Below, in pieces: positions 1 to 64,000 of a DNA stretch of 64,000 nt (positions are counted from its first letter, which is position 1; every line of letters begins with the position of its first letter). Origin of the DNA: a virus; IMG/VR virus record IMGVR_UViG_3300043256_000135, positions 1-64,000 of that record; one strand, 5' to 3'. The notes beneath the pieces are model-generated. The model searched no databases and was not told the DNA's origin. It was given only the letters and a program-made list of their open reading frames with translations. A program made the translations under genes and the position numbers.

Positions 1-15
1 CGGTCGGGCAATTCC
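1..15 (-). promoter_or_regulatory. Truncated copy of early promoter repeat (GGAATTGCCCGACC)
   Basis: Plus strand ggtcgggcaattcc is one mismatch from the ggtcggacaattc(c) element at 614, 1257, 1927 and 3058; the -10 would lie outside the window. Confidence 0.6.
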
Positions 16-22
16 AAAACTT

Positions 23-271
23 TCAGTCCGGCCGTCCGAATTCATCCATACTATCGGCCACACCGACCGCAAGATTCCGCACCCACCCCCACACGCCCCC
101 AAAGCCCCGCACCGGGCGCCACAACCCTGGACGCGCCTTCATCAACTCCCCGAGTAGCGGCGACACCAACAACACCCGGGGATACCGCCCCCAGGCCCGC
201 TTATGGTCCCCGAACCCTTCCAGGATGAAGTCCGGGAGATCATCGACCCACATGGTAACAGCTGCGCCCAT
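23..271 (-). CDS. Hypothetical protein (leaderless)
   Basis: ATG 5 nt downstream of GTGTGG-TATACT (277-288); ORF MGAAVTMWVDDLPDF... Confidence 0.6.
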   Translation of the reverse strand: MGAAVTMWVDDLPDFILEGFGDHKRAWGRYPRVLLVSPLLGELMKARPGLWRPVRGFGGVWGWVRNLAVGVADSMDEFGRPD

Positions 272-290
272 GCGCAAGTATACCACACGC

Positions 291-584
291 TCAGCGGTCC
301 AGCCCCCTTACTGCCTCGTCTCGCGTCGCCGCTTGCCGGATGATCGGGTAGCCCTGGGTTCGCGGATCCATGTCCGTGGTGTCCCACACGAACCAGGAGA
401 CCACGCCAAAGCGGGTATGGATCGGAGCGACGCGATATCGTCGCTGCCTTCCGCGGTTCGGGCCGGCCGTCAAGATGGGGCCAAAGGAGAGGGCGAAGGC
501 CGCATACTGTCCAGCCCTACTGGAATCGTTGACGTATTCCGGCGCGGGTGTGTCGAGCGGGTAAGCGCTTTGGTTTGTTTTCAT
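291..584 (-). CDS. Hypothetical protein (leaderless)
   Basis: MKTNQSAYPLDT... ATG 5 nt after TAGGAT. Confidence 0.65.
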   Translation of the reverse strand: MKTNQSAYPLDTPAPEYVNDSSRAGQYAAFALSFGPILTAGPNRGRQRRYRVAPIHTRFGVVSWFVWDTTDMDPRTQGYPIIRQAATRDEAVRGLDR

Positions 585-589
585 GCCAC

Positions 590-639
590 ATCCTACCCCA
601 CGTTTACACGTCGGGTCGGACAATTCCGAAAAAGATTCA
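590..639 (-). promoter_or_regulatory. Early promoter repeat: AATTGT-CCGACC-N18-TAGGAT-N5-ATG
   Basis: 26 bp (614-639) identical to 1257-1282; GTGTAAAC in spacer. Confidence 0.75.
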
Positions 640-841
640 GAGCGCGGCCCAATCCCCCCAGGATCTTCCCGCGGCGGAACCCAACGACTCGCAGGAACGC
701 CACACGTTCCCGCAGCGCGGCCAGCCCCTCCGGTCGGGCGTAGCTCTCCCGGTCGGACTCCCGGCCGAACACCGGTGTAACCACTAGCTCTACCCAATCG
801 CGACTCGCGGCCATATCGTAGCGTTTGTCGTTAGCGCTCAT
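593..841 (-). CDS. Hypothetical protein (MSANDK N-terminus)
   Basis: ATGA overlap with upstream gene 838..1125. Confidence 0.5.
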   Translation of the reverse strand: MSANDKRYDMAASRDWVELVVTPVFGRESDRESYARPEGLAALRERVAFLRVVGFRRGKILGGLGRALNLFRNCPTRRVNVG

Positions 842-1125
842 TCCGCCACCAACTTGCCACCATCCTGGGCCAATCCCAACAGCTCCTCGAACTCCGCACC
901 TGGGACTCGGCCACCCTCCCCGCGATCGATGGCGTTCAAGTGCTTTCCCGTTGTGGGGCCCCATTCGTTTTCTCGGACGAGAATCCGACCGTTTCCGGTT
1001 GAGAACGCCACGGGCGTTTTGTAGCTGTACCACACCCGGAAGCCATTGCCCAGGTCGAATACCAGCGCGTTCGCGGCGGTCGTGTTCGGGCAGTAGGTCG
1101 AGAAAGTAGGCAGTGAAGTGGTCAT
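838..1125 (-). CDS. Hypothetical early phage protein
   Basis: SD-like AAGGGG upstream; 95 aa, motif WYSYKTPVAF...NEWGPTTGKHLNAI typical of small phage proteins. Confidence 0.75.
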   Translation of the reverse strand: MTTSLPTFSTYCPNTTAANALVFDLGNGFRVWYSYKTPVAFSTGNGRILVRENEWGPTTGKHLNAIDRGEGGRVPGAEFEELLGLAQDGGKLVAE

Positions 1126-1135
1126 TGTGTTCCCC

Positions 1136-1228
1136 TTAGAAAAAGATGATAACGAGAACCGCGGCGGTGAAAAAGTCGCCTGGGGTTAGCCCCGCGAAGT
1201 GCGCCTTGATTCTATCGGTTACTTTCAC
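1136..1228 (-). CDS. 30-aa hydrophobic peptide (leaderless GTG)
   Basis: GTG 5 nt after TAGACT; MKVTDRIKAHFAGLTPGDFFTAAVLVIIFF. Confidence 0.45.
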   Translation of the reverse strand: MKVTDRIKAHFAGLTPGDFFTAAVLVIIFF

Positions 1229-1233
1229 GCCAG

Positions 1234-1282
1234 AGTCTACCACGTGTAAACGCCGCGGTCGGACAATTCCGAAAAAGATTCA
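1234..1282 (-). promoter_or_regulatory. Early promoter repeat: AATTGT-CCGACC-N17-TAGACT-N5-GTG
   Basis: Repeat of 590-639; GTTTACAC in spacer. Confidence 0.75.
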
Positions 1283-1609
1283 CCCCGCCAGCGCGGTCCT
1301 CGCCTCTTCGATCGTGAACGGCCCGCCACAAGGCAACAGGATCTCGCCCAGTACATCCTGCTCTTGGTCGAAATCGACCCGCACTGTCAACCGGTACGTC
1401 TCATCCCAGCGCACCTTGCGCCCAGTAATCCGGATCGCACAGTAGCTGTACACGTCGTGCCGATCCGAGTACAGTGCGTGCCGATACGGTGCGCCATCCC
1501 AGCTACGGGCGGCCTCGCTCACACCGTGAATACTCCGCGGCCATGGGTTGACGCCGGGGAAAAAGATGTTGAATCCCATCGGCGGGAAGTTCTTGTCGTT
1601 TGCGCTCAT
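1280..1609 (-). CDS. Hypothetical protein (MSANDK N-terminus)
   Basis: GGAGGGAG SD and ATGA overlap with 1606..1896. Confidence 0.65.
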   Translation of the reverse strand: MSANDKNFPPMGFNIFFPGVNPWPRSIHGVSEAARSWDGAPYRHALYSDRHDVYSYCAIRITGRKVRWDETYRLTVRVDFDQEQDVLGEILLPCGGPFTIEEARTALAG

Positions 1610-1896
1610 ACTCCCTCCCTGATCCCGTGAGTCGGGCAGCCTTGGACGTTTCCCGACAGCCCCACAAAGAGCGCTTGGCAGACTGGGCAATGTAATTCCT
1701 CTCCGCTCAGAATTACTGTACCGATTTCGGACTTGGAGAACTTGACCGCCTCGCAATCCGCGGCATACCGCATGAGTTCCTCGGCCAGCTGCCATGCCAG
1801 CGATGGGGACAAGTAGGCCGTTTCCGTACCAGAAAAGTGAACCGCTACCCATTCGTGGAATCGGTGCACCCGCGCGTTGCTTGTTTGCTTGACCAT
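1606..1896 (-). CDS. Hypothetical protein with C-terminal CxxC...CxxH (leaderless)
   Basis: ATG 6 nt after TAGGAT. Confidence 0.7.
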   Translation of the reverse strand: MVKQTSNARVHRFHEWVAVHFSGTETAYLSPSLAWQLAEELMRYAADCEAVKFSKSEIGTVILSGEELHCPVCQALFVGLSGNVQGCPTHGIREGV

Positions 1897-1902
1897 GTCA
1901 CC

Positions 1903-1939
1903 ATCCTACCCCATGTAAACGCCGGAGGTCGGACAATTC
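1903..1939 (-). promoter_or_regulatory. Early promoter repeat: GAATTGT-CCGACC-N18-TAGGAT-N6-ATG
   Basis: Same conserved element; GTTTACAT in spacer. Confidence 0.75.
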
Positions 1940-1989
1940 TGCTGGGCGGAGTCGAACCGCCGTTCGCATGGGGAGTTCACCGGCGGACA

Positions 1990-2460
1990 TTATTTCCCGC
2001 CGTCCCCGCACGTCGATTTCCCGTCAGCCCCCTCAAGTTCTGCGACGATCTGGCCGACGATCCCCGCGACTTCCTTTGCAAATCCACCCGGCCAGCGCAC
2101 TGCCGCCACCGGATCGTGAGACAGCAGCCGGGCCGCCACGGTCACGGTCAGGGTCCGTCGGAATTCGGCTGTTTCATTCTGAGGCGTCTCAATCGGAGAC
2201 AATCTCAGATTGAGGCTCGTGAGGTACTTGGCCAGTTCCTGGTGGTTCCAAGTTGGCGGCTCAGTTCCAAGTTGGCCACTTGGTTCCAAGTTGGCAGTTC
2301 CAAGTTGCGGATTCCGTTCCAAGTAGAGCCGTAGCGCGGCGATCTCGTCCCAATCCAAGGTGAGACTCTCTCCGTAACTGCTGTCGTACAGGTCCAGAGT
2401 CTTGCCCTCGACAGTGGCGGTAATTTTGGAAGTGATCTTCGTAACTTCGGTCATGGTCAT
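1990..2460 (-). CDS. Hypothetical protein carrying an internal DNA repeat array
   Basis: GAGGG SD, ATGA overlap with 2457..2906; MTMTEVTKITSK... Confidence 0.6.
   Translation of the reverse strand: MTMTEVTKITSKITATVEGKTLDLYDSSYGESLTLDWDEIAALRLYLERNPQLGTANLEPSGQLGTEPPTWNHQELAKYLTSLNLRLSPIETPQNETAEFRRTLTVTVAARLLSHDPVAAVRWPGGFAKEVAGIVGQIVAELEGADGKSTCGDGGK
2245..2326. repeat. Direct repeat array GTTCCAAGT(TGGC) x5
   Basis: Copies start at 2245, 2264, 2283, 2297 and 2316 (spacing 19, 19, 14, 19); a sixth copy at 2471. Confidence 0.9.
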
Positions 2461-2906
2461 TCCCTCATTGGTTCCAAGTTGCAGAATTCCTCGCGCCACT
2501 CGTGTAGCACGTCTTTCCCGAGATCGCTCCCCCACTCGTCTTCCAAACGATCGCACACTTCCATCATGCCCGCGCCTTCGTCACCATGGACTGTAACCCG
2601 GCCCTCCCACGGCTTGCACTTGCCGTGCAGCTCGCATAGCCCATCCTCGGTCTGGAACGTGCACGTCTGTGGGTTGTTGACGTGCCCGCAGAAAGAGTCA
2701 AAGTCCGGAGCATCCTTTCCCTCGTAACCCACGCCAGCAGCCTGGAGGTAGGAAAACGGGGAGTCCCCATCGTCCCGAATCATGAGCCGCGCGGCCACAT
2801 CATTGGGCATCTCGCGAACTTCCGAGGGCAGCGGCCGGCAGGGAAACCCCTGGCACATCGCGATGCACTTCTCGCAGCTGCACTCGAATTCTTCCAAGTC
2901 GCTCAT
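2457..2906 (-). CDS. Cys-rich metal-cluster protein (YkgJ/CxxCxxCC-like)
   Basis: CSCEKCIAMC...C-TF...C-ELH..KPWEG pattern. Confidence 0.6.
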   Translation of the reverse strand: MSDLEEFECSCEKCIAMCQGFPCRPLPSEVREMPNDVAARLMIRDDGDSPFSYLQAAGVGYEGKDAPDFDSFCGHVNNPQTCTFQTEDGLCELHGKCKPWEGRVTVHGDEGAGMMEVCDRLEDEWGSDLGKDVLHEWREEFCNLEPMRE

Positions 2907-3028
2907 CTTGATTGGTCCTCAATGCACGCATAGAGCACTCGATCGGAGCCGGGCTCCAACCACTCGATGCTCAGCACCCATCCCTCTTCGGAGCATAGCT
3001 CCCAGCTTGCATGCTCAATGTGGATCAT
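2903..3028 (-). CDS. Small hypothetical protein (leaderless)
   Basis: ATG 5 nt after TAGGAT; ATGA overlap with next gene. Confidence 0.55.
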   Translation of the reverse strand: MIHIEHASWELCSEEGWVLSIEWLEPGSDRVLYACIEDQSR

Positions 3029-3033
3029 GTCAG

Positions 3034-3070
3034 ATCCTACCACAGTTCCAAGCGCGAGGTCGGACAATTC
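3034..3070 (-). promoter_or_regulatory. Early promoter repeat: GAATTGT-CCGACC-N18-TAGGAT-N5-ATG
   Basis: Same element; spacer contains CTTGGAAC (the 2245-2326 repeat core). Confidence 0.75.
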
Positions 3071-3081
3071 TGAGAAAAACA

Positions 3082-3558
3082 TCAGCCCACCATTTCTCGC
3101 CGACGGTTTCGCCACTTCCGCCATGTGTCACAACACGCCGACGGCGCCCAGTCCTCGCCATGCTTGGCTCGCATAGTGCCCAGCCACGTGGCGTACTGGG
3201 CCTCTTCGATTGCCCGCGGCTTGGCCCGGACCATGCGGCGCCGCTTCGGTCGGGCAGGCTTTGGCTTCGGCTGCACCATGCGCTGGGCAGGCTTCGCATG
3301 GGCCTTGTTCCATTCCTTGATCACGACGTTTGCTTCGGGAGTGAACCGCTTCCGTTGTCGCCACTTCCGCCACGTGTCCGAATGCTCGGGCGGCGTCCCC
3401 ATCCAGTCCACCCAGATCCGATACATGGCCTTCCACTTCGCCCGACGGCGCAGAGCCGCCCGTTTCTCCTTGGGGCCAAGTAGATCCAGCATGCGGCTCT
3501 GGTACGCCGACCATGCCTCCCCGGGTTTGCGGTTCACATCTTCAGGTCCAAACGTCAT
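3082..3558 (-). CDS. Very basic Trp/Arg-rich hypothetical protein
   Basis: GAGG SD; internal repeat DTWRKWR x2. Confidence 0.6.
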   Translation of the reverse strand: MTFGPEDVNRKPGEAWSAYQSRMLDLLGPKEKRAALRRRAKWKAMYRIWVDWMGTPPEHSDTWRKWRQRKRFTPEANVVIKEWNKAHAKPAQRMVQPKPKPARPKRRRMVRAKPRAIEEAQYATWLGTMRAKHGEDWAPSACCDTWRKWRNRRREMVG

Positions 3559-3660
3559 GCGACTACCTCAGTACGAAAAATGGGCCCCGCCGCCCATGAA
3601 CAGCAGAGCCCTCGCAGGACCCGCACCCTGCTCCACAGAGTACGCCATCGGTCCATGCGT

Positions 3661-3885
3661 TTACAGCTCAGGGATCAGACTGCCGGCGGCGTTACTGAAT
3701 CGGGTCCACAGGCTCCATATGTGTCGTGACCCAAAGGCCAACCACTCCAGGAACCCAATGGGTCCGGCAACGCATAGCACGCACAGGATCAGCACGGGGA
3801 GCACGACTATACGAATCAGGAACCACAGGATGACCCACAGGATCAGCCCGGTGGTCCGGCAGCAGATCCCTAAGCGCCCCAACAT
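3661..3885 (-). CDS. Small membrane protein
   Basis: Long hydrophobic stretch; TGATG coupling. Confidence 0.55.
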   Translation of the reverse strand: MLGRLGICCRTTGLILWVILWFLIRIVVLPVLILCVLCVAGPIGFLEWLAFGSRHIWSLWTRFSNAAGSLIPEL

Positions 3886-4187
3886 CAGGCCAGCCCTGCA
3901 GCTCGCGCGGCCATGGCCAACAGGCCCTTGGCCAATGCTTGCAGGCGTTCGTCCAGAGCGTCAGCGCGGTTGACGGTGGCCCCGGCACCCATCAGCAGGA
4001 CATTGACGGCCTCATCTTCGACAGCTTCGTAGAAGCCCGCATCGTCGCGAAGCGGCGCCAAGTAGCGCATGCGTTCAGCGACATAGTCGCGCACCTCGGT
4101 CAGATCCCCTGTCAGCTCCACGCGGATGTCCGTCGCGGTATCCTTCAGGGCGGCGATGAACTCATCAGCCAGTAGTTTGAAATCCAT
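3885..4187 (-). CDS. Hypothetical helical protein
   Basis: GGAG SD before MDFKLLADEF. Confidence 0.65.
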   Translation of the reverse strand: MDFKLLADEFIAALKDTATDIRVELTGDLTEVRDYVAERMRYLAPLRDDAGFYEAVEDEAVNVLLMGAGATVNRADALDERLQALAKGLLAMAARAAGLA

Positions 4188-4307
4188 GATTCTTGTCTCC
4201 AGGGGTTGAAAATCAATTGCGGTTGCGGATGTAGCTGCGGATGCCGGTATAGAGCCAGCCCAGCAGCGACCCGGTAGTGTACCCGACACAGAAAGCGATG
4301 ACAAGGA

Positions 4308-4676
4308 TCATAACTGCGCCGCCCGCAGCCCAAATTGACGGAACGTCTCCCGCTTGGACCCGGCGGTCCCCTCGGTCAGTTCACCATTGGCCACGCGGGC
4401 GTCGACACCAGCCTGGGCCCATGGTTCCAAACTGGACCACAGCTCGCGGATCTCGTCCGCACGATTACGGTCACCGGAGCCCAGGGCCTCTTTCATCTCG
4501 CCCAGCAGCACCTCCGCGTCCAGGGTATCGGTCTCCCCTTCCACGCCAGAGCGAACGGCTGGTGCAATCACACGGTCCAGGGCGACCAGCATGGCGGGCA
4601 TCAGGACTCGCTCACGAGCCAGGGTGCCACAGGTGGCCGTAGCCATCAACGTCAACAGAATCAGTAGGCGCTTCAT
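4308..4676 (-). CDS. Putative lipoprotein/secreted protein (possible lysis accessory)
   Basis: MKR + hydrophobic core + TATC lipobox-like Cys. Confidence 0.6.
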   Translation of the reverse strand: MKRLLILLTLMATATCGTLARERVLMPAMLVALDRVIAPAVRSGVEGETDTLDAEVLLGEMKEALGSGDRNRADEIRELWSSLEPWAQAGVDARVANGELTEGTAGSKRETFRQFGLRAAQL

Positions 4677-4960
4677 CGGGCTGGCCTCGTGGCGGCTGCG
4701 GCTTCGCGTACAGCGATCTCGCGGTTGACCAGAATCACGTCGGCCCGTTCAGCGGCAGCAACCTGCCCGGCCACTTGCAGCTTCTTCACCGAAGAGCGGT
4801 GCGAGGAGTAGCCCAGGGCTGCACCCATGGCCACCACGATGCCGGCGATCTCGCCCCACACGGTGCCAGAGAAGTAGGTCACGGCAAAGCCGGCGATGGT
4901 CACCAGCGAGATGAGAAGGAACTCAGTGGACGATCGTCCAGGTTTGATTTCAGTCGTCAT
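4673..4960 (-). CDS. Holin-like membrane protein
   Basis: KPGxxSTEF + two TM helices + YxxxRxxVK, a pattern seen in phage holin-like proteins. Confidence 0.55.
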   Translation of the reverse strand: MTTEIKPGRSSTEFLLISLVTIAGFAVTYFSGTVWGEIAGIVVAMGAALGYSSHRSSVKKLQVAGQVAAAERADVILVNREIAVREAAAATRPAR

Positions 4961-5174
4961 ATTGTAAGTCTCCAGAGGTCATGTGTTGGGTCAGCGTTGA
5001 GCAGGGTGTTACCCACCTCCAGCCCTTCCCGCCGAATAGGGAAATCGTGGCCACAGCACCGCATCGAAATTCCGCACGCTGTACAGTTTCGTTGTGCTCG
5101 TCCATGCCCAAGGTGTCCAAAACCGCTGGGCACACGGGGCAGATCGGCAGCTTGATATCGGCGTAGTGGGTCAT
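4950..5174 (-). CDS. Small Cys-rich hypothetical protein
   Basis: CPVC, C-G, PC. Confidence 0.5.
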   Translation of the reverse strand: MTHYADIKLPICPVCPAVLDTLGMDEHNETVQRAEFRCGAVATISLFGGKGWRWVTPCSTLTQHMTSGDLQYDD

Positions 5175-5176
5175 AA

Positions 5177-5680
5177 TTATTCAGGTCCGTCTAGGATGCG
5201 AGGATTATAGGCGTCTTCCCGTTCCTCTGCGCATCGGTCCATCTCGGCTTGCATCCTTGCGATCGTGCGGGTCAGCTCGCCGTTGGTCACGTTCACCTTC
5301 GCCAAAGCGTTGGCCCGGCCGATGACGGCCTCGCAGTCGATCTGCGAGGTGCCCATTGCACACGCTAGCCGGCGCAGCAGTACGGCGTCCACGTCCAACG
5401 ATCCGGCCAGGGCGTCGCGGATGGCGAGGTACTTGTCGGCCTGCGCGCGAATAACACGGAGACGTGCGAGAGCCTCGGTCTCGCACATGGGCCGAGTCTC
5501 TCCGCCCATCGTTTCATGCAGGCATCCGACGAACTTGAACATCTCCAAATCCTTCTGCTCTAGGGCCAGTGCGGCCACTTCGACCTGGATCTGGAACTCG
5601 GCGAGGCGATTGCTCAGCGCATCGCGCTGAGCGATGGCGGTTGCACGCTCGCGCCATAGTCGGATAGTCTTGCGGATCAT
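5177..5680 (-). CDS. Coiled-coil hypothetical protein
   Basis: Heptad-rich ORF; TGTGG-TATACT at 5732-5742 upstream. Confidence 0.6.
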   Translation of the reverse strand: MIRKTIRLWRERATAIAQRDALSNRLAEFQIQVEVAALALEQKDLEMFKFVGCLHETMGGETRPMCETEALARLRVIRAQADKYLAIRDALAGSLDVDAVLLRRLACAMGTSQIDCEAVIGRANALAKVNVTNGELTRTIARMQAEMDRCAEEREDAYNPRILDGPE

Positions 5681-6159
5681 GTTTTCTTCCACGCGGCTTT
5701 GCGCCGTTCGAGTTCCTTGTCGGTCTGATTCAGTATACCACAGAGATCGGCGTCCGGCGCAACATGCGCCACGGCTCCGATGGCGGCCACGCGCGTGCCG
5801 TCCGCTAGGACGTTTACACCCACCACAGCCTCGATCCTGTTGCGAACTTTTGTGCCATCACTACACCACGGCAGCACCACGGCGAACTCATCCCCGCCGT
5901 GCCGGTAGACCGTGTCCCACCCACCACTGCGGATAGCAACGCCGACGCGGTACAGCAGCTTGTCGGCGCCGAAGTGACCCAGCACCTCATTGGCCCGCTT
6001 CAGGTTCGTCATGTCGAGCAGCACCACACCGAACGTAATGCCCATGGCCTGGAGCAGCCGACAGTAGTCCATGAACGCGCGCCGGTTGCCCAGGCCCGTC
6101 AGGTCGTCTGTCCGGGCGTCTGTCATCAGACGCACGGCTAGTTGTTCCAGGTCGTTCAT
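5677..6159 (-). CDS. Stand-alone GGDEF-domain diguanylate cyclase
   Basis: DxLTGLxNRR, D..NLKRAN..LGH, RHGGDEFAV motifs. Confidence 0.92.
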   Translation of the reverse strand: MNDLEQLAVRLMTDARTDDLTGLGNRRAFMDYCRLLQAMGITFGVVLLDMTNLKRANEVLGHFGADKLLYRVGVAIRSGGWDTVYRHGGDEFAVVLPWCSDGTKVRNRIEAVVGVNVLADGTRVAAIGAVAHVAPDADLCGILNQTDKELERRKAAWKKT

Positions 6160-6320
6160 GATGGTCTGATCCGGAACTTCCGTGTGGACATGCAGAGGCG
6201 CATGTTGTTGACCACCTCAATGGCCTCATCCCGATTACCTGTCCACCTCTGGCCTTCGGAGCGGATGCGGATGATTGAGGTCCAGACCCCGTCACCCTTG
6301 AATTGCACGTAGTAGGTCAT
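6156..6320 (-). CDS. 54-aa hypothetical protein (paralog of 36870..37034)
   Basis: GGAG SD; MTYYVQFKGDGVWTSII... Confidence 0.6.
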   Translation of the reverse strand: MTYYVQFKGDGVWTSIIRIRSEGQRWTGNRDEAIEVVNNMRLCMSTRKFRIRPS

Positions 6321-6420
6321 GCTTTCTCCATCATAATGATATCGGAGTAGCAGCCCTCTGGCCGGTACCACAGGATCCAGCATCCATCCCTCAGCTCCCA
6401 TTCCACACTGCGCAGGGGAA

Positions 6421-6990
6421 TCATACCTTCCCCTTCAAGCTCTTCGCCAGCGCGCGGATGGCCGCTACGACGGATTCACCCTCCGGTGAGTCCGTCAGAG
6501 CACTCTTGATCAGTAACTCGCGGGCCTCTTTCTTCATCGCGCCTACGCGCAGGTCGCGCTCGCGGGCATCCTTCAGGGCCGTTAGAGCACCTAACCACAG
6601 GAGCCGCAAGCCCAAGGCGGCGTCGTCCAGCTCCACGTCTAAGGCGATGCGGAAGCGTGCCTCGTAAGTTTTCTGGTGATCCGAGAAGACCACCTGGGCC
6701 GTGGTCCCCGAGTCGCTGCCATCCTCGTACACGCGGTAAGTGGTCCTCTTGTGCATGTCATCTATGCCGCGCTGGATCAGTTGGCTAATCCCGCACAGCT
6801 GGTCGTAGTACTTCGCGGTGACCAGCTCGATCACGTGCTCATAGAACTTGTCGCGGCAGTAGATCACGTGTTGCTCGCAAGCGGCCACATCATGCGCGGC
6901 CAGCTCGATCATCTCCCCGGCCACCAGCTTGACGGCGTCGGCCCGCGTCAGCTTGATCGCGGCCACGGCTTCTTGTGGGATGTCGGTCAT
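6421..6990 (-). CDS. Hypothetical protein
   Basis: 189-aa ORF with phage-like codon usage. Confidence 0.7.
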   Translation of the reverse strand: MTDIPQEAVAAIKLTRADAVKLVAGEMIELAAHDVAACEQHVIYCRDKFYEHVIELVTAKYYDQLCGISQLIQRGIDDMHKRTTYRVYEDGSDSGTTAQVVFSDHQKTYEARFRIALDVELDDAALGLRLLWLGALTALKDARERDLRVGAMKKEARELLIKSALTDSPEGESVVAAIRALAKSLKGKV

Positions 6991-7188
6991 GATCTTTTCT
7001 TGGGCTTCGCCACCGTGCGGCCCAGTTCCAACTTGGCCAGCATCTTGTACAGCTCGCGCACCTTGCGCGCTTCGATCTTCTCGCGTTGGGTCATCAGTCC
7101 AGCCCTTTTGCCAGTTTCCAGAACAAGGCGCACATCATGATTACTAGGATGCTGACCAGCACCATCCCCCAGATGTCAATGGCGCTCA

Positions 7189-7569
7189 TTAGAAGGGCAC
7201 CGTGTCAGAGTCGGCCGGCGCCGAAGCGGCGGCGTCCGTCTCACGCTTCGACCCAACGAACTGGAAGCCGTTCACGATCACGGCCAGCTTCGATCGGTTT
7301 CCGCCATCCTGGGCCACCCACGTGGAAAAGTCCAGCTTGCCGTCGATGAAGATCGGGTCGCCCTTCTTGAGGTACTTCGCGATTGCTTCGCCGGTCTTGC
7401 CGAACGCGGTCAAGTCCACGAACGTAGTGCTCTCGCACTTCTCACCGTTGCGGGTGAACCGTTCGTTGACGGCCATGCCGAACTTGACGTACGCCTTGCC
7501 ACTTTGGGAGTAGCGCAGCTCGGGATCGCGGGTTAGGTTCCCGCCCAGAAATACCTTATTGAATTGCAT
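7189..7569 (-). CDS. ssb: Single-stranded DNA-binding protein
   Basis: FNKVFLGGNLTRDPELRY, KKGDPIFIDGKL, acidic C-terminal DTVPF. Confidence 0.95.
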   Translation of the reverse strand: MQFNKVFLGGNLTRDPELRYSQSGKAYVKFGMAVNERFTRNGEKCESTTFVDLTAFGKTGEAIAKYLKKGDPIFIDGKLDFSTWVAQDGGNRSKLAVIVNGFQFVGSKRETDAAASAPADSDTVPF

Positions 7570-7981
7570 GTCTTCGCCCTGTCTTGATTTGTGAAATGAG
7601 ACTACTGGTTACGTTATAGTCTACTGCAATGTTACGCTGTAGGTCGCCCTTTTCCAAACGTTTTCGAATGTCCTGTACCTGTTCGTCGGTCAGCTTTCTG
7701 GTCCCGCGTCGTCCTCGCTCGTCCATGTCACGTGTGTTGTCGGCATGCGTGCCCAGTTCCAAGTGATCGGGCCGGACGCACCGCAGCACGTCGCACTTAT
7801 GGCGTACGAGCATACCGTCAGGAATTGGGCCATGGGTTAGGATCCACGCCACTCGATGTGCAATCTGTTGTTTCCCCTTGTAGCGCACCTGCCCATAGCC
7901 AGCTCCGCGGAGGGACGCAGTCCATAGCCAGCAGTCACCGGTCTTGTCCACATTCTCCCAAAAAGGCGGTAACGGTCTCAT
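7556..7981 (-). CDS. HNH homing endonuclease
   Basis: CWLWT..GYG..AHRVAW..GPIPDG..VRHKCD..CVRPDHLELGT..DN; C-terminal HTH. Confidence 0.92.
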   Translation of the reverse strand: MRPLPPFWENVDKTGDCWLWTASLRGAGYGQVRYKGKQQIAHRVAWILTHGPIPDGMLVRHKCDVLRCVRPDHLELGTHADNTRDMDERGRRGTRKLTDEQVQDIRKRLEKGDLQRNIAVDYNVTSSLISQIKTGRRHAIQ

Positions 7982-8091
7982 GGTTGTTGACTCAGTTTTA
8001 GGAATTCCAGCCAGATCATGATGAACGCCACCGCGGAGCAGATGCGCACCACGGACAGCGAGTCCAGCTGGAGTAGTCTTGGAATCTTCAT

Positions 8092-8121
8092 AGCATACCA
8101 CACTGCGCGCTAGTCGGTCGA
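8092..8121 (-). promoter_or_regulatory. Promoter TCGACC-N18-TATGCT (TGTGG extended -10)
   Basis: Same spacing as the early repeats. Confidence 0.55.
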
Positions 8122-8150
8122 GTCTTTCTCGATAATCACACCATTGGGCA

Positions 8151-9152
8151 TCAGAAAATCTCCTTCATGGTGACCTTGGCTGCCAAGGTCACCAGCTTCT
8201 GTAATTTCGAGAAATCGACAACGGGATTCTTCAGCTTTTTGACAAACCCGCGCGTCTCCTCTTCGATGAAGTCCCAGTAAACCGTGCCGATGAAGCGCGG
8301 GATGATCTTGTGGCGGTACTCCTCGATGAAGGAATCTTCGATACCGTCCGGCCCAAAAAGGCTGTCGGCCTGTTCTTGTTCCAACATCGGAGCGATGTCA
8401 TTCGCCACGGCTAGCACGACCTTCGCGAACGTCTTCTCGATGAAAGCCGTGGAGCAGAACGCTTCCACGATTTCCTTCTCGATCTGCCGCCCGCCGTCGC
8501 GCAGCTTGGGCCGGTTGCTGAACGTCTCACACACCATCTTAGCCCACGGCTGCCGTCCCCACTTGTTGGACCAGTCGTAGTTCTTCAGGACGATACCTTC
8601 ACCCACACCTTCGGTCACGAGGTACTTATTGTCCTCATCGCGCAGCTTGATCAGTTCGTTCTCGCTCGGGTTCTCGATGATCGCCAGCGGCGTCAGCACG
8701 TCGATGCCCATCTCCATCATCGGATCGGCATATACTTCGTAGGGTAGGTACTTCCCGGTGGCGTGCGTGTAAACGTCGAAGACATAGAACCGGCGCCATG
8801 CCTCTGCCTCGTACGTCTTCAGATTGTGCGGCACCAGCCACGCCCCGTACACAATCAGGTGCGGGAACTGGAGCACGAACGTGCGCAGGGCGAGAGCCCG
8901 CGGGTCGTCGCTGCGCATCCACTTGAGAAAGCCTGCATTGTCTGCATCAGCAGACAATGCCCGCGTCCGCGAGCCGCACATTACCTCTGCCGTCGCGTCG
9001 CCGGTCGGGCAGGACCACACGCTCGCGTTGGTGCCGTCGATCTTGGGAAAGATATGTACGACGCCGAACCCTAGATCAGACACATCAGGGTGGGCGCTCC
9101 GCTCTAGGTGGTCGTAGCGTCGAAATTGGCCCTGCGTCGCTACTTCAGTCAC
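8151..9152 (-). CDS. RNA ligase (Rnl2-like nucleotidyltransferase)
   Basis: KIDGTN motif I, YGAW (III), FYVFD (IIIa), EGIVLK (IV), WAK (V). Confidence 0.85.
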   Translation of the reverse strand: MTEVATQGQFRRYDHLERSAHPDVSDLGFGVVHIFPKIDGTNASVWSCPTGDATAEVMCGSRTRALSADADNAGFLKWMRSDDPRALALRTFVLQFPHLIVYGAWLVPHNLKTYEAEAWRRFYVFDVYTHATGKYLPYEVYADPMMEMGIDVLTPLAIIENPSENELIKLRDEDNKYLVTEGVGEGIVLKNYDWSNKWGRQPWAKMVCETFSNRPKLRDGGRQIEKEIVEAFCSTAFIEKTFAKVVLAVANDIAPMLEQEQADSLFGPDGIEDSFIEEYRHKIIPRFIGTVYWDFIEEETRGFVKKLKNPVVDFSKLQKLVTLAAKVTMKEIF

Positions 9153-9369
9153 GGCTAGACCACTTCTCGGGCGTGGATGTAAAGCCCTCATCATGTAGCT
9201 CGGTCTCGGGAATGCAGTCAACCAACGGCACTTCACGCTCACAGGCAATGATTGCGGTTAGCACGGCCCGCACGGTCGTCGGATCGGTGATTACCTGCAC
9301 GTCGGTGTCACCGACGTATGAGCGGGAGCCCTCGGGCTTGGGAACTTGGACGCGGATCTGTATGTTCAT
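9145..9369 (-). CDS. Hypothetical protein (leaderless)
   Basis: CTGACC-N18-TATACT-N5-ATG (9375-9404). Confidence 0.65.
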   Translation of the reverse strand: MNIQIRVQVPKPEGSRSYVGDTDVQVITDPTTVRAVLTAIIACEREVPLVDCIPETELHDEGFTSTPEKWSSRD

Positions 9370-9400
9370 GGGATAGTATACCACATGAAACGCAGGCGGG

Positions 9401-9721
9401 TCAGATTTTGATCTCGGAACAATCTCGCATCCACTTCTCTAAGTAGCCGGGGCCGCTCGGCTCCCGAGCGGCCGGGCACTGGAGTAGTAGGCTTACGGCG
9501 TTGCTAATGCCGCAGCGCCCGGTGTGCTGATCAGTCCACGCCTCGATGTAGTCCGGGATGTGTCGGGTGACTCCCATCTGATCCACACCGTGCGGCGGGC
9601 TACCAGTACGCACGCTCTGCCATTCGAACACAAAGTACGCGACCAGCAGGTTGAGCAACTCCGGCTGGTTTTCCGCCATCTTGCCCAACGTACGCCGCGT
9701 CGGCCTATTGTATTCAGCCAT
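9401..9721 (-). CDS. Hypothetical protein (leaderless)
   Basis: TTGAAG-N17-TATACT-N6-ATG. Confidence 0.6.
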   Translation of the reverse strand: MAEYNRPTRRTLGKMAENQPELLNLLVAYFVFEWQSVRTGSPPHGVDQMGVTRHIPDYIEAWTDQHTGRCGISNAVSLLLQCPAAREPSGPGYLEKWMRDCSEIKI

Positions 9722-9789
9722 GCTGACAGTATAGACCATGGTGGCCCAGCCTTCAAGAGATGGGCATCTGAACGCAGGTGAATCCCATG

Positions 9790-9829
9790 AAAAAAAAATG
9801 CTGCCGGCGTCGGGATCCGCCGGCAGCAT
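9790..9829 (-). terminator. Rho-independent terminator
   Basis: ATGCTGCCGGCG/CGCCGGCAGCAT 12-bp stem followed by a T run. Confidence 0.9.
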
Positions 9830-9833
9830 GGGA

Positions 9834-10184
9834 TCAGATTTTTAGTGGTGGGACTCCTTGAACAGGCCCGTTAGGGATCCGATGAGCGGATAGGCTCGCC
9901 GCGGCAAGACACTTGCGGACGGATAGGAACCGGACCACCTTGCGGGAGTTGCGTGGACCTGTGCGTGCGTCACTCGCCCGCAGGGTAGCGATTAGGATCC
10001 GCAGCATGACTAATGTGTTGCCGCGGGTCAATCCACACCAGAATGCTAGGGGTGTTGCCTCCGCCTTCCACAGGCGAGCATCGGTAGCGCCCCGCGCGCG
10101 TAGGGCGACCGACACTGCGCGGGCGATCAGGTACACCACGCGGGCTACCTCGCTCTGCGGAATGTTGTCGGGGTCAATGTTCAC
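9834..10184 (-). CDS. Hypothetical protein
   Basis: GTGA overlap chain. Confidence 0.55.
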   Translation of the reverse strand: MNIDPDNIPQSEVARVVYLIARAVSVALRARGATDARLWKAEATPLAFWCGLTRGNTLVMLRILIATLRASDARTGPRNSRKVVRFLSVRKCLAAASLSAHRIPNGPVQGVPPLKI

Positions 10185-10552
10185 TTGCGCCCCATCAGAG
10201 CGTCAACCTGTTTGTTGTAGGCATCTCGCAACTCACTGAACTCGACAGCTGGTAGGGCGTCAATAGCCTCCAACCACGACCCAGGTTCGATGCCATGCGC
10301 TCGGGCCGCAGTATAAACAGCGGTCTCGTACGCGGCCATCAGACCAGTGCGCTCGCCCATCATACTGCGCAGCTTGCGGCGTGACAGGGCTCGCAGGGTG
10401 TTGTTCGGGTTGAAGCAGTCCCGCACTAGACACAGCGCCTTGCTGAACTCATCGCACGGTTCGACTAGCTCCAGTAGCTCCATGATGGGCCCGATGTCCG
10501 GGTGTTTCGACATGCTCTCGTACAAGTTCATGACTCTCGCCTCGCTGTCCAC
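10181..10552 (-). CDS. Hypothetical protein
   Basis: ORF in coupled chain. Confidence 0.6.
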   Translation of the reverse strand: MDSEARVMNLYESMSKHPDIGPIMELLELVEPCDEFSKALCLVRDCFNPNNTLRALSRRKLRSMMGERTGLMAAYETAVYTAARAHGIEPGSWLEAIDALPAVEFSELRDAYNKQVDALMGRK

Positions 10553-10755
10553 ACGGCTTCACCGATCAGGATGAATGTCTGCCAACAGGTGCCGACCAGA
10601 ACCTGCACTTCGTAGGTGTCCAGTACGGCGTTGCACTCTGAGGTGCAGTCGCCCATGTAGATTTCGGCGGCGCAGCTTGCGCACTCCGCTTCGATAAGAC
10701 GGGCCCCGTAATGGTTCAGATCATCGACTCCGCGCACAGTGTATACGGTCACCAT
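10528..10755 (-). CDS. Hypothetical protein
   Basis: ORF in coupled chain. Confidence 0.5.
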   Translation of the reverse strand: MVTVYTVRGVDDLNHYGARLIEAECASCAAEIYMGDCTSECNAVLDTYEVQVLVGTCWQTFILIGEAVWTARRES

Positions 10756-10982
10756 AGTCTCACCATCCTTGGCTCTTGCAGCTTAGCGTCGCTTGCCCAC
10801 CACATCCATTCGTCCCAGTCTTCGAAGTGTACACGGCGAGTCGGCCACAATGTGAAGAATACCCCTGGATCCCAGTCCAAGAAGGGTGTACGGGCCCATA
10901 ACACGCGGCGAGTTGGCTCGCCCTCGCGCTTCCACCGCTGGCCAGCTCGGGGCCAGCCTTCCGGGTCCGCGCGAACCCTCAC
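10749..10982 (-). CDS. Trp-rich hypothetical protein
   Basis: GTGA overlap with 10979..11356. Confidence 0.5.
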   Translation of the reverse strand: MRVRADPEGWPRAGQRWKREGEPTRRVLWARTPFLDWDPGVFFTLWPTRRVHFEDWDEWMWWASDAKLQEPRMVRLW

Positions 10983-11356
10983 AATGTTCCTGCCAATCGC
11001 GTCGGGTTGTCGGTGCGCACGATCCTCGCGCCGTGCACCCAATCCACGAACCGGACCATCAGTGTGCGCACGATGGGCGGGCGCGAGTTCCACCGCGATG
11101 CTGGCATGGACTGGTACCACACGTAGTCTTCGGACACGCGAACGATGGCCCGCGAGACTCCGCACTTGCGGTATACCTGCCCGACGGTCAGCAGGCCCAT
11201 GTCCAACTCGTGGATGGCGTTCAGGGCGTCCCTGATTCGGGTGGCATACCTATGGCATCCACAGCTCGCCGCGGGATGCTCGGAGCCTTCCTCGCGTTCG
11301 TTGTCGATCACCCACCAGCCGGCGCCCACGGGGTGCATAAAATAGCGGGTGGTCAT
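10979..11356 (-). CDS. Hypothetical protein
   Basis: GAGGG SD; MTTRYFMHP... Confidence 0.6.
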   Translation of the reverse strand: MTTRYFMHPVGAGWWVIDNEREEGSEHPAASCGCHRYATRIRDALNAIHELDMGLLTVGQVYRKCGVSRAIVRVSEDYVWYQSMPASRWNSRPPIVRTLMVRFVDWVHGARIVRTDNPTRLAGTL

Positions 11357-11501
11357 GCTTGTTCCCTCAACCACTTCTTGACGCGCACGGCGTAGCGCAC
11401 GCGCATCGGTTCGGACAGCTTTCCACTGCCCATGCGCTTGACCTTCGTGCCCTCGCGGCGAGCCTTGCGGGATCCGAGAGACTTCCTGAATTCACGGCGT
11501 G

Positions 11502-11711
11502 TCATGCCTTTACTTCCTGCTGGCGTATTCGTGTTTGCCAGTACGAGTCGAGTTCATCAGCTGCCGCCCGGGCTTCGGCTTCGCTATCGCCGCGCCAGAC
11601 TAGGATCCAGATCAGGCCATCGTCGATGGCCGCTTCCACGATCCAGGGGAACTCTGCATCTTGTGCTGGGGGTTTATCATACGCCCAGCCGCTGCCGTCA
11701 TTGTTGCTCAT
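11502..11711 (-). CDS. Hypothetical protein
   Basis: ATGA overlaps. Confidence 0.55.
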   Translation of the reverse strand: MSNNDGSGWAYDKPPAQDAEFPWIVEAAIDDGLIWILVWRGDSEAEARAAADELDSYWQTRIRQQEVKA

Positions 11712-13210
11712 GGCTTCTTACATCCTCTGCTGCACGGGGAGACCCCGTTGAACAGCTCAATTTCTCCAGCGCCGCCGCACTCGGGGCACTTGGGCTTGTC
11801 GGCGTTCGGTGACTCTGGCGCTTTGTCGTCGTTCGACGACATTACGAAGGCACTCTTACCGCAGGCGCACTGTGCGTTATCGTACGGACCGAAGTCGCAC
11901 TTGTGTGCGGTACGCTCCCGGATCTTGTCCAGGATCGGGCTCGCCACCACGTCCAGCTCTACCTCGACGGTGCCGTCTCCATTCACCTTAGTGCACCGTC
12001 CGATACTCACGCAGCTGGCGTCAACGTCTAGGTACACGCGGCTACCCACGGCCAAGGTCCAGCCGTCGGCCGACCGGCACGTGCAGACGACGCGGGGGCC
12101 CGTGCTGGTGTTCATGCGGATAGCGCCCAGCGTGCCCACGCACTTCTCGGATTCGATATTGGGGCCGGGCCACGTCACGGTCGTGCTGAGCACTTCCAGC
12201 GGTGGCATATGCTCCTGCTCGGACACACGCTCCAGGTCATCCGTGGCCATGGTGACGATCGTGGAACTGCCGCCGCTCTGCTGATAGACCACATCAACCG
12301 TGCCGTTGTTGTGGATGCGTTGGACGATCCACGTCACGTTGCTCGGATCCCCCTTGAGGTGAACGTAGTCGCCCAGGGCCAGCGGCGCCTTCAAGCTGTC
12401 CAGGAACGGGTACTTGACCTCGGACTCAAGTGCCAGAGTCAGACTCTCATCGCGGATTTCAACCACGCGGCCCAGAACTCCGCACGTGCGGATGCGATCA
12501 CCCAGATCGAACTGTCTGGCTTGGGGATCAAGGAGGGTGAAGGTCGGGGCCTCGGTCAGCTGCTCGCATGGTGCGCCCACGGCGAACTCGTAATTCATCT
12601 GCCTCCTCGCTGCGCGGATGTCTTCCATCGGCGTAGATTCGGTGGTGTCCCACTTGGTCCCATTGTTCTCGGGCGTGGCAAAGTTGCGAGCCTCGAAGTA
12701 CTTGATCCCGGCGGATGTGAACTTCCCATCCTCCATGACGGTCAGCTGCTCGCACGTTGCGCCCTCGGCGTATTCGTAATCGTCCGGCGACACGCCCACG
12801 CTTGACTCTGTGGCGAATTCCACATCGGCCTTATTCTTCACGGCCCGCGGCCCGACGTTGTCGTCCAGCCACGTCCGAATCTCCTCGGCCCGCGCTGGCG
12901 ACGGAATGCCGCCGTCCAGGACAAAGCCGCCGACCGCCTCGGGCTCGCGGGTCATGTCCCACAGGTCGCAGATGAACGCGCGGGCGTCGGGTTGCTTCTC
13001 GAACTCGTCGCTGATGTACACCATCTGCATCTCGCGGCCCATCTCCCCCAGTTCCTTCATCGTGCCATCGGTCTGGTGTTTCGTGAAGGTGGCCATCTCC
13101 CGGTAGGCAATCGCGAAGAACTTGGCCTGATCGTTGCTCGGCATGTGAGCGAACGCTTTGGCCATCTGTCCCACGTCGATGTCGATCTCGGTCTCGCTGG
13201 TGAACTTCAC
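11708..13210 (-). CDS. Mosaic multi-domain protein (SH3/KOW-like modules, C-terminal Zn finger)
   Basis: Three LxxGD/GSxV modules; duplicated YE(Y/F)AxGAxCEQLT; CPECGGAG...C..GC. Confidence 0.7.
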   Translation of the reverse strand: MKFTSETEIDIDVGQMAKAFAHMPSNDQAKFFAIAYREMATFTKHQTDGTMKELGEMGREMQMVYISDEFEKQPDARAFICDLWDMTREPEAVGGFVLDGGIPSPARAEEIRTWLDDNVGPRAVKNKADVEFATESSVGVSPDDYEYAEGATCEQLTVMEDGKFTSAGIKYFEARNFATPENNGTKWDTTESTPMEDIRAARRQMNYEFAVGAPCEQLTEAPTFTLLDPQARQFDLGDRIRTCGVLGRVVEIRDESLTLALESEVKYPFLDSLKAPLALGDYVHLKGDPSNVTWIVQRIHNNGTVDVVYQQSGGSSTIVTMATDDLERVSEQEHMPPLEVLSTTVTWPGPNIESEKCVGTLGAIRMNTSTGPRVVCTCRSADGWTLAVGSRVYLDVDASCVSIGRCTKVNGDGTVEVELDVVASPILDKIRERTAHKCDFGPYDNAQCACGKSAFVMSSNDDKAPESPNADKPKCPECGGAGEIELFNGVSPCSRGCKKP

Positions 13211-13497
13211 GGGGCCACCTCACCGATGTCGAAGACGTGCGCTACTACCTGACCACCCAGGACTGTCGCGCTCCCCACGTGCTGGCCCAGAGTAACTTCG
13301 GGCGGCAGTGGAGTAGCGGTGCCGATGACGGCCAGCGCACGGTTGACGACGGGGGCGTCAGGCTTTACGTGAGCCCACACGGCCAGCTGGTCATTTGGGG
13401 CAGCCACGTACAGGATCGTTGCCCCTTCGGGCATGGGGATCACGTGGTCCACTTTGTCGAAGTCCAGCAGGTACTTGTAAATGATGTGGTCGGTCAT
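13207..13497 (-). CDS. Conserved small phage protein (DUF7352-like)
   Basis: IYKY.L...MPEGA.IL...VWA.V.P...GT...HVF; TGTGG-TATGCT promoter and GGAG SD. Confidence 0.75.
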   Translation of the reverse strand: MTDHIIYKYLLDFDKVDHVIPMPEGATILYVAAPNDQLAVWAHVKPDAPVVNRALAVIGTATPLPPEVTLGQHVGSATVLGGQVVAHVFDIGEVAP

Positions 13498-13549
13498 GGG
13501 TTCGGTCTCCAGTTGGGATAGCATACCACACCCAGGTGGGCGTGGGGGA

Positions 13550-14260
13550 TTATTTCGTAGGTCGTTTACACCCCTGCGAGCAATCCGATTTTTTGTAGGT
13601 AATCTGGGAAATGTATTCGCCAGAGCCACCACATTCTTCGCATATAGCCTTCGAGTTGGAATTCAGCTTTTTGTCTCGATCGGATTTCGGTGTCACAGGT
13701 TTGATGACGTTGCCCTTCGCGTCGAACGCCTTGACGACGGTGCCGGTGCCACCCCCGGTCGCCATTGGCTTCCCGGTCTTCATTACCGCGGCTAGCTGCG
13801 GGCTGATCATGTGGTGCGTCATACCGGTCAGCACTTGGCGCGCGGAGTCTTCCAGCACGTCGCTCGCGTTGCCCGGGTAATTAGCCAGCACCACGTCGTC
13901 CACGGTGTGTTGCTGCTGGTAGCGCGTGAGCGCGTTCGGCTTCACGGTTCCGTCGGGCTGCACGGTCCACTCGGTCATGGTCGCGCGGTGCACGGTCGTG
14001 TTATGCTGGCGGTACTGCTCCAGCTCCACTTCCTTCAATACCTTGCCGGCGGCTGGGTGCGGCGGTGGGGGCACCACTTCCACGGGAAGCACCACACCCT
14101 GGATCTTTGGCGCCAAGGTGATAGCGGCATGGACGCCCGTCGTACTTACGTCCATCGACAGGTGGACGACCTGGATCTTCTTGTCCGTGTCTGCGTCGTA
14201 GATATCCACGTTGTTCGGATCGCCGACGTTGCCCCGAATGTAGATGCGTTTGATAGTCAT
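13550..14260 (-). CDS. Hypothetical protein with C-terminal Zn finger
   Basis: CEECGGSG...CSQGCK. Confidence 0.7.
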   Translation of the reverse strand: MTIKRIYIRGNVGDPNNVDIYDADTDKKIQVVHLSMDVSTTGVHAAITLAPKIQGVVLPVEVVPPPPHPAAGKVLKEVELEQYRQHNTTVHRATMTEWTVQPDGTVKPNALTRYQQQHTVDDVVLANYPGNASDVLEDSARQVLTGMTHHMISPQLAAVMKTGKPMATGGGTGTVVKAFDAKGNVIKPVTPKSDRDKKLNSNSKAICEECGGSGEYISQITYKKSDCSQGCKRPTK

Positions 14261-14378
14261 CGCTGTCCTCGCGGGTTCTGGGCGTCCATCCAGTCGACGA
14301 TGGCCTGGACGAGGGCGGGCGGAACTCCCCGGCGCAGCAGCTCGTCCAGGAGCATGGCGATTCGTTGGTGGTAGGGCA

Positions 14379-14588
14379 TCAGTAGTTCCCGTCTTGCAGC
14401 ATGATCGCGGGCCCGTTCGTCACCTCGTGGATCGTGTAAACGTCACCGTTGCACCGCCGCGACAGGCTGTGCCTTCTCAGCATGGCGTTGAACTTGCGCC
14501 GGGCGTCGGCCTCGGACAGGGCGACCACCACAGCCGCCGTGCCCGTGGGCCATTGCCCCTCGAAGTCGTTCGTGTAGTAGGTTCGCAT
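14379..14588 (-). CDS. Hypothetical protein
   Basis: TGATG coupling. Confidence 0.6.
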   Translation of the reverse strand: MRTYYTNDFEGQWPTGTAAVVVALSEADARRKFNAMLRRHSLSRRCNGDVYTIHEVTNGPAIMLQDGNY

Positions 14589-14833
14589 CAGAAGTTCCTC
14601 TCGATGAGCGCGCTAGGCTCCTGTGTCATGTGGTTGCCGTGCAGAATGTTCAAGAAGTCGCACATCCCGTCACGATTGCCGGTCACTCCCTCGATCTCCA
14701 GCTTGTCCAGGCGCGCTGGGATCTCGGCCTTTGTACGGTTGTTTAGCTCGCGCTGGGCCTCGGCGACAGTCGGTAGGTACTCGTTGTACCAGTCTTCGGT
14801 CTCGGGATACGCTTGTACGCGATAAACGATCAT
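14588..14833 (-). CDS. Hypothetical protein
   Basis: GAGGG SD, ATGA overlap. Confidence 0.6.
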   Translation of the reverse strand: MIVYRVQAYPETEDWYNEYLPTVAEAQRELNNRTKAEIPARLDKLEIEGVTGNRDGMCDFLNILHGNHMTQEPSALIERNF

Positions 14834-15174
14834 GGCTTGTCCCTCAATCGTAGGTGAATGATGTTCGAAGCCCAGGGGGCGATCTCCAGCGTGTCCGATC
14901 CGCTGATCTCCACGTGGTCGCCGCGCAGTGTCACGTCGATGAAGTCCTGCCAAGACTTGTACTCATCGGTCAAGGCGAACCGGATCCGGGTGCGATCGGG
15001 CAGGTAGCTCAGCGGCTTGTCGCGGTAAGGCTCCAGCTCCACGCGAGTCGGCTCTCTGTTGGTCAGCTCGGCGATCTGCTCGCGGGCCTCTTGCAGCCGC
15101 ATCCCCAGGGTCTCGAACTCCTGCTGTGCCCACTTGGGCAGGGTCTCCCGCCGATATGCTTTCTTGGTGCTCAT
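14830..15174 (-). CDS. Hypothetical phage protein
   Basis: LPKWAQ + coiled coil N-terminus. Confidence 0.7.
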   Translation of the reverse strand: MSTKKAYRRETLPKWAQQEFETLGMRLQEAREQIAELTNREPTRVELEPYRDKPLSYLPDRTRIRFALTDEYKSWQDFIDVTLRGDHVEISGSDTLEIAPWASNIIHLRLRDKP

Positions 15175-15383
15175 GATTCTTTCCTCTGGGTTCGCAGAGT
15201 CTCATCGCCTTTGATGGTAGCTCCGCAGAATGGACAGAACTTGATTGCAATGACGATCTGAGGTTCCCAGGCCAATACAAAGTCGGCCATGTCAGTAGGA
15301 ACCTCTTCGCCGGCCCGCGTTCCCATGATGCCGACTAGAAAGTGGCGGCGCATGGTGCAGCAATAAGTTTCCAGTTCACTCAT
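15171..15383 (-). CDS. Small Zn-binding protein
   Basis: CC...IKFCPFCG. Confidence 0.65.
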   Translation of the reverse strand: MSELETYCCTMRRHFLVGIMGTRAGEEVPTDMADFVLAWEPQIVIAIKFCPFCGATIKGDETLRTQRKES

Positions 15384-16030
15384 AACCCCAGCTCCATGTC
15401 AGTGCCGCAGCAGCAAGTCGGCAGGCCCACGTCGATCCACTTCTGGGTCGTGCGCAGAGTATAGCCACACTCAACATCGCTACAGCTCACCTTGATCATG
15501 CGGGTGCCTTGCTTGGTAGTCGAGGACTTCGACAGCTCCGCGTGCGGGTAGGGCCCGAGGTTACCGGTCAGCGCCAGCAACTGGCTGGAGAGCTGCTCTC
15601 CAGCCACCGTCGCGGTCATCTTGCCTTCCAGCCCGATGGCCTTGGCCAGCTTGCGGAACGGCCCCTTGTGGCCCGCATCTTTGCCGACGATGGTGTGGAT
15701 CAGCTCGTGGATCATGATGTCTAGGACCCGGATGGGCTCGTCCAGCGCGGGGCTGATGAATATCTCGCAGGTCGCATCGGCACTGCTCTCCGAATGCCAC
15801 GCCTGCCCGATGGTCTTGCCTCGGCCACCCTTGGGCCAGCCGCAACTCAGCCTCAACTTTGGGTAGTCGGGCGCTCCCTGCTCGTCGAACAGCGAGCGGA
15901 CTTCCAGCGCGGCGGCGTTCAGCCACTGCTCTCGGGTCGCGTGCTTCTGCCCGGTGCATGCTTTCTTTGGCTTGAGCTTCTCGCGCAGCTTGGTCCGCAC
16001 TGCGCTGTTGAGTTTCATGATTGGGTCCAT
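15380..16030 (-). CDS. SprT-like zinc metalloprotease
   Basis: HELIH (HExxH), GHKGPF, C-terminal CxxxxC...CxCG. Confidence 0.85.
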   Translation of the reverse strand: MDPIMKLNSAVRTKLREKLKPKKACTGQKHATREQWLNAAALEVRSLFDEQGAPDYPKLRLSCGWPKGGRGKTIGQAWHSESSADATCEIFISPALDEPIRVLDIMIHELIHTIVGKDAGHKGPFRKLAKAIGLEGKMTATVAGEQLSSQLLALTGNLGPYPHAELSKSSTTKQGTRMIKVSCSDVECGYTLRTTQKWIDVGLPTCCCGTDMELGL

Positions 16031-16054
16031 GGATTGTTCCTCGTTTGTTGCCCA

Positions 16055-16089
16055 ATCCTACCACACGTTTACACCAGCGGCGGGGAATT
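16055..16089 (-). promoter_or_regulatory. Variant early promoter (AATT...GTGTAAAC-GTGTGG-TAGGAT), leadered with GAGG SD
   Basis: Shares the -10, spacer motif and AATT position with the repeats at 590-3070. Confidence 0.65.
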
Positions 16090-16666
16090 ACCCTTTCTCA
16101 TCCCAAATCTGATCGACCAACCCCCATGCCACGGCCAGCTCCGCGGTGAAATACTTGTCGGATTTTCCGGCAAAGATCCTTGCCCAGTGGGGGGCAGGCT
16201 TTTTGGTGTAGGCTGCGAGCAGGCGGGCGTATGTGGCCATTTGTACCTTGGCGGCCTCGGCGAGGCTCTTCAGGTAGAGTGGCGGGATGTTCTCGGGCAC
16301 GTCGGACAGGGCCACGTCATGCAGCATGAAAGTGACGTTCTCGCTGGCGTACCGGTAGCCCTTCTCCCCGCATGCGACTAGCAGGGGTGCAGCGCTTTGG
16401 CACTTGCCCAGGGCGACGGTGTGGACCGGGGCGGATATGGTTCGGGTCACGTCGTGCAGGGCGAACGCTTCGTCTAGGTCACCGCCGTACGATGAGACGT
16501 ACAGCTCGATGGGTTCCTTGTTCACGTCGGCCAGCAGGTAAAGCCCACGGATGGCGCGGCCGACGGTGGCCTCTTCAACACCGCCGTGCAGGAAGATGCG
16601 GCGCCCGGCGATGTCCACGCCGTGCTCCAGGGCGGCTTCGATGCGCGCGTTGGTTAGGCGGGCCAT
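16088..16666 (-). CDS. clpP: ClpP-family protease
   Basis: RRIFL, SSYGG, CQSAA (Ser), FMLHD (His), DKYF, GLVD. Confidence 0.9.
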   Translation of the reverse strand: MARLTNARIEAALEHGVDIAGRRIFLHGGVEEATVGRAIRGLYLLADVNKEPIELYVSSYGGDLDEAFALHDVTRTISAPVHTVALGKCQSAAPLLVACGEKGYRYASENVTFMLHDVALSDVPENIPPLYLKSLAEAAKVQMATYARLLAAYTKKPAPHWARIFAGKSDKYFTAELAVAWGLVDQIWDEKG

Positions 16667-17175
16667 TAGCGGGTCAGACGGTCGAATTGTGCCAGGAATC
16701 TTGCCCGTGCAGTCCGCCAGTGCCAGGGCTCGATTGGCAGATCAGGGTAGGGTACCATGCCCGATGTAGGCACCCACAGATCGAAGCCGAACTCCGCGGC
16801 CTCGGTGATCATCAGACGATGGTCCACTGCTTTGAGCGCCGAGGTGAACTCCTCCGGCAGCCCGAACTTCGCGCGGATTACGGCCTCTAGGCGGTCCTCG
16901 ATCACCTTGTAGTCTGGCAGTAGCGCCTTCAGAGGCGTGGGCATGTCGCCCACGTATGCTTCTTGGGCGTCGTGAAGTAGTGCCTCCAGTTCCAAGCCAG
17001 TTGGTGCGACGTCGCTGGCCAGCACGCAATGCTGCGCCACGCTGTAGGGCCACGGCGTATGTCCGCTGTACCTATTGGTCAGAGACAGGGCGTGCGCGAT
17101 GTCTTCGATGAGAATTGAGTCGGGCGTGGGATTCAGAAAATCCACGGTCCCGCTGCGGGTACTGATGTAGGTCAT
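16666..17175 (-). CDS. HD-domain phosphohydrolase (YfdR/5'-deoxynucleotidase-like)
   Basis: DIAHALS..NRY.GH...YSVAQH...ALLHDA.EAY.GD.PTPLK. Confidence 0.9.
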   Translation of the reverse strand: MTYISTRSGTVDFLNPTPDSILIEDIAHALSLTNRYSGHTPWPYSVAQHCVLASDVAPTGLELEALLHDAQEAYVGDMPTPLKALLPDYKVIEDRLEAVIRAKFGLPEEFTSALKAVDHRLMITEAAEFGFDLWVPTSGMVPYPDLPIEPWHWRTARARFLAQFDRLTR

Positions 17176-18512
17176 GGCTTGAGGCGCTGTTCGGCCAACC
17201 ATTGGCCGTGACAGGGCGGGTCCTTCATGTCATTGGGTCGGAAGTATGTGATTCCTTCAATGGTGATCCGCTCGCGGCCATCCTTGCCGCGCAGTACGAT
17301 TGCTGGATATTGATGTACCGTGCCGTCGGGGAACAGCCTGGAGATGCCCAGGCCCCTCTGCCAGCCCGTGTTGCTCTGCTGTGGGCGGTAGCGTCCCACC
17401 TCATGCCGTGCCCCCATGGGCAGAGACATCCAGCACTGACCCTCTTGGGCTTCAGTGGTTCCAAATGACAGGCCCGCACGGTGGCAGTGCCCAGAGAGGC
17501 CTGAACGGCCAGCGGCCAGTAGTTCCGCTCGGGCGGGGCTGACGCCTAGCTTGGTACCGTGCAGCACACGGAAGAAGTCGAACAGCAACAGGCCGGGCTT
17601 CGCATCCTCGGTCCCATCTGGGGCCAGGATGGTGCCACCGTGATACAGCTGCACATTGTAGTCGTCCAGGCCTAGCAGTTCATCCACGCGCAGGCAGCGC
17701 AGCCCGGCGAGGCCGGGGGCCACTTGAGTCAGGTACCGGGCCAGTCGGTCGCCGGCATCGTGGTTGCCACCGGTGCTGATTAGGTCACCGCAGAAGCCTG
17801 CGTCCTCGCGGATCTGCCGGAACATCTCACGTTCGAAGTCCAGCTCGGATTGCAGCGGCTCAGTCCAGCCCGGGGTGTGAGGGTGGCTGCTAATCTCGGC
17901 GCCCTCCAGGACATCCCCGTTCAGGATCGTGCAGTCAGGCTTTAGATCTCGCAGGGCGGACAGGTAGGCGAACCACACGAACGGGTCCAGGAACTGGCTA
18001 TGGGTGTCACTGATGGTCAGGATCAGGTACGACCCGTCGTCATTGAACTCCAGGCTCTTGGGGTCAATGACATAGGGCGCGACGTATCGTTCCAAGTAGC
18101 GTTCGGTGTGTTCGCGCCTGGATTCTTTTGCGCGGTTCGCACGCCATAGTCGCGTGCCAGGTTGGTCGCGCAAGCCGGCTACCTCCAACGCATGGCTGAA
18201 CGTGCCGAACTGTGCAATAATGAACTCAATCGGATAGTTTCCGTACAGCTCGTACCGCTTGCCGTCATTGCCTATGCTGCGGAACTTCCATTGAGGATTC
18301 GTATCCTTGTCTTCCGCCACGCGCACAATGTCGGCCAGCATGTCTTCAATGGTGGGCCGGCGCTTCAACTTACGCCGTCGGTTCTGTTCCTTCCGGGCGT
18401 CTTCGTGCGCCTTGCGCTGGCGATACTTTTGAGTCTCAACCTTGCTCTTCTTGGTCGAGTCTGGCGCGGCCAGCAGCTCGTCCACGGCCTTCATCTTTTT
18501 GCGGCGGCTCAC
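17172..18512 (-). CDS. Calcineurin-like metallophosphoesterase with basic N-terminal extension
   Basis: SDTH, NGD, GNHD, HG, GHCH motifs; FGTFSHALEVAGL segment. Confidence 0.85.
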   Translation of the reverse strand: MSRRKKMKAVDELLAAPDSTKKSKVETQKYRQRKAHEDARKEQNRRRKLKRRPTIEDMLADIVRVAEDKDTNPQWKFRSIGNDGKRYELYGNYPIEFIIAQFGTFSHALEVAGLRDQPGTRLWRANRAKESRREHTERYLERYVAPYVIDPKSLEFNDDGSYLILTISDTHSQFLDPFVWFAYLSALRDLKPDCTILNGDVLEGAEISSHPHTPGWTEPLQSELDFEREMFRQIREDAGFCGDLISTGGNHDAGDRLARYLTQVAPGLAGLRCLRVDELLGLDDYNVQLYHGGTILAPDGTEDAKPGLLLFDFFRVLHGTKLGVSPARAELLAAGRSGLSGHCHRAGLSFGTTEAQEGQCWMSLPMGARHEVGRYRPQQSNTGWQRGLGISRLFPDGTVHQYPAIVLRGKDGRERITIEGITYFRPNDMKDPPCHGQWLAEQRLKP

Positions 18513-18781
18513 AGTGCTTCACCGGTGTCGGGGTCCAGCTTCATTACGTCGCGCACGTAAGCCCGGACGGTGCCATACCATCTCGGGCCATCGAATCGTT
18601 CGCGCAGCCCGTTGCGATAGAGCCACGGCAGGCTCATGCTCGCGCTCGGATCACCGGTATGCTTCAGCTCCAGGAAGTACCTGATCGCTGCAATCAGCTC
18701 GGTGTTGCCATTCATCATGTGCTTTGTGGGGACAGTGGCGCCCTTCAACAGGGAGTCGACAACTTGTTTGGGTTTGGTCAT
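18509..18781 (-). CDS. Hypothetical protein
   Basis: ATGA/GTGA coupling on both sides. Confidence 0.65.
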   Translation of the reverse strand: MTKPKQVVDSLLKGATVPTKHMMNGNTELIAAIRYFLELKHTGDPSASMSLPWLYRNGLRERFDGPRWYGTVRAYVRDVMKLDPDTGEAL

Positions 18782-19344
18782 CTGATGTTGGCTCCAATCC
18801 ATTCGCGCACGGCTGCATCCAGTACAGTATACCTCGCCATATGGGAAACAGCGTATACTCCCCATCCATTTTTCACGCCTTCGTGTGCTACTTGAACGAT
18901 GACGCCGACCAGCTCACCGTGATCGTTTACAACCGCGCCGCCACTACAGCCATAAATCACTGGGGCGCTCATCCAACCAGACTGCTGTGCCTGGTACCCT
19001 TCGGTCTTTAGTAGGGCATCGCCCTGATGCCAACTATAGGTGTACACTCGCTCGAACACTTGGGGCATCTCTGCGGCGGGCCGCAGGCCGTACGCCTTTG
19101 CTTCAGCGCAGGGGACCAGGGCCAAGTCCGTGTCGGGGTGGGGGATTGCTTCACCGCATGGCATCCCATCGGCCGTGATTATCGGCAGCATGTGCTTCGC
19201 AGTCAGGATCCACCCGTCCACGATAACCACACCCGAGCCTGTTTCGCCGTTGGGGCCCTTCAGTAGTAGGACATTTGGATAGTTCCAAGTTGTTGAACAG
19301 GCAGGCAGGAGCAGAACAGCAGCTAGGGCAGCACACTTCAGCAT
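18778..19344 (-). CDS. Trypsin-like serine protease, lipoprotein
   Basis: LPAC lipobox; LTAKH, DLAL, GCSGG catalytic triad motifs. Confidence 0.85.
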   Translation of the reverse strand: MLKCAALAAVLLLPACSTTWNYPNVLLLKGPNGETGSGVVIVDGWILTAKHMLPIITADGMPCGEAIPHPDTDLALVPCAEAKAYGLRPAAEMPQVFERVYTYSWHQGDALLKTEGYQAQQSGWMSAPVIYGCSGGAVVNDHGELVGVIVQVAHEGVKNGWGVYAVSHMARYTVLDAAVREWIGANIR

Positions 19345-21767
19345 CAGAAAGCCTCACCGCCATCGTCAGGCGGTTCGTTGGGTCCAGCGTCTTGGTTGTC
19401 ATCGCCGACAGGTGGCCATGCTCGGGGGCCGGACTTCGTCACGGTCTCCCACAGCTTACGGCATTCATCCAGCGAGGGGAAGACCCATACTTTTGGGCGC
19501 CCGGACGACTGGCGGCGCTGCCCGCGGGGGTCTACCCAGCCCTGAACGCTCCTCCCTGTCGTCGTAGACACCCCGAAGCGGGACAGGAAGATACCTAGAG
19601 GTCGATTCGGGTTTGTCTTGAAACTTGGGTATTCTACCTTGAATCGCTCCACCAGTTCCTCCTTCAGAATCTGCGTCCTCCAGCCCGCATGGCTGGGCAG
19701 CAGTCGGCCCTCTTCCAGAGCATTCAGCAGGAAGGATTGCATCTCGCTCATGCTCTGGTCCTGCTGCTTTCGCAGCTCGATGGTCTTTGGGCATTTCCAC
19801 ACGTCGAACTCACTCAGGTCGTAAGTGAGCAGAAAGTGCATCAGGGCCTCGTACCCACCATTATCCATCTGGGCGTGCAGCGCAGTGAAGTAGGCGATGT
19901 CCGTCTGGTAGCGGTCGTCGATTTCAACCACAAAGAACCGGCGGTCGTCCAGGTCGGCGCTAATGGCCCACTCCCGGTTCGTCGCCATGATCAGGTGGAC
20001 ACAGTTCCGCGACTCCATGTTGTCGACACCCTTCTGCTCAGTGCGCAGGGTCTCCTCGGTAATCAGAGACTTCAGGGCGGATTCGGCGCTCTCGTCGTGT
20101 GCAACGAAACATTCGTCCGCGAATACCAGCACGGAGTCTTTCAGCATCGCGTTGAACTGGCCAGTGACATGCTTCGGGTTGGACACGTACTTGTAGTGGC
20201 CACCGAACAGCTTGCCGAACATTTTGGCGAACGTGCCCTTGCCCGTGCCCTGGCCGCCGCGCATAACGATGGCGACCTGCCCAGGGTTCTCGGGATGCTG
20301 CACGGCATTGGCCATCCACTGCACCACGTAGATGTAGTACTCTTCGTTCCCCCGGCACACCACGTTCTTCACGTGGTCCAGGAACAGGGAGCAGTCGCCC
20401 GGCAGGGCGTTCACGGCGAAGCCGCGCCACAGGTTCATACAGTCGGAGAACTCACGGTTGGGGTAGAACACCACGCTGCGGTAGGTGCGCCGGTGTGTAT
20501 GTTGGAGCCACCATTTGCCGACGGGGATCTCTTTGGGGACGGGGTTGCCTTTCTTATCGGGCCACATCTCCACCACGGTCTGGTTGCTGTACATCGTCGT
20601 GAAACCGTCGCGTTGATGGAACTCGATCTCTGACCGGCCAATGGCTTCGTTGTAGCGTTCGCATGCGATTCGCATCTTACCGCCCACCGATTCGATCAGG
20701 GCGTACTGCCGGTTCAGCAACTCCAGCCACGGCTCGATCGAGTCCTCGCGTGCCCGCTGAATCGTGCGCAGGGCGCAGCGGTGCACATTGGCGGCGTTAC
20801 CCTGGGCCAGTACGTGGGCGCTGATGCCTAGGTCGGGGTCGGTGATGATGCTGTAGATGGTGTCGTCATCGAAGTTGTTGCGTACCAGCTCGCACGCCAC
20901 GAACCAGAGCCAGTCGCTCCGACTGTTGCCGGCGGTCAAAGGCTGGTCGGGATCATGCCCTTGCACGATAGCGACGCGGGCGCGCGGCGATACGCTCTTG
21001 AAGATGCCGTTCTCGTCGCTGAAGGCGTCCGCGGGCACGCGCTGGCAATTGCCGGAGACGTTTACCTGCACCTGATTTTTGCTTCCCACGCGCGTCCCGG
21101 TTGCGAGGTCGGGGGCCTTCATGAAGTACTCGGGGTTGTCGGCGTCGTACGTGGTGTCCCAGTTGGCCAGGATCACGTCGGCCATGATGGGGGTCTGGCC
21201 GTTCTTTCGTTTTGAGGCGTTGGGGAAATTGCACGTCCCCACAAGACGCATAACGTGATCGGCGCTATGGCACGCATCCGCTTGGAGCAACTTGGCGATC
21301 TGGACGTTGTACCGCTCGGCGTCTTCGACCTTCAACAGCTCCCCGCCCAGCTCGATCGGGCAGGCCAATTTCCAGAACGCTTGATACCCGCCGCCGCTGA
21401 AGGTGATCACGGTCGGCTTGGGAACAAGGTCGGTGGTCTGGAGCAGGTTCAGAATGCGCTTCTGCTCCTGAAGAAGGGGCAACCCCTTCTTCGGGTCGAC
21501 ATCGACATGCAGCCACTCCATCCTCAAAACGTCCCCCTTGCTGGCCTTACCGCAGCCTGGACGAACAGGGTTGGGGTGGAAGTAGATGTTGCGCTCCGCG
21601 GCCTGCTGGCGCACGATCCACGCGGCCATCTCCTCAACCGTGTCCGGGCCGAACGTACCGAAGTCGTTGGTCTTATCTTCGTGGAACGCACACAGCGCCC
21701 ACGGACCATCAGGCTTCCACCGCTTCAAGAAGTCGGCGGCCAGGGCGGTGTCGGGGGCGATCATCAT
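19344..21767 (-). CDS. Primase-helicase (RepB'-like AEP primase + SF3/DUF5906 helicase)
   Basis: HVDVD, SGGGYQ, MRLVG; Walker A GGQGTGKGT, Walker B VFADE; TGG-TATACT just upstream of ATG. Confidence 0.9.
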   Translation of the reverse strand: MMIAPDTALAADFLKRWKPDGPWALCAFHEDKTNDFGTFGPDTVEEMAAWIVRQQAAERNIYFHPNPVRPGCGKASKGDVLRMEWLHVDVDPKKGLPLLQEQKRILNLLQTTDLVPKPTVITFSGGGYQAFWKLACPIELGGELLKVEDAERYNVQIAKLLQADACHSADHVMRLVGTCNFPNASKRKNGQTPIMADVILANWDTTYDADNPEYFMKAPDLATGTRVGSKNQVQVNVSGNCQRVPADAFSDENGIFKSVSPRARVAIVQGHDPDQPLTAGNSRSDWLWFVACELVRNNFDDDTIYSIITDPDLGISAHVLAQGNAANVHRCALRTIQRAREDSIEPWLELLNRQYALIESVGGKMRIACERYNEAIGRSEIEFHQRDGFTTMYSNQTVVEMWPDKKGNPVPKEIPVGKWWLQHTHRRTYRSVVFYPNREFSDCMNLWRGFAVNALPGDCSLFLDHVKNVVCRGNEEYYIYVVQWMANAVQHPENPGQVAIVMRGGQGTGKGTFAKMFGKLFGGHYKYVSNPKHVTGQFNAMLKDSVLVFADECFVAHDESAESALKSLITEETLRTEQKGVDNMESRNCVHLIMATNREWAISADLDDRRFFVVEIDDRYQTDIAYFTALHAQMDNGGYEALMHFLLTYDLSEFDVWKCPKTIELRKQQDQSMSEMQSFLLNALEEGRLLPSHAGWRTQILKEELVERFKVEYPSFKTNPNRPLGIFLSRFGVSTTTGRSVQGWVDPRGQRRQSSGRPKVWVFPSLDECRKLWETVTKSGPRAWPPVGDDNQDAGPNEPPDDGGEAF

Positions 21768-21795
21768 GGGTAGTATACCATATCACCGGGGGGGT

Positions 21796-22209
21796 CTAGG
21801 TTTCCAGGAAGGGCCGGAGTTCACGGAAAGTTGGGGTGCGGACCCACAGGCAGATGGCAGCCTCGTACAGCTCTTGCCGTGTGCCACCTTCCTTGCCTCC
21901 CAGGATTGCAACGGCGGCCAGCCCCTCGAACAGCAGCCACTCGCTTGCGATGTTGAGCATCACAAACGCGCGTCCGTTTACACGCGCCCACAGGATGAGC
22001 CAGATTCGCTGGCCCTTCGTCAGGGGGTGGTCCAGCTGCACCGGGGTATCCACCCGGGCGGGCCATTCCTCGGTAGCCTTGCATTCGATCCACCCGTCGC
22101 GGTAGGCGATGTCCGGTGTGCCCGGGTGGCACCCACCGTTCTCTACGGCGAAGGCGCCCAGGGGGCGTAGGATCTTCACCAGCTGTTGCCTCATGTCGCG
22201 CTCAAGCAT
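21796..22209 (-). CDS. VRR-NUC/Holliday-junction resolvase-like nuclease
   Basis: VEN...GTPD...WIECK...Q..W PD-(D/E)xK pattern. Confidence 0.8.
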   Translation of the reverse strand: MLERDMRQQLVKILRPLGAFAVENGGCHPGTPDIAYRDGWIECKATEEWPARVDTPVQLDHPLTKGQRIWLILWARVNGRAFVMLNIASEWLLFEGLAAVAILGGKEGGTRQELYEAAICLWVRTPTFRELRPFLET

Positions 22210-22477
22210 CTTCCCACCAATCCATGTTCACACAGAGGTAGCATTCCCCGTCGGCCGTCATCATGCGCCGTTCCTTCTCTTCTCCGCACGTCGGGCACAC
22301 CGCCACCGGTTGCTTCACGTAGCCGCAGAAGCAATCCTCGGGGTTGCCCAGGATCAACAGGGCGTCCATCTCTGGGCAGAAGTGTGCGGTCTTCGACAAC
22401 TTGAACACCAGCCACGGGATCCAGCCGCGTCGGTCGATCCAGCGATACAACAGACTGCGCAGGCGCCGGGGTATCAT
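22202..22477 (-). CDS. Cys-rich hypothetical protein
   Basis: ATGA overlap; CxC, CxxC, CxxC. Confidence 0.55.
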   Translation of the reverse strand: MIPRRLRSLLYRWIDRRGWIPWLVFKLSKTAHFCPEMDALLILGNPEDCFCGYVKQPVAVCPTCGEEKERRMMTADGECYLCVNMDWWEDA

Positions 22478-22809
22478 GCTCGACTCACTCGCTTCGCGAC
22501 CATCAGTCCGCGCTGGCGGAGTAGATAGTTGAGGGCGCCCAGCAGGAACACGCCGCCGACAACAAAGCGGGCCCACACCGGCAGGTCGATCCCCCAGAAC
22601 TCTTCGGGGATCAACACGTTGAGCCCACCAATGGTGAAGGCACCGACGTTGACCCCGCGAAGGAATGAGGGCAGGGTGGCCAGCTTTATGTCGAGCCCTA
22701 TGCGCTCAACGTCCAGCTTGTGGTGGATCGTCGCGTCGATGCCGTGCTTGGCTGCGGCGTCGAGCAGTTGTTCGTCGCGGACACTCAGGAGTCTTCTCTT
22801 GTCGTTCAT
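22474..22809 (-). CDS. Membrane protein
   Basis: Two hydrophobic segments. Confidence 0.6.
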   Translation of the reverse strand: MNDKRRLLSVRDEQLLDAAAKHGIDATIHHKLDVERIGLDIKLATLPSFLRGVNVGAFTIGGLNVLIPEEFWGIDLPVWARFVVGGVFLLGALNYLLRQRGLMVAKRVSRA

Positions 22810-23324
22810 TTTTCGAACCTCGGTCCCTGCGGGCCGCGCTCAGCGCCCTGGTATTTGCCGGTGTAGGTGTTCTCGGGTATCTCGTCTGTGGTGTGGAAGA
22901 TGATCTGCGCGATCGGCTCATGGTCCACGATCGTCACGTCTTCCCCGCTGTGATTCGTGAGCAGCATGGTCAGGTAGCCCTTCCACCCGGGCTCCAGCAC
23001 GCACTGCGCCGGCAGGATCCCCCGTCGGGCCCAGGTGCTCTTGGGATGGACGAAGCCCACCACGTCGAGCGGCATGTTGAAGTGCTCCACGATGCCCACC
23101 AGGGTAGACTCACCAGCCCCGAGGATGATGCCATCGCTGTCGGGGGTCTGAACTAGTCGGTGCATGTTGAACTCATCCGACAAGCTATAGGCGTTGGTCA
23201 GGTCCACACGCACGTCGTAGCCCGCACTTGACAGGCCATACGACATGCCGCGGAACACCGTGCGCTCGTGGAAGGGGTCGATGATTTCGAGGTTCTTGAT
23301 CTGATGGTCTGCTAGAATGCTCAT
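22806..23324 (-). CDS. dcd: dCTP deaminase/dUTPase family
   Basis: SYGLSSAGYDVR, KSTWARRG, LEPGWKGYLT, IAQIIF, YxGKYQ. Confidence 0.9.
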   Translation of the reverse strand: MSILADHQIKNLEIIDPFHERTVFRGMSYGLSSAGYDVRVDLTNAYSLSDEFNMHRLVQTPDSDGIILGAGESTLVGIVEHFNMPLDVVGFVHPKSTWARRGILPAQCVLEPGWKGYLTMLLTNHSGEDVTIVDHEPIAQIIFHTTDEIPENTYTGKYQGAERGPQGPRFEK

Positions 23325-23794
23325 TGATTTGTTCTCCGATCCAGTTCACTCGGGCAGTAGAAGCGAAGGGCCACGCCTGCCTCTTCCAGCGTTTTCTCCG
23401 CCTCTCGCAGGTCGTCAGCCCACCGTTCGGGCACAGGGCGGCCACTGGCCACCACCCGGTCGATGTCGGCGGCGATGATGTGCTTGGTGCAGTTGCTCAG
23501 GCACGGAGCGCCCATGAAACCCCAGATGAAGAGCGTCCCGCCGCGCGCCGCGGGGCCTGCCTGGAGCAGCGCGTTCATCTCAGCGTGCACGATCAACCCC
23601 AGTTTTGCGCTGCGATCGTGTAAACGCTTGTCGTCAGCGATGCGAGACGGGAAGCCGTTGTAGCCGGTGCTGATCACTCGCCGATTCTGCACGATTACCG
23701 CGCCGACCTGTGAGCTAGGGTCCTTGGACATCAGCGAAGCTTCGCGGGCCAGTCGCAGGAAATGTACGTCCCACTTGTCAATTAGTCTTTTCAT
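23321..23794 (-). CDS. dCMP deaminase
   Basis: SKDPSSQVGAVI, GYNG, HAE, PCxxxC. Confidence 0.92.
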   Translation of the reverse strand: MKRLIDKWDVHFLRLAREASLMSKDPSSQVGAVIVQNRRVISTGYNGFPSRIADDKRLHDRSAKLGLIVHAEMNALLQAGPAARGGTLFIWGFMGAPCLSNCTKHIIAADIDRVVASGRPVPERWADDLREAEKTLEEAGVALRFYCPSELDRRTNQ

Positions 23795-24008
23795 GTTTCA
23801 CTTTCCAACGGTAGAAGCCTATCACATCCATGACGATGAAGACGGAACTCCAGATCCAAATCGCCGACATGGCCATCAGGATGCCAAGTATCAGCCAAAC
23901 GCCACTGCCAACTGCGCGGAATACCCAGCCGGTGATGTGTTTTTTGCCGAGCAGCCACGTGCCAAGTATCAATGCGACGTAACCGATATGTCCGAAGAGG
24001 TCGATCAC
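23778..24008 (-). CDS. PnuC-like small membrane protein
   Basis: Three TM helices, K...GW...W...G.Y.W pattern. Confidence 0.55.
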   Translation of the reverse strand: MIDLFGHIGYVALILGTWLLGKKHITGWVFRAVGSGVWLILGILMAMSAIWIWSSVFIVMDVIGFYRWKVKHEKTN

Positions 24009-26074
24009 GCTGCCGCTCCTAACTCGCCCCACGTGGGGCCCACTTCCAGGTCACACACGGTGGGCACGTTCAGCTCTATCGCATGCACCATGATTTCGTT
24101 GAGCTGTTGAGCCTCACGCATGGCCCAGATAGTCAGATCGAGTTCATCATGCACCTGTAATTGCATCCGCACGCCCGCTTCGTCGGCCAGGACCATGGCC
24201 ACTTTGGTCTGGTCGGCACTGCTGCCCTGGATCAGGCCGTTCAGGGCTTTGTGCCCTCCGAACAGTTCACCAGTCTCGGGATGGATTGGGAAGCGGCGCT
24301 TGCGGCCCAGCAATGTACGGATGTACCCCATGTTCGTCGCGCGGTTCTTCACCATGCGGTCTAGTTGCTTGATATACGGTACCTTCTGATTGAAGCGTTG
24401 GAGCAATGCTTCACCCTCGGGCCCGGCCATCTCGAACGGATGGGCGCCGGTTTTCCGTAGCGCCTTACCCTCCGGGCTGTCGATGGGGTGGACCGTCCAC
24501 CGCCTCTGGTTCGGATCTCGCACCACCCAGATGGTGGGCAGACCCAGCGAACGGGCCAGCTTGCCACCACCCATGTTGTAGCATAGACCCAAGAAAATTG
24601 TCTTGGCATTGCCGCGCAGCAGCTTCGCCGCCTTGGCAATGGCCTTATCGTTCGACAGCAGGTCGGCCTGTCGGAACTCCTCGTACATCATGGTGGCCAT
24701 CATGGAGTGATTGTCCCAGTCCGGATCCGTGCGGCAGGCATGGGCCGCCTCAGCGCCGCCCTTGCAGCCGGTCATTTCGGCGTAGTGGATAATCATCCGG
24801 GGCTCCTGCCCGGAGAAGTCTAGGCAGGCCCATTTACCTCCCTGATCAGGGAGGTAAATGGACCTCCACAGCGGCCCGATCTCGGGATCCCGCGCAGGCT
24901 GTTGCTGTAGGTTGGGGTCGCTGGACGAGAGTCGCCCGAACGCCGGGCCGCGGATGCTACCGTCGTCGCGCTCCTGCCGCAGCTGGTTGAACGTGCAATG
25001 AACCCGGCCATTGATTTGGTGGTTTCGGATCGACTTGCAGAACGTCGTGCGGACCTTGTTCCACTTCTTGGCCAGCAGGATGGCGTCGGCCAGAGGCGTC
25101 CCAAGAGATTGGAGCCACTCCGACTTCACCGAAGGGTTCCCGCCGGTCGGCTTGCCGGTCTTCTTGCTGATGGTTTTTGGCGTCAAGGGGACCTTGACGC
25201 CGGTGGCCTCCAGGATCTTCGCTAGGGCGGCGGACTTGGAAATGTCGTCGGGTGACATTTCCCGGCCTGACAGCCGGGTGGCCTCGCGGCATGCCTTGTT
25301 CTCGATCTGCCACGCCTTGGCGTCGATGTGCTCCAGCTTCGCCATGTCCACGGCCACGCCCCGGCGGCGCATCTTGAGCAGTACAGGCAACAAGCGGGAC
25401 TCCAGGTCGTACACTTGTTCCAAGTCCTGACGGCGGATCTCAGCCTCATGCAACCGAAGGATGTGCAGCGGCAGTCTCGCGTCTTGGATCGCATACTGCG
25501 CCACAATCTTCGCGGGCGCCTTCCACATATCCTTCTTGGGGTCCAAACCGTGTGCAACAGCCCACGCATTCAGGCCCTCTTCATCTTTGCCAGGCAGGCC
25601 GAGCCGCTCGGCTTGAGCGTCAAGGCTCATGTGGTGGAACTCCTCGCCCCAGTACCAGTCTCCGGTTTCCTTGTCCTGCATTCGACAGAGCGTCGGCTCG
25701 TCCAGCAGCGGACCCGACACCTGAATGTCCCGAAAACGGCTGGGGCGAAACAGGACATTCTCTTCAGCAAGAAAATCCAGGTCGTACTGGAGGTTCGCGC
25801 CGCCAAGCTCACCACCAAAGTGGCGAGCTTGCTCGCGCAGGTACTCCAGCACGCGGTCGGGGTCGTCGTAGTTGCCCCCGCCTTCGTGGCGCATCGGCAG
25901 GTAGAACGCCGGGCCGTTCTCGTCGCCGCAGCAGAACGACACGCCAGTGATGTAGCCGCCGCGCCTCACGCCCGGGCCAAGCGTGGTCAACTGGTCGTCG
26001 CGGGTCTCGATGTCCAGCGCGACGCGGTCGTAGTCTGCCCAGTGGGGCAGATCGGATAGGGGCGGGAGGTTCAC
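24005..26074 (-). CDS. polA: DNA polymerase family A with 3'-5' exonuclease
   Basis: DIET exo I, GRLSSSDPNLQQ, DFSGQEPR (A), KxxxLGxxY (B), VHDE (C). Confidence 0.97.
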   Translation of the reverse strand: MNLPPLSDLPHWADYDRVALDIETRDDQLTTLGPGVRRGGYITGVSFCCGDENGPAFYLPMRHEGGGNYDDPDRVLEYLREQARHFGGELGGANLQYDLDFLAEENVLFRPSRFRDIQVSGPLLDEPTLCRMQDKETGDWYWGEEFHHMSLDAQAERLGLPGKDEEGLNAWAVAHGLDPKKDMWKAPAKIVAQYAIQDARLPLHILRLHEAEIRRQDLEQVYDLESRLLPVLLKMRRRGVAVDMAKLEHIDAKAWQIENKACREATRLSGREMSPDDISKSAALAKILEATGVKVPLTPKTISKKTGKPTGGNPSVKSEWLQSLGTPLADAILLAKKWNKVRTTFCKSIRNHQINGRVHCTFNQLRQERDDGSIRGPAFGRLSSSDPNLQQQPARDPEIGPLWRSIYLPDQGGKWACLDFSGQEPRMIIHYAEMTGCKGGAEAAHACRTDPDWDNHSMMATMMYEEFRQADLLSNDKAIAKAAKLLRGNAKTIFLGLCYNMGGGKLARSLGLPTIWVVRDPNQRRWTVHPIDSPEGKALRKTGAHPFEMAGPEGEALLQRFNQKVPYIKQLDRMVKNRATNMGYIRTLLGRKRRFPIHPETGELFGGHKALNGLIQGSSADQTKVAMVLADEAGVRMQLQVHDELDLTIWAMREAQQLNEIMVHAIELNVPTVCDLEVGPTWGELGAAA

Positions 26075-26976
26075 GACAGGCGCTTCTCCGCCAGGGCCAC
26101 GTATTCCGGATTCAACTCACATAGGATAGCATTGCGCCCGTGCTTCTCCGCGACCATGCCGGTGGTGCCGCTGCCGCCGAACGGGTCCAGCACCGTGCCG
26201 CCTTCGGGGCAACCGGCCAGGATGCACGGCTCGATCAGGTCGGGCGGGAATACGGCGAAGTGGGCGCCCTTGAACGGCTTTGGTGCGACGGTCCAGACGG
26301 AGCGGCGATTGCGTTTCAATACTGGACCAACCTGGGCTAGACCCGCCTTGGTTCGATGTTTTTCATCGCCTTGGTCATAGGCTGTCTTGTATTTGTGGTT
26401 CTTGTTACAAGGATCTCGGCCTGTCGCGTCTTCCTTCACCGCTTCGTGGTCGTAGTAGTACTTCGGCTTCTTCGACAGCAGGAAGATGTACTCGTGCGCC
26501 TTCGTGCAGCGGTCACGCACGGATTCGGGCATCGGATTGGGCTTATGCCAGATGATGTCTTGGCGCAGGTACCAGCCGTCGGCTTGCATGGCGAAGGCGA
26601 CGCGCCAAGGGATGCCAATGAGGTCTTTGGCTTTGAGGCCGGGAGGGACAGTATTATTGGTCTGGCTGGCTTGCGCAGGCGAATGCTTTGCTCCTCCTTT
26701 TGTGCTGGCTACCTGATAGGACCTGTTTGCGGCATAGCTATCCCCCAGGTTCAGCCATACCGTGCCGTCGTCGCGCAGCACGCGGCGCACCTCGCGGAAT
26801 ACCTCGACCATCTTGGCCACATATTCGTCGGGCGTGGACTCTAGGCCGAGCTGGCCCTCGACGCCGTAGTCGCGCAGCCCGAAGTAGGGCGGAGACGTGA
26901 CGCAGCAGTTCACTGACGTGGCGGCCATGCCGCGCATCAGCTCAATGCAGTCACCTTGTTTGATTTCTACAGTCAC
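26071..26976 (-). CDS. DNA methyltransferase (N4C/N6A, beta class)
   Basis: TSPPY catalytic motif before DPFGGSGTT SAM motif. Confidence 0.95.
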   Translation of the reverse strand: MTVEIKQGDCIELMRGMAATSVNCCVTSPPYFGLRDYGVEGQLGLESTPDEYVAKMVEVFREVRRVLRDDGTVWLNLGDSYAANRSYQVASTKGGAKHSPAQASQTNNTVPPGLKAKDLIGIPWRVAFAMQADGWYLRQDIIWHKPNPMPESVRDRCTKAHEYIFLLSKKPKYYYDHEAVKEDATGRDPCNKNHKYKTAYDQGDEKHRTKAGLAQVGPVLKRNRRSVWTVAPKPFKGAHFAVFPPDLIEPCILAGCPEGGTVLDPFGGSGTTGMVAEKHGRNAILCELNPEYVALAEKRLS

Positions 26977-27392
26977 TCGTCTTTCTCTAGTTCGGTGTAT
27001 GGTGGCAGCGGATTCGGATACCGCTCAAACACAGCATCCACCAGCTTCTGAATGCGGCCCATCCACCCGGCCTTGGCCTTGGGTGGGCGGTCGTCTTCGA
27101 CCATGTCGTTCATCATAGCGTCGCGGAACACGAACAGGCAGGCCATGGCCTTGCTGACGTGGTGGATGCCGCTGTCGGGGTCGATATCCTCACCTTCCCA
27201 GTAAGCCATCAGGTGGCGCATGGCGGCGTCGTAGTAAACGGACGCTTGGATCGGGGCCACGCGGTAGTTGTGGCGGCGGTACTTGAAGGCACCTTCCAGG
27301 CATCCGACCGCCACCTCATACAGGACGGGGCAGGGCAGGACCGACAGCGGTGGCTTCGCGCGGCCGAGGGCGTCCTTGGGATTGATGGTCAT
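26973..27392 (-). CDS. dATP/dGTP diphosphohydrolase (DUF5664)
   Basis: KPPLS.LP...GA.KY...NY...YYDAA.RHL..W.GED.DPDSG.HH. Confidence 0.88.
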   Translation of the reverse strand: MTINPKDALGRAKPPLSVLPCPVLYEVAVGCLEGAFKYRRHNYRVAPIQASVYYDAAMRHLMAYWEGEDIDPDSGIHHVSKAMACLFVFRDAMMNDMVEDDRPPKAKAGWMGRIQKLVDAVFERYPNPLPPYTELEKDE

Positions 27393-27652
27393 ACGTTCAG
27401 TCCCCGGTTCCAGCCGCGGAGCAACGCGATCTCGCGTTGCTCGGGTCGCAACCGGCGGAACACCTCGCGGATTTCCTTCGCGCGAGACGGCGTCAACTTC
27501 TTGGTGAGCACGCTGTGGGGGAACAGGCGCTTGACGTACCACAGCTTGGCCGGGCCAATGTCGAGCCCGTCATCGGGCGTCGGGTCCGGTGCGGAGGCAA
27601 CGCCAAACACATTGTCCCTCAGCTTCTGGTATGCGTTCTTGAAGAAACTCAT
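27389..27652 (-). CDS. Hypothetical protein
   Basis: GGAG SD; ATGA overlap. Confidence 0.6.
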   Translation of the reverse strand: MSFFKNAYQKLRDNVFGVASAPDPTPDDGLDIGPAKLWYVKRLFPHSVLTKKLTPSRAKEIREVFRRLRPEQREIALLRGWNRGLNV

Positions 27653-27656
27653 GGTG

Positions 27657-28001
27657 TCAGTCTCCGTTCTGCCCGGGGTGGTCCCCCTCGGGCTGGTCTT
27701 GCTTGATCTCTTCGTCCGGCGTCTGGCCTCCGATGGCCTCGCAAACGGTGTCAACCATGGCCTTCTCATTGGCCGCCTTCGCGATGGTTGTGGCCACGGC
27801 GGCCAGGGCGTTGCCGGCTTCCAGCAGGGCACGGCGACGGCGCCAGGGGAACAACACCGTCCCCGCCACGGACAGCTGGTACCCGGCGCGCATCAGTCCG
27901 CAGGCGACACACGGCTCATACGTTTTGCGGCCACCCGCGTAATCGGTGAGGGTGCAGCCACAGGGGCGGCGGTCGATTTTTTCGATGATGTGGTTATTCA
28001 T
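27657..28001 (-). CDS. Hypothetical protein
   Basis: CxC...CxxC ORF. Confidence 0.6.
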   Translation of the reverse strand: MNNHIIEKIDRRPCGCTLTDYAGGRKTYEPCVACGLMRAGYQLSVAGTVLFPWRRRRALLEAGNALAAVATTIAKAANEKAMVDTVCEAIGGQTPDEEIKQDQPEGDHPGQNGD

Positions 28002-28004
28002 GAT

Positions 28005-28445
28005 TTAGTCTAGTAGATCCCTCAGAAGCACAGGCCGAAAATCTGTTTGCTCAACTGACACACCAATATACCATGGATCCGGCAGCACATGAGCATGTGT
28101 GTGGCCATGAACATTCTTTAGGTACCGGTGTTTTTGTCCAGGGTGAACTGGGATGTGAGTCAGGATACTGCCGTGAAACTCGAACATTCCCCTCACCTTC
28201 GTGAAATGCTCCAGGTATTTCACCATTGGGTAGACATCATGGTTTCCCATGGCTAGCTTCTTGGTGCCGTTCAGTTCGGGCACGCGATCCAAGCGAAACA
28301 TATCTCCCAACACGTATACAACGTCACGCTTCCTGACTACCTCATTCCATCGGCGAATCAGTTCATCGTCGTCGATCCCGCGCAGCTCGTGCAGCTTCTT
28401 ATGTCCCATGTGAAGATCAGCTGTTACAAATACTTGGCTACTCAT
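28005..28445 (-). CDS. Metallophosphoesterase
   Basis: ADLH.GH, LGD, GNHD, THIP, HGHTH; TGTGG-TAGACT 8 nt upstream of ATG. Confidence 0.9.
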   Translation of the reverse strand: MSSQVFVTADLHMGHKKLHELRGIDDDELIRRWNEVVRKRDVVYVLGDMFRLDRVPELNGTKKLAMGNHDVYPMVKYLEHFTKVRGMFEFHGSILTHIPVHPGQKHRYLKNVHGHTHAHVLPDPWYIGVSVEQTDFRPVLLRDLLD

Positions 28446-28449
28446 CTCG

Positions 28450-28662
28450 CTACAGTCTACCACACAACTCAGTCAGGCGGGCGAGAAATGCCCGGATGCG
28501 CTCGCTCTTGTAGAAGGGGTCCACATCGCTCCCAGCCAAGTCGACCACGACAGCGGGGTAACGCTCCCGCGCGGCGTTGTAAACGGCCTGTCCGAGTCGC
28601 AGCTGGTGCCCGCTGTCAAGTACAGCCTTGAGGGCAGCGAGCATGATGTCGTCGGTGTTCAT
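28450..28662 (-). CDS. Small conserved phage protein
   Basis: RLGQA.YN...DPFY. Confidence 0.65.
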   Translation of the reverse strand: MNTDDIMLAALKAVLDSGHQLRLGQAVYNAARERYPAVVVDLAGSDVDPFYKSERIRAFLARLTELCGRL

Positions 28663-29846
28663 CGTATGATCGCCAGATATTCTGACGCTCTTGTGCATGC
28701 GGTGTAGAGCCACGACCGCGCGTTCTGGCGGAAGCACGCGGACTCATCGAACACGATCACGGTGGGCCACGCCGAGCCCTGGGCCTTGTGGCACGTCAGG
28801 GTATATCCATACGTGAACTCCTGAATCTCACCCTTGCGGTCGTAGTGCTCCAGCTTCTCGCCCAGGAAAGGCGCGCAGTAGGCGTCGATGATCTGCGTCT
28901 CATCGTCGCCGTCGCGGCGGATCTCCAGCCCCAGAGTCTTGTTGTCCTGCAACACCGAGGCGTCGTTAGACGCGATGTATATCTCCCCGTTCAGCAAGCC
29001 TAGGTCGTGGTTGTTCCGCAGGCATACCAGCCGCTCACCCATCTCAGGCCAGGGGGTCGAATACCCGAGCAGCTCCCGCACCCGCTTGTTTGTCGCGTGT
29101 CGGGTCTTGTTGCGGCCGACGATGATCTGGTCGTAGGTCGGCACGTTCTCCGGGTTCAGCTCGCCCTTGCGTAGAACGGCCGCGTCGCCCAGGTTGCAGT
29201 ACTCCAGCGGTTTGCCCTCGCGAATGTCGGTGGCGAGCCGCAGAATCCCTGATTCTCGCGCTTGGCGATGCACCTCGGTCAGCATGATATCGGGCTCGCC
29301 CTTCGTGAAGAAGCCGGCGCCGAACACCGGGGGCAGCTGGGCCGGGTCGCCCAGGACCAGAACGGGGGTGTTGAAGCTGAGCAGGTCGCGGCCCATCTCT
29401 TCGTTGACCATGCTGCACTCGTCGATGATGATCAGGTCAGCATAGCGCACATCGGCGTCGGGATTCAGCTGGAAGTGCGGTTGCTTCATGCGCTGGACTT
29501 CTTGCTGGATCTGGATGCGGACCGAGGCCCGATGTTGATCGGTCTTCACGTTCAACAGCAGATCCTGGAGATCCCGTAGCCGCTCGCCGGACTTCGATCG
29601 GCTCTCGTAGATCAGCCGGTGGATGGTCGTCGCCTCGCCGCAGCCCTTGTCGCGCATGACCGAGGCGGCCTTGCCCGTGAAGCTGCCGTACAGAACGTGG
29701 CCCAGGCCCTCGGCGAAGTGTTTGACCAGCGTCGTCTTTCCGGTGCCCGCATACCCTGCAAGGTAGAAAAACGGTTTATCCCCTTCAGATTTCATCCAGG
29801 TGGCGACAGCGTCCAGCGCGTCGGCTTGCTGTGGGGACCACTTCAC
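28659..29846 (-). CDS. Dda/RecD-like SF1B DNA helicase
   Basis: GYAGTGKTT, DECSM, GDPAQLPPV, HRQA, TCHKAQGS. Confidence 0.95.
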   Translation of the reverse strand: MKWSPQQADALDAVATWMKSEGDKPFFYLAGYAGTGKTTLVKHFAEGLGHVLYGSFTGKAASVMRDKGCGEATTIHRLIYESRSKSGERLRDLQDLLLNVKTDQHRASVRIQIQQEVQRMKQPHFQLNPDADVRYADLIIIDECSMVNEEMGRDLLSFNTPVLVLGDPAQLPPVFGAGFFTKGEPDIMLTEVHRQARESGILRLATDIREGKPLEYCNLGDAAVLRKGELNPENVPTYDQIIVGRNKTRHATNKRVRELLGYSTPWPEMGERLVCLRNNHDLGLLNGEIYIASNDASVLQDNKTLGLEIRRDGDDETQIIDAYCAPFLGEKLEHYDRKGEIQEFTYGYTLTCHKAQGSAWPTVIVFDESACFRQNARSWLYTACTRASEYLAIIR

Positions 29847-30046
29847 GGCATCTCCTCGACGGCCTCGACCAGAGCGTCCGTCAGCTTGTGGCAGGCATCG
29901 TCGATGCGGGTGATCCGGGACCGGGCGTTCATCTCGAATTCAGGGGTTACGCTCTCGCAATCCAGCAGGGATGCCTCAACGTAGGACCGCTCCTTTTGGA
30001 GCACATCCAGGGCTTCGATCATGGAGTCTAGGTTCAGGTGTAACAT
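29843..30046 (-). CDS. Small acidic hypothetical protein
   Basis: GTGA overlap with helicase. Confidence 0.6.
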   Translation of the reverse strand: MLHLNLDSMIEALDVLQKERSYVEASLLDCESVTPEFEMNARSRITRIDDACHKLTDALVEAVEEMP

Positions 30047-30060
30047 GTGCGGGTCTCAGT

Positions 30061-30134
30061 TGGGGTGCTGCCGGGAATCGAACCCTGGTCTTCCGCGCCA
30101 CAGGCGGACGTTCTACCACTGAACTAGCAGCACC
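30061..30134 (-). tRNA. tRNA-His(GUG) with encoded G-1 and CCA; T-stem 3' side one nt short
   Basis: GGTGCTGC-TA-GTTC-AGTGGTA-GAAC-G-TCCGC-CTGTGGC-GCGGA-AGAC-CAGGG-TTCGATT-CCCG-GCAGCAC-C-CCA. Confidence 0.88.
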
Positions 30135-30150
30135 ATGAATTCTACCGGCA

Positions 30151-30235
30151 CCCCTCCGCCGCGGACTCAAACCGCGATTTCCCGACTCCACGCCGGGTGC
30201 CTTACCAGCTGGTCCAGTGCTTAGACGAACGGGTG
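30151..30235 (-). tRNA. Degenerate tRNA-like element (Glu/Gln-type scaffold, loop CGTGGAG, enlarged D-loop)
   Basis: GTCT/AGGC D-stem, CCCGG/TCGGG anticodon stem, CGCGG-TTTGAGT-CCGCG T-arm; mismatched acceptor, no CCA. Confidence 0.6.
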
Positions 30236-30429
30236 GGTGATTTCGAATGCCGTTGCTTTCTCGGGTCCAGTCGGCCAAGTCTCCCGGGTGCGTCTTGCGA
30301 GTCCACCATTCTCTCACCCTCAAGGGGTGTCTGGCGTCGGATTGCTAGGGGCAACCCGACAAACCCTGGGCGTTTACGGCTTGAAGCATGTCCGTTGCAA
30401 CAGACGGTTCACCACCGGATACCCTAAGA

Positions 30430-31317
30430 TCAGAAAGCGCTGTCGCCGTCTTCGGCATCGCCACCGCCGTCGGTGGTCGCGGCCTTGTTCAGGTCGGCCT
30501 TCAGCTCGCCGCCCTCGATCATAGTCTTCAACTCACGGCCGGCGATGTAGCCAGCGTGTTCCGGGACCATGAGCGACTGCACGGCGTTGTTGTCGACCGC
30601 GAAAGTGATCGTGGGGTTGAACCACGAACCGCTGTCGTTCGACTCCTGGCCGGTGCCGATGATCACGCGGTGCGCGAACAGCGGCGGATTCCGCTTGCGG
30701 CCCGTGCCATCATCGACCATGCAGTAGCGTGCACGGCTGATGAACTTCTTCTTGTACACCGCGATCGAGGTGGACGAGAAGGGGATGACCACGACGCCCG
30801 AGGGGCTGTCGTTGTCCAGGATCACACCGTAGACGTAGTAAGTCTCGACCAGATCGTTGCCGTCTGGCGAGTAGAACTCACCGTACTTCATCTTGCCGGC
30901 CTTCTTCCGGCTGTTCTCGCCCGCCTCAATGGCGCGGGCGTTCTCCGCGATGGCTGCCTCAACCAGCTCAGTGCCGGGCTGGTGCAGGGACACGATGCCG
31001 CCGCCTTGGTTGCGGGGGCGCCACTCAACGAATACATGCTGCCGCAGAGCGGGCACGATCGTCACGTTCTCCAGCAGTTCGCCGGTGCCGGTGTTCAGGA
31101 TCATACCGGCGACAGCGCCGTCGATCTTGCCGTTGGGGCCCTGGACTTCCGGGCTCTGTGCCTGAAGGATCTTTAGGAAGGGGATGCCGGCTTCGTCCCG
31201 GCCCACGTCGTCGAGGCCAGAACCGAAGTCCTCACCATAGTTGATGGCGGGTACGAGGGCACTGGCGTTCGGGTCTACAGTCACCACACTGGTGACTGAC
31301 TTTTTCTTGGTAGCCAT
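30430..31317 (-). CDS. Phage ssDNA-binding/annealing-type protein
   Basis: IPFLKILQAQSP family pattern; acidic tail ending in F; TGC-TATACT promoter at 31385-31393. Confidence 0.65.
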   Translation of the reverse strand: MATKKKSVTSVVTVDPNASALVPAINYGEDFGSGLDDVGRDEAGIPFLKILQAQSPEVQGPNGKIDGAVAGMILNTGTGELLENVTIVPALRQHVFVEWRPRNQGGGIVSLHQPGTELVEAAIAENARAIEAGENSRKKAGKMKYGEFYSPDGNDLVETYYVYGVILDNDSPSGVVVIPFSSTSIAVYKKKFISRARYCMVDDGTGRKRNPPLFAHRVIIGTGQESNDSGSWFNPTITFAVDNNAVQSLMVPEHAGYIAGRELKTMIEGGELKADLNKAATTDGGGDAEDGDSAF

Positions 31318-31350
31318 GCGGATTGTCTCCAGAAGTTTGGGCCGGCTCTT

Positions 31351-31953
31351 TTAGGCGCCCGGCCGTTCAGCGCCATGGTCTCTAAGTATAGCACTCTCGG
31401 CGAGGATTGCACGTAGTTTTTCTTCCCCCGAGTTTTGAATCTGACGAACACGCTCTGGGGTGACAGCGAGAATGTCGCCTACCTGTCGCAGCGTCATAGG
31501 CAGAGTGTTTACACCTCTGCGCATGCGGATCACCATCGCCTCGCGACTTGGCAACAGCTTGATGCCGTCGCGCACGGCATCAACCATCTCAGCTTCATCC
31601 AGTACTTCCGACACGTCGGGCGCCGAGTCCGCGAGGTCGTAGGCGGTCTCCAGCGAACCACAGATGAGGGAAGGCCGCCGCCGCGGCGTTCGCACGATCT
31701 CATTCCTGGTGTGAATGGCGTCCATGATTATCTTCAAGATGTGCCAGCGGGCGTAGGTCGAAAACTTCGTGCCTCGCGCAGGGTCATACAGCTCGGCCGC
31801 GTCTATCAAACCGAGGTAGGCTTCCTGCACCAGATCCTTGTATTCCATTCGACTGGCCTGGAAATGATTGGCGAAGTGCGTCGCAAGACCCATGTTGGCA
31901 AGTACGAGTTCATTGCGCTTCTTCTGTAGGGGGGTCAGCTTTCTCTTTTTCAT
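31351..31953 (-). CDS. Sigma-70 family RNA polymerase sigma factor
   Basis: Region 2 DLVQEAYLGLIDAAELYDP.RG.KFSTYA; region 4 TLRQVG..L.VTPERVRQI. Confidence 0.93.
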   Translation of the reverse strand: MKKRKLTPLQKKRNELVLANMGLATHFANHFQASRMEYKDLVQEAYLGLIDAAELYDPARGTKFSTYARWHILKIIMDAIHTRNEIVRTPRRRPSLICGSLETAYDLADSAPDVSEVLDEAEMVDAVRDGIKLLPSREAMVIRMRRGVNTLPMTLRQVGDILAVTPERVRQIQNSGEEKLRAILAESAILRDHGAERPGA

Positions 31954-32689
31954 TGGGGGTCACAGCCTGAAACATAGTCACCGCTCGGGCGCGGTGGTTG
32001 GTGGAGCGCAGGAGCAAGATAGTACCCCATGTCTTCCAATCGGTTTTGCGGTGCATTGGCCACACCACGTCTAGATAGACGAGGTTAGCGCCGGGCGCGG
32101 CCACGCGGCGCAGGGCGCGCATGATCTTCCCGCGGTTGGGCGGCGGGCAGTCATACTTCTTGGCATCCTCCGCACTGTAGGGCGGATCCGCGAGCACGAG
32201 ATCGAAGCGGCCCTCCCACTCCTCGGGCATGGCGAGCACGTCGCCCTGCCACGTCGGGTATCGGCCCTGGTCGGGGCCGTGCGTGTCGACGAGTTCCATG
32301 AGCACACCGATCTCTCCCGCAGCCATGTGAGTCGGTGCCCGGCCGGTCGACTCCTCGATCACATCGAACACCTTCACCATGTTGTCCCAGCCGGCCACCT
32401 CCATGGCATTGCGCAGCGTCAGCCCACCCGAGAACACGTGCAAGATCCGCCGCGCGTCCGGGAACATGACGTGGATTCGTTCCAGGTAGCCGTGCGGATA
32501 GGCGCCATAAAGGTCGTTCGGATTCTTGTAGCACGCGCCGATCATCCAGGCGCCAGTGACCATGGGATTTTTCCCGCCGTAGGACAGCGGCGGCCGGTCG
32601 GGAAACTTCCGATTGTAGGCGTGGCACGCCAGCTCGTGCCGGCCAAGCTGCGGTTTGCCGCCGATCCAGACTTGGTGGATGTCGGTCAT
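31910..32689 (-). CDS. Putative DNA adenine methyltransferase
   Basis: LHVFSG (motif I) then DLVLADPPY. Confidence 0.75.
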   Translation of the reverse strand: MTDIHQVWIGGKPQLGRHELACHAYNRKFPDRPPLSYGGKNPMVTGAWMIGACYKNPNDLYGAYPHGYLERIHVMFPDARRILHVFSGGLTLRNAMEVAGWDNMVKVFDVIEESTGRAPTHMAAGEIGVLMELVDTHGPDQGRYPTWQGDVLAMPEEWEGRFDLVLADPPYSAEDAKKYDCPPPNRGKIMRALRRVAAPGANLVYLDVVWPMHRKTDWKTWGTILLLRSTNHRARAVTMFQAVTPNEKEKADPPTEEAQ

Positions 32690-32720
32690 TTCTTCGCTGC
32701 CTCTTCTTCAGTAAGGAACG

Positions 32721-32930
32721 TCATGCTCGCCACTCTCGACCAAACTCTTCGACAAACCACGCCACCAGCATAACAGCCACGCCACATAGGGCACCATCAT
32801 GATGTATGAGAGTAGCTCCGAAACCGGTTATAGCAGCGCACACCAGGCCCGTAAAAGGCTTTCTCGTTCTCAAAAATCCTATGCCGAGACCGACCCCAAG
32901 GAACGCCAGAATTGCAGCTACAATGATCAT
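32721..32930 (-). CDS. Small membrane protein
   Basis: Three hydrophobic segments. Confidence 0.55.
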   Translation of the reverse strand: MIIVAAILAFLGVGLGIGFLRTRKPFTGLVCAAITGFGATLIHHDGALCGVAVMLVAWFVEEFGREWRA

Positions 32931-32931
32931 G

Positions 32932-33183
32932 TCATCCACCCATTGCCGACAGTCCACAGCCGGGACACCCATCGGTGCCCGGGACGCCCCATCCTCCACA
33001 CTCGCACGGCCCCGTTGGCCGCCATGGATACCGCGCCTTCTTGACATCGGCCGCCTGATCCACCAGCATCTCGCACAGCACCCGCAGCGCACTCACCTGG
33101 GAGCCGTACTTGGCGGTCTTGAGGCCGGCGATCTTTGCCCGATAGTAGCCATCGGGCGTCCTGATGATCTTGGGGAGGGTCAC
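32932..33183 (-). CDS. Hypothetical protein with C-terminal Cys cluster
   Basis: GTGA overlap; CEC...CPGC. Confidence 0.55.
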   Translation of the reverse strand: MTLPKIIRTPDGYYRAKIAGLKTAKYGSQVSALRVLCEMLVDQAADVKKARYPWRPTGPCECGGWGVPGTDGCPGCGLSAMGG

Positions 33184-33695
33184 TTCTTCGCGGTCACCTT
33201 CGCCACACGGCGCTGGTAGCCCTTCAGGAGTTTGATGGGAACGTCGATGCCTTCCTTCAGCATGGACTTGATCGCCGCCTTGTTGCTGCTCTGGTGCACC
33301 TCCATCGACTTGACCGAGAGGATGCCATTCCCAGACAGTTCCTCGACCAGCTCGTCCGCGTCGGCTTCCGACCCAGCGGTGAAAGGAACAGAGACCAGCG
33401 TCTTGATCAGGCCACCCTGATCATTCTCACGCAGCCACTTCAGGGCATCCGGGTTGGCCTGCGTCAGCTTCCCAGCGGACAGCTTGTCTTCTACCTCAAC
33501 GCTCACGCCGGACTTCGTCTTGAAGGCGGTCAGCTCCAGCTCGTCCATCAGCTCGGGAATCTGGAACTCGGACAGGTTCTGCACCTTCTTCTGAGCGGCC
33601 CGGAGTTGGGCCTCTATGATTGACACCTCTGTCTCGGCGTCGAACATGGCGTCAGCGAGTTGGGAAAGTCGGGTCAATCCATCAGTGTCAGTCAT
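33180..33695 (-). CDS. Conserved phage replication-module protein
   Basis: Coiled coil + IPELM...WLREN..G.LIK pattern, usually next to SNF2 and SSB-like genes. Confidence 0.75.
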   Translation of the reverse strand: MTDTDGLTRLSQLADAMFDAETEVSIIEAQLRAAQKKVQNLSEFQIPELMDELELTAFKTKSGVSVEVEDKLSAGKLTQANPDALKWLRENDQGGLIKTLVSVPFTAGSEADADELVEELSGNGILSVKSMEVHQSSNKAAIKSMLKEGIDVPIKLLKGYQRRVAKVTAKK

Positions 33696-33852
33696 TTTGT
33701 CGCTCCATGGTGATCTCCACCACATCGTCTTGGGAAATGCCAAGAGAGTCAATCTTCCGCATGAGCGGGATGAAGGCTTCACCCAGGGTCTCAACAGTGA
33801 TGTTGAACTCGTAGACGTCGTCCACGGTCTCGATTGTTACGTGCCATTTCAT
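33688..33852 (-). CDS. 54-aa hypothetical protein
   Basis: MKWHVTIETVDD...; fills gap, AGGA SD. Confidence 0.5.
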   Translation of the reverse strand: MKWHVTIETVDDVYEFNITVETLGEAFIPLMRKIDSLGISQDDVVEITMERQND

Positions 33853-33854
33853 AT

Positions 33855-34109
33855 CTAGAGGTCCTCTTGCTCAAACACGCTCCGGTTATTCGCAGCACAT
33901 TCATCTCTGTACCTCTTCAATTTCCGAAATACGCCAGCAATCTGCCTCACCGCGTCACGCAACGACCACTCGCAAGCCACAATCTTCAGATTGACTGGGT
34001 TGCCTTTGACGGTTTCGGCATGAATGATTATGGACGCCTTTCCCGGTTCGTAGTTACAGACGCGGATATCAAAGCCGTTGGCATTGAAGTTTCGTGTGGG
34101 AGTGTTCAT
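33855..34109 (-). CDS. Hypothetical protein (leaderless)
   Basis: GTGTGG-TATACT-N5-ATG. Confidence 0.65.
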   Translation of the reverse strand: MNTPTRNFNANGFDIRVCNYEPGKASIIIHAETVKGNPVNLKIVACEWSLRDAVRQIAGVFRKLKRYRDECAANNRSVFEQEDL

Positions 34110-34187
34110 AGGACAGTATACCACACGCTGGCACCCTTGCGGAGATTTTCTTTGGCCCACAGGGGCTGGAGGTTCGTGCGTGCCATG

Positions 34188-35672
34188 CTATACCCACTCC
34201 CGGATGGAATCGCCCAAAATCAGAGCTGCTAGATCCACCTTGTCCCGCAGGGCCCGTAAGATGGTCCGGTCAAGAGTCCCGCGTGCGATAATATCTATGT
34301 AGAGCACAGACTTGTCCTGCCCGATGCGGTGGGCGCGGTCTTCGCTCTGGAGCCGGTCGGAGAGCCGGAAACTGTTGTTGTAGTACACGACCGTCTTTCC
34401 CATATGCAAAGTCAAACCTTCACCAGCGGCTGCTGGGTTAGCCACGAAGAACTGCGCGGTACCATCCTTGAACGCGGCGCGGCGCACCTCGCGGTCGTCT
34501 TGGGAGGTCCGGCCGTCGTAGACGACACAAGTCTTTCCCTTCGCGAGCAGTGCGGCCTCGATCAGGTCGATGTCCTTTTGGAACTTCGCAAAAATGATGG
34601 CTTGGTGGGGGATGTCTTCGATCGTATCCATCAGGCACAGCAGTCGCGGGTTCGGCATGATCTCGATCATGTCGCCGCCGTCCGTTGGCAAGTACCCGGA
34701 GGCAATCTGCTGGAGCCTCAGTAGCCTAGTTATTGCAAGAGCGGCCGTGACCATGTCGTCATCTGCCAACCAAATTACAAACTCCCTTTTGAGTTCTTCG
34801 TAGAGCCGCTTCTGCTCTGGGCTCATGTCGAACGTGCGCTTCTCGTACAGCTTCGGCGGCAAATCGAGCACGTCCTCTTTCAGTAGGCGATCACCCATCT
34901 TGTCCACGATCGCGTGCAGAGACGCAAGGTTCTGGTACCCGGTCAGCGTCTGAAACCGTTGACCGTTATCGTTGCGGACGTACTCCTCGAATACCCCATA
35001 CAGTGCTTTGAACGCGGGGAAGCTGCCGCAGCCCATGCGCTTCCAGACGTCCTCATCCAGAAACATCAGCTGCGAATAGAGATCAAAGGGTCCCTGCGTG
35101 ATTGGGGTCCCCGTCAGGATGCGGCGATAGGGGGCATACTTGCTTGCGGCCAACACGCGCTTGGTGCGCTTCGCCGAGGGCGTCTTGATTCTTGCGCTTT
35201 CATCGAGAACAAACATGCACCGGCGATCGGTCAGCAGGAACTTGGAAGCCTCTTTTCCCTTCATCAGGCCACGCTTCGCACCCTTCGTACGAGAAGTCAT
35301 AATTGAGTCGTACGACATTATCAGGACTGCCAACATGCTCGGGGGCGTCGACAGGAATTCCTTCAGTTCCTTCTGGAAGCCGATGGTTTTCGCTTTGCTG
35401 GTATTCCACAGGAACACCTGCACGCGCTTCGGGTCCACGCCGAAGTGCAGCGGCAATTCATCAAAGACCCAGTTGGGCGCGACCGCCTTGGGAGCCAGCA
35501 CCAGCGCACCGTTGATTTCGCCCGACTCGTACAGGTGACCAATGATATCGATGGTGGGCTTCGTCTTCCCCGTCCCCTGTTCCCAGAAGATCGCACGAGC
35601 CCGCAGGTCGCGGGTGCGCTCATACAGCTCGGCCTGATGTTCGAACGAAGTCGTCTTTTGGGTGTAGGTCAT
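34188..35672 (-). CDS. SNF2-family helicase
   Basis: EQGTGKT, DESA, LTGTP, GEGLTL, QSEDRAHRIGQ. Confidence 0.95.
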   Translation of the reverse strand: MTYTQKTTSFEHQAELYERTRDLRARAIFWEQGTGKTKPTIDIIGHLYESGEINGALVLAPKAVAPNWVFDELPLHFGVDPKRVQVFLWNTSKAKTIGFQKELKEFLSTPPSMLAVLIMSYDSIMTSRTKGAKRGLMKGKEASKFLLTDRRCMFVLDESARIKTPSAKRTKRVLAASKYAPYRRILTGTPITQGPFDLYSQLMFLDEDVWKRMGCGSFPAFKALYGVFEEYVRNDNGQRFQTLTGYQNLASLHAIVDKMGDRLLKEDVLDLPPKLYEKRTFDMSPEQKRLYEELKREFVIWLADDDMVTAALAITRLLRLQQIASGYLPTDGGDMIEIMPNPRLLCLMDTIEDIPHQAIIFAKFQKDIDLIEAALLAKGKTCVVYDGRTSQDDREVRRAAFKDGTAQFFVANPAAAGEGLTLHMGKTVVYYNNSFRLSDRLQSEDRAHRIGQDKSVLYIDIIARGTLDRTILRALRDKVDLAALILGDSIREWV

Positions 35673-35781
35673 GGGGTGCGGGAATAATGTGCCGGCCCCG
35701 GGAGAGAACACTCTCCCGGACCGGCGTTGCCAGCTACGGGTTGGCAACAGAGCAACCAAACGGAGGATTCTTCACCACACC

Positions 35782-35815
35782 ATTCTACCACACATGGAGC
35801 CCGGAGGTCGAGAAA
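35782..35815 (-). promoter_or_regulatory. Promoter TCGACC-N18-TAGAAT heading the replication operon
   Basis: GTGTGG extended -10, same spacing as early repeats. Confidence 0.6.
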
Positions 35816-35840
35816 ACTTCGGCGCTGATGCCCACGGGGG

Positions 35841-36195
35841 ATGGTGTACACGGGTGTACACCATTGCACCGCTGCACTGGTGTACACCAAAACACCCAAT
35901 TAGAGCCCACTGGTGGGCGAGTACACGATGTACACCGTTGTACACTATCTCTAGAGAGGGTACAGGGAAAGTACAGAAAGGACGTGTAGAACGCACGTTT
36001 CCCGGGCAACCCGCAATCCACCCGTGTACATGGTGTACACCCGTGCCACCCTTATCCCACAAGGACTTACGACGCCACTATTGCAGCCATGCAATAGTGG
36101 CACCCGTGTACAGATAGGGCTGGATGTTTCCCGATCGGGAACTTTTGGGCCGGATCGGCCACACGGCGGCCGATCCTTCCCGGACGGGAAAGCCC
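35841..36195. repeat. Iteron- and hairpin-rich non-coding region (candidate replication origin)
   Basis: About 11 GTACA cores; inverted repeats at 35841-35864, 35878-35889, 36074-36101, 36128-36141, 36147-36195. Confidence 0.7.
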
Positions 36196-36480
36196 TCAGA
36201 CTTCTGGGGTGCCTAGGAGCCCCGCTACGGCCTTCACCAATAGAAGGGCCACTGGGACCATCAGGCCATAGAAGAGCCGCCTCACGCCAGCCGCGGCCTG
36301 TTCCAGGCGATCCAGGCGGACATTGTGTCCCTTGATCCCATTGCCATCGCCGACTAGGATCGATTGGACCTTTTTTGCCCGGGCGTCCAAGGTGTCGATC
36401 TTCTCGTCCAGGCCCTTCAGGACGACCAGGGTCTCGGCCTGAGTCACCTCGATTTCGCGCAGTCTTTCGTCGATTTCCAC
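36196..36480 (-). CDS. Coiled-coil protein with C-terminal TM (XhlA/holin-like), leaderless GTG
   Basis: TATACT-N5-GTG; GDGNG.G...RLDRLE + TM helix. Confidence 0.7.
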   Translation of the reverse strand: MEIDERLREIEVTQAETLVVLKGLDEKIDTLDARAKKVQSILVGDGNGIKGHNVRLDRLEQAAAGVRRLFYGLMVPVALLLVKAVAGLLGTPEV

Positions 36481-36513
36481 ACCAGAGTATAGGCCAACGT
36501 GGTATACTCGTCC
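36481..36513. promoter_or_regulatory. Bidirectional leaderless promoter AGTATA-N11-TATACT
   Basis: Each -10 sits 5 nt from a start codon (36480 minus, 36514 plus). Confidence 0.75.
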
Positions 36514-36645
36514 ATGAAGAACAATTTCACGCTGTTTGCCAAGATGGGGGTCCTAACCATCGGGGTTATTGTCCTGAACATAGTTGCTCTGCTGGCGGTG
36601 GTTGCTGGCGCCCTGTGGCTGCTCCAGGAATTCGGTGTACTGTGA
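36514..36645 (+). CDS. 43-aa membrane peptide
   Basis: MKNNFTLFAKMGVLTIGVIVLNIVALLAVVAGALWLLQEFGVL; below ORF-track cutoff. Confidence 0.65.
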   Translation: MKNNFTLFAKMGVLTIGVIVLNIVALLAVVAGALWLLQEFGVL

Positions 36646-36860
36646 AAACCATAGATGCAATTTGTCAGCGCGTCATACGTGAGTGCCAGAAGATAGAGGC
36701 AATGGCAACAGGGCGCGATACCTTCTGGATCCAGAGCCAACACAACGGTGCAGAAATCCAAGTCTGCGACATTGTGGCGAAGCGCGCCCTGTCCCAGGAT
36801 CGCCAGAAAGAGCTGGTGAACTGGTGGCTGGAAAACGTGACGTCGCTTCTACTTCCCTAG
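36642..36860 (+). CDS. Hypothetical protein
   Basis: GTGA overlap with the previous gene. Confidence 0.6.
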   Translation: MKTIDAICQRVIRECQKIEAMATGRDTFWIQSQHNGAEIQVCDIVAKRALSQDRQKELVNWWLENVTSLLLP

Positions 36861-36869
36861 GCGCTGAAC

Positions 36870-37034
36870 ATGTGGACTACACATATATTCGACCTAGGAA
36901 GATGGGTGTCCATACGTACTGGAAAGCACCAACAGCCATGGACCTACGGTAGCCGAGAAGCGGCCTTAGAGGCCATCAACGACTACAGAAAGAAGTGGCC
37001 GATGGTACACCTACGGCTGCGAATCACACACTGA
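36870..37034 (+). CDS. 54-aa hypothetical protein (paralog of 6156..6320)
   Basis: MWTTHIFDLGRWVSIRTGKHQQPWTYGSREAALEAINDYRKKWPMVHLRLRITH. Confidence 0.6.
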   Translation: MWTTHIFDLGRWVSIRTGKHQQPWTYGSREAALEAINDYRKKWPMVHLRLRITH

Positions 37035-37041
37035 GGACAGC

Positions 37042-37383
37042 ATGAATCACCACGACTTCCGATCCACCCCGGACCTTAGCTGGATAGACTCATTGTTCGC
37101 CTGCCCGGGTCGGCTTGAGCTGTTTGGTCCGGACGATTGCCCCATACCCGGCAGCCAGCGGCTGTTGAAACCGATCGACCCCACCGGGTATGAGGCAGAC
37201 CATGCAATTAGTTGTGGAGCGCGCTATGAAGCCTTCTACCCCAAGAATAGATGCGGACGCCGGACCCCAATCTCACATTACCGGGTTACTGGTGGGGACA
37301 TGGAGGATGGATTGCAGGCATTCTTGCAAGAATTCGTAAAGACCGATCGTGATACTCTGATGGTCTACATCCCACAGCCCTAG
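37042..37383 (+). CDS. Hypothetical protein
   Basis: GAGGA SD; stop overlaps the stop of the convergent tail gene. Confidence 0.6.
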   Translation: MNHHDFRSTPDLSWIDSLFACPGRLELFGPDDCPIPGSQRLLKPIDPTGYEADHAISCGARYEAFYPKNRCGRRTPISHYRVTGGDMEDGLQAFLQEFVKTDRDTLMVYIPQP

Positions 37384-40301
37384 GCACTGAACGTCCCGTA
37401 CGCCACCCGGACGGCACTGGGATTCTCGATCTCCACGAACTGGGGATCCGGGCTCTCATTCACAGTGTGACGCAGCTCGATGGTGTCCGAGGAGGTCAGG
37501 GACGCGGTGACCCCGCTGGTGCCCCCAGCGGTGATGATGACAGACCAACTGCCGCCGTTGATGCGGTGCTCCACGTCGCTAGTGGAGTAGGCAGCCCCGA
37601 TGCGCACTGTGAACACGCCCCCAACGATCGTAGCGTAGCTGTTCGAGATGTCCCCGGCCCGCAGGTTCCCGCCCAGGTAGAACAGGCCGTCGTTGACCGA
37701 CGTGGGCACCACGTCGTGGATGAACGTCTGCCGGCTGGTTAGGTCCACCTCGGTGCCGATGTCGTGCCGAGTCTCGATCTGCACCCGGATTTCCGTGCCG
37801 GCTGCCGCAATCTCTTGAATCTCCAGGCGGTCGATGATGGCGGACAGGCTGGTGCCGGTGGCCCAAGCGGTCGGGCTGCTGGCGATCTCGGTGTTGACGC
37901 CGTCGGGATCCACGAACACCCTCACCCGGAACTCGGTGCTGGCGTCCACGCTGGTGTCGTCGGCCAGCATCGCAGCCAGCTCATCGCCGTTGGTGAAGTT
38001 GCGCCGGAACCAATCCACATCGAAACCGAAGGTGTTCTCCCCAGCCCCACCGTCGCCCTCCACGTCCGGGGCACCGTACTCAGTGGCCCCACCGTTGTAC
38101 AGGACGGCTGCCGGAGGGTAGGGGCGGATGGTCCGCTTGGCCATGGTCAGGGCTACCGGGGTCACGGCGCCCGCGTAGGTGGCGATGGACGACCGCATCC
38201 GCAATTCGATGTCCACGTTGTTGGTATTGACGAAGTTGGTGTCGGTGATGCCCGAGCCCAGGTGGAGCAGGAACACATCGTCGTTCGCCGCATGGGCGAC
38301 TTGCGCGCTGTCCAGCACGCCGCGGAAGACGCCGTCCAGACTCACGTCAGGCCCGCTGGTGGTCGCGTCCCGCACCAGCATGAACTCGTCATTGACCATG
38401 ATCAGTTGGGCCAAATGCTGCCCCAGATCCGAGTCGCTGGCCGTGTCGTCGAAGGCGGCCTCCAAATCCGTCTGGGAATCAGGGGTCGCATTGATCAGGA
38501 TGCTGGCAGTCGGATTCGCCACGCCCGCGGTAAGGGCGGCATCCAGCTGGCCGATCTTCGTGAACTGGAACACCTCACCCGCCTCGGAGTAGGAGCCGGC
38601 TGGGGCACCACTCGCGTGTCGCTCCTTGATCAAGAAGGTGACTTCGCCGCCCTGCCGCCGGGCCGAGCAAATGATCTTGGTAACCGTATCGTCCCCGACG
38701 TACTTCGGATCCCGCACCACGATGGCCCGCGGGACTTCTAGAGCCACCAGCTGCGCGGCCGGATAGGCCACCAGCGAGACAACGGGCGGGGTCCAGCCGG
38801 TGGCCGGTGGGGTGCCCATGGACGCAGCAGAGAACTGGAACACATCCTGAACCACGGACAGAGTCATCTTGTTGGACTGGAGCCGGCCATAGTCGATCCG
38901 GGTGATCCGCATGGGCAGCTTCGTGAAGCCCAAGCGGGCGTTTGTCCACGCGACCACATCACCGATGGACAGCTCCCACATCTGCCGGTTGACAATCAAG
39001 GTGCAGCGGGCCAGGGGGTAACTTTGCGCCCGCAGGGCACGCCATGCGAAGATGGACGCCAGGGCGCTGTTCTTGCAACCGGGGTAATTGATCTTGGCGC
39101 TGACGGTCGAAGCACCCGCGATCGTGCCGTTGCCTTGGATCATAGCATTCGCCATGTCCTGGGCCAGGGCGAACGACGCCTTGTAGTCGTCGTCGCGCTT
39201 GATGTAGCCTACACTGATGGTGTTGGTGGTGTCAGCCCAGCTGCCGCGGGAGTAGTCACGAACCTCGGACACATTGTCGTCGGTCAGCTGCGGCACAGTA
39301 TCGATATCGTAGTCAGCTCGGGCCAGCTTGATGGCCCATTTCCCGGTCGTCTGATCCAGGAAGACCACACCATCAATATGGCGTTGCAGCTCGGCTAGGA
39401 TTTCCTTGGCCGGCGTTTCCCTGTCCAGCAGCATACTGAAGCCATTGACTTCGGTGATCATGGTGTCGGCGGCAGCCAGAAAGTTGGGAAGATCGATGTC
39501 GGTGACCGACACCTCTTTCCCGAAGCCCCACTCTTCGTTTGTTAGGATCTCGTAGATTACGTTCACCGGATTGGCATCCACACCGACTTTGTCCTCACCG
39601 GCGCCTTGGCCCGAGAAGATGCCGGTGTATCGCTCCAGCTCAGCCGACCACGGTTTGATGGACGTACTCATGCCCAAAGAGGCCCCACGGTTGCTGGCCA
39701 GTGGGGCGGCGCTGGTGAACTGCCGGGCGACCATGTAGCATGTGCCCGAGTAGCGCGGGGCCGTCGGGGTGATGGCCGACGCGACCCGCTGCCGAGCGTC
39801 GTCGTTCAGGTAGGCGTTCACGGCCTGGGTGGTGCTACCGGTGTAGAAGTCGCAGGTAGCCTGCACGCCGCCCTGCCCAAGTTCCTCACCGCCGAAGAGG
39901 TCCGGCTTGTCAATGTCGAAAAAAGTGTTGGTCGAAACGGTGCCGGAGAATACCTCATCGTCGCCGATCCACACCCGCTTCAGGACCACGTCTGGGCCGC
40001 GGCACATAGCGAGCTGCATACCCAGGTGGTAGCGGAAGCCTGTTGTAATGCGTTCAGAACTCCATAGACCGGTCTTGATCTTCTCGGTGATGGCGTCCTG
40101 GAGTAGGTCGCCAAACCAGATGACGTTGGGGCCCTTCTGGCGCACGCGGCCCCAGATCAACGGAACGTGGCGATCCTCGGTGGTCGTCGGGAACGTGAAG
40201 TCACCCAGGCCCGCGGGGCGTGCATTCTCTATGTTTGGCTTCGGCCGGAGCAGCTCTGACAGCACGACCGAGATCACGAACAGCAGCAGGGTAGTGAACA
40301 T
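37380..40301 (-). CDS. Tail tip/central fibre protein (GTA/YuA-like)
   Basis: N-terminal FPT..E.R.VP.IWG...GPNV.W.GD; phage-tail_3-like core; position. Confidence 0.85.
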   Translation of the reverse strand: MFTTLLLFVISVVLSELLRPKPNIENARPAGLGDFTFPTTTEDRHVPLIWGRVRQKGPNVIWFGDLLQDAITEKIKTGLWSSERITTGFRYHLGMQLAMCRGPDVVLKRVWIGDDEVFSGTVSTNTFFDIDKPDLFGGEELGQGGVQATCDFYTGSTTQAVNAYLNDDARQRVASAITPTAPRYSGTCYMVARQFTSAAPLASNRGASLGMSTSIKPWSAELERYTGIFSGQGAGEDKVGVDANPVNVIYEILTNEEWGFGKEVSVTDIDLPNFLAAADTMITEVNGFSMLLDRETPAKEILAELQRHIDGVVFLDQTTGKWAIKLARADYDIDTVPQLTDDNVSEVRDYSRGSWADTTNTISVGYIKRDDDYKASFALAQDMANAMIQGNGTIAGASTVSAKINYPGCKNSALASIFAWRALRAQSYPLARCTLIVNRQMWELSIGDVVAWTNARLGFTKLPMRITRIDYGRLQSNKMTLSVVQDVFQFSAASMGTPPATGWTPPVVSLVAYPAAQLVALEVPRAIVVRDPKYVGDDTVTKIICSARRQGGEVTFLIKERHASGAPAGSYSEAGEVFQFTKIGQLDAALTAGVANPTASILINATPDSQTDLEAAFDDTASDSDLGQHLAQLIMVNDEFMLVRDATTSGPDVSLDGVFRGVLDSAQVAHAANDDVFLLHLGSGITDTNFVNTNNVDIELRMRSSIATYAGAVTPVALTMAKRTIRPYPPAAVLYNGGATEYGAPDVEGDGGAGENTFGFDVDWFRRNFTNGDELAAMLADDTSVDASTEFRVRVFVDPDGVNTEIASSPTAWATGTSLSAIIDRLEIQEIAAAGTEIRVQIETRHDIGTEVDLTSRQTFIHDVVPTSVNDGLFYLGGNLRAGDISNSYATIVGGVFTVRIGAAYSTSDVEHRINGGSWSVIITAGGTSGVTASLTSSDTIELRHTVNESPDPQFVEIENPSAVRVAYGTFSA

Positions 40302-40320
40302 CAGTCCACCCCCCGGGTGC

Positions 40321-40740
40321 CTAGCTGTGCTTGGCTAGGTACTCGATCGCAGCCTGTAGTCGGTTGGGGTCGTCCTTCATAAAGCCAAGAGCTGTATTGC
40401 AGCAACCGCACAGCATCTCGCGAATCTTGCCCGTCTCGTGGCAGTGGTCCACGTGCAAGCGTCCCCATCGTCGATCTGTGGGCGGCCCGCCGCAGATTGC
40501 ACATAAGCCGTTCTGCGCGGCTATCATTTCGTCTGCCCTCTCCCGAGTCACGCCATGCTGTTGTTTGAAGACTTTTGCGCGAACCTTTTCGGGATTGGCT
40601 TGGCGCCACTTCTTGGCCAACTCTGCCATTCGAGCATGTTGTTTCGGCGTGCGCGGATTTCTTCGGTGCCAATCGCGGTGATACTTCAGCCGCGCCTCTC
40701 GCTCCTCTAGCGTCTCGTTCTTTTTCTTTGTTGAGACCAT
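40321..40740 (-). CDS. Endonuclease VII-family (HNH) protein with its own promoter
   Basis: CAICG...LHVDHCH.TG.IR.MLC..CN..LG; GTGTGG-TATAAT 8 nt upstream. Confidence 0.9.
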   Translation of the reverse strand: MVSTKKKNETLEEREARLKYHRDWHRRNPRTPKQHARMAELAKKWRQANPEKVRAKVFKQQHGVTRERADEMIAAQNGLCAICGGPPTDRRWGRLHVDHCHETGKIREMLCGCCNTALGFMKDDPNRLQAAIEYLAKHS

Positions 40741-40763
40741 GATATTTCATTATACCACACATC

Positions 40764-41591
40764 CTAGGCAGAGGGAAGTCCATTTTGAAAAAGATCGAAG
40801 TTGGGAGTAAAAGCAAATCCACCAAAGTCGGCGACGCGGTCGAAGACTAGGGCACAGTCGCCTAGGATTAGGTGGTCGCATCCGGCAAAAACTTGCATGT
40901 TCAGCCCGGTTGGGTCGACCTGGAAGGGCAGGAACATCGTCAACACATCACCGGACTGGGCGGTGATCATGCGAAAGTCGTGGGTGCCGGTCGGCCGGAG
41001 ATACCCACCAACGAAGTCGAAGCCGGTGGCGCCCGCGCCGGTCACCGTAATGGTGTCGCCACTGATGGAGGCAGCTGCACCCAAGTGGTCGAAGTTGGTG
41101 GCGATGGCCCCACATGCGGCATCGTAGAGTACATGCTGACACATGGCAGCATATGTGAAGCGCGGCATGAGCCGGTTCATCGCGGACTCAATCGACCGGA
41201 TGGCGAACGTGGCGCTGTGCCCGTCGTTCGGAAAGGCGCATGACTGCACATTGCCCTTGAACAGCAGCACCTGGGTATCGAAGGCGGGGACTTCATCGCG
41301 CTGGTAGCGGAAGATGTTCAGGCCGGCGCCCTGCCCCGGAGGTACAGTGATGTACAGTTGCGCGAACTCATTGTCCGACGGCATGGTGACAGTCAGGTTG
41401 CGGTTGGCCTGATCGCTGCCCTGCTCGATCTTGCCCCGTGCGATAGCCAGCGGCGTGTAAACATCGCCGTCCACGGTCAGCTCATCCTCGGCTGATGTGT
41501 AGCGGAAGGCGTCCGAGCCCAGGGTGAACTCGTACAGCTCGATCGGGCGTGACTCCTCAACGCTCTGTTCTAGGGTATCAAGATCGGCCAT
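40764..41591 (-). CDS. Tail assembly protein (DUF2163/BR0599-like)
   Basis: PIELYEF, RYTSA, C.H.LYD..C, AGCD....C...F...FGGF. Confidence 0.85.
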   Translation of the reverse strand: MADLDTLEQSVEESRPIELYEFTLGSDAFRYTSAEDELTVDGDVYTPLAIARGKIEQGSDQANRNLTVTMPSDNEFAQLYITVPPGQGAGLNIFRYQRDEVPAFDTQVLLFKGNVQSCAFPNDGHSATFAIRSIESAMNRLMPRFTYAAMCQHVLYDAACGAIATNFDHLGAAASISGDTITVTGAGATGFDFVGGYLRPTGTHDFRMITAQSGDVLTMFLPFQVDPTGLNMQVFAGCDHLILGDCALVFDRVADFGGFAFTPNFDLFQNGLPSA

Positions 41592-41593
41592 GG

Positions 41594-43420
41594 CTAGTTG
41601 TCGTCAAAGACTTGGACCACCGGCTGCTGGCAAGTGGCGAGTCCGACGCGGGGGTGGTTGATCACAAAGTTGTCCGCGCCGAAGCGGCCCAGCTCGTAGA
41701 ACTGCACGCGGACGATCTCGGCCACAGTCCGGTTCGCGGGCCACGTCGTATCCAGAGTGAGTCGCTCAGTCGTGGTGTCCACGTTGGCGACGGACTGCAC
41801 GATGCGTACCAAGCTGGTGCCGTCGGTGAACGTGATGCGGAACGTATCCTTGGGCGCTCGCGCGTTGATGAACCGCTCGTACTCAATGTTCTCGATGTCC
41901 ATCGTGTTGGCGGCGCTGACCAGATCGGCCTTCACTTCCAGGTCCTCGATCCAGGTCGGTGTGTAGAATGCCTTCTGGCGGCCGGCCAGAGCGATCAACA
42001 CGCGGCGGAAATTCAGGGTCTCCAGGCGGCTGCGCAGAACGAAGCCCTTCTGGTGGTGCCGCTTGTTGCGATCCCAGGTACTGGAGAGGGCGATCAAGCC
42101 GGTGCTGTTATCTATACGGTAGATGCGCCGCTTATACTCTTCAGCCATTTCGCCCGAAACTACGTTGCAATCATCGAACAGCACGCGGCCATTGTATGTC
42201 GAGTAGGCGGCGGTGCTGCCGGCCAGGGCCCCAGTATCGTTGTCGTTTACCTCGAATCTGATCTTGAACGTCTCCAGATTGTTCTGCGCCCGGGCGGCGG
42301 CGACGGTTCCCAGGACCGTGGCTGCCCGCAGGGGCATGATCAGGGTGCCCACCGGGTAGGCGTTCACGCTCGCGTCGGTGGCGGTGATGGTCGTGGCGGT
42401 CAGCGAGTCGATGGTGATCACGTCAAACGTATTCGCATCGGTGATGATCACGGCCAGCCCGCCCAAGCGTAGGTCGACCTCATCAGCGTTGGTTACCGGG
42501 TATACTGTGGCGCCGGAGCTAACCGCTGCGGTTAGCTCCAGAGCCTCATCCCACACCGGGAACCCGAAGACATTGTCGGTCCAATCCATGATGAAGGCTT
42601 GCATTCGCTGCCGTTCGTTCGTGGTCAGTTTGTAAATTACCTCGAATATCTGGCGCGGCTGCTTTCGCAGGGCGATGCGCTGTTCTTTGCCGGACAAGGC
42701 AGTAATGATGTCGGTCAGGAAGGCCAGCGTTTCCTTCACTGGTGCCTCATACTGTGTGGGCATCAGGACAATTCGCGTGCCCGAGATGAACAGCTGCGGG
42801 GCATCGCTGCTGTCGAAGCTGAAGTCCAGTGTAGTATCGAAGGTTGCTAGCCCATTCTGTGCGGCGATCACCTCACGCTTGACCATGGTACCTAGCGCCA
42901 GGGTGTCGCTCAGGTTGTCGGTCGTCGCGGCGTCCAGCATGGAGGTCTGGCGTGGCACCACTTCCGGCGTGCTTTCGTCGGGCAAGCTAACGCCCGGCGT
43001 CGCATTGTTCGTGATGCTGTCCAGCGTGATGCTCACCTCGCGGTGCGCACTGTACATCTCGTAGTCTTCCTGCTTCTGGGTGATGATGTTGCCGAACGCG
43101 ATCTCGGTTCGAGGCAGGACGTGCACCTTCTCCCACCAGTCGATCATGCTGGTGGTATGGTCGGCAAAGCTGGCTACAACCACACCCTGCTCGGTACCCG
43201 CCGGGCGGGCTACCAGGGTGGGGCGATCCTGGTTGGTGCGCAGCCCACTGTTGTCGGGCAGGTTGATGAGCACCGCCTCGAATAGACCACTGGTCCCAGG
43301 CGTCTGCGTTGGACGACCGAAGCCACCCTCAAACCCCAGGCCCGTCAGGTACGCGCGGGGGAAGGTGTCTAGTTGCCCATCAGTGAAGATGAACGATGCG
43401 CCTTGGTCTACTCCGGCCAT
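41594..43420 (-). CDS. Virion structural/distal tail protein
   Basis: E.L.FLTD......G.EQRIALR..PR, GR...FY.PTW pattern. Confidence 0.8.
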   Translation of the reverse strand: MAGVDQGASFIFTDGQLDTFPRAYLTGLGFEGGFGRPTQTPGTSGLFEAVLINLPDNSGLRTNQDRPTLVARPAGTEQGVVVASFADHTTSMIDWWEKVHVLPRTEIAFGNIITQKQEDYEMYSAHREVSITLDSITNNATPGVSLPDESTPEVVPRQTSMLDAATTDNLSDTLALGTMVKREVIAAQNGLATFDTTLDFSFDSSDAPQLFISGTRIVLMPTQYEAPVKETLAFLTDIITALSGKEQRIALRKQPRQIFEVIYKLTTNERQRMQAFIMDWTDNVFGFPVWDEALELTAAVSSGATVYPVTNADEVDLRLGGLAVIITDANTFDVITIDSLTATTITATDASVNAYPVGTLIMPLRAATVLGTVAAARAQNNLETFKIRFEVNDNDTGALAGSTAAYSTYNGRVLFDDCNVVSGEMAEEYKRRIYRIDNSTGLIALSSTWDRNKRHHQKGFVLRSRLETLNFRRVLIALAGRQKAFYTPTWIEDLEVKADLVSAANTMDIENIEYERFINARAPKDTFRITFTDGTSLVRIVQSVANVDTTTERLTLDTTWPANRTVAEIVRVQFYELGRFGADNFVINHPRVGLATCQQPVVQVFDDN

Positions 43421-44529
43421 CAGTTCTTCTTGTACATGATCCCTTGGTGGATTGATGTATCAGATGCAGTTGGGGAATCGCTTCTTTGGCGAGAGGGGAA
43501 GAGCACCCACGTATCGCCACCAATGACAATCTCCTGCTCAGCCGTAAACTGGTCGAGGTTGATTCCACGAACGTCAACCATGCCCCCCATTGGGCCAAAA
43601 ATTGTAGTCGACCCGGCTTGATCCCAGTAGAAGATTGCGATCGGGTAGCCGGGTAAGAAGCCCTTATCGAGGCTCGGCAGGGCCTGCCCGAAGTCGGTGG
43701 CGAACTGGTTGCCGCGGAACCCGCCGACGAACAGCACACGCTCCGTATCGCTACCGCCCCCAGCGCTCTGTCGGTCCAGGCCCAGATCGGCTTGGTTGCC
43801 GCCGACGACGCCCCACAGGCCGGCCCCAGTCTGGAGCGGCAGGCCGTCGGCCTGGATCGTTGCCATAAACAGTTCCATGCCGTTCGTGGGATCGGGAGAA
43901 GAGCCATCTTTCGTGAGGCCATCCAACAAATGTGTGTTGCCAACTCGAACTCCGTTGTCGGACGTGGTAGCTGTATGGCGGGCGCCATAGGCGTAGGAGC
44001 CGCCGTTCCAATCGTTGAACTTCTGCAACTCGCCGAAGCCGAAGTGCACGTACTTTCCGGCGGTCGTCTCCACGACGACGTGGACCGCCTCGACAGGGGT
44101 CACCGTGACAAAGGCCCAGTACTGAATCGGGGTATCCCCTGCAAGGTCAACCCTGCGCGCGCCTGCGATGGTGGCGTCCGTCGTACTTGCGGCCCCATTG
44201 CCGCTGTCATTGTCCTGATCCCAGGGCCCAGCGCGTGTGTCGTTGTAGTTACCAACTCCGCTGGCGTGGTCGTACTGGTAGATGCCCAGATAACGCGGAG
44301 AGCCAGTGTCCCACTGAAACGCCACTTGGATGTCTGGGGTGTTTGTGCCGAGGGCAACCTTGCTCCACGCGGCCTCGCCGGTGGACGTGTCCACCCCGAG
44401 CGTGCCGAGTCCGTCAAGATCCTCGCCGGTCCACGCGGGGTTACCGCCGCCTCCGAGTGTTAGGAACGTGTCCAACTTGGTCATGAAATCCGCGATGCTG
44501 GACGTGGTTTCGTTGATGAAAAGTGCCAT
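43420..44529 (-). CDS. Virion structural protein (tail-associated)
   Basis: Position after tape measure; EIVIGGDTWVLFP C-terminus. Confidence 0.75.
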   Translation of the reverse strand: MALFINETTSSIADFMTKLDTFLTLGGGGNPAWTGEDLDGLGTLGVDTSTGEAAWSKVALGTNTPDIQVAFQWDTGSPRYLGIYQYDHASGVGNYNDTRAGPWDQDNDSGNGAASTTDATIAGARRVDLAGDTPIQYWAFVTVTPVEAVHVVVETTAGKYVHFGFGELQKFNDWNGGSYAYGARHTATTSDNGVRVGNTHLLDGLTKDGSSPDPTNGMELFMATIQADGLPLQTGAGLWGVVGGNQADLGLDRQSAGGGSDTERVLFVGGFRGNQFATDFGQALPSLDKGFLPGYPIAIFYWDQAGSTTIFGPMGGMVDVRGINLDQFTAEQEIVIGGDTWVLFPSRQRSDSPTASDTSIHQGIMYKKN

Positions 44530-44532
44530 GGC

Positions 44533-46200
44533 TTACGTATCCCATTTCCACGCGATGTACTGATAGGCGTTCGTGTGGGTGTGGTTGTGGAAGACCAGAT
44601 AGCGGTCACCGTTGACCGTAATGTAGTCCTCACTGAAGTTGACGATCCGCGAACCGGTGCCATCATCCGACTCAACCCAGAAGACACCACGAAGCTGGCC
44701 ATAGAGCTGGTCGCTAGCGGCGTCAGGGGTGGAACTCTCTTGCTTCCGAAGCGTCAAAGGCCACAGAAAGAACTCGTCGACCGTGCCCGGAATCTTGCGG
44801 AGAACCAGCACGGTGGAGCCGCGGTCCAGCTCGAAGACGGAAAGGCTCATTTGGATTGATCCAATCGCTACGACCTTGTCGGCGGTCGCACCGATCTCAA
44901 CCCGCGGGCGACCACAGGGCGTGCAGATGATCTCCTCGAACGTGGGCGTACCACTTGCGTTGTCGTTCTGGATGTTCTTGTACACCTGCTCACCGTTGTC
45001 CCAGGCCCAGCCGCAACCGCTGCTGATCATGCGGTTCTCGGTTAGGCTGGTAACGTGGTCGCTGCCCACGGTCGGATCAATGTTGATAGCTCGGGAACTG
45101 CCGAAAGTGTAGATCGGATAGGGGGACTCGGTCTCGGTGCCGATGCGGTTCAGAAGACCAGCGTAGTGCTGGATGTAGATGCCGTTGTCCGACACTGCGG
45201 CAGCCTCATCGAGCTGCGTCAGCATAGAAAAGTGCAGGTCATCAGCCTTCATCCAAAAGTCCATCTCGTCCGTACCGGCGCCGGTGTCCTCCGAGCAGAT
45301 GATGTAAGACCCGCCGTCGGCGAACGTGGTCTCATCGGTCAGCCCCGGCGAGCGACCAGTATGGGAGGACAGATCCAGGGCGGGGTTGTGGGCAACCAAG
45401 GCCATGGACAGAACAGCGAAGCGGGTATCGAGGCCCGACGTAGCAGTGCCGGAAAGCAGGGCCGTAAACGGCTTGTTGGTCCAGCCGGCTGCGTCGCCGA
45501 CCAGCACCACGGACTTTTCATTCAGGACGCTGTTGATGCTGCGATCGTTCGTGTTCCGACCATCAACCGTCCAGCCGGTCTCAGCCAGGGTGATGTCGAC
45601 CGTGGCGCCTGTGCCTCCGCCGCCCGTGACGGCCAGTCCGGTCGTGCCGATGATGCCGGTTGATCCACCCATGGTGATCGTGCAGCCGGTGCCCGACACA
45701 CCGTTCGGGCCCACCGCGGTCGTCGCGGTCGGGTAGGACGGCAGCGAGGAGTAGACGCCACCCCCGCCGGTGCCCAGATCCTCGAACAGGCTGGCCGTGG
45801 CCACTGCGCTACCGCTCAGGGTATCGACCTGCACCTTCGCTGGACAGCGGGACGATCCCGAGTCGAACTCGATGATGTCGCCCACTGCGTAGCCGGTGCC
45901 CCCGGCACTGATAGTCACGCTGCCGTTTACACGGTCGCCGAATGCGCCATTGCTGTGGATGCGCATGGTCAGGATCTGCCCGGCGCTGACGGTCAGCACC
46001 TCGAACTTGGCGTCCAGGTGCGCGCCCGCGTGGGTCAGCTCGACGATGTCGCCGATCACGTAGGTGCCACCGGTGCCGCCGTTGTTGATCACGACGGTGG
46101 CTACGTTGCGGCTAGTGCGGAAGCTGACGATCTTGTTGATCAGGTCGTGATAGCTAGTTGCTCGGGCGGTGCCCGAGCCGACTTCGATTTGGCATGGCAT
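44533..46200 (-). CDS. Virion structural protein with Gly/Thr-rich repeats
   Basis: GGTGYxVGD repeats; G.L.GVFW...DYITVNGDRYLVF. Confidence 0.75.
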   Translation of the reverse strand: MPCQIEVGSGTARATSYHDLINKIVSFRTSRNVATVVINNGGTGGTYVIGDIVELTHAGAHLDAKFEVLTVSAGQILTMRIHSNGAFGDRVNGSVTISAGGTGYAVGDIIEFDSGSSRCPAKVQVDTLSGSAVATASLFEDLGTGGGGVYSSLPSYPTATTAVGPNGVSGTGCTITMGGSTGIIGTTGLAVTGGGGTGATVDITLAETGWTVDGRNTNDRSINSVLNEKSVVLVGDAAGWTNKPFTALLSGTATSGLDTRFAVLSMALVAHNPALDLSSHTGRSPGLTDETTFADGGSYIICSEDTGAGTDEMDFWMKADDLHFSMLTQLDEAAAVSDNGIYIQHYAGLLNRIGTETESPYPIYTFGSSRAINIDPTVGSDHVTSLTENRMISSGCGWAWDNGEQVYKNIQNDNASGTPTFEEIICTPCGRPRVEIGATADKVVAIGSIQMSLSVFELDRGSTVLVLRKIPGTVDEFFLWPLTLRKQESSTPDAASDQLYGQLRGVFWVESDDGTGSRIVNFSEDYITVNGDRYLVFHNHTHTNAYQYIAWKWDT

Positions 46201-49130
46201 TACTGGATCACCTGCTGGACTCGGTCTTTGTTACGAGCGAGGGCGTTGATGATGGCTTCGTCAGCGCCACCGTCATTGATTGCGTTGGGAACATCGTCTT
46301 CACTCTGCACGTTCACGATCTGGATGTTGGGCGCGGGAGCCTGAGGCGCATCCTTGGCGTTCGGCACAATGGTGCCCGCGCGGTCTGGCACGAACAGCTC
46401 CGGTCCGTTTTCGCCGACGATGAAGCTACGATTGGCTTGGACTGGTCCACCCTCTTGCTTTCCAGGGAAGGGAAAAGGTCCCTGCCCAAAGGCTCGGCCG
46501 CTGGGGCCAAACACAGCACTGATGGCCTGCACGACCAATAGTCGTGCGAGGATGCGACCCAAGTCCGCAATAATTGATTTAGCAAGATCCTTGAACGAGA
46601 GTTTACCTTTCTCATTCAACTGCGCCAGTGCATCCGTGATGCTGTCCGCGAATACGTTTGCAACCTTTTCGCCGACAGAGGCCAGATCCTCGGCCTCTTG
46701 CTTCATCTTGATGAACGCTCGGGTGAACCCTTCTCCCAGCTCATTGCTAGCTTCCAAGCCCTTCAACTTTACGTTTTCCAGTTCCTTCGCTAGCTCTGCG
46801 GCACTTAGGCGGCCCTGATCAAACAAGGTCCGAAGCAAGTTCACCTGATCGTTCAATGCCTGCTGCGACTTGATGCGCCGTTCCAGACGATCCAGTTGGC
46901 GTTCTTCTTTCTGGTGTTGACGTGCTAGCTCGCGCTCAAGCTCGATTTCTTTCCTTGTCTCAGTATTTAGCCGCCGCTTTCCGTTGATAACCCTATTGAT
47001 TCGATTTTCGACATTCTTGGTAATCTTCTCGCCTTCTTCGCGCAGTTTATTCTCCAACTCCATCTTGTCGGCAACTGTATCACCAATCTTGGCGCGCAGC
47101 TCCAGTGCCGTAAGTTCCTTCTCCAAGATCTCAAGGCTATTCAGCTGACCCTCTAGCGCGGTAGGCACCAAGGCGTCCTGCATCGCCTGAAGTTCTATGT
47201 TGAACGCTTCTTGGCTGATGACGGTATCATCAAGCAAGCTCTTCAGTGCTGTCAACTCTTCATTGAACTTTTTCTGTGGACCAGTGATTCTTTCGAAAAT
47301 ACGCTGTCTCACTGCCAACTTCGTATTCCCCTCAATCAAGAGACGGATTCGTTCTTTCTCTTTAGGGGTAGGTAACGCCTCTTCTGCTTCTATTCGCTGA
47401 ATTTGTTCGTCAAATTTGATCCGAATCTTATCTTCTTGTGTCAATGCTGCCAGCGCATCCCGACGCCGCTCCAACCTAGCGATAGCGGCCTCAGTGATAT
47501 CGGCGCCTCGCCGCTCACGGTCGTTTGCTTCCCTCTGCGCGGCGGTCACCTCCTGGGTGACATTTTTCTGAGCCTCTAGTCGTTTCTCCAGCTCTGCAAG
47601 TCTCGCAATTTGTGCGTCAGTTGCCTTCCCATCCTTGCCCTGACCGACTGCATTGATGCGGCTTTGTCGTGCTATGTCACGCATCAGTGTCAACTGTGCG
47701 GTGAATTCCTTGTTGACGAACTTTGAGTCCTCCTCAGTTCTGTTGAGAATCTCGCCCAGCTCTTTCATGTTCGCGTTGTATTGCTGGACTGCGCGCACGA
47801 GTGGAATCATGGCTGCTCCTACAGCCAGGAAGGGCCCAACGGCCATTGCACCACCGATAGAAGCCCTCAGGGCGACGAATGATGTTTGGGTCGCAAATAC
47901 TTGAGCCCGAAGTGCAACCAAGGAAGCGACGGCTTTCGGGATGGCGGTTACCAGGAGTACGTTGAAGGCTGCGATCAGCTTTCCAAGTCCCCCAAGGGCC
48001 AAAGCCACCAGAGCGACCTGGAGCAAATCTGCGTTTCTTGCGACAAGCCTAAACAGGTCAGTGAGTGTATCCAGGAATGCAATCGCCACGGGAGACGCGA
48101 ACACCTCACCGACGGCAAGGTTGAAGCCCTCAAGTGCGGACTTCGCGCGGAACAATGCCCCACTCAGGGTCTGATCCATGATCTCTGCGACCCGCTTTGC
48201 CTCACCACCGGAATCCTTTAGGGCCTTGTTCAGCTTGCGGATCTTCGGAATGTTATCCACCAGCACGGCGAAGGCCGGGCCACCACGTTGGCCGAACACC
48301 TCCAGGGCGTCGCCGGTATCGAAGCCGGCCAGCTTCAAGGTTTCGAGAGCATCTGTCAGGCTCACAACCGTCGGATCCACTTTCGAAAGCTGGATCTCGG
48401 CGGCGTTTAGAATGTCAGTCAGTTCACGCCCCGGGCTCGCCAGCTCGGCCAGGACCCGGCGCAGGCCGGTGCCGGCCAGGGTGCCCTTCAGGCCGGCGTC
48501 GGACAACGCGCCCAAGGCTGCGTTGGTGATCTCAAGCGTCTGACCCAGCCCCTTGGCAATGGGCGCCACGAACTTCAGAGCCTGCCCCAATTGGGACACG
48601 TTGGTATTGGCACTGTTCGCGGTCTCCGTCAACACGTCGGTGACGCGAGCAGTCTCTCGGGCTTGCAGCCCAAAGCCTCGCAAGGTGCTGGCAGTAATGT
48701 CGGCGGCCTCTGCCATCGCCAGCCCGCCCGCCTGGGCCAGGAGCAGGGTCTGCCCCACGGCCTCCATGGTCTCGGCCACGCTGAAGCCCGCTCGGGCCAA
48801 CAGAACCATGGCGTCCGCGGCCTGGGTAGCCGAGAATCTGGTGGTAATGCCCAACTCTTGGGCACGGTCTCGAAGCACTTCGAACTCACCGGCCGTGGCC
48901 TTGGTCACCGCTCGGACGACAGCGATGGACTCCTCGAACTTGGCCATGTTCCGAATGGCGCCGAAGATGATGGCTCCACCGGCTAGGGCCGCAAACGTGA
49001 GCCCGAGGCTCTTCCGCACCCGGGCGGCCTGGGCCTCGATCTTCGTCAACTGACGAGAAATCGGCCGCGTGCCCAAGGGCACCCGGCTCGGGTCGACGAC
49101 GACCTGGATCCTAAATGTCTGCTCGGCCAC
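46200..49130 (-). CDS. Tail tape measure protein
   Basis: TP901-type core (FSATQAADAM..LARAG), coiled coil, GENGPELF. Confidence 0.93.
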   Translation of the reverse strand: MAEQTFRIQVVVDPSRVPLGTRPISRQLTKIEAQAARVRKSLGLTFAALAGGAIIFGAIRNMAKFEESIAVVRAVTKATAGEFEVLRDRAQELGITTRFSATQAADAMVLLARAGFSVAETMEAVGQTLLLAQAGGLAMAEAADITASTLRGFGLQARETARVTDVLTETANSANTNVSQLGQALKFVAPIAKGLGQTLEITNAALGALSDAGLKGTLAGTGLRRVLAELASPGRELTDILNAAEIQLSKVDPTVVSLTDALETLKLAGFDTGDALEVFGQRGGPAFAVLVDNIPKIRKLNKALKDSGGEAKRVAEIMDQTLSGALFRAKSALEGFNLAVGEVFASPVAIAFLDTLTDLFRLVARNADLLQVALVALALGGLGKLIAAFNVLLVTAIPKAVASLVALRAQVFATQTSFVALRASIGGAMAVGPFLAVGAAMIPLVRAVQQYNANMKELGEILNRTEEDSKFVNKEFTAQLTLMRDIARQSRINAVGQGKDGKATDAQIARLAELEKRLEAQKNVTQEVTAAQREANDRERRGADITEAAIARLERRRDALAALTQEDKIRIKFDEQIQRIEAEEALPTPKEKERIRLLIEGNTKLAVRQRIFERITGPQKKFNEELTALKSLLDDTVISQEAFNIELQAMQDALVPTALEGQLNSLEILEKELTALELRAKIGDTVADKMELENKLREEGEKITKNVENRINRVINGKRRLNTETRKEIELERELARQHQKEERQLDRLERRIKSQQALNDQVNLLRTLFDQGRLSAAELAKELENVKLKGLEASNELGEGFTRAFIKMKQEAEDLASVGEKVANVFADSITDALAQLNEKGKLSFKDLAKSIIADLGRILARLLVVQAISAVFGPSGRAFGQGPFPFPGKQEGGPVQANRSFIVGENGPELFVPDRAGTIVPNAKDAPQAPAPNIQIVNVQSEDDVPNAINDGGADEAIINALARNKDRVQQVIQ

Positions 49131-49136
49131 TTGGAA

Positions 49137-49960
49137 CTATTTCTTTTTTTTTCCTGCTTGCGCGAGGCGAGTGGCCTGCTGGTCGCGCGACCACTTCAAA
49201 TATGCCTCATCCATCTCACGAAGCACGTGTTCGAAGACGCTACACATAGTATAATCCAGGCCCTTCTTTTCTCCATACAAAACGATTTTCGACCATGGGA
49301 TCGGGCCGATGGCGGTACCGAAGTACCGCTCGCTGGAGAGAGCGTCGAACGCTAGCAGATAGAGTTCATCCCCGCGCACCAGCGGGGGCTCCTCTTCGAT
49401 GAACTTCTGGGCGCGGCCTCCGGTACCCCGGGCCTTTTGGTACTGGCCCGACTCTGACGCCCAGCCATCGCGCTGGTGAGTCAGTTCGTAGATGAGCCGC
49501 GCGGTTAGTTTCCCGCCAGCTCGTCGGCGTCAGGCGCCGGGATCTCGTCATCGGCGTAGAACCGCGAAGGTGTGCTCGCTTCATTGCGCACGTCATCCAT
49601 CAGCTCCAGGGGCAGCTGGTGGCATAGCTTCTGTGCGTTCTCTCGGGTAAAGGGCACGTGGCCGTTCTCGTCCAAGCCTTCGCCGTCGCCTTCGACGTTC
49701 TCCCAGCCCTTGATCACGTACCGGGGATACAGCACGCGGTCCTCATCGCGAGCCATGTCGATGTCAGCCGCCGTGACGGACTTCGACTTGAGGAGTTGGC
49801 GTTGACGCTGGCCACTCATTTTCAGCATCGCATTGTAGTACTGCGAGTTGCATTCGAGGGCGGGGGCCAGGAGCAGGACAGCCTTGGCGCCCAGGGCGGG
49901 CATAGAGAATCTCGTGACGGAGTTGCCGGAGAGGGTATACTTGTCCAGGTTCTTGAACAT
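49137..49960 (-). CDS. Tail assembly chaperone pair; gpG 49505..49960 and gpGT via -1 frameshift
   Basis: G GGA AAC slippery site at 49508-49514 just before the stop; -1 frame open to 49137. Confidence 0.85.
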
Positions 49961-49984
49961 CGGTTCGGGTCCTTGTGTTACGGG

Positions 49985-51574
49985 TTAGGCGGTCGGCACG
50001 CGAGGGAAGAGGCTGATGCCTAGCGACACGTTCGGGATGGTCCCGTCCGGATCGTTGAATGCTTCGCCAGTGACGTTGACTAACACGGACTGATCTACCG
50101 GGTATTCCCGGTCTCCACCGCCGAAGGTCAGCGCCGGAAGATCGAGCGCCAGGGCGCCGTCTTCATTGTCCAGGATGGCTGCGAACGTCACTGTGGTATT
50201 CGCCTTGATGGCGTCAACAATCTCCGAGTTGGTGAAGAGCATCTGGCCTTCCAGGTTTACCTCGAATAGGCCGGCGTTCACAAAGGAAGCGCCCAGTGTA
50301 CCCAGGCAGTTCTCGGGGGTCACATTGTTGCGGATGGTCAGCGTCAGGCTCTTGAAGCATACATCCGACGCCAGGGTGATGAGGTCGGTCGTTAGGCTAA
50401 CAATGTCGCTGGCCGTATTCAGTGCAACGGTTCGCAGTGGGCTGACACCCGCGTCCGCATCGGTCTTCCGCGTGGTCGTAATGTCATCGGCATTGGTGCC
50501 GATGAAGCCCCAGGTAGCAACAGCCTTGTCGTTCAGCGGCAGGCTCAGGGCCAGCTCATTCGCGAAGTTGCCGATTGCGTACTCGTACTCATCGGTGCCA
50601 GCTCCGCCCAGGTCGGGGAAGACAGCCTCGAACTGGTAGCTGCGCTCCAGGTAGCGGCTGTCATCCGCATCCGCGGTCACTGCAACGTTGCGCAGGAAGC
50701 GGCCGAACAGGATGTCACAATCGCCTTCGCCCGTGTTATCGGCGCTTGCGCCGAGATTGGAATCCAGCTTGTCCAGGTTCAGCGTGGCAGTGCTGATGCT
50801 AGTGATGCGCGCATAACCGTAGGTGTCTTCCGACGCCGAGGCTTTCAAAGCGTTGATCACAGCACCCGCACTAGATGCTCCACCTATGTGGATAAACTGT
50901 CCAGGCAGCAGGCCCAGGACGGTCCAGTCGGCCACGTCCGCGGCCGAGACCAGCGTGGCGGTCGAACCGGACTTCGTGAACGTTAGGTCGGTATCACCGA
51001 TTCGAATGCCGGCCACTTGCAGACTTGCGCTGGTAGCGGGCGTTTCAGTTACTAGAGTACTTGCGACCTGAATGGTCGTATCAGTCGAGGCTACGTCAGC
51101 ATTCAGTTCGTGGATATCGTTGTTCGCGGCATTGGTATAGCCCTTGGCATAAACCAGGCTTCGGCCAGCTGCGGCGACAAATACCATTTTGGCGGCAAGT
51201 CCAACGCTAACGCTGTCTACGGTGAAGTCATCCGTGGTCCCGACGGCCGGCGGCGGGATCGTGCCCGTACCGTCCTTTAGGTCGAACCCAACATTGGCAT
51301 ACTCAGCGAAGACAAAGCCTTCGGCGAAGTCTTCAAAGGACTCCATCGTGAGATCGGCCTCGAACTCTACCGCGCTCTCCAGGTTGACCACGGTGCCCTT
51401 CTTGCGACCTCGCTGGATAGCGATAGGACGACGTGCGACAGTCGTGATGGAGGCACCGTATGCGCTGATGGTATTCGGCTCCAGCAGGAACCACAGCGGA
51501 GAACCCGGCAGGACACCGATCGAGGTTTCGACCGTGTACTGCAAGACCACGTTGTTCGTAAGCACTCTCGCCAT
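49985..51574 (-). CDS. Major tail tube protein
   Basis: 529 aa upstream of chaperones; phage_tube_2-like termini. Confidence 0.85.
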   Translation of the reverse strand: MARVLTNNVVLQYTVETSIGVLPGSPLWFLLEPNTISAYGASITTVARRPIAIQRGRKKGTVVNLESAVEFEADLTMESFEDFAEGFVFAEYANVGFDLKDGTGTIPPPAVGTTDDFTVDSVSVGLAAKMVFVAAAGRSLVYAKGYTNAANNDIHELNADVASTDTTIQVASTLVTETPATSASLQVAGIRIGDTDLTFTKSGSTATLVSAADVADWTVLGLLPGQFIHIGGASSAGAVINALKASASEDTYGYARITSISTATLNLDKLDSNLGASADNTGEGDCDILFGRFLRNVAVTADADDSRYLERSYQFEAVFPDLGGAGTDEYEYAIGNFANELALSLPLNDKAVATWGFIGTNADDITTTRKTDADAGVSPLRTVALNTASDIVSLTTDLITLASDVCFKSLTLTIRNNVTPENCLGTLGASFVNAGLFEVNLEGQMLFTNSEIVDAIKANTTVTFAAILDNEDGALALDLPALTFGGGDREYPVDQSVLVNVTGEAFNDPDGTIPNVSLGISLFPRVPTA

Positions 51575-51594
51575 GACTAATTACTCCGTTGCCA

Positions 51595-51631
51595 ATTCAG
51601 CTTGGCTTTCTGCTCGTCAGCCTTCATTTCA
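51595..51631 (-). promoter_or_regulatory. Candidate late promoter CAGAAAGCC-N3-CTGAAT
   Basis: Shared with 57622-57653. Confidence 0.45.
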
Positions 51632-52031
51632 GCTCAGTGTATGAAAAGAAACATTCCACATTGATCTGGTAGAAATCATCGCCCGCCCCGATTTCAATCG
51701 GAGCCGCAGCTGTGAATCGGACGCCCGTGAGGGTCTTTCCTTCGAAAATACCCATGGCGACTTGCGCTAGAGTATCGGCCCCTTCGGCCCCATCTTCAAG
51801 GGGCGAGAAACACTGGATGATGGCCGTGCCCACGGATTCGAACTTCCGAAGGCCCACGCCGCCCAGGGACTCCTGGGCCCTTCCGGCGTGCCGGACCACC
51901 AGGCGGGCCCAGGCTTCAAGTTCCGGAGGATCGAAGTGCTCATTGTCCAGGGTCAGATGTGCCGTATCAAGCCCTGCGTCGGCTAGGTAGGCCGTATAGA
52001 TGATTCCGCGCGCTTCGTTGAGAGTCGTCAT
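51624..52031 (-). CDS. Tail terminator
   Basis: DN..FDPP...WARL...G...IQ.F.P...G pattern. Confidence 0.8.
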   Translation of the reverse strand: MTTLNEARGIIYTAYLADAGLDTAHLTLDNEHFDPPELEAWARLVVRHAGRAQESLGGVGLRKFESVGTAIIQCFSPLEDGAEGADTLAQVAMGIFEGKTLTGVRFTAAAPIEIGAGDDFYQINVECFFSYTELK

Positions 52032-52441
52032 CTGCCTACCAAATCAACCCGAATGGCCTTGATAATGCCCCGGCGGATGAAGCCCGCGGGGGCCTGTTTG
52101 CTGCTCCCGGCATCTAGTTTGAGGATGTAAGGGACGTTGTTCGTAATGTGGACGGGTCCCCGGGCCAGCTTGTATTCTGTCACCACCTGGGCGACCCCTG
52201 CCGCACTGGCGCCCGACAGTTGGCCGGCCTCCGCTTGGGCCCGGGTGCCCGCCGTCTGATCCAAGGCGCTGCCGATGTTGGGCACCCAGTTGGCTCGGGC
52301 CCAACCGGTGAGCACTGGGGTGCCGCCTTCACTGGGAGCCGCTTGGAGGTTGGCGACGATATCCAGGACCAGCTTTTTGATAATCTGCTCGACGAACCGA
52401 TTCAGGCCCGCAATCACTACGCGCACACGCCGGCTGACCAC
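52028..52441 (-). CDS. HK97 gp10-like tail completion protein
   Basis: TPV.TG.ARANW, ITNNVPY..L..G.S.QAP.G. Confidence 0.85.
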   Translation of the reverse strand: MVSRRVRVVIAGLNRFVEQIIKKLVLDIVANLQAAPSEGGTPVLTGWARANWVPNIGSALDQTAGTRAQAEAGQLSGASAAGVAQVVTEYKLARGPVHITNNVPYILKLDAGSSKQAPAGFIRRGIIKAIRVDLVGR

Positions 52442-52936
52442 TCACTCTAGCTCCGCTGCTTTTGCAGCTACGCGCTTCTCCCGCGCTTTACGATTGCGCT
52501 CCACGCGCTTGGCTTCGGCCTTCTTGTCCGCCGCGCGCTTCTCCCGCGCCTTGCGGTTGCGGTCTTCGCGCGCTTGATCCTTCTCGACCTGATCCCATGC
52601 TTTCTCGGCGGGGACGTTGGGTTCGATCACCTCGTCGATCAGCTTCTCAACGGTATCGAGGCCGGCTTCCTCCTGCTCCAGGACGGCGACAGGGGCCTCG
52701 CTGCGCGTCTGCAACGCTAGCCGGCGCTGCGCCTCAACCGGCTTGAAGTCGGCCTGCTCTAGAGTGCCGTTCTCGAACCACCGGCGAAGACGGTTCAGGC
52801 CCAGCTTCTCGCGCTGTGCCTGTGAGATGATCTCGCCGGGCAGGACAAAAGGCTTCTTGGGGTCGTCGCCCATACGGAGGCGGCGTTTCGCGACAAGATC
52901 CGCTGTGGGATCCCAGTGTTGTTTCCAGTGTCTCAT
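52442..52936 (-). CDS. Hypothetical protein with repeated basic tail
   Basis: RNRKAREKR x2. Confidence 0.7.
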   Translation of the reverse strand: MRHWKQHWDPTADLVAKRRLRMGDDPKKPFVLPGEIISQAQREKLGLNRLRRWFENGTLEQADFKPVEAQRRLALQTRSEAPVAVLEQEEAGLDTVEKLIDEVIEPNVPAEKAWDQVEKDQAREDRNRKAREKRAADKKAEAKRVERNRKAREKRVAAKAAELE

Positions 52937-52945
52937 GATGCGGGT

Positions 52946-53515
52946 TTAGCTGATTCCGTTGCCCATGTCGATGACGTAGAAGTCGATAGTGCCGGCCGCC
53001 GTCACCGTGTCGTCGACTGTTACCGGAGTCGGCAGGCCGATGTTCAGGTACATCTTATTCGTGGCCGAGTCGGCCAACTGCTTCGGGAAGGTCGCGGTCG
53101 ACTGTCCCAAGACGTTGACTTGCAGCGCCGGGGTGAGATCACTCGCGTCCAGGTCCTGCTTTTCCAGGTAGTCGATCATGGTCGTGGCGAGCGTCTGAGC
53201 CGAAGCCGCCGCGGAGCCGATGCCCACGTCCAGGTCGGTGGCCGCAACGATGCCCGTAGCGGTGTTGCCCTTGGTCAGCTCCAGGTCAACTTCCATGCCG
53301 AGGATGTGCAGGTTCCGGTCTGGCCACGTCAGCAGCTGAACGCTACCATAGTCGAGGGCGGCCGTGATGGTGACCACTTGGGCCGTCAGCTTCAGCGTCA
53401 CCTTCTGGGCTGTTACCAGCTGGTAGTCAACGCCATTGGTGGAAAATGGAACGACGAGGGGAGAACCGTCACGCAGTTGGCTAGAACGGCCCTGTTGTCT
53501 GGTCTTGAAACTCAT
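52946..53515 (-). CDS. Virion decoration protein (paralog of 56867..57595)
   Basis: Shared TAAxDYG motif. Confidence 0.7.
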   Translation of the reverse strand: MSFKTRQQGRSSQLRDGSPLVVPFSTNGVDYQLVTAQKVTLKLTAQVVTITAALDYGSVQLLTWPDRNLHILGMEVDLELTKGNTATGIVAATDLDVGIGSAAASAQTLATTMIDYLEKQDLDASDLTPALQVNVLGQSTATFPKQLADSATNKMYLNIGLPTPVTVDDTVTAAGTIDFYVIDMGNGIS

Positions 53516-53530
53516 TGGATCAGTGTAGGG

Positions 53531-53791
53531 TTAGGGCTTACGCAAGTAGAGAGCGACAAGTAGGGCTTGATCTGCAACGGTAGTACCTGTCGCTTCAATT
53601 CGAACATGCCTCAGTGGCAGCAAAGTACCGGCAGTCACAGTGACCGGAACCTGCGTGGTATCTGGCCGGATCAACTGAACGATGCCCGCTTCTGGACACC
53701 AAAGAGCGTCAGCTTCACCACCCGCGTGCGCGGTATCCGATACGTTTACAGCGTAGTGGCCATAAATCTGGGTGTTTACAACGCTCGTCAT
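53531..53791 (-). CDS. Head spike base-like protein (Rcc01079-like)
   Basis: AL.....G.........V.AG.LLPL...RI.ATGTT. Confidence 0.65.
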   Translation of the reverse strand: MTSVVNTQIYGHYAVNVSDTAHAGGEADALWCPEAGIVQLIRPDTTQVPVTVTAGTLLPLRHVRIEATGTTVADQALLVALYLRKP

Positions 53792-53816
53792 GATGTTCGC
53801 CAGGGGTAAATGGGGT

Positions 53817-53838
53817 GGCCCGGCTATAGCTCCGGGCC
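53817..53838 (-). terminator. GC hairpin after major capsid gene
   Basis: GGCCCGG/CCGGGCC stem, weak U tract. Confidence 0.35.
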
Positions 53839-53844
53839 TTACGA

Positions 53845-54840
53845 TCAGTTGACGATCGTGATGTAGAACTGACCGAGGTCGGCCGAGACCAGCTTCTGGT
53901 CGAAGGCCATCTGGATCTCGATCATGTCGGACTCACGCTTCTCGTCGCGGATGCGCTTCACGCGCATGCCGAGAGCACCGGCGCCCAAGAGGCCGGTCCA
54001 AGAGAAGGTGTATCCGGCGCTCGGGACGTAGAGCCCGGGGCTCGGCGCGGAGTAGACCAGCAGAGCGGACTTGCCGCCGATGAGGTCGATGCTGTCCGCA
54101 GCACCTTCAGTTGCCGAGTTGACGACCGAGTCCATGACCAGAACCTCTTCCAGCTCGAAGAGGGCGGCCAAGTTCTGGCGCATGACGATGGCGGGGCCAT
54201 TCGTCTGTCCACGGTCCAAGCGCCCGACGATGTCGGGGTGATCCAACAGAGCGTCGTAAACCTCGCGGCCCACGACCATCTTGTTGGGCCTGAAGCCCGT
54301 GCGTGCCTGCACCCGACGCTTACCGGCGCGAACGTCCTCAATCGGGGTCGAGTCCGCGCGGTCCCAGCGGCCTACCTCATTGGTAGACGGGGACGCGGAG
54401 TCAACACCGGTCTGGTCGGTCGTCCAGAGGCCGCTTCCGAAGAAGTCGGTGACCCACTGGAGTTCCTTCCGGATCATGCCCGCCTGAGACAGCCCTTCGG
54501 TCATCTCGCGGTCGGCCTGGAGCGGGGAATCGTAGTTCGCCCGGACCTGATCGGCCAGCATCTCGTGCAGTGCCCACACATCGCAGGCGTAGCTGTCCGT
54601 GCTTACCTCGTGGGTGCGCTGAGCGGACAGGGCGCCGGGGGCGCGCTTTTTCATCTCGTCACGGAACCAAGCTCCGCGAGGGATGGTGAAGTACTTGTCA
54701 GTCTGCTTTGCGACGGACAAGACAGGGAAGACCCGATCAGCGATGAATGCCTCGGGGTTCTGAGCGAACGCGATTGCGATCGTGGTCAGTGGCCGATCGA
54801 CATGAACGTCACCGCGACCCGGCTGGTTGATAGGTGCCAT
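53845..54840 (-). CDS. Major capsid protein
   Basis: HVDRPLT.IA.A......FIAD.VFP; PN.MV.G..V..AL..HP; follows decoration and scaffold genes. Confidence 0.9.
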   Translation of the reverse strand: MAPINQPGRGDVHVDRPLTTIAIAFAQNPEAFIADRVFPVLSVAKQTDKYFTIPRGAWFRDEMKKRAPGALSAQRTHEVSTDSYACDVWALHEMLADQVRANYDSPLQADREMTEGLSQAGMIRKELQWVTDFFGSGLWTTDQTGVDSASPSTNEVGRWDRADSTPIEDVRAGKRRVQARTGFRPNKMVVGREVYDALLDHPDIVGRLDRGQTNGPAIVMRQNLAALFELEEVLVMDSVVNSATEGAADSIDLIGGKSALLVYSAPSPGLYVPSAGYTFSWTGLLGAGALGMRVKRIRDEKRESDMIEIQMAFDQKLVSADLGQFYITIVN

Positions 54841-54870
54841 GTTTCTGTTTCCTTAGGGGGTTGGGGTGAT

Positions 54871-55263
54871 TTACACTTGGCGTCCGGCCACGTGCAGGAG
54901 GATGCTGATGATGTCGCCATCAGCAGCAGCGGCTTCGAGTGCTCGGCCGTGACTGTACTTGCTTGCGCCGACAGTATTGGCTACCAGGGCCTTGCCCGTG
55001 GATCCTTGAGCACCGACAAGGTCGCCGACGGAGATTGCTTCTGCGGCTTCGATCTTCATGATCGCAGGCTGTCCACAGGGGGCCATCGCAAACAGGTCGC
55101 CATCAGCGGCTGCGGCTTCGGCGCTAACGCCTTCGGCCAGGAAGTCGTCCGTGCCGACGCCTACATCGTACTTGCCGTCGGACTGGAGAGAGACAAACCG
55201 GTAGATCGCAATTGCTTCGCCGGCCGTCGCGGAAAGAGTCTGGAGATTCTCGGCAGTTGCCAT
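54871..55263 (-). CDS. Capsid cement/decoration protein (DUF2190-like)
   Basis: GRALEAAAADGDIIS. Confidence 0.8.
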   Translation of the reverse strand: MATAENLQTLSATAGEAIAIYRFVSLQSDGKYDVGVGTDDFLAEGVSAEAAAADGDLFAMAPCGQPAIMKIEAAEAISVGDLVGAQGSTGKALVANTVGASKYSHGRALEAAAADGDIISILLHVAGRQV

Positions 55264-55281
55264 TTTCTTTTCCTCGGTAGA

Positions 55282-56451
55282 TTAGGAGCCGGCCAGCTGC
55301 GAGTGCAGCTTGAGGCCCTCGGGGGTATCCAGGGCTACCGTGTAGGCGCGCTCTGGGGAAAGGGTGGAATCGTTCTCCATGAGGCCCTTGGCGATGCCCG
55401 TGATCAGGGTATGAGCGTCGGCGCCTTCACCGTTGCCATCGTTGCTCGTGCCGAGCGTCTCGAACGCCTTGGCCATGCCCGCGTCCTTGGAGAGCAGAAT
55501 TGCCGTGACGTCCTCGCGCTTCTCGACCGGAAGGGTCTCGATAGCTTCGAGCAGGTCAGCCTTCGGGCCGATCTCGCCGGTCAGGTGCTTCAGCTCTTCG
55601 CCGGCCTGCTTCTCGAACCCGGCGCGCTTCGCCAGCTTCTCGGACTTCTCGACGCGCTCTTCGGCCTTGTCCGCGCGCTGCGCAGCCTTGACCAGTCGTT
55701 GGTCGTCTGACTTGAGGAACCTATCGCCATCGCGCGAGGTGTAAACGACGGGATCGGCTTCGGTCGCGTTCTTGACGATCGCGTCCTTGTCTTCGGACTT
55801 CAGGAACTCGCCCTGGCCCTCAGACTCCAGCCCGTCGAAATGGGCGCGCTGCTCGGGGGACAGCTTGACGATCTGCTCGGCACGCTCAGCGCGCTGCTCG
55901 GACTTCGCCAGCTCTTCGGGGGTGATCACCGTCTCTTCGGTGACCTTTTCTTTCTTCGACATGGTGATGTCTCCGGATTCGCCGAGGGGCTCGGCGGTAG
56001 CACTTGCCTGGGTTTCGTCTGACGCGAGCGAGGCAAGAAAGCCCTCGGCCAGTATTTCGTTGGTGATGCTTTCGTCGGCCTTGACCAGGGCGGATAGCCC
56101 GTGGCTGTGACCTTCTGCATCAGAAATGAGAATGTTGCCGGCATCGTCCATGATCCAGTCGTGAACGTGGCCGTCGGCGAAGCTAGTCTGCCCAGCCTTC
56201 AGCTCGGCCATTCCCTCGCTGGACGCACTGATCAGCACGATGCTGTGGGAGTGCCCGCCGGTGAAGGTGGTCATAGCCAGCCGGTTTTTCTGGATTGGCT
56301 CCACGGTGACAGTATCCGCCGCACGCTTCAGGATTGCAATGCGTGCAGGACCGTGGGCGGGGTTGTCCACAAGGCTGATTTCATCCAGGCGGAATTTCGA
56401 TATCCGACGCCGCCGCTTGGGCTTGACCGGATCTTGTGCATGGCTGCTCAT
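55282..56451 (-). CDS. Scaffold protein with N-terminal protease strand and HxH repeats
   Basis: LDEISLVDNPA; GHSH/GHVH/GHSH; coiled coil. Confidence 0.75.
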   Translation of the reverse strand: MSSHAQDPVKPKRRRRISKFRLDEISLVDNPAHGPARIAILKRAADTVTVEPIQKNRLAMTTFTGGHSHSIVLISASSEGMAELKAGQTSFADGHVHDWIMDDAGNILISDAEGHSHGLSALVKADESITNEILAEGFLASLASDETQASATAEPLGESGDITMSKKEKVTEETVITPEELAKSEQRAERAEQIVKLSPEQRAHFDGLESEGQGEFLKSEDKDAIVKNATEADPVVYTSRDGDRFLKSDDQRLVKAAQRADKAEERVEKSEKLAKRAGFEKQAGEELKHLTGEIGPKADLLEAIETLPVEKREDVTAILLSKDAGMAKAFETLGTSNDGNGEGADAHTLITGIAKGLMENDSTLSPERAYTVALDTPEGLKLHSQLAGS

Positions 56452-56867
56452 TCGTCGATTACCTCCAGGTACTCCCCGCCGATGGAAAAGCCCGTGTATT
56501 CGCCGTTCTTGGCCTTTTCGAGCAGCTCTGGGCTATCGGGAGCCATCGCAATCAGCAGACCAGAGTAGGGGGTGATGATGCCCAGGGCTTTCGCTATTTC
56601 GCTGGTCAGGGGAAAATGATGAATTACTGCGCCGTCTTGAATTGGCTGTTTGTTGCCGTCCCGCGCGTGCATGTCGCAGGCTACCCGTTTGGACTTGGCG
56701 AAGTCCGTTACAGCCTCCAGCATGGCCTGCTCCTCGAAGTGCTCGCCGTCCGAGTCGTAGAAGTCGCCATTCTCGTCGGCCACCTTGCAGATCATGGCCC
56801 AGCCGAAGATCAACCCCAGCTCGGTGCTGACCTTGAGAATCGTAGCGTCCGTGCGAAACTCAGCCAT
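56448..56867 (-). CDS. XkdF-like prohead serine protease core
   Basis: FGWA, DxDG, MH, YTGFSIGG. Confidence 0.8.
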   Translation of the reverse strand: MAEFRTDATILKVSTELGLIFGWAMICKVADENGDFYDSDGEHFEEQAMLEAVTDFAKSKRVACDMHARDGNKQPIQDGAVIHHFPLTSEIAKALGIITPYSGLLIAMAPDSPELLEKAKNGEYTGFSIGGEYLEVIDE

Positions 56868-57595
56868 TACAGGAGGGGGACGTACCAAACTTCAACAGTG
56901 CCGGTAAGCGTCAGGACGCCGGTGCCCGAGGTTACGGGGCTGGAGGCATTCAAGAACAAGTCCGTGGTCACTCCGGGGACTTCCGCGGCCCCAACGGCTG
57001 CCGCACCAGTGACAGTGCCGGTCGTGGTGCCGGTTGCATCGATCTTGCCGCGCAAGTCATCTTCGCCTGCGTTGCTGAAGTCGGTACTAGCTGTAACGAC
57101 AGTACCCACAGCCACATCGACCGTGCTGGCATCGCCGGCCAGATCACTGTGCGTGAAGGTCAGGGCCAGCTTGGTGGCAACAATCCGGTAGGCGGCCGGT
57201 AAATCGTCGGAGAGCTGGAGGCCTCCATAGTCGTTCGCGGCTGTCATGCTGAGAGTATCTGCGGCCAGGGTGACAGTCAACTTTTTGACCTGCGGGCCGA
57301 CTACAGCCACAGTCGCGTTGGTCGGCAGGACGGTGGGGTTGGTGTCCGCTTCGACGATGTTTCCATCGATGGCCGCCGCAGCACCCGCCAAGTCCGTATC
57401 CAGGGTTCCACCCGTCAGGGCGCCGGTCAGGGTCGGAGTCGTGAGGGCCGGGGTGTCGAAGGTTCCGGTGGTGACGGCCGGATTGGTCAGGACCGGAGTA
57501 GTCAGAGTCGGCGAGACGAAGGTCCCGGCGTCGACCTCGGGATTCCGCAGATCCGCGTTCAGGATGAGGGTGTTACGCGATAGTTTTCCGGCCAT
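56867..57595 (-). CDS. Virion decoration/fibre protein with PxLTx repeats
   Basis: SPTLTTPVLTNPAVTT...PALTTPTLT; paralog of 52946..53515. Confidence 0.7.
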   Translation of the reverse strand: MAGKLSRNTLILNADLRNPEVDAGTFVSPTLTTPVLTNPAVTTGTFDTPALTTPTLTGALTGGTLDTDLAGAAAAIDGNIVEADTNPTVLPTNATVAVVGPQVKKLTVTLAADTLSMTAANDYGGLQLSDDLPAAYRIVATKLALTFTHSDLAGDASTVDVAVGTVVTASTDFSNAGEDDLRGKIDATGTTTGTVTGAAAVGAAEVPGVTTDLFLNASSPVTSGTGVLTLTGTVEVWYVPLL

Positions 57596-57621
57596 GAAGG
57601 GATCTCGCTCTTGGGGGTCAG

Positions 57622-57653
57622 ATTCAGGATCGGCTTTCTGGTCTGTGATTTCA
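57622..57653 (-). promoter_or_regulatory. Candidate late promoter CAGAAAGCC-N4-CTGAAT
   Basis: Shared with 51595-51631. Confidence 0.45.
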
Positions 57654-57659
57654 AGCCGT

Positions 57660-58658
57660 TTACAGGATGGCGGCGCCGACCGCACCCAATTCGCTCAGTT
57701 TCAGGATCCGTGTTTGGACAAGGCACCGGCAGTTGATGTCCTCCAGGGCCACCCCAAAGCTGCCGGGGTGCAGCGTGAGATTGCCGGCGCCGCTCACGAA
57801 GGGCTCGCCGACCAGCCTCCGCTGGCCGTGCATGGTCCGATGGCTGGTCTGGGCGCCAGCCCCGAAGTCCCGGACCAGCTCATCGCCCGCCGTGGCCCAA
57901 ATCCGGATGAGCTGATCACCCTGGAGCTGGCCCGACTCGATCGCCTGCCGGTACATCTCGTCCGTGCCTTCGTGGGCCACGCGCAGGCCCTCGGTCCGGG
58001 CGATGGTCTCCGACCGCAGCTTCAGCGCCCGCTTGCGGTAGCGGTCCACCATCTTGTCGATCTGGGCCTGGGAGAGAGGCTCCCCGCGATTGATGGCCCC
58101 GCGGACCGTCCGGTCGAACCGGCTGTCGCGCAGCTCTCGGGCCAGGGCCCCGCGATCCAGATCCCGCAACTGTCGCTCGTAGTTCCGCACCCAGCGTTCC
58201 TGCTGTTCGGTCAACCCAATGGAACTTCGGAAAGCACGAGCGATCTCACGGGGGTTCTTGCCCTGTTGAATCCCGTCAATCAGGGCGGCCTGGGTAGACC
58301 GGCGCTGCTGCTCAGTGAAATTGGTGACCAGCCGCAGTTGGTTCGAGCGCATGGCCTGCACGGCCCGGGTGTTTGTCTGATCGAAGCCAATGATGATCTC
58401 GTTTTCCGTCAGGAAGTTGGCCGTATCGATGCCCGCCCGTACGAACTGCTCGACCCACACCGAGCCCAAGCGCGCGGCGGCAAGGCTGATGATCTCGAAT
58501 GCTTCAGCGAACCGGGCCTGCTCCAGCAGAATAGCCAGTTCATCCAGGCTGATACTTCCCTCGATCGCGCGCAGCGCGGCCAGGAACTCCCGCTGGAACG
58601 CGGTCTCGGCGCCCACGATCAGGGCTTCGATTCGGGATTCGGGATCAATAGTAGCCAT
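57660..58658 (-). CDS. Minor head protein (Mu gpF/SPP1 gp7-like)
   Basis: R.ETIARTE, W....D..VR..H, INCRC. Confidence 0.9.
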   Translation of the reverse strand: MATIDPESRIEALIVGAETAFQREFLAALRAIEGSISLDELAILLEQARFAEAFEIISLAAARLGSVWVEQFVRAGIDTANFLTENEIIIGFDQTNTRAVQAMRSNQLRLVTNFTEQQRRSTQAALIDGIQQGKNPREIARAFRSSIGLTEQQERWVRNYERQLRDLDRGALARELRDSRFDRTVRGAINRGEPLSQAQIDKMVDRYRKRALKLRSETIARTEGLRVAHEGTDEMYRQAIESGQLQGDQLIRIWATAGDELVRDFGAGAQTSHRTMHGQRRLVGEPFVSGAGNLTLHPGSFGVALEDINCRCLVQTRILKLSELGAVGAAIL

Positions 58659-58661
58659 AGG

Positions 58662-59478
58662 TCAGGGTATCAGCGCGGTCTCGACCATCAGAATTTCAAA
58701 GGTACTGCACACCGACGAGTTGGTCGTGTCGTTTTCCGTGATGCGAATATCGATGTCAGTCTTAGGTCCCACTACGATCGGCGCATCGAATCGATCTTCG
58801 ATGTACGACGAAGTGCCCGTCTCGCGTAACCCCATCGTACCGCGGAGTCGCCATGCACCGCCTCCGTTGCTATTGTCCCTGGTGAATAGGCCAAGCTCTA
58901 TTTCGGCCGCGGCGCCGCTCTTTGCGAAGTTGCCTTGCCAGGATGTAATAAGGCCGGTCAGGTTGCCGGCGATAGTGTACATAGCTTGCTGCGTCTGCCC
59001 CCCGGTCGGCACTAAGCACCGCCTGCGTTGCACCTGCGGATGCCAGCCGTATGGTAATGGTGCCTACGTTGGAGCCTGCACTACCTGCCGTTACCACGAA
59101 CGCGCGGAACACGCGCCGCCAGTCCGTGCGCGCGAAAGTCACGATCCCCGTGCCGTTCAGCGTGACAGTTTCTTCCGCCAACAACCAGTCGGTGCCGGCC
59201 AGCCCCTGAACCGTCAGCGTGAGCGCGCCGGTGGATCCACCGGCGCCGTCTTCGGTGGACGAACTGAGAACTTCCAGCGAGAACGTACCAGCCTGGAACG
59301 GGTACAGCCCATCGTCGTTCCATACAGTTTCAGGCAGCCCGGTGATATCCACGTCCGGGTTCTTGCCGAACTTGCGCAGGTTGGTAACTCCGTTCACGAG
59401 TCCCAGCCTCACAGCAACTTCGGGATAGTGGTCCCGGATCCATCGCCTCGACCAGCTCTGGATGTGCAGGCGTACCAT
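58662..59478 (-). pseudogene. Virion protein split by a frameshift in a G6 tract (58998-59003)
   Basis: KFG.NPDVD...ETVTLNG N-half and GQTQQAMYT C-half join in frame if one G is removed. Confidence 0.7.
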
Positions 59479-59482
59479 CGGT

Positions 59483-59869
59483 TTACACGGCCTTGCACAG
59501 GCAAGTATACATCGCGGCAGCCGGGTCGCGGTCCAGGCTCTTGATGCGGTACGTCGCATCCTCAATGGTAATCCTGTCCTGCACCTTGGGCACGGCCGAA
59601 TTCTGGATACTGTCGCCGACCAGCTGAATGATCACATCGCCGTCTTCCACCAGCGTGCCCTTGACGCTCTTGATGTCGGTGGAATCGATGAAGCCCTTGG
59701 CGGTGTGGTTCGTGCTTGTCCGGTTCTTGCCGCCGGTGTTGTTGCCCGTGCGTGCGCCTCCGGTGAAGCTGATCAGGACCACGACATGCGCCGGATCTTT
59801 CAGTGTGTTGTCTCCAATCTCACGCTTGATGATCTTCGAGACATTGATGTTGGCAATCTTGATACCCAC
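59483..59869 (-). CDS. Head closure/head-tail joining protein
   Basis: G.LV..GD, P...DRI.I, DPA.A.Y. Confidence 0.75.
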   Translation of the reverse strand: MGIKIANINVSKIIKREIGDNTLKDPAHVVVLISFTGGARTGNNTGGKNRTSTNHTAKGFIDSTDIKSVKGTLVEDGDVIIQLVGDSIQNSAVPKVQDRITIEDATYRIKSLDRDPAAAMYTCLCKAV

Positions 59870-60075
59870 TACAATTCTGCTCCTGTTAGGTGTCGCTCTG
59901 TGCGTTCATCCGACTTGGGGACTACTGTCCAACCATTACGACCGTCTTCTGTCTGGACGGAGGTCACATCGTAGGCGGAGGTCATGTCAACCAGGGTGCC
60001 TTCGTCGTTCACTTTCATGACCTTGAACTGGTCGCCCTCTTCAGTGGTATAGAGTGTCACATGTAGACTGATCAT
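59869..60075 (-). CDS. Small hypothetical protein
   Basis: Coupled to neighbours. Confidence 0.55.
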   Translation of the reverse strand: MISLHVTLYTTEEGDQFKVMKVNDEGTLVDMTSAYDVTSVQTEDGRNGWTVVPKSDERTERHLTGAEL

Positions 60076-60659
60076 GGGAGTCCTTGGCTCAGGTCGAAAT
60101 CGTCCTTGCTGTAGTCAACAACCTCAGTGGTGCCCCAGGCGCCGCCGGAAATGCCGCTGCTTTCAATGTAGCAGCCCACGAGGTCATTGACCACGGTGGG
60201 CAGGCGAGTTTCGCTGCCGGTGCCCGCGGTGCCGGTGAAGAATTCAACTTCGGCGCTGCCGGCCTTGACTCGCTTCACATTACTGCCGGTGCCAGTGCTG
60301 CTCTGTTCGGTGGCGTCGTCCAGAAAAATCAGGGCCTGTTCGAATTCCGCGTTGGCAAAAGCGTCGGGCGTAGTACCATCTGCAACGGCTACACCACTGC
60401 ACGCGGCCCCATCCCTAGGCCACTGAAGCGGCTGCGGCGTGACTGTATCCGTTTGCTCTCCCGACCATGTAACCGCGCGGTCAAGAAATCTCACTGCGCT
60501 AACCAACGCACGCTTTTTATTGGCAGTTGACGCATCAGTCCACGCATCAGAGCCCAGACGTGCACTGAAGTAGTCGTTGGCGTCATTGACTGGGTCCGCC
60601 GTGAGCGCATAAACGCTATACGTGTTTGAACCGATAGTTAGTGTGGATACTGTTCCCAT
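60072..60659 (-). CDS. Head-tail adaptor (DnaT-like ssDNA-binding family)
   Basis: A..YF..R, AL..A...LD, QPLQWPR, KAGS.EVEF. Confidence 0.8.
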   Translation of the reverse strand: MGTVSTLTIGSNTYSVYALTADPVNDANDYFSARLGSDAWTDASTANKKRALVSAVRFLDRAVTWSGEQTDTVTPQPLQWPRDGAACSGVAVADGTTPDAFANAEFEQALIFLDDATEQSSTGTGSNVKRVKAGSAEVEFFTGTAGTGSETRLPTVVNDLVGCYIESSGISGGAWGTTEVVDYSKDDFDLSQGLP

Positions 60660-60664
60660 GATTT

Positions 60665-61030
60665 CTACTTGGTAATGTCCTGTTTGAACTCGAACGTACC
60701 TTTGGCAATGGTTCGAATCTTACTGGATCCGTCCGTCTGTTGCAGGTCGAAGAAGTACTCGTTAGGGGTCTGATCCGCGTCGCCCGCCGTCAGTTCGAAC
60801 TGCACCACCCCGTTGGGGCCGTCCGTAATAGTCCCGGTCAACTGGAATAGGTTATTCACAGAGTCCACTGGCTCATCAGACGGATCCACGGTCAGCAAGT
60901 ACGAGAAACCGGTAATGGGTTCTGGAGTCACGCCGTCCGCCTTTAGGATTGTGAAGGTCCAGGGAGTCGTGTCGCCCCGGCTAATGCACAGGTCGATCGC
61001 GACCGGGCAAATGTTCAGAAGTATGGCCAT
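60665..61030 (-). CDS. Virion structural protein (BppU N-like)
   Basis: RGDT...FT...G.V.F.L...T...YF.DLQ...TIAKG. Confidence 0.7.
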   Translation of the reverse strand: MAILLNICPVAIDLCISRGDTTPWTFTILKADGVTPEPITGFSYLLTVDPSDEPVDSVNNLFQLTGTITDGPNGVVQFELTAGDADQTPNEYFFDLQQTDGSSKIRTIAKGTFEFKQDITK

Positions 61031-62391
61031 TAGATGCTCACCCCTATGTTTGAGGCCGGCAGAATCACATCAACGTTCAAGTCGGCCAGTACTACGTCTA
61101 CATTGACGACAGGGCCGGCCCCAATAATACCGAGTTTGATTGCGGTAGTCTCAGGGATCTCGACTGTCTCATCAATAACCCGAGTCATTGCCCGAGAGGC
61201 TTGGATCTGCTCCACGATCTCGACCGTCTCGTTCACCAATCGCACCATCGCCCGCAGCCGAAGAGTGGTTTCCACGATCTCGATCACTTCATTCACTATC
61301 TGGACCGTACCCAGCACTCGGTTCGTAGCTTCGACGATCTGAATGACCTCATTCACTATCTGGACCGTACCCAGCACTCGGTTCGTAGCTTCGACGATCT
61401 GCTCTATCTCATCGACCAAACGAACCATGGTCCTGGGACGAACTGTCGTCTCGACTATCTCTACCACCTCGTTCATCATGCGAGTCATGGCCAAGTGCTG
61501 CTCGACAGTCTCAGAAATCTCCTCGACTTCGTTGATTACTTGCACAAGTGCTGCCCCAGCAGGGGGTGCTACTGCTAAGGTCCGGCTGCGCAGCTCGAAC
61601 ATGCGCAGCGGATGAGCGGCCATTGCCTTGATCTCGCTCTCCGCAAGGGCCCGCGTGTACACACGGACATCGTCGATCATCCCGTTGTACTCGCCATAGG
61701 GGTCTCCACCGTTGCGGGCAATGGCTGTTCCACGAACAAGAGTGTTATCAATCGTTCCGGTCTTGGAAATAGATCCAGACTGAACGCCGTTGACATAGAT
61801 CCGCATCTCAGCACCGTCATACCGAAATGCTAAGTGGGTCCACAGCCCCTCCGGCGCACCCTCGCCAGAGTTAGCTACTTGTGTTGATGTAGATCCCCCG
61901 GCCTTCAAACGCCAACGCACTTGGCCGTCGGTACTGGCGTACGACAGCATGAAAACATGATCCGCTTCTTGGACACCATTGGCCTTCACGAAGATACGCA
62001 TATCTCCGGGGCCGATGTTATCAGGCTTTAGCCACACACAGAGGGTGCACTCACTGACAGCAGAACCGTCGGGCGTCTCGATCTGGAAGTTGTCGCCATC
62101 GTCGATGGCCAGATAACCACCATTAGTACCGTCACCATCAAAATCTATCCCTGGTCCCTTGCTGCTCGCTCGCCACGTTGGAAGATTGGTTCCTGCGAAA
62201 GTGGCGTCATGTCTTCCCCGTGAACTGGGAGCTAGATTGGGGACGACCAAACCTGTATAACCCAATCCAGGCACCCACGCTCCAATCAAGCCCACCCAGT
62301 CTTCCGGAAACCGAGATTCCCCAGGACTGCGAGCGAAGCCCTGCCTGTAGCTAGGGCGCCGCGCTAGTTGGTGAAATGTTGTAACACCCAT
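61030..62391 (-). CDS. LamG/concanavalin-like virion protein with 20-aa C-terminal repeats
   Basis: WTHLA..YDG..MRIYVNG, G.IDDVRVY.RAL. Confidence 0.85.
   Translation of the reverse strand: MGVTTFHQLARRPSYRQGFARSPGESRFPEDWVGLIGAWVPGLGYTGLVVPNLAPSSRGRHDATFAGTNLPTWRASSKGPGIDFDGDGTNGGYLAIDDGDNFQIETPDGSAVSECTLCVWLKPDNIGPGDMRIFVKANGVQEADHVFMLSYASTDGQVRWRLKAGGSTSTQVANSGEGAPEGLWTHLAFRYDGAEMRIYVNGVQSGSISKTGTIDNTLVRGTAIARNGGDPYGEYNGMIDDVRVYTRALAESEIKAMAAHPLRMFELRSRTLAVAPPAGAALVQVINEVEEISETVEQHLAMTRMMNEVVEIVETTVRPRTMVRLVDEIEQIVEATNRVLGTVQIVNEVIQIVEATNRVLGTVQIVNEVIEIVETTLRLRAMVRLVNETVEIVEQIQASRAMTRVIDETVEIPETTAIKLGIIGAGPVVNVDVVLADLNVDVILPASNIGVSI
61289..61401. repeat. Exact 53-bp tandem duplication, 60-bp period
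   Basis: 61289-61341 = 61349-61401, within about 7 degenerate 20-aa repeats. Confidence 0.9.
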
Positions 62392-62393
62392 TT

Positions 62394-62906
62394 CTACTGA
62401 AGTTCAGGTGGAATTGGAGTCAGAATGAACGAATGGGACTCACTTGTTGAATCGAAGGGATCGTCCGTATCGTTATGAACTATCGGCGAGACGTAGCGGA
62501 ACGGGATCCTCACCTTCCCTGAGATCTTCATCTCGTTCCCTACGCCCGTCGAATACACCAACGCTCCATCCAACCACAAACAGTTTCGCAATTGGTCTGC
62601 CGTCATCACGCCTTCAGCTGTCGTCGTCGGATCGGTCGTTGGCTTGCCGTCAAAGCCTGTCGTGGTGTTGCTGAACGACAAGTAGGCTAGAATCCCCTGA
62701 CCGATTACGGGCACTGTGTCGAAACTGTCGATGAACAACTCGTACATGTAGAACTCGGAGCGCGGAGCGACACCGAGATCATGGAACGAGCCCATCACCA
62801 CGCCGTCAGCAGCCAGCCCACCGAGGTCCAGGAGTTCATCTCCGCCAGTGGCGGCATCGGTCCACGTCCGCGATGCCTCGGGATTGACGTAGAGCTTGTT
62901 GACCAT
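62394..62906 (-). CDS. Virion protein, tandem paralog B
   Basis: 170 aa, MVNKLY...PIPPELQ. Confidence 0.8.
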   Translation of the reverse strand: MVNKLYVNPEASRTWTDAATGGDELLDLGGLAADGVVMGSFHDLGVAPRSEFYMYELFIDSFDTVPVIGQGILAYLSFSNTTTGFDGKPTTDPTTTAEGVMTADQLRNCLWLDGALVYSTGVGNEMKISGKVRIPFRYVSPIVHNDTDDPFDSTSESHSFILTPIPPELQ

Positions 62907-63418
62907 TACTGGAGTTCAGGCGGGATCGGTGTCAACACGACCTTATGCGCATCCGATGTAGACAATAGAGCGTCGGCTGTGTTGTTATGAAGTACTGGCG
63001 CTACATACCGGTGCGGGATATGAATGATCCCCGAAACTTTGAGTTCATTGGCTGCAGTCGTCGAGTAGACACTAGCGGCATCCACCAGCTTGACATTTCG
63101 CAATTGATCTGTCGTCATCGTGCCTTCCGCAGTCGTCGTCGGATCCGTAGTAGGGTTGCCGTCGAAGTTCGTCGTAGCATTACTGAATGACAGATAAAAC
63201 AGCACCGACTCACCGACTACTGGTGCGGTATCGAACCCGTCGATAGTCACCTCATACATGTAGTCTGCGGGCTGCGCTCCAGCACCACGATCGAGGAACG
63301 AACCCATGACCACGGCGTCTGCGGCCAACCCGCCTGCATCCATGAGTTCGGCACCGCCAGTAGTCGCGTCAGACCAATCAATCGCGGTCTCGGGATTGAT
63401 GTAGAGTTTGTTGACCAT
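62906..63418 (-). CDS. Virion protein, tandem paralog A
   Basis: 170 aa, MVNKLY...PIPPELQ. Confidence 0.8.
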   Translation of the reverse strand: MVNKLYINPETAIDWSDATTGGAELMDAGGLAADAVVMGSFLDRGAGAQPADYMYEVTIDGFDTAPVVGESVLFYLSFSNATTNFDGNPTTDPTTTAEGTMTTDQLRNVKLVDAASVYSTTAANELKVSGIIHIPHRYVAPVLHNNTADALLSTSDAHKVVLTPIPPELQ

Positions 63419-63816
63419 CAGAGTGCCCTCGCCTGTGCTACAGTTCCAGCTCGAACTTTGCCAAGTCCCAATTCCTCAGCTCTGCTGACAGCTCTTTTCC
63501 GCAACACTGCAAGAGCAGCGATCGTGCTACTTCCAGCGCCAAAAATATCGATCATCAGATCGGCTTCTTTGCCAAATGGATTCAGTGTGCCCATTCCAAG
63601 CAAGCCAAACAGTTCTGCTTTTTTGTCAGCCGCCAGAACTGTATATTCCGCAGGAACCACTGCCTGAAGCACTTCTGTTGCTTCCATCGTGTCCCTATTC
63701 ACACTTCTATTGACTACGTTGATCTGATCCGCAGCCAACGCATCATTAGCGTCGTAGGCGCCCGTATCTGGATGGCCTGCATCCAATTCGGCGCGAAGGT
63801 CTTCTAAACGACCCAT
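63418..63816 (-). CDS. Hypothetical virion-module protein
   Basis: SRAEELGL C-terminus; TGATG coupling. Confidence 0.75.
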   Translation of the reverse strand: MGRLEDLRAELDAGHPDTGAYDANDALAADQINVVNRSVNRDTMEATEVLQAVVPAEYTVLAADKKAELFGLLGMGTLNPFGKEADLMIDIFGAGSSTIAALAVLRKRAVSRAEELGLGKVRAGTVAQARAL

Positions 63817-63819
63817 GGC

Positions 63820-63999
63820 TTATACCCCACTCATCTGATGATTCACGAAGACCTTCAGAGTATCCGACGAAGTCTTGGTGAACGAGGCCGCAAATTCCGC
63901 GTGCATGATCACAGGTTCCGATGCACCCGGAGACGGATTCGTCAAAATCAGGTCAGTGATATCAGCAAGGTTTGCATCAGCGGTAGCGTAACTGACCCG
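63820..63999 (-). CDS. Partial virion protein (3' end)
   Basis: ...FTKTSSDTLKVFVNHQMSGV*. Confidence 0.6.
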   Translation of the reverse strand, partial: RVSYATADANLADITDLILTNPSPGASEPVIMHAEFAASFTKTSSDTLKVFVNHQMSGV

Positions 64000-64000
64000 G

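Follow-up and report, generated by a model that had tools for sequence, protein, structure and literature searches.

Known systems and the present array

Morons of lambdoid phages are accessory genes that carry an autonomous promoter and their own terminator. They are mutually unrelated and occur as single insertions between conserved genes; such elements of lambdoid phages were reportedly the subject of work by Juhala et al. in 2000. T4-type phages contain promoter-early stem-loops (PeSLs), which are mobile cassettes with a regulatory function (Arbiol et al. 2010, PMC2839356; Comeau et al. 2014, PMC4122927). In Cluster O mycobacteriophages, leaderless SigA-like promoters have been predicted (Cresawn et al. 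2015, PMC4351075). For halovirus HF2, intergenic repeats that act as promoters have been described (Russ et al. 2021, PMC8707807).

The DNA considered here stems from an uncultured marine-sediment phage, a 76-kb siphovirus with 60% G+C. Its record is a contig of 76,449 bp with a terminal overlap of 127 bp, and the assembly is therefore circular at 76,322 bp. The window, i.e. the whole stretch that was analysed, comprises the first 64,000 nt. The terminase is closest to those of siphophages of Shewanella, Rhizobium and Erythrobacter (Proteobacteria phages), whereas homologs of the cargo genes described below are found mostly in actinophages. Judged from the sequence, the locus probably consists of six tandem units of two to four genes, each under the control of a homologous host-type promoter that gives rise to leaderless messages. 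On the minus strand, the array would start at position 3070, cross the point of circularization and end at genome position 73,939, with a seventh, diverged promoter copy located elsewhere.

By analogy, the locus would be a terminator-free promoter-cassette array in a small siphovirus, and it resembles the promoter cassettes of T4-type phages. Four features are shared with PeSLs: (i) a repeated, strong sigma-70-like promoter; (ii) its location immediately ahead of small ORFan genes, which are clustered in an accessory region; (iii) an AT-rich upstream tract with the stop codon of the preceding gene; (iv) unrelated cargo between shared boundaries. Unlike PeSLs, the array units have no stem-loop or terminator part, and they lack a 3' Shine-Dalgarno site because they are predicted to be leaderless, with the start codon 5-6 nt past the -10 hexamer. 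About 50 PeSL copies are spread across a T4-type genome, compared to six to seven copies in one array here. PeSL carriers are T4-type myoviruses, while the present phage encodes siphovirus-type modules (tape measure, minor tail, head morphogenesis). PeSLs are known for recombination at the repeats, with insertion, deletion and replacement junctions between related genomes inside the motifs, and for mini-circles or junction molecules between neighbouring motifs; for the present array, such events would be hypothetical.

The Cluster O promoters also have a host-type -10 (e.g. [quoted passage not shown] However, they are not near-identical paralogous modules and are distributed genome-wide, whereas the array promoters are stacked every 0.6-1.1 kb. 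In HF2, intergenic repeats of tens of bases likewise serve as promoters for successive gene groups, but HF2 is an archaeal virus with archaeal-type promoters. Morons share the promoter-plus-gene plan of accessory units, yet the array modules are tandem, homologous and devoid of terminators. Only the diverged copy at genome position 70,237 sits between conserved genes as morons do, and its location between terminase and portal is the classic moron position. If the proposed reading is true, promoter-bounded cassettes are not confined to T4-type myoviruses but represent a general route by which tailed phages express and exchange small accessory genes, and the array is a leaderless, terminator-less form of them.

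A repeated box within promoter-like modules

The 13-nt box GAATTGTCCGACC is present in four exact copies in the 64-kb window, all on the minus strand within positions 614-3070 (first bases 626, 1269, 1939 and 3070); it did not occur in 100 dinucleotide-preserving shuffles. All copies follow a common plan, namely box, 17-18 nt, TGG-TAG(G/A)(A/C)T, 5-6 nt, and ATG or GTG. The full pattern box-N17/18-TAGRMT-N5/6-RTG had four matches in the window versus none expected, so that the element with fixed layout, which the first-pass annotation had described at four sites, was borne out. A fifth copy at 2-14 has one mismatch, which results in four exact copies and one near-exact copy in a single orientation within 3.1 kb. 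This copy had been regarded as truncated at 1-15, but it is complete and runs across the circular junction to a start codon at 76,293. The leftward extension suggested in the same annotation, carried out on the circular record, thus completed P5 and added two diverged promoter copies beyond the window, at genome positions 75,543 (GAATTACTCGACC) and 70,237 (GAATTTGTCCGACT). The promoters in and at the edge of the window, together with an upstream hairpin, are as follows.

3029..3083, minus strand: P1; T-run, box 3058-3070, -10 TAGGAT 3034-3039, start codon of g1a 3026-3028
1897..1941, minus strand: P2; box 1927-1939, -10 TAGGAT 1903-1908, start codon 1894-1896; no T-run
1229..1282, minus strand: P3; T-run, box 1257-1269, -10 TAGACT 1234-1239, GTG start 1226-1228
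585..639, minus strand: P4; T-run, box 614-626, -10 TAGGAT 590-595, start codon 582-584
2..14, minus strand: box of P5, GAATTGCCCGACC; outside the window follow the spacer, the -10 at genome 76,300-76,305 and the start codon at 76,291-76,293
3580..3611, minus strand: strong terminator-like hairpin of 13 pairs plus T-run, upstream of parA and the array

Every box copy belongs to a full promoter, and none is solitary. At the sequence level, CCGACC-N17/18-TGG-TAGGAT is found in six copies. A T-run or AT tract lies upstream in five of the six promoters, and in four of them the stop codon of the preceding gene is located 8-17 nt before the box. The 26 identical bp noted previously between two copies are real (614-639 and 1257-1282), and upstream of P3 and P4 about 10 further nucleotides are similar. 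Similarity among the box-to-hexamer spacers is only 50-80%, which indicates that no recent homogenisation of the promoter copies took place. The P1 spacer holds the motif CTTGGAAC, which recurs six times inside unit 1. A T-arm-like hairpin (1941-1957) that is not detectable as tRNA adjoins the P2 box.

Searching IMG/VR with the box-plus-TAG pattern yielded 26 loci with a single match each and no locus with several copies, consistent with chance matches. The box-plus-TAGGAT pattern had no match in JGI metagenomes. Neither terminators nor conserved stem-loops were found between the units.

Genes of the units

The array comprises 18 ORFs; in all of them the annotated frame was the best-scoring of six, and GC3 exceeded GC2. 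The units and genes located in the window are listed below; all are on the minus strand.

1990..3028: unit 1 (g1a, g1b, g1c)
2903-3028: g1a, 41 aa, predicted leaderless
2457-2906: g1b, 149 aa, Cys-rich, YkgJ/CxxCxxCC-like lead
1990-2460: g1c, 156 aa, small family
1280..1896: unit 2 (g2a, g2b)
1606-1896: g2a, 96 aa, predicted leaderless
1280-1609: g2b, 109 aa, MSANDK start, ATGA overlap with g2a
593..1228: unit 3 (g3a, g3b, g3c)
1136-1228: g3a, 30 aa, hydrophobic tail, predicted leaderless
838-1125: g3b, 95 aa, phrog_5643
593-841: g3c, 82 aa, MSANDK start, reads through P4 with its stop in the P4 -10
23..584: unit 4 (g4a, g4b)
291-584: g4a, 97 aa, predicted leaderless
23-271: g4b, 82 aa, with its own box-less extended -10 TGTGG-TATACT at 277-282, 5 nt before ATG
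3082..3558: parA, 158 aa, flanking gene with the motif DTWRKWR(N/Q)R twice

A parA paralog at genome 73,939-74,229 (39% identity, E 4e-13) closes the array, which is thus bracketed by paralogs. The cargo products are mostly ORFans, along with two tiny hydrophobic peptides and one Cys-cluster protein; the largest array gene encodes a conserved zinc-ribbon/OB-fold protein. Searches of the cargo against Pfam, PHROGs and NCBIfam matched only g3b (phrog_5643) and, weakly, g1b (phrog_19147), and no function was assigned. There was no signature of foreign base composition in the units (58-64% G+C versus 60% for the genome). One to three unrelated ORFs per promoter had been proposed; the cassette proteins are indeed unrelated, as no paralogs were found among them in an all-against-all BLASTP comparison, but the number of genes is two to four. 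The two MSANDK genes, g2b and g3c (1609->1280 and 841->593), have 17 of 18 start nucleotides and about 9 nt of the ribosome-binding region in common. Beyond the start region they could not be aligned by BLASTP or by tblastx in any frame, in agreement with the original description of a shared start followed by divergence.

Predicted expression of the units

The promoter module would comprise about 50-70 nt, i.e. an AT-rich tract or T-run (in most cases with the stop codon of the previous gene), GAATTGT, the -35-like CCGACC, a 17-18-nt spacer, TGG-TAGGAT, 5-6 nt and the start codon. Host RNA polymerase with its main σ factor is proposed to begin transcription at most one base from the A or G of the start codon, and the first gene of a unit would therefore be translated from a leaderless mRNA. 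Translation of the later genes would depend on Shine-Dalgarno sites or ATGA/GTGA overlaps. As terminators are missing between units, transcription from upstream promoters would add to that of downstream units, and the terminator at 3580-3611 would insulate the block of parA and array from upstream genes.

That the repeated element is a promoter, as initially suggested, is well supported by sequence logic, i.e. by the -35-like hexamer, the TGG-extended TAnnnT, the fixed spacing, the AT-rich tract and the same spacing before the tRNA-His gene. In all six copies the -10 TAnnnT is placed for a +1 at the start codon without a Shine-Dalgarno site, and the tRNA-His gene represents an independent case. 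TGG-TAnnnT-N5 also precedes other genes that lack the box, and other putative leaderless promoters of the genome have the same -10 and YYGACC without GAATTGT. The first genes leave no room for a Shine-Dalgarno site, while internal genes are preceded by GAGGA, GGAGG or AGGGGA or have stop/start overlaps.

Against a promoter, it can be held that TAGGAT includes AGGA at a spacing compatible with a Shine-Dalgarno function (6-7 nt ahead of the start codon in five of six copies) and that the units are not separated by terminators. The hexamer might then be a ribosome-binding site on a long polycistronic mRNA, and the box would serve another purpose, for instance as RNA element, attenuator or recombination site. 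This is very improbable. The P3 hexamer TAGACT retains TAnnnT without the AGGA core, which speaks for a -10 and against a ribosome-binding site; related sites read TATACT, TAGAAT and TATGAT, and one of them precedes a tRNA gene, which needs no ribosome site. The TGG extension and the -35-like hexamer at 17-18 nt also disagree with a Shine-Dalgarno function. Moreover, no RNA fold was shared among the promoter modules (z-scores +0.6 to -3.3; each copy folds differently), and an Rfam search of the array returned nothing. A host-type promoter, in turn, is challenged by the box itself. Contact by RNA polymerase alone is insufficient to explain the perfect conservation of GAATTGTCC, because the -35-like CCGACC matches TTGACA only at GAC. 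In addition, the phage encodes a σ factor of its own (31351-31953; phrog_351, E 3e-36). The box might thus mainly bind a phage-encoded factor, either as -35 for this σ factor or as an activator or repressor operator for all six units, and the units would then form one jointly controlled regulon, possibly of the middle phase, instead of being served by constitutive early promoters of host type. The lack of GAATTGT in the other leaderless promoters and the operator-like position of CTTGGAAC with its recurrences in unit 1 would fit such a role. It is nevertheless considered unlikely, given that all box copies lie inside complete promoters, that the TGG-extended -10 is of the housekeeping type, that the AT-rich stretch fits an UP-element-like role, and that neither a repressor nor an integrase was found among the phage proteins scanned.

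An ECF-type promoter was rejected: GGAAT and a GTT-type -10 are only 13-15 nt apart, too short a distance for ECF promoters. Stoperators of the mycobacteriophage L5 type are numerous 13-bp asymmetric sites outside promoters that act with a cognate repressor; this possibility was discarded as all box copies are within promoters and the scanned proteins include no repressor. Integron cassette arrays come with an integrase gene, and their cassettes end in imperfect inverted repeats of the attC type. Inverted repeats were not found at the unit ends, nor was an integrase in the modules scanned, and an integron origin was rejected.

If leaderless host-type promoters are assumed, about 18 small proteins, likely made in a burst, are candidates for a role in interaction with the host. 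With their differing spacers, the six near-identical natural promoters would be a usable set for dissecting leaderless expression in a G+C-rich host. The practical value of the array is limited.

Possible exchange of genes at the repeats

The first-pass annotation had further interpreted the locus as a recombination-shuffled array. This receives indirect support from five observations: the 26-bp flank and the MSANDK start region surround unrelated interiors in two units; homologs of the cassette genes are distributed patchily among relatives (46-79% protein identity); the diverged promoter copy at genome position 70,237 stands, between terminase and portal, at the head of an insertion with a tRNA-like element and three small genes; paralogs bracket the array; and distant phages have arrays with other repeated promoters, as described below. 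The mosaic (recombination) test among promoter copies, however, was not significant (Fisher p = 0.23, 0.17 and 0.008, uncorrected). Of the public runs, only that of the source sample contained this DNA, in the form of assembled contigs, and no RNA run did. A single contig bridged the region in it, and variants, joints and circles were not seen, which does not speak against their occurrence.

It is given slightly less than an even chance that the promoter modules are paralogs which, together with the start segments, provide 25-55 nt of identity for duplication or replacement of cargo. A tentative and rather doubtful proposal is that promoter module and ribosome site/MSANDK form reusable 'expression slots', in which unrelated small genes would be swapped through homologous recombination of co-infecting relatives, TAGGAT doubling as a Shine-Dalgarno sequence. 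The first gene of each unit would then have two translation templates, the leaderless message of its own promoter and messages reading through from upstream units, and the array would be a leaderless, terminator-free equivalent of PeSL shuffling in a siphovirus. Alternatively, the repeats could be functional promoters but relics of an old tandem duplication, with stable positions and genes and no special role for recombination. This is a substantial possibility, though clearly below even. It agrees with the low similarity of the spacers, with the outcome of the mosaic test and with the synteny of g4a-g5c and of g5c-g6b in relatives at 70-79% identity. A model for it is HF2, whose repeats and repeat positions are strongly conserved within the genus (PMC8707807). 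An old duplication is less easily reconciled with unrelated interiors flanked by shared boundaries and with the patchy absence of g4a, g5c and g1c homologs from the longer contigs of relatives. An 11,025-bp JGI contig encodes proteins similar to g1c (46%), g5c (73%) and g6b (71%) but none similar to g4a, the placement of several proteins on one contig being deduced only from identical lengths and sources of contigs; these identities are far apart for units of apparently one contig. A g6b-like protein without g5c-like or g4a-like proteins is encoded on a 20,569-bp NCBI contig, and g4a-like and g5c-like proteins on a 3,879-bp Logan contig. The region had been likened to hypervariable early regions of other phages. 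Its OB-fold part is not hypervariable, because the unit of the OB-fold gene is also present in relatives.

Among relatives identified via the terminase, the best match had 46% identity and none had the box. Searches with g6b, parA and g5c detected no relatives in the viral contig collection, and no relatives were found in the genome contig collection; in the metagenome contig collection, all of the matches listed had at most 42% identity. Two distant phages with g6b homologs have repeated promoter arrays of their own: one (L059) has nine units of about 95 nt, each extending into the first codons, and the other (L046) contains TTGACA-N17-TAGGGT four times.

Genome organization and layout of the array

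The IMG/VR record comprises 76,449 bp; a 127-bp overlap between its ends shows the assembly to be circular, with a length of 76,322 bp. A run search assigned the DNA to a marine-sediment metagenome. Nearly all genes are carried on the minus strand, where they are ordered in three blocks: (i) small and large terminase, portal, head, tape measure and tail genes; (ii) genes for helicases, DNA polymerase, a primase-like protein, methylases, nucleotide metabolism and a sigma factor; (iii) a long series of small genes ending in the promoter array, after which the circle closes immediately upstream of the terminase genes. The proteins scanned included neither an integrase nor a repressor. Among cultured phages, the nearest terminases are those of Shewanella, Rhizobium and Erythrobacter phages, and none exceeds 44% identity; several cargo genes have relatives chiefly in actinophages. 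One of the small genes that lie upstream of the array encodes a 160-aa stand-alone GGDEF-domain protein (window 5677-6159, minus strand; Pfam PF00990, E 2e-16).

As judged from its sequence, the region is a real, ordinary-sized array of repeated leaderless promoters in a siphovirus. Four exact copies of the 13-nt box GAATTGTCCGACC lie between 614 and 3070, each of them on the minus strand; the box did not occur in 100 shuffles. The full pattern (box-N17/18-TAGRMT-N5/6-RTG) was matched four times with zero expected, which bears out the first-pass annotation of a repeated promoter element heading small ORFs. A fifth copy of the box with one mismatch (2-14) had been described there as truncated at positions 1-15; it in fact runs on across the circular junction, where the same spacer is followed by TAGGAT and, six bases later, by an ATG at 76,293. 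A looser scan revealed two diverged copies, GAATTACTCGACC at 75,543, preceded by a run of ten T, and GAATTTGTCCGACT at 70,237, with TATGAT as -10.

Layout of the promoter array. P1 to P6 are the homologous promoter copies; genes behind them are named by unit and order (for example g1a, g6b). parA and parB are paralogous genes on either side.
3611-3580, minus strand: terminator, strong hairpin and T-run
3558-3082, minus strand: parA, flanking gene
P1, box at 3070, minus strand: three genes
P2, box at 1939, minus strand: two genes
P3, box at 1269, minus strand: three genes
P4, box at 626, minus strand: two genes, the second behind a box-less TGTGG-TATACT promoter of its own, placed 5 nt ahead of the ATG
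P5, box at 14 (= 76,336), minus strand: four genes
P6, box at 75,543, minus strand: three genes and parB, end at 73,939

For each of the 18 array ORFs the annotated frame was the top-scoring of six, with GC3 > GC2, and comparison of the 18 with one another revealed no paralogs. In four cases the box is preceded, at a distance of 8-17 nt, by the stop codon of the previous gene; in one case that stop codon falls inside the promoter. No space is left for a ribosome-binding site before the first genes; internal genes have GAGGA, GGAGG or AGGGGA, or else ATGA/GTGA overlaps. Between units, no terminator-like site and no common stem-loop were found.

Probable promoter architecture

The box ends in CCGACC, which is separated by 17-18 nt from a TAnnnT hexamer; TGG precedes the hexamer, as in an extended -10. 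The hexamer varies in the manner of a -10, to judge by TAGACT in P3 and by TATACT, TAGAAT and TATGAT at related genome sites. GAATTGT and the T-run before it are AT-rich against a genomic G+C of 60% and span about -36 to -51, the place where established promoter architecture would put an UP-like element. Because the same hexamer-to-product spacing recurs before the gene for tRNA-His, the hexamer there cannot be read as a ribosome site. A genome scan identified several other leaderless sites of this kind; GAATTGT was specific to the array family. Taken together, the geometry of box and -10, the variation of the hexamer and the tRNA-His spacing make a leaderless mechanism driven by the host polymerase most likely. 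The polymerase would initiate on the start codon's first base and produce leaderless messages. TAGGAT could have a second role on read-through transcripts, as a ribosome site, given the suitably spaced AGGA within it.

A live rival to the host-promoter reading, or a function added to it, is a regulator site overlapping the -35. The match between the box and the sigma-70 -35 consensus is limited to GAC, yet four copies agree at all 13 bases, and the phage encodes a sigma factor of its own (200 aa; window 31351-31953, minus strand; phrog_351, E 3e-36). Moreover, the P1 spacer between -35 and -10 holds at 3047-3054 the core CTTGGAAC (minus strand) of a different repeat, GTTCCAAGTTG, which is found six times inside unit 1: five copies lie within g1c at 14-19-bp spacing (window 2243-2326) and the sixth at the g1b/g1c junction (2468-2481). 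These repeats may serve unit 1 as a set of operators. The promoter reading of the repeated modules is the likely one.

Among known systems, the promoter-early stem-loop cassettes (PeSLs) of T4-type phages resemble the array in having a repeated strong promoter, an AT-rich tract with an upstream stop codon and ORFan cargo. Their definition includes a stem-loop terminator, a ribosome site, demonstrated recombination and mini-circles (PMC2839356; PMC4122927), whereas the array has neither stem-loop nor ribosome site. In Cluster O mycobacteriophages, predicted leaderless SigA-like promoters divide long gene runs into operons (PMC4351075), and the repeats of halovirus HF2 are promoters at conserved positions (PMC8707807).

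Possible gene exchange at the repeats

Shuffling of the cargo at the repeats, as initially proposed, is plausible but unproven, the indirect evidence being mixed. Counted in its favor are: (i) the shared boundaries of units 2 and 3 around unrelated interiors; (ii) the bracketing of the array by paralogs; (iii) the diverged module at 70,237, which precedes a weak tRNA-like element and three small genes between terminase and portal; (iv) the patchy occurrence of homologs of array genes across contigs of relatives. Counted against it are the partial synteny of the array in relatives, promoter spacers that are not homogenised, and a simple mosaic test among the promoter copies, which was not significant. 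The 26-bp identity first described lies between 614-639 and 1257-1282, and the last genes of the neighboring units 2 and 3 (g2b and g3c) both begin with MSANDK and then diverge. When all frames were compared, these two genes were alike only in two segments, one of ~27 nt surrounding the start codon and one of ~40 nt leading up to the next box; outside these segments they were unalignable in any frame.

Homologs of array genes on contigs of relatives. Values are percent identity to the protein of this phage; "none" denotes no match at E <= 0.01 (g5c, g4a) or <= 0.001 (g6b, g1c) on a contig with that source and size. Placement of proteins on common contigs was inferred from identical size and source, not seen directly.
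JGI, 11,025 bp: g1c-like 46%; g4a-like none; g5c-like 73%; g6b-like 71%
JGI, 4,916 bp: g1c-like none; g4a-like none; g5c-like 78%; g6b-like 70%
NCBI, 20,569 bp: g4a-like none; g5c-like none; g6b-like 66-68%; for g1c the library, with one representative per 50%-identity cluster, cannot show absence
Logan, 3,879 bp: g1c-like none; g4a-like 77%; g5c-like 75%; g6b-like none

No other contig with the box in several copies was found in IMG/VR or the JGI metagenomes, and protein-guided searches for relatives returned, among the matches listed, distant loci only. The source run was the only public run found; its assembled contigs show one clean contig at ~104x depth.

Several loci with a distant homolog of g6b have repeated regulatory modules of their own in front of small genes. 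In a distant phage contig (L059, 120-5470), nine units, one of them the g6b homolog itself, each stand behind a near-identical module of ~95 nt consisting of a promoter, a leader, AAGGAGA and then ATGACC, so that the module extends into the first 2-4 codons (MTTN...). A second locus (L046) contains four copies of GTGTTGACACGG-N17-TAGGGT. In the closest terminase relative (L034, 46% identity), ~ten small genes that precede the terminase gene (150-5490) each follow CAACGGAGAAGAGCGATG and have first codons in common (MLS.., MQ.NEE); this element is a repeated translation-start signal, not a promoter. Judged by these three loci, small genes arrayed behind repeated, lineage-specific expression signals that extend into the first codons are common around the g6b family. 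Such arrays fit a modular view and leave exchange at the repeats unproven.

Cargo proteins

Searches of the cargo against Pfam, PHROGs and NCBIfam yielded no functions. A language-model search indicated a resemblance of g1b to YkgJ/CxxCxxCC cysteine-cluster proteins (score 0.95), which is a lead only; for g2b no look-alike was found. The g3b protein belongs to phrog_5643, with homologs in Microbacterium, Curtobacterium, Pelagibacter and Prochlorococcus phages, and g1c has a handful of relatives (41-46% identity). Direct reading of the sequence showed g3a and g5a to be tiny hydrophobic peptides. The g6b gene (genome 74,468-75,343, minus strand; 10468-11343 in L033, a stretch of the record past the window) represents a conserved, widespread phage protein family, matched by tblastn in 164 cultured-phage records, nearly all of actinophages. 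Its model (pLDDT 82) has a four-cysteine N-terminal part, long helices and, at the C-terminus, an OB fold with weak similarity to SSB and RPA domains (Foldseek E about 1e-3). The N-terminal CxxC...CxC part is read from the model as a zinc ribbon, and the C-terminus has an SDRDxHFGFFKRPTK ending.

Flanking and additional elements

The array is bracketed by the paralogous basic proteins parA (window 3082-3558) and parB (genome 73,939-74,229; L033 9939-10229), which are 39% identical over 96 residues (E 4e-13) and have the C-terminal DTWRKWRNRR in common. Despite this overall protein identity, the 23 nt coding for DTWRKWRN are identical at 22 of 23 positions; the motif is present twice in parA.

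Directly behind the diverged promoter at 70,237 lies the degenerate tRNA-like element (genome 70,135-70,213, L033 6135-6213, minus strand), with the T-arm GGGGGTTCGATTCCCCC and the anticodon loop CTTGCAA. It scored 23 bits (E 0.42) with the Rfam tRNA-Sec model and was negative in ARAGORN. Two of the three small genes after it are paralogs of each other. A T-arm-like hairpin (GGCGGTTCGACTCCGCC and CAGCA) adjoins the P2 box (window 1941-1985, minus strand); it was unsupported by Rfam and ARAGORN and may be the remnant of a tRNA cassette.

Finally, a 0.5-kb non-coding stretch (genome 73,443-73,939; L033 9443-9939) separates the array from the small terminase gene. It is rich in GTAC/TGTACAC palindromes and contains a direct repeat of 29 nt (93%) as well as a pair of TAGGCT-N5-TTG sites that face each other; it could function in packaging or regulation or as an origin.
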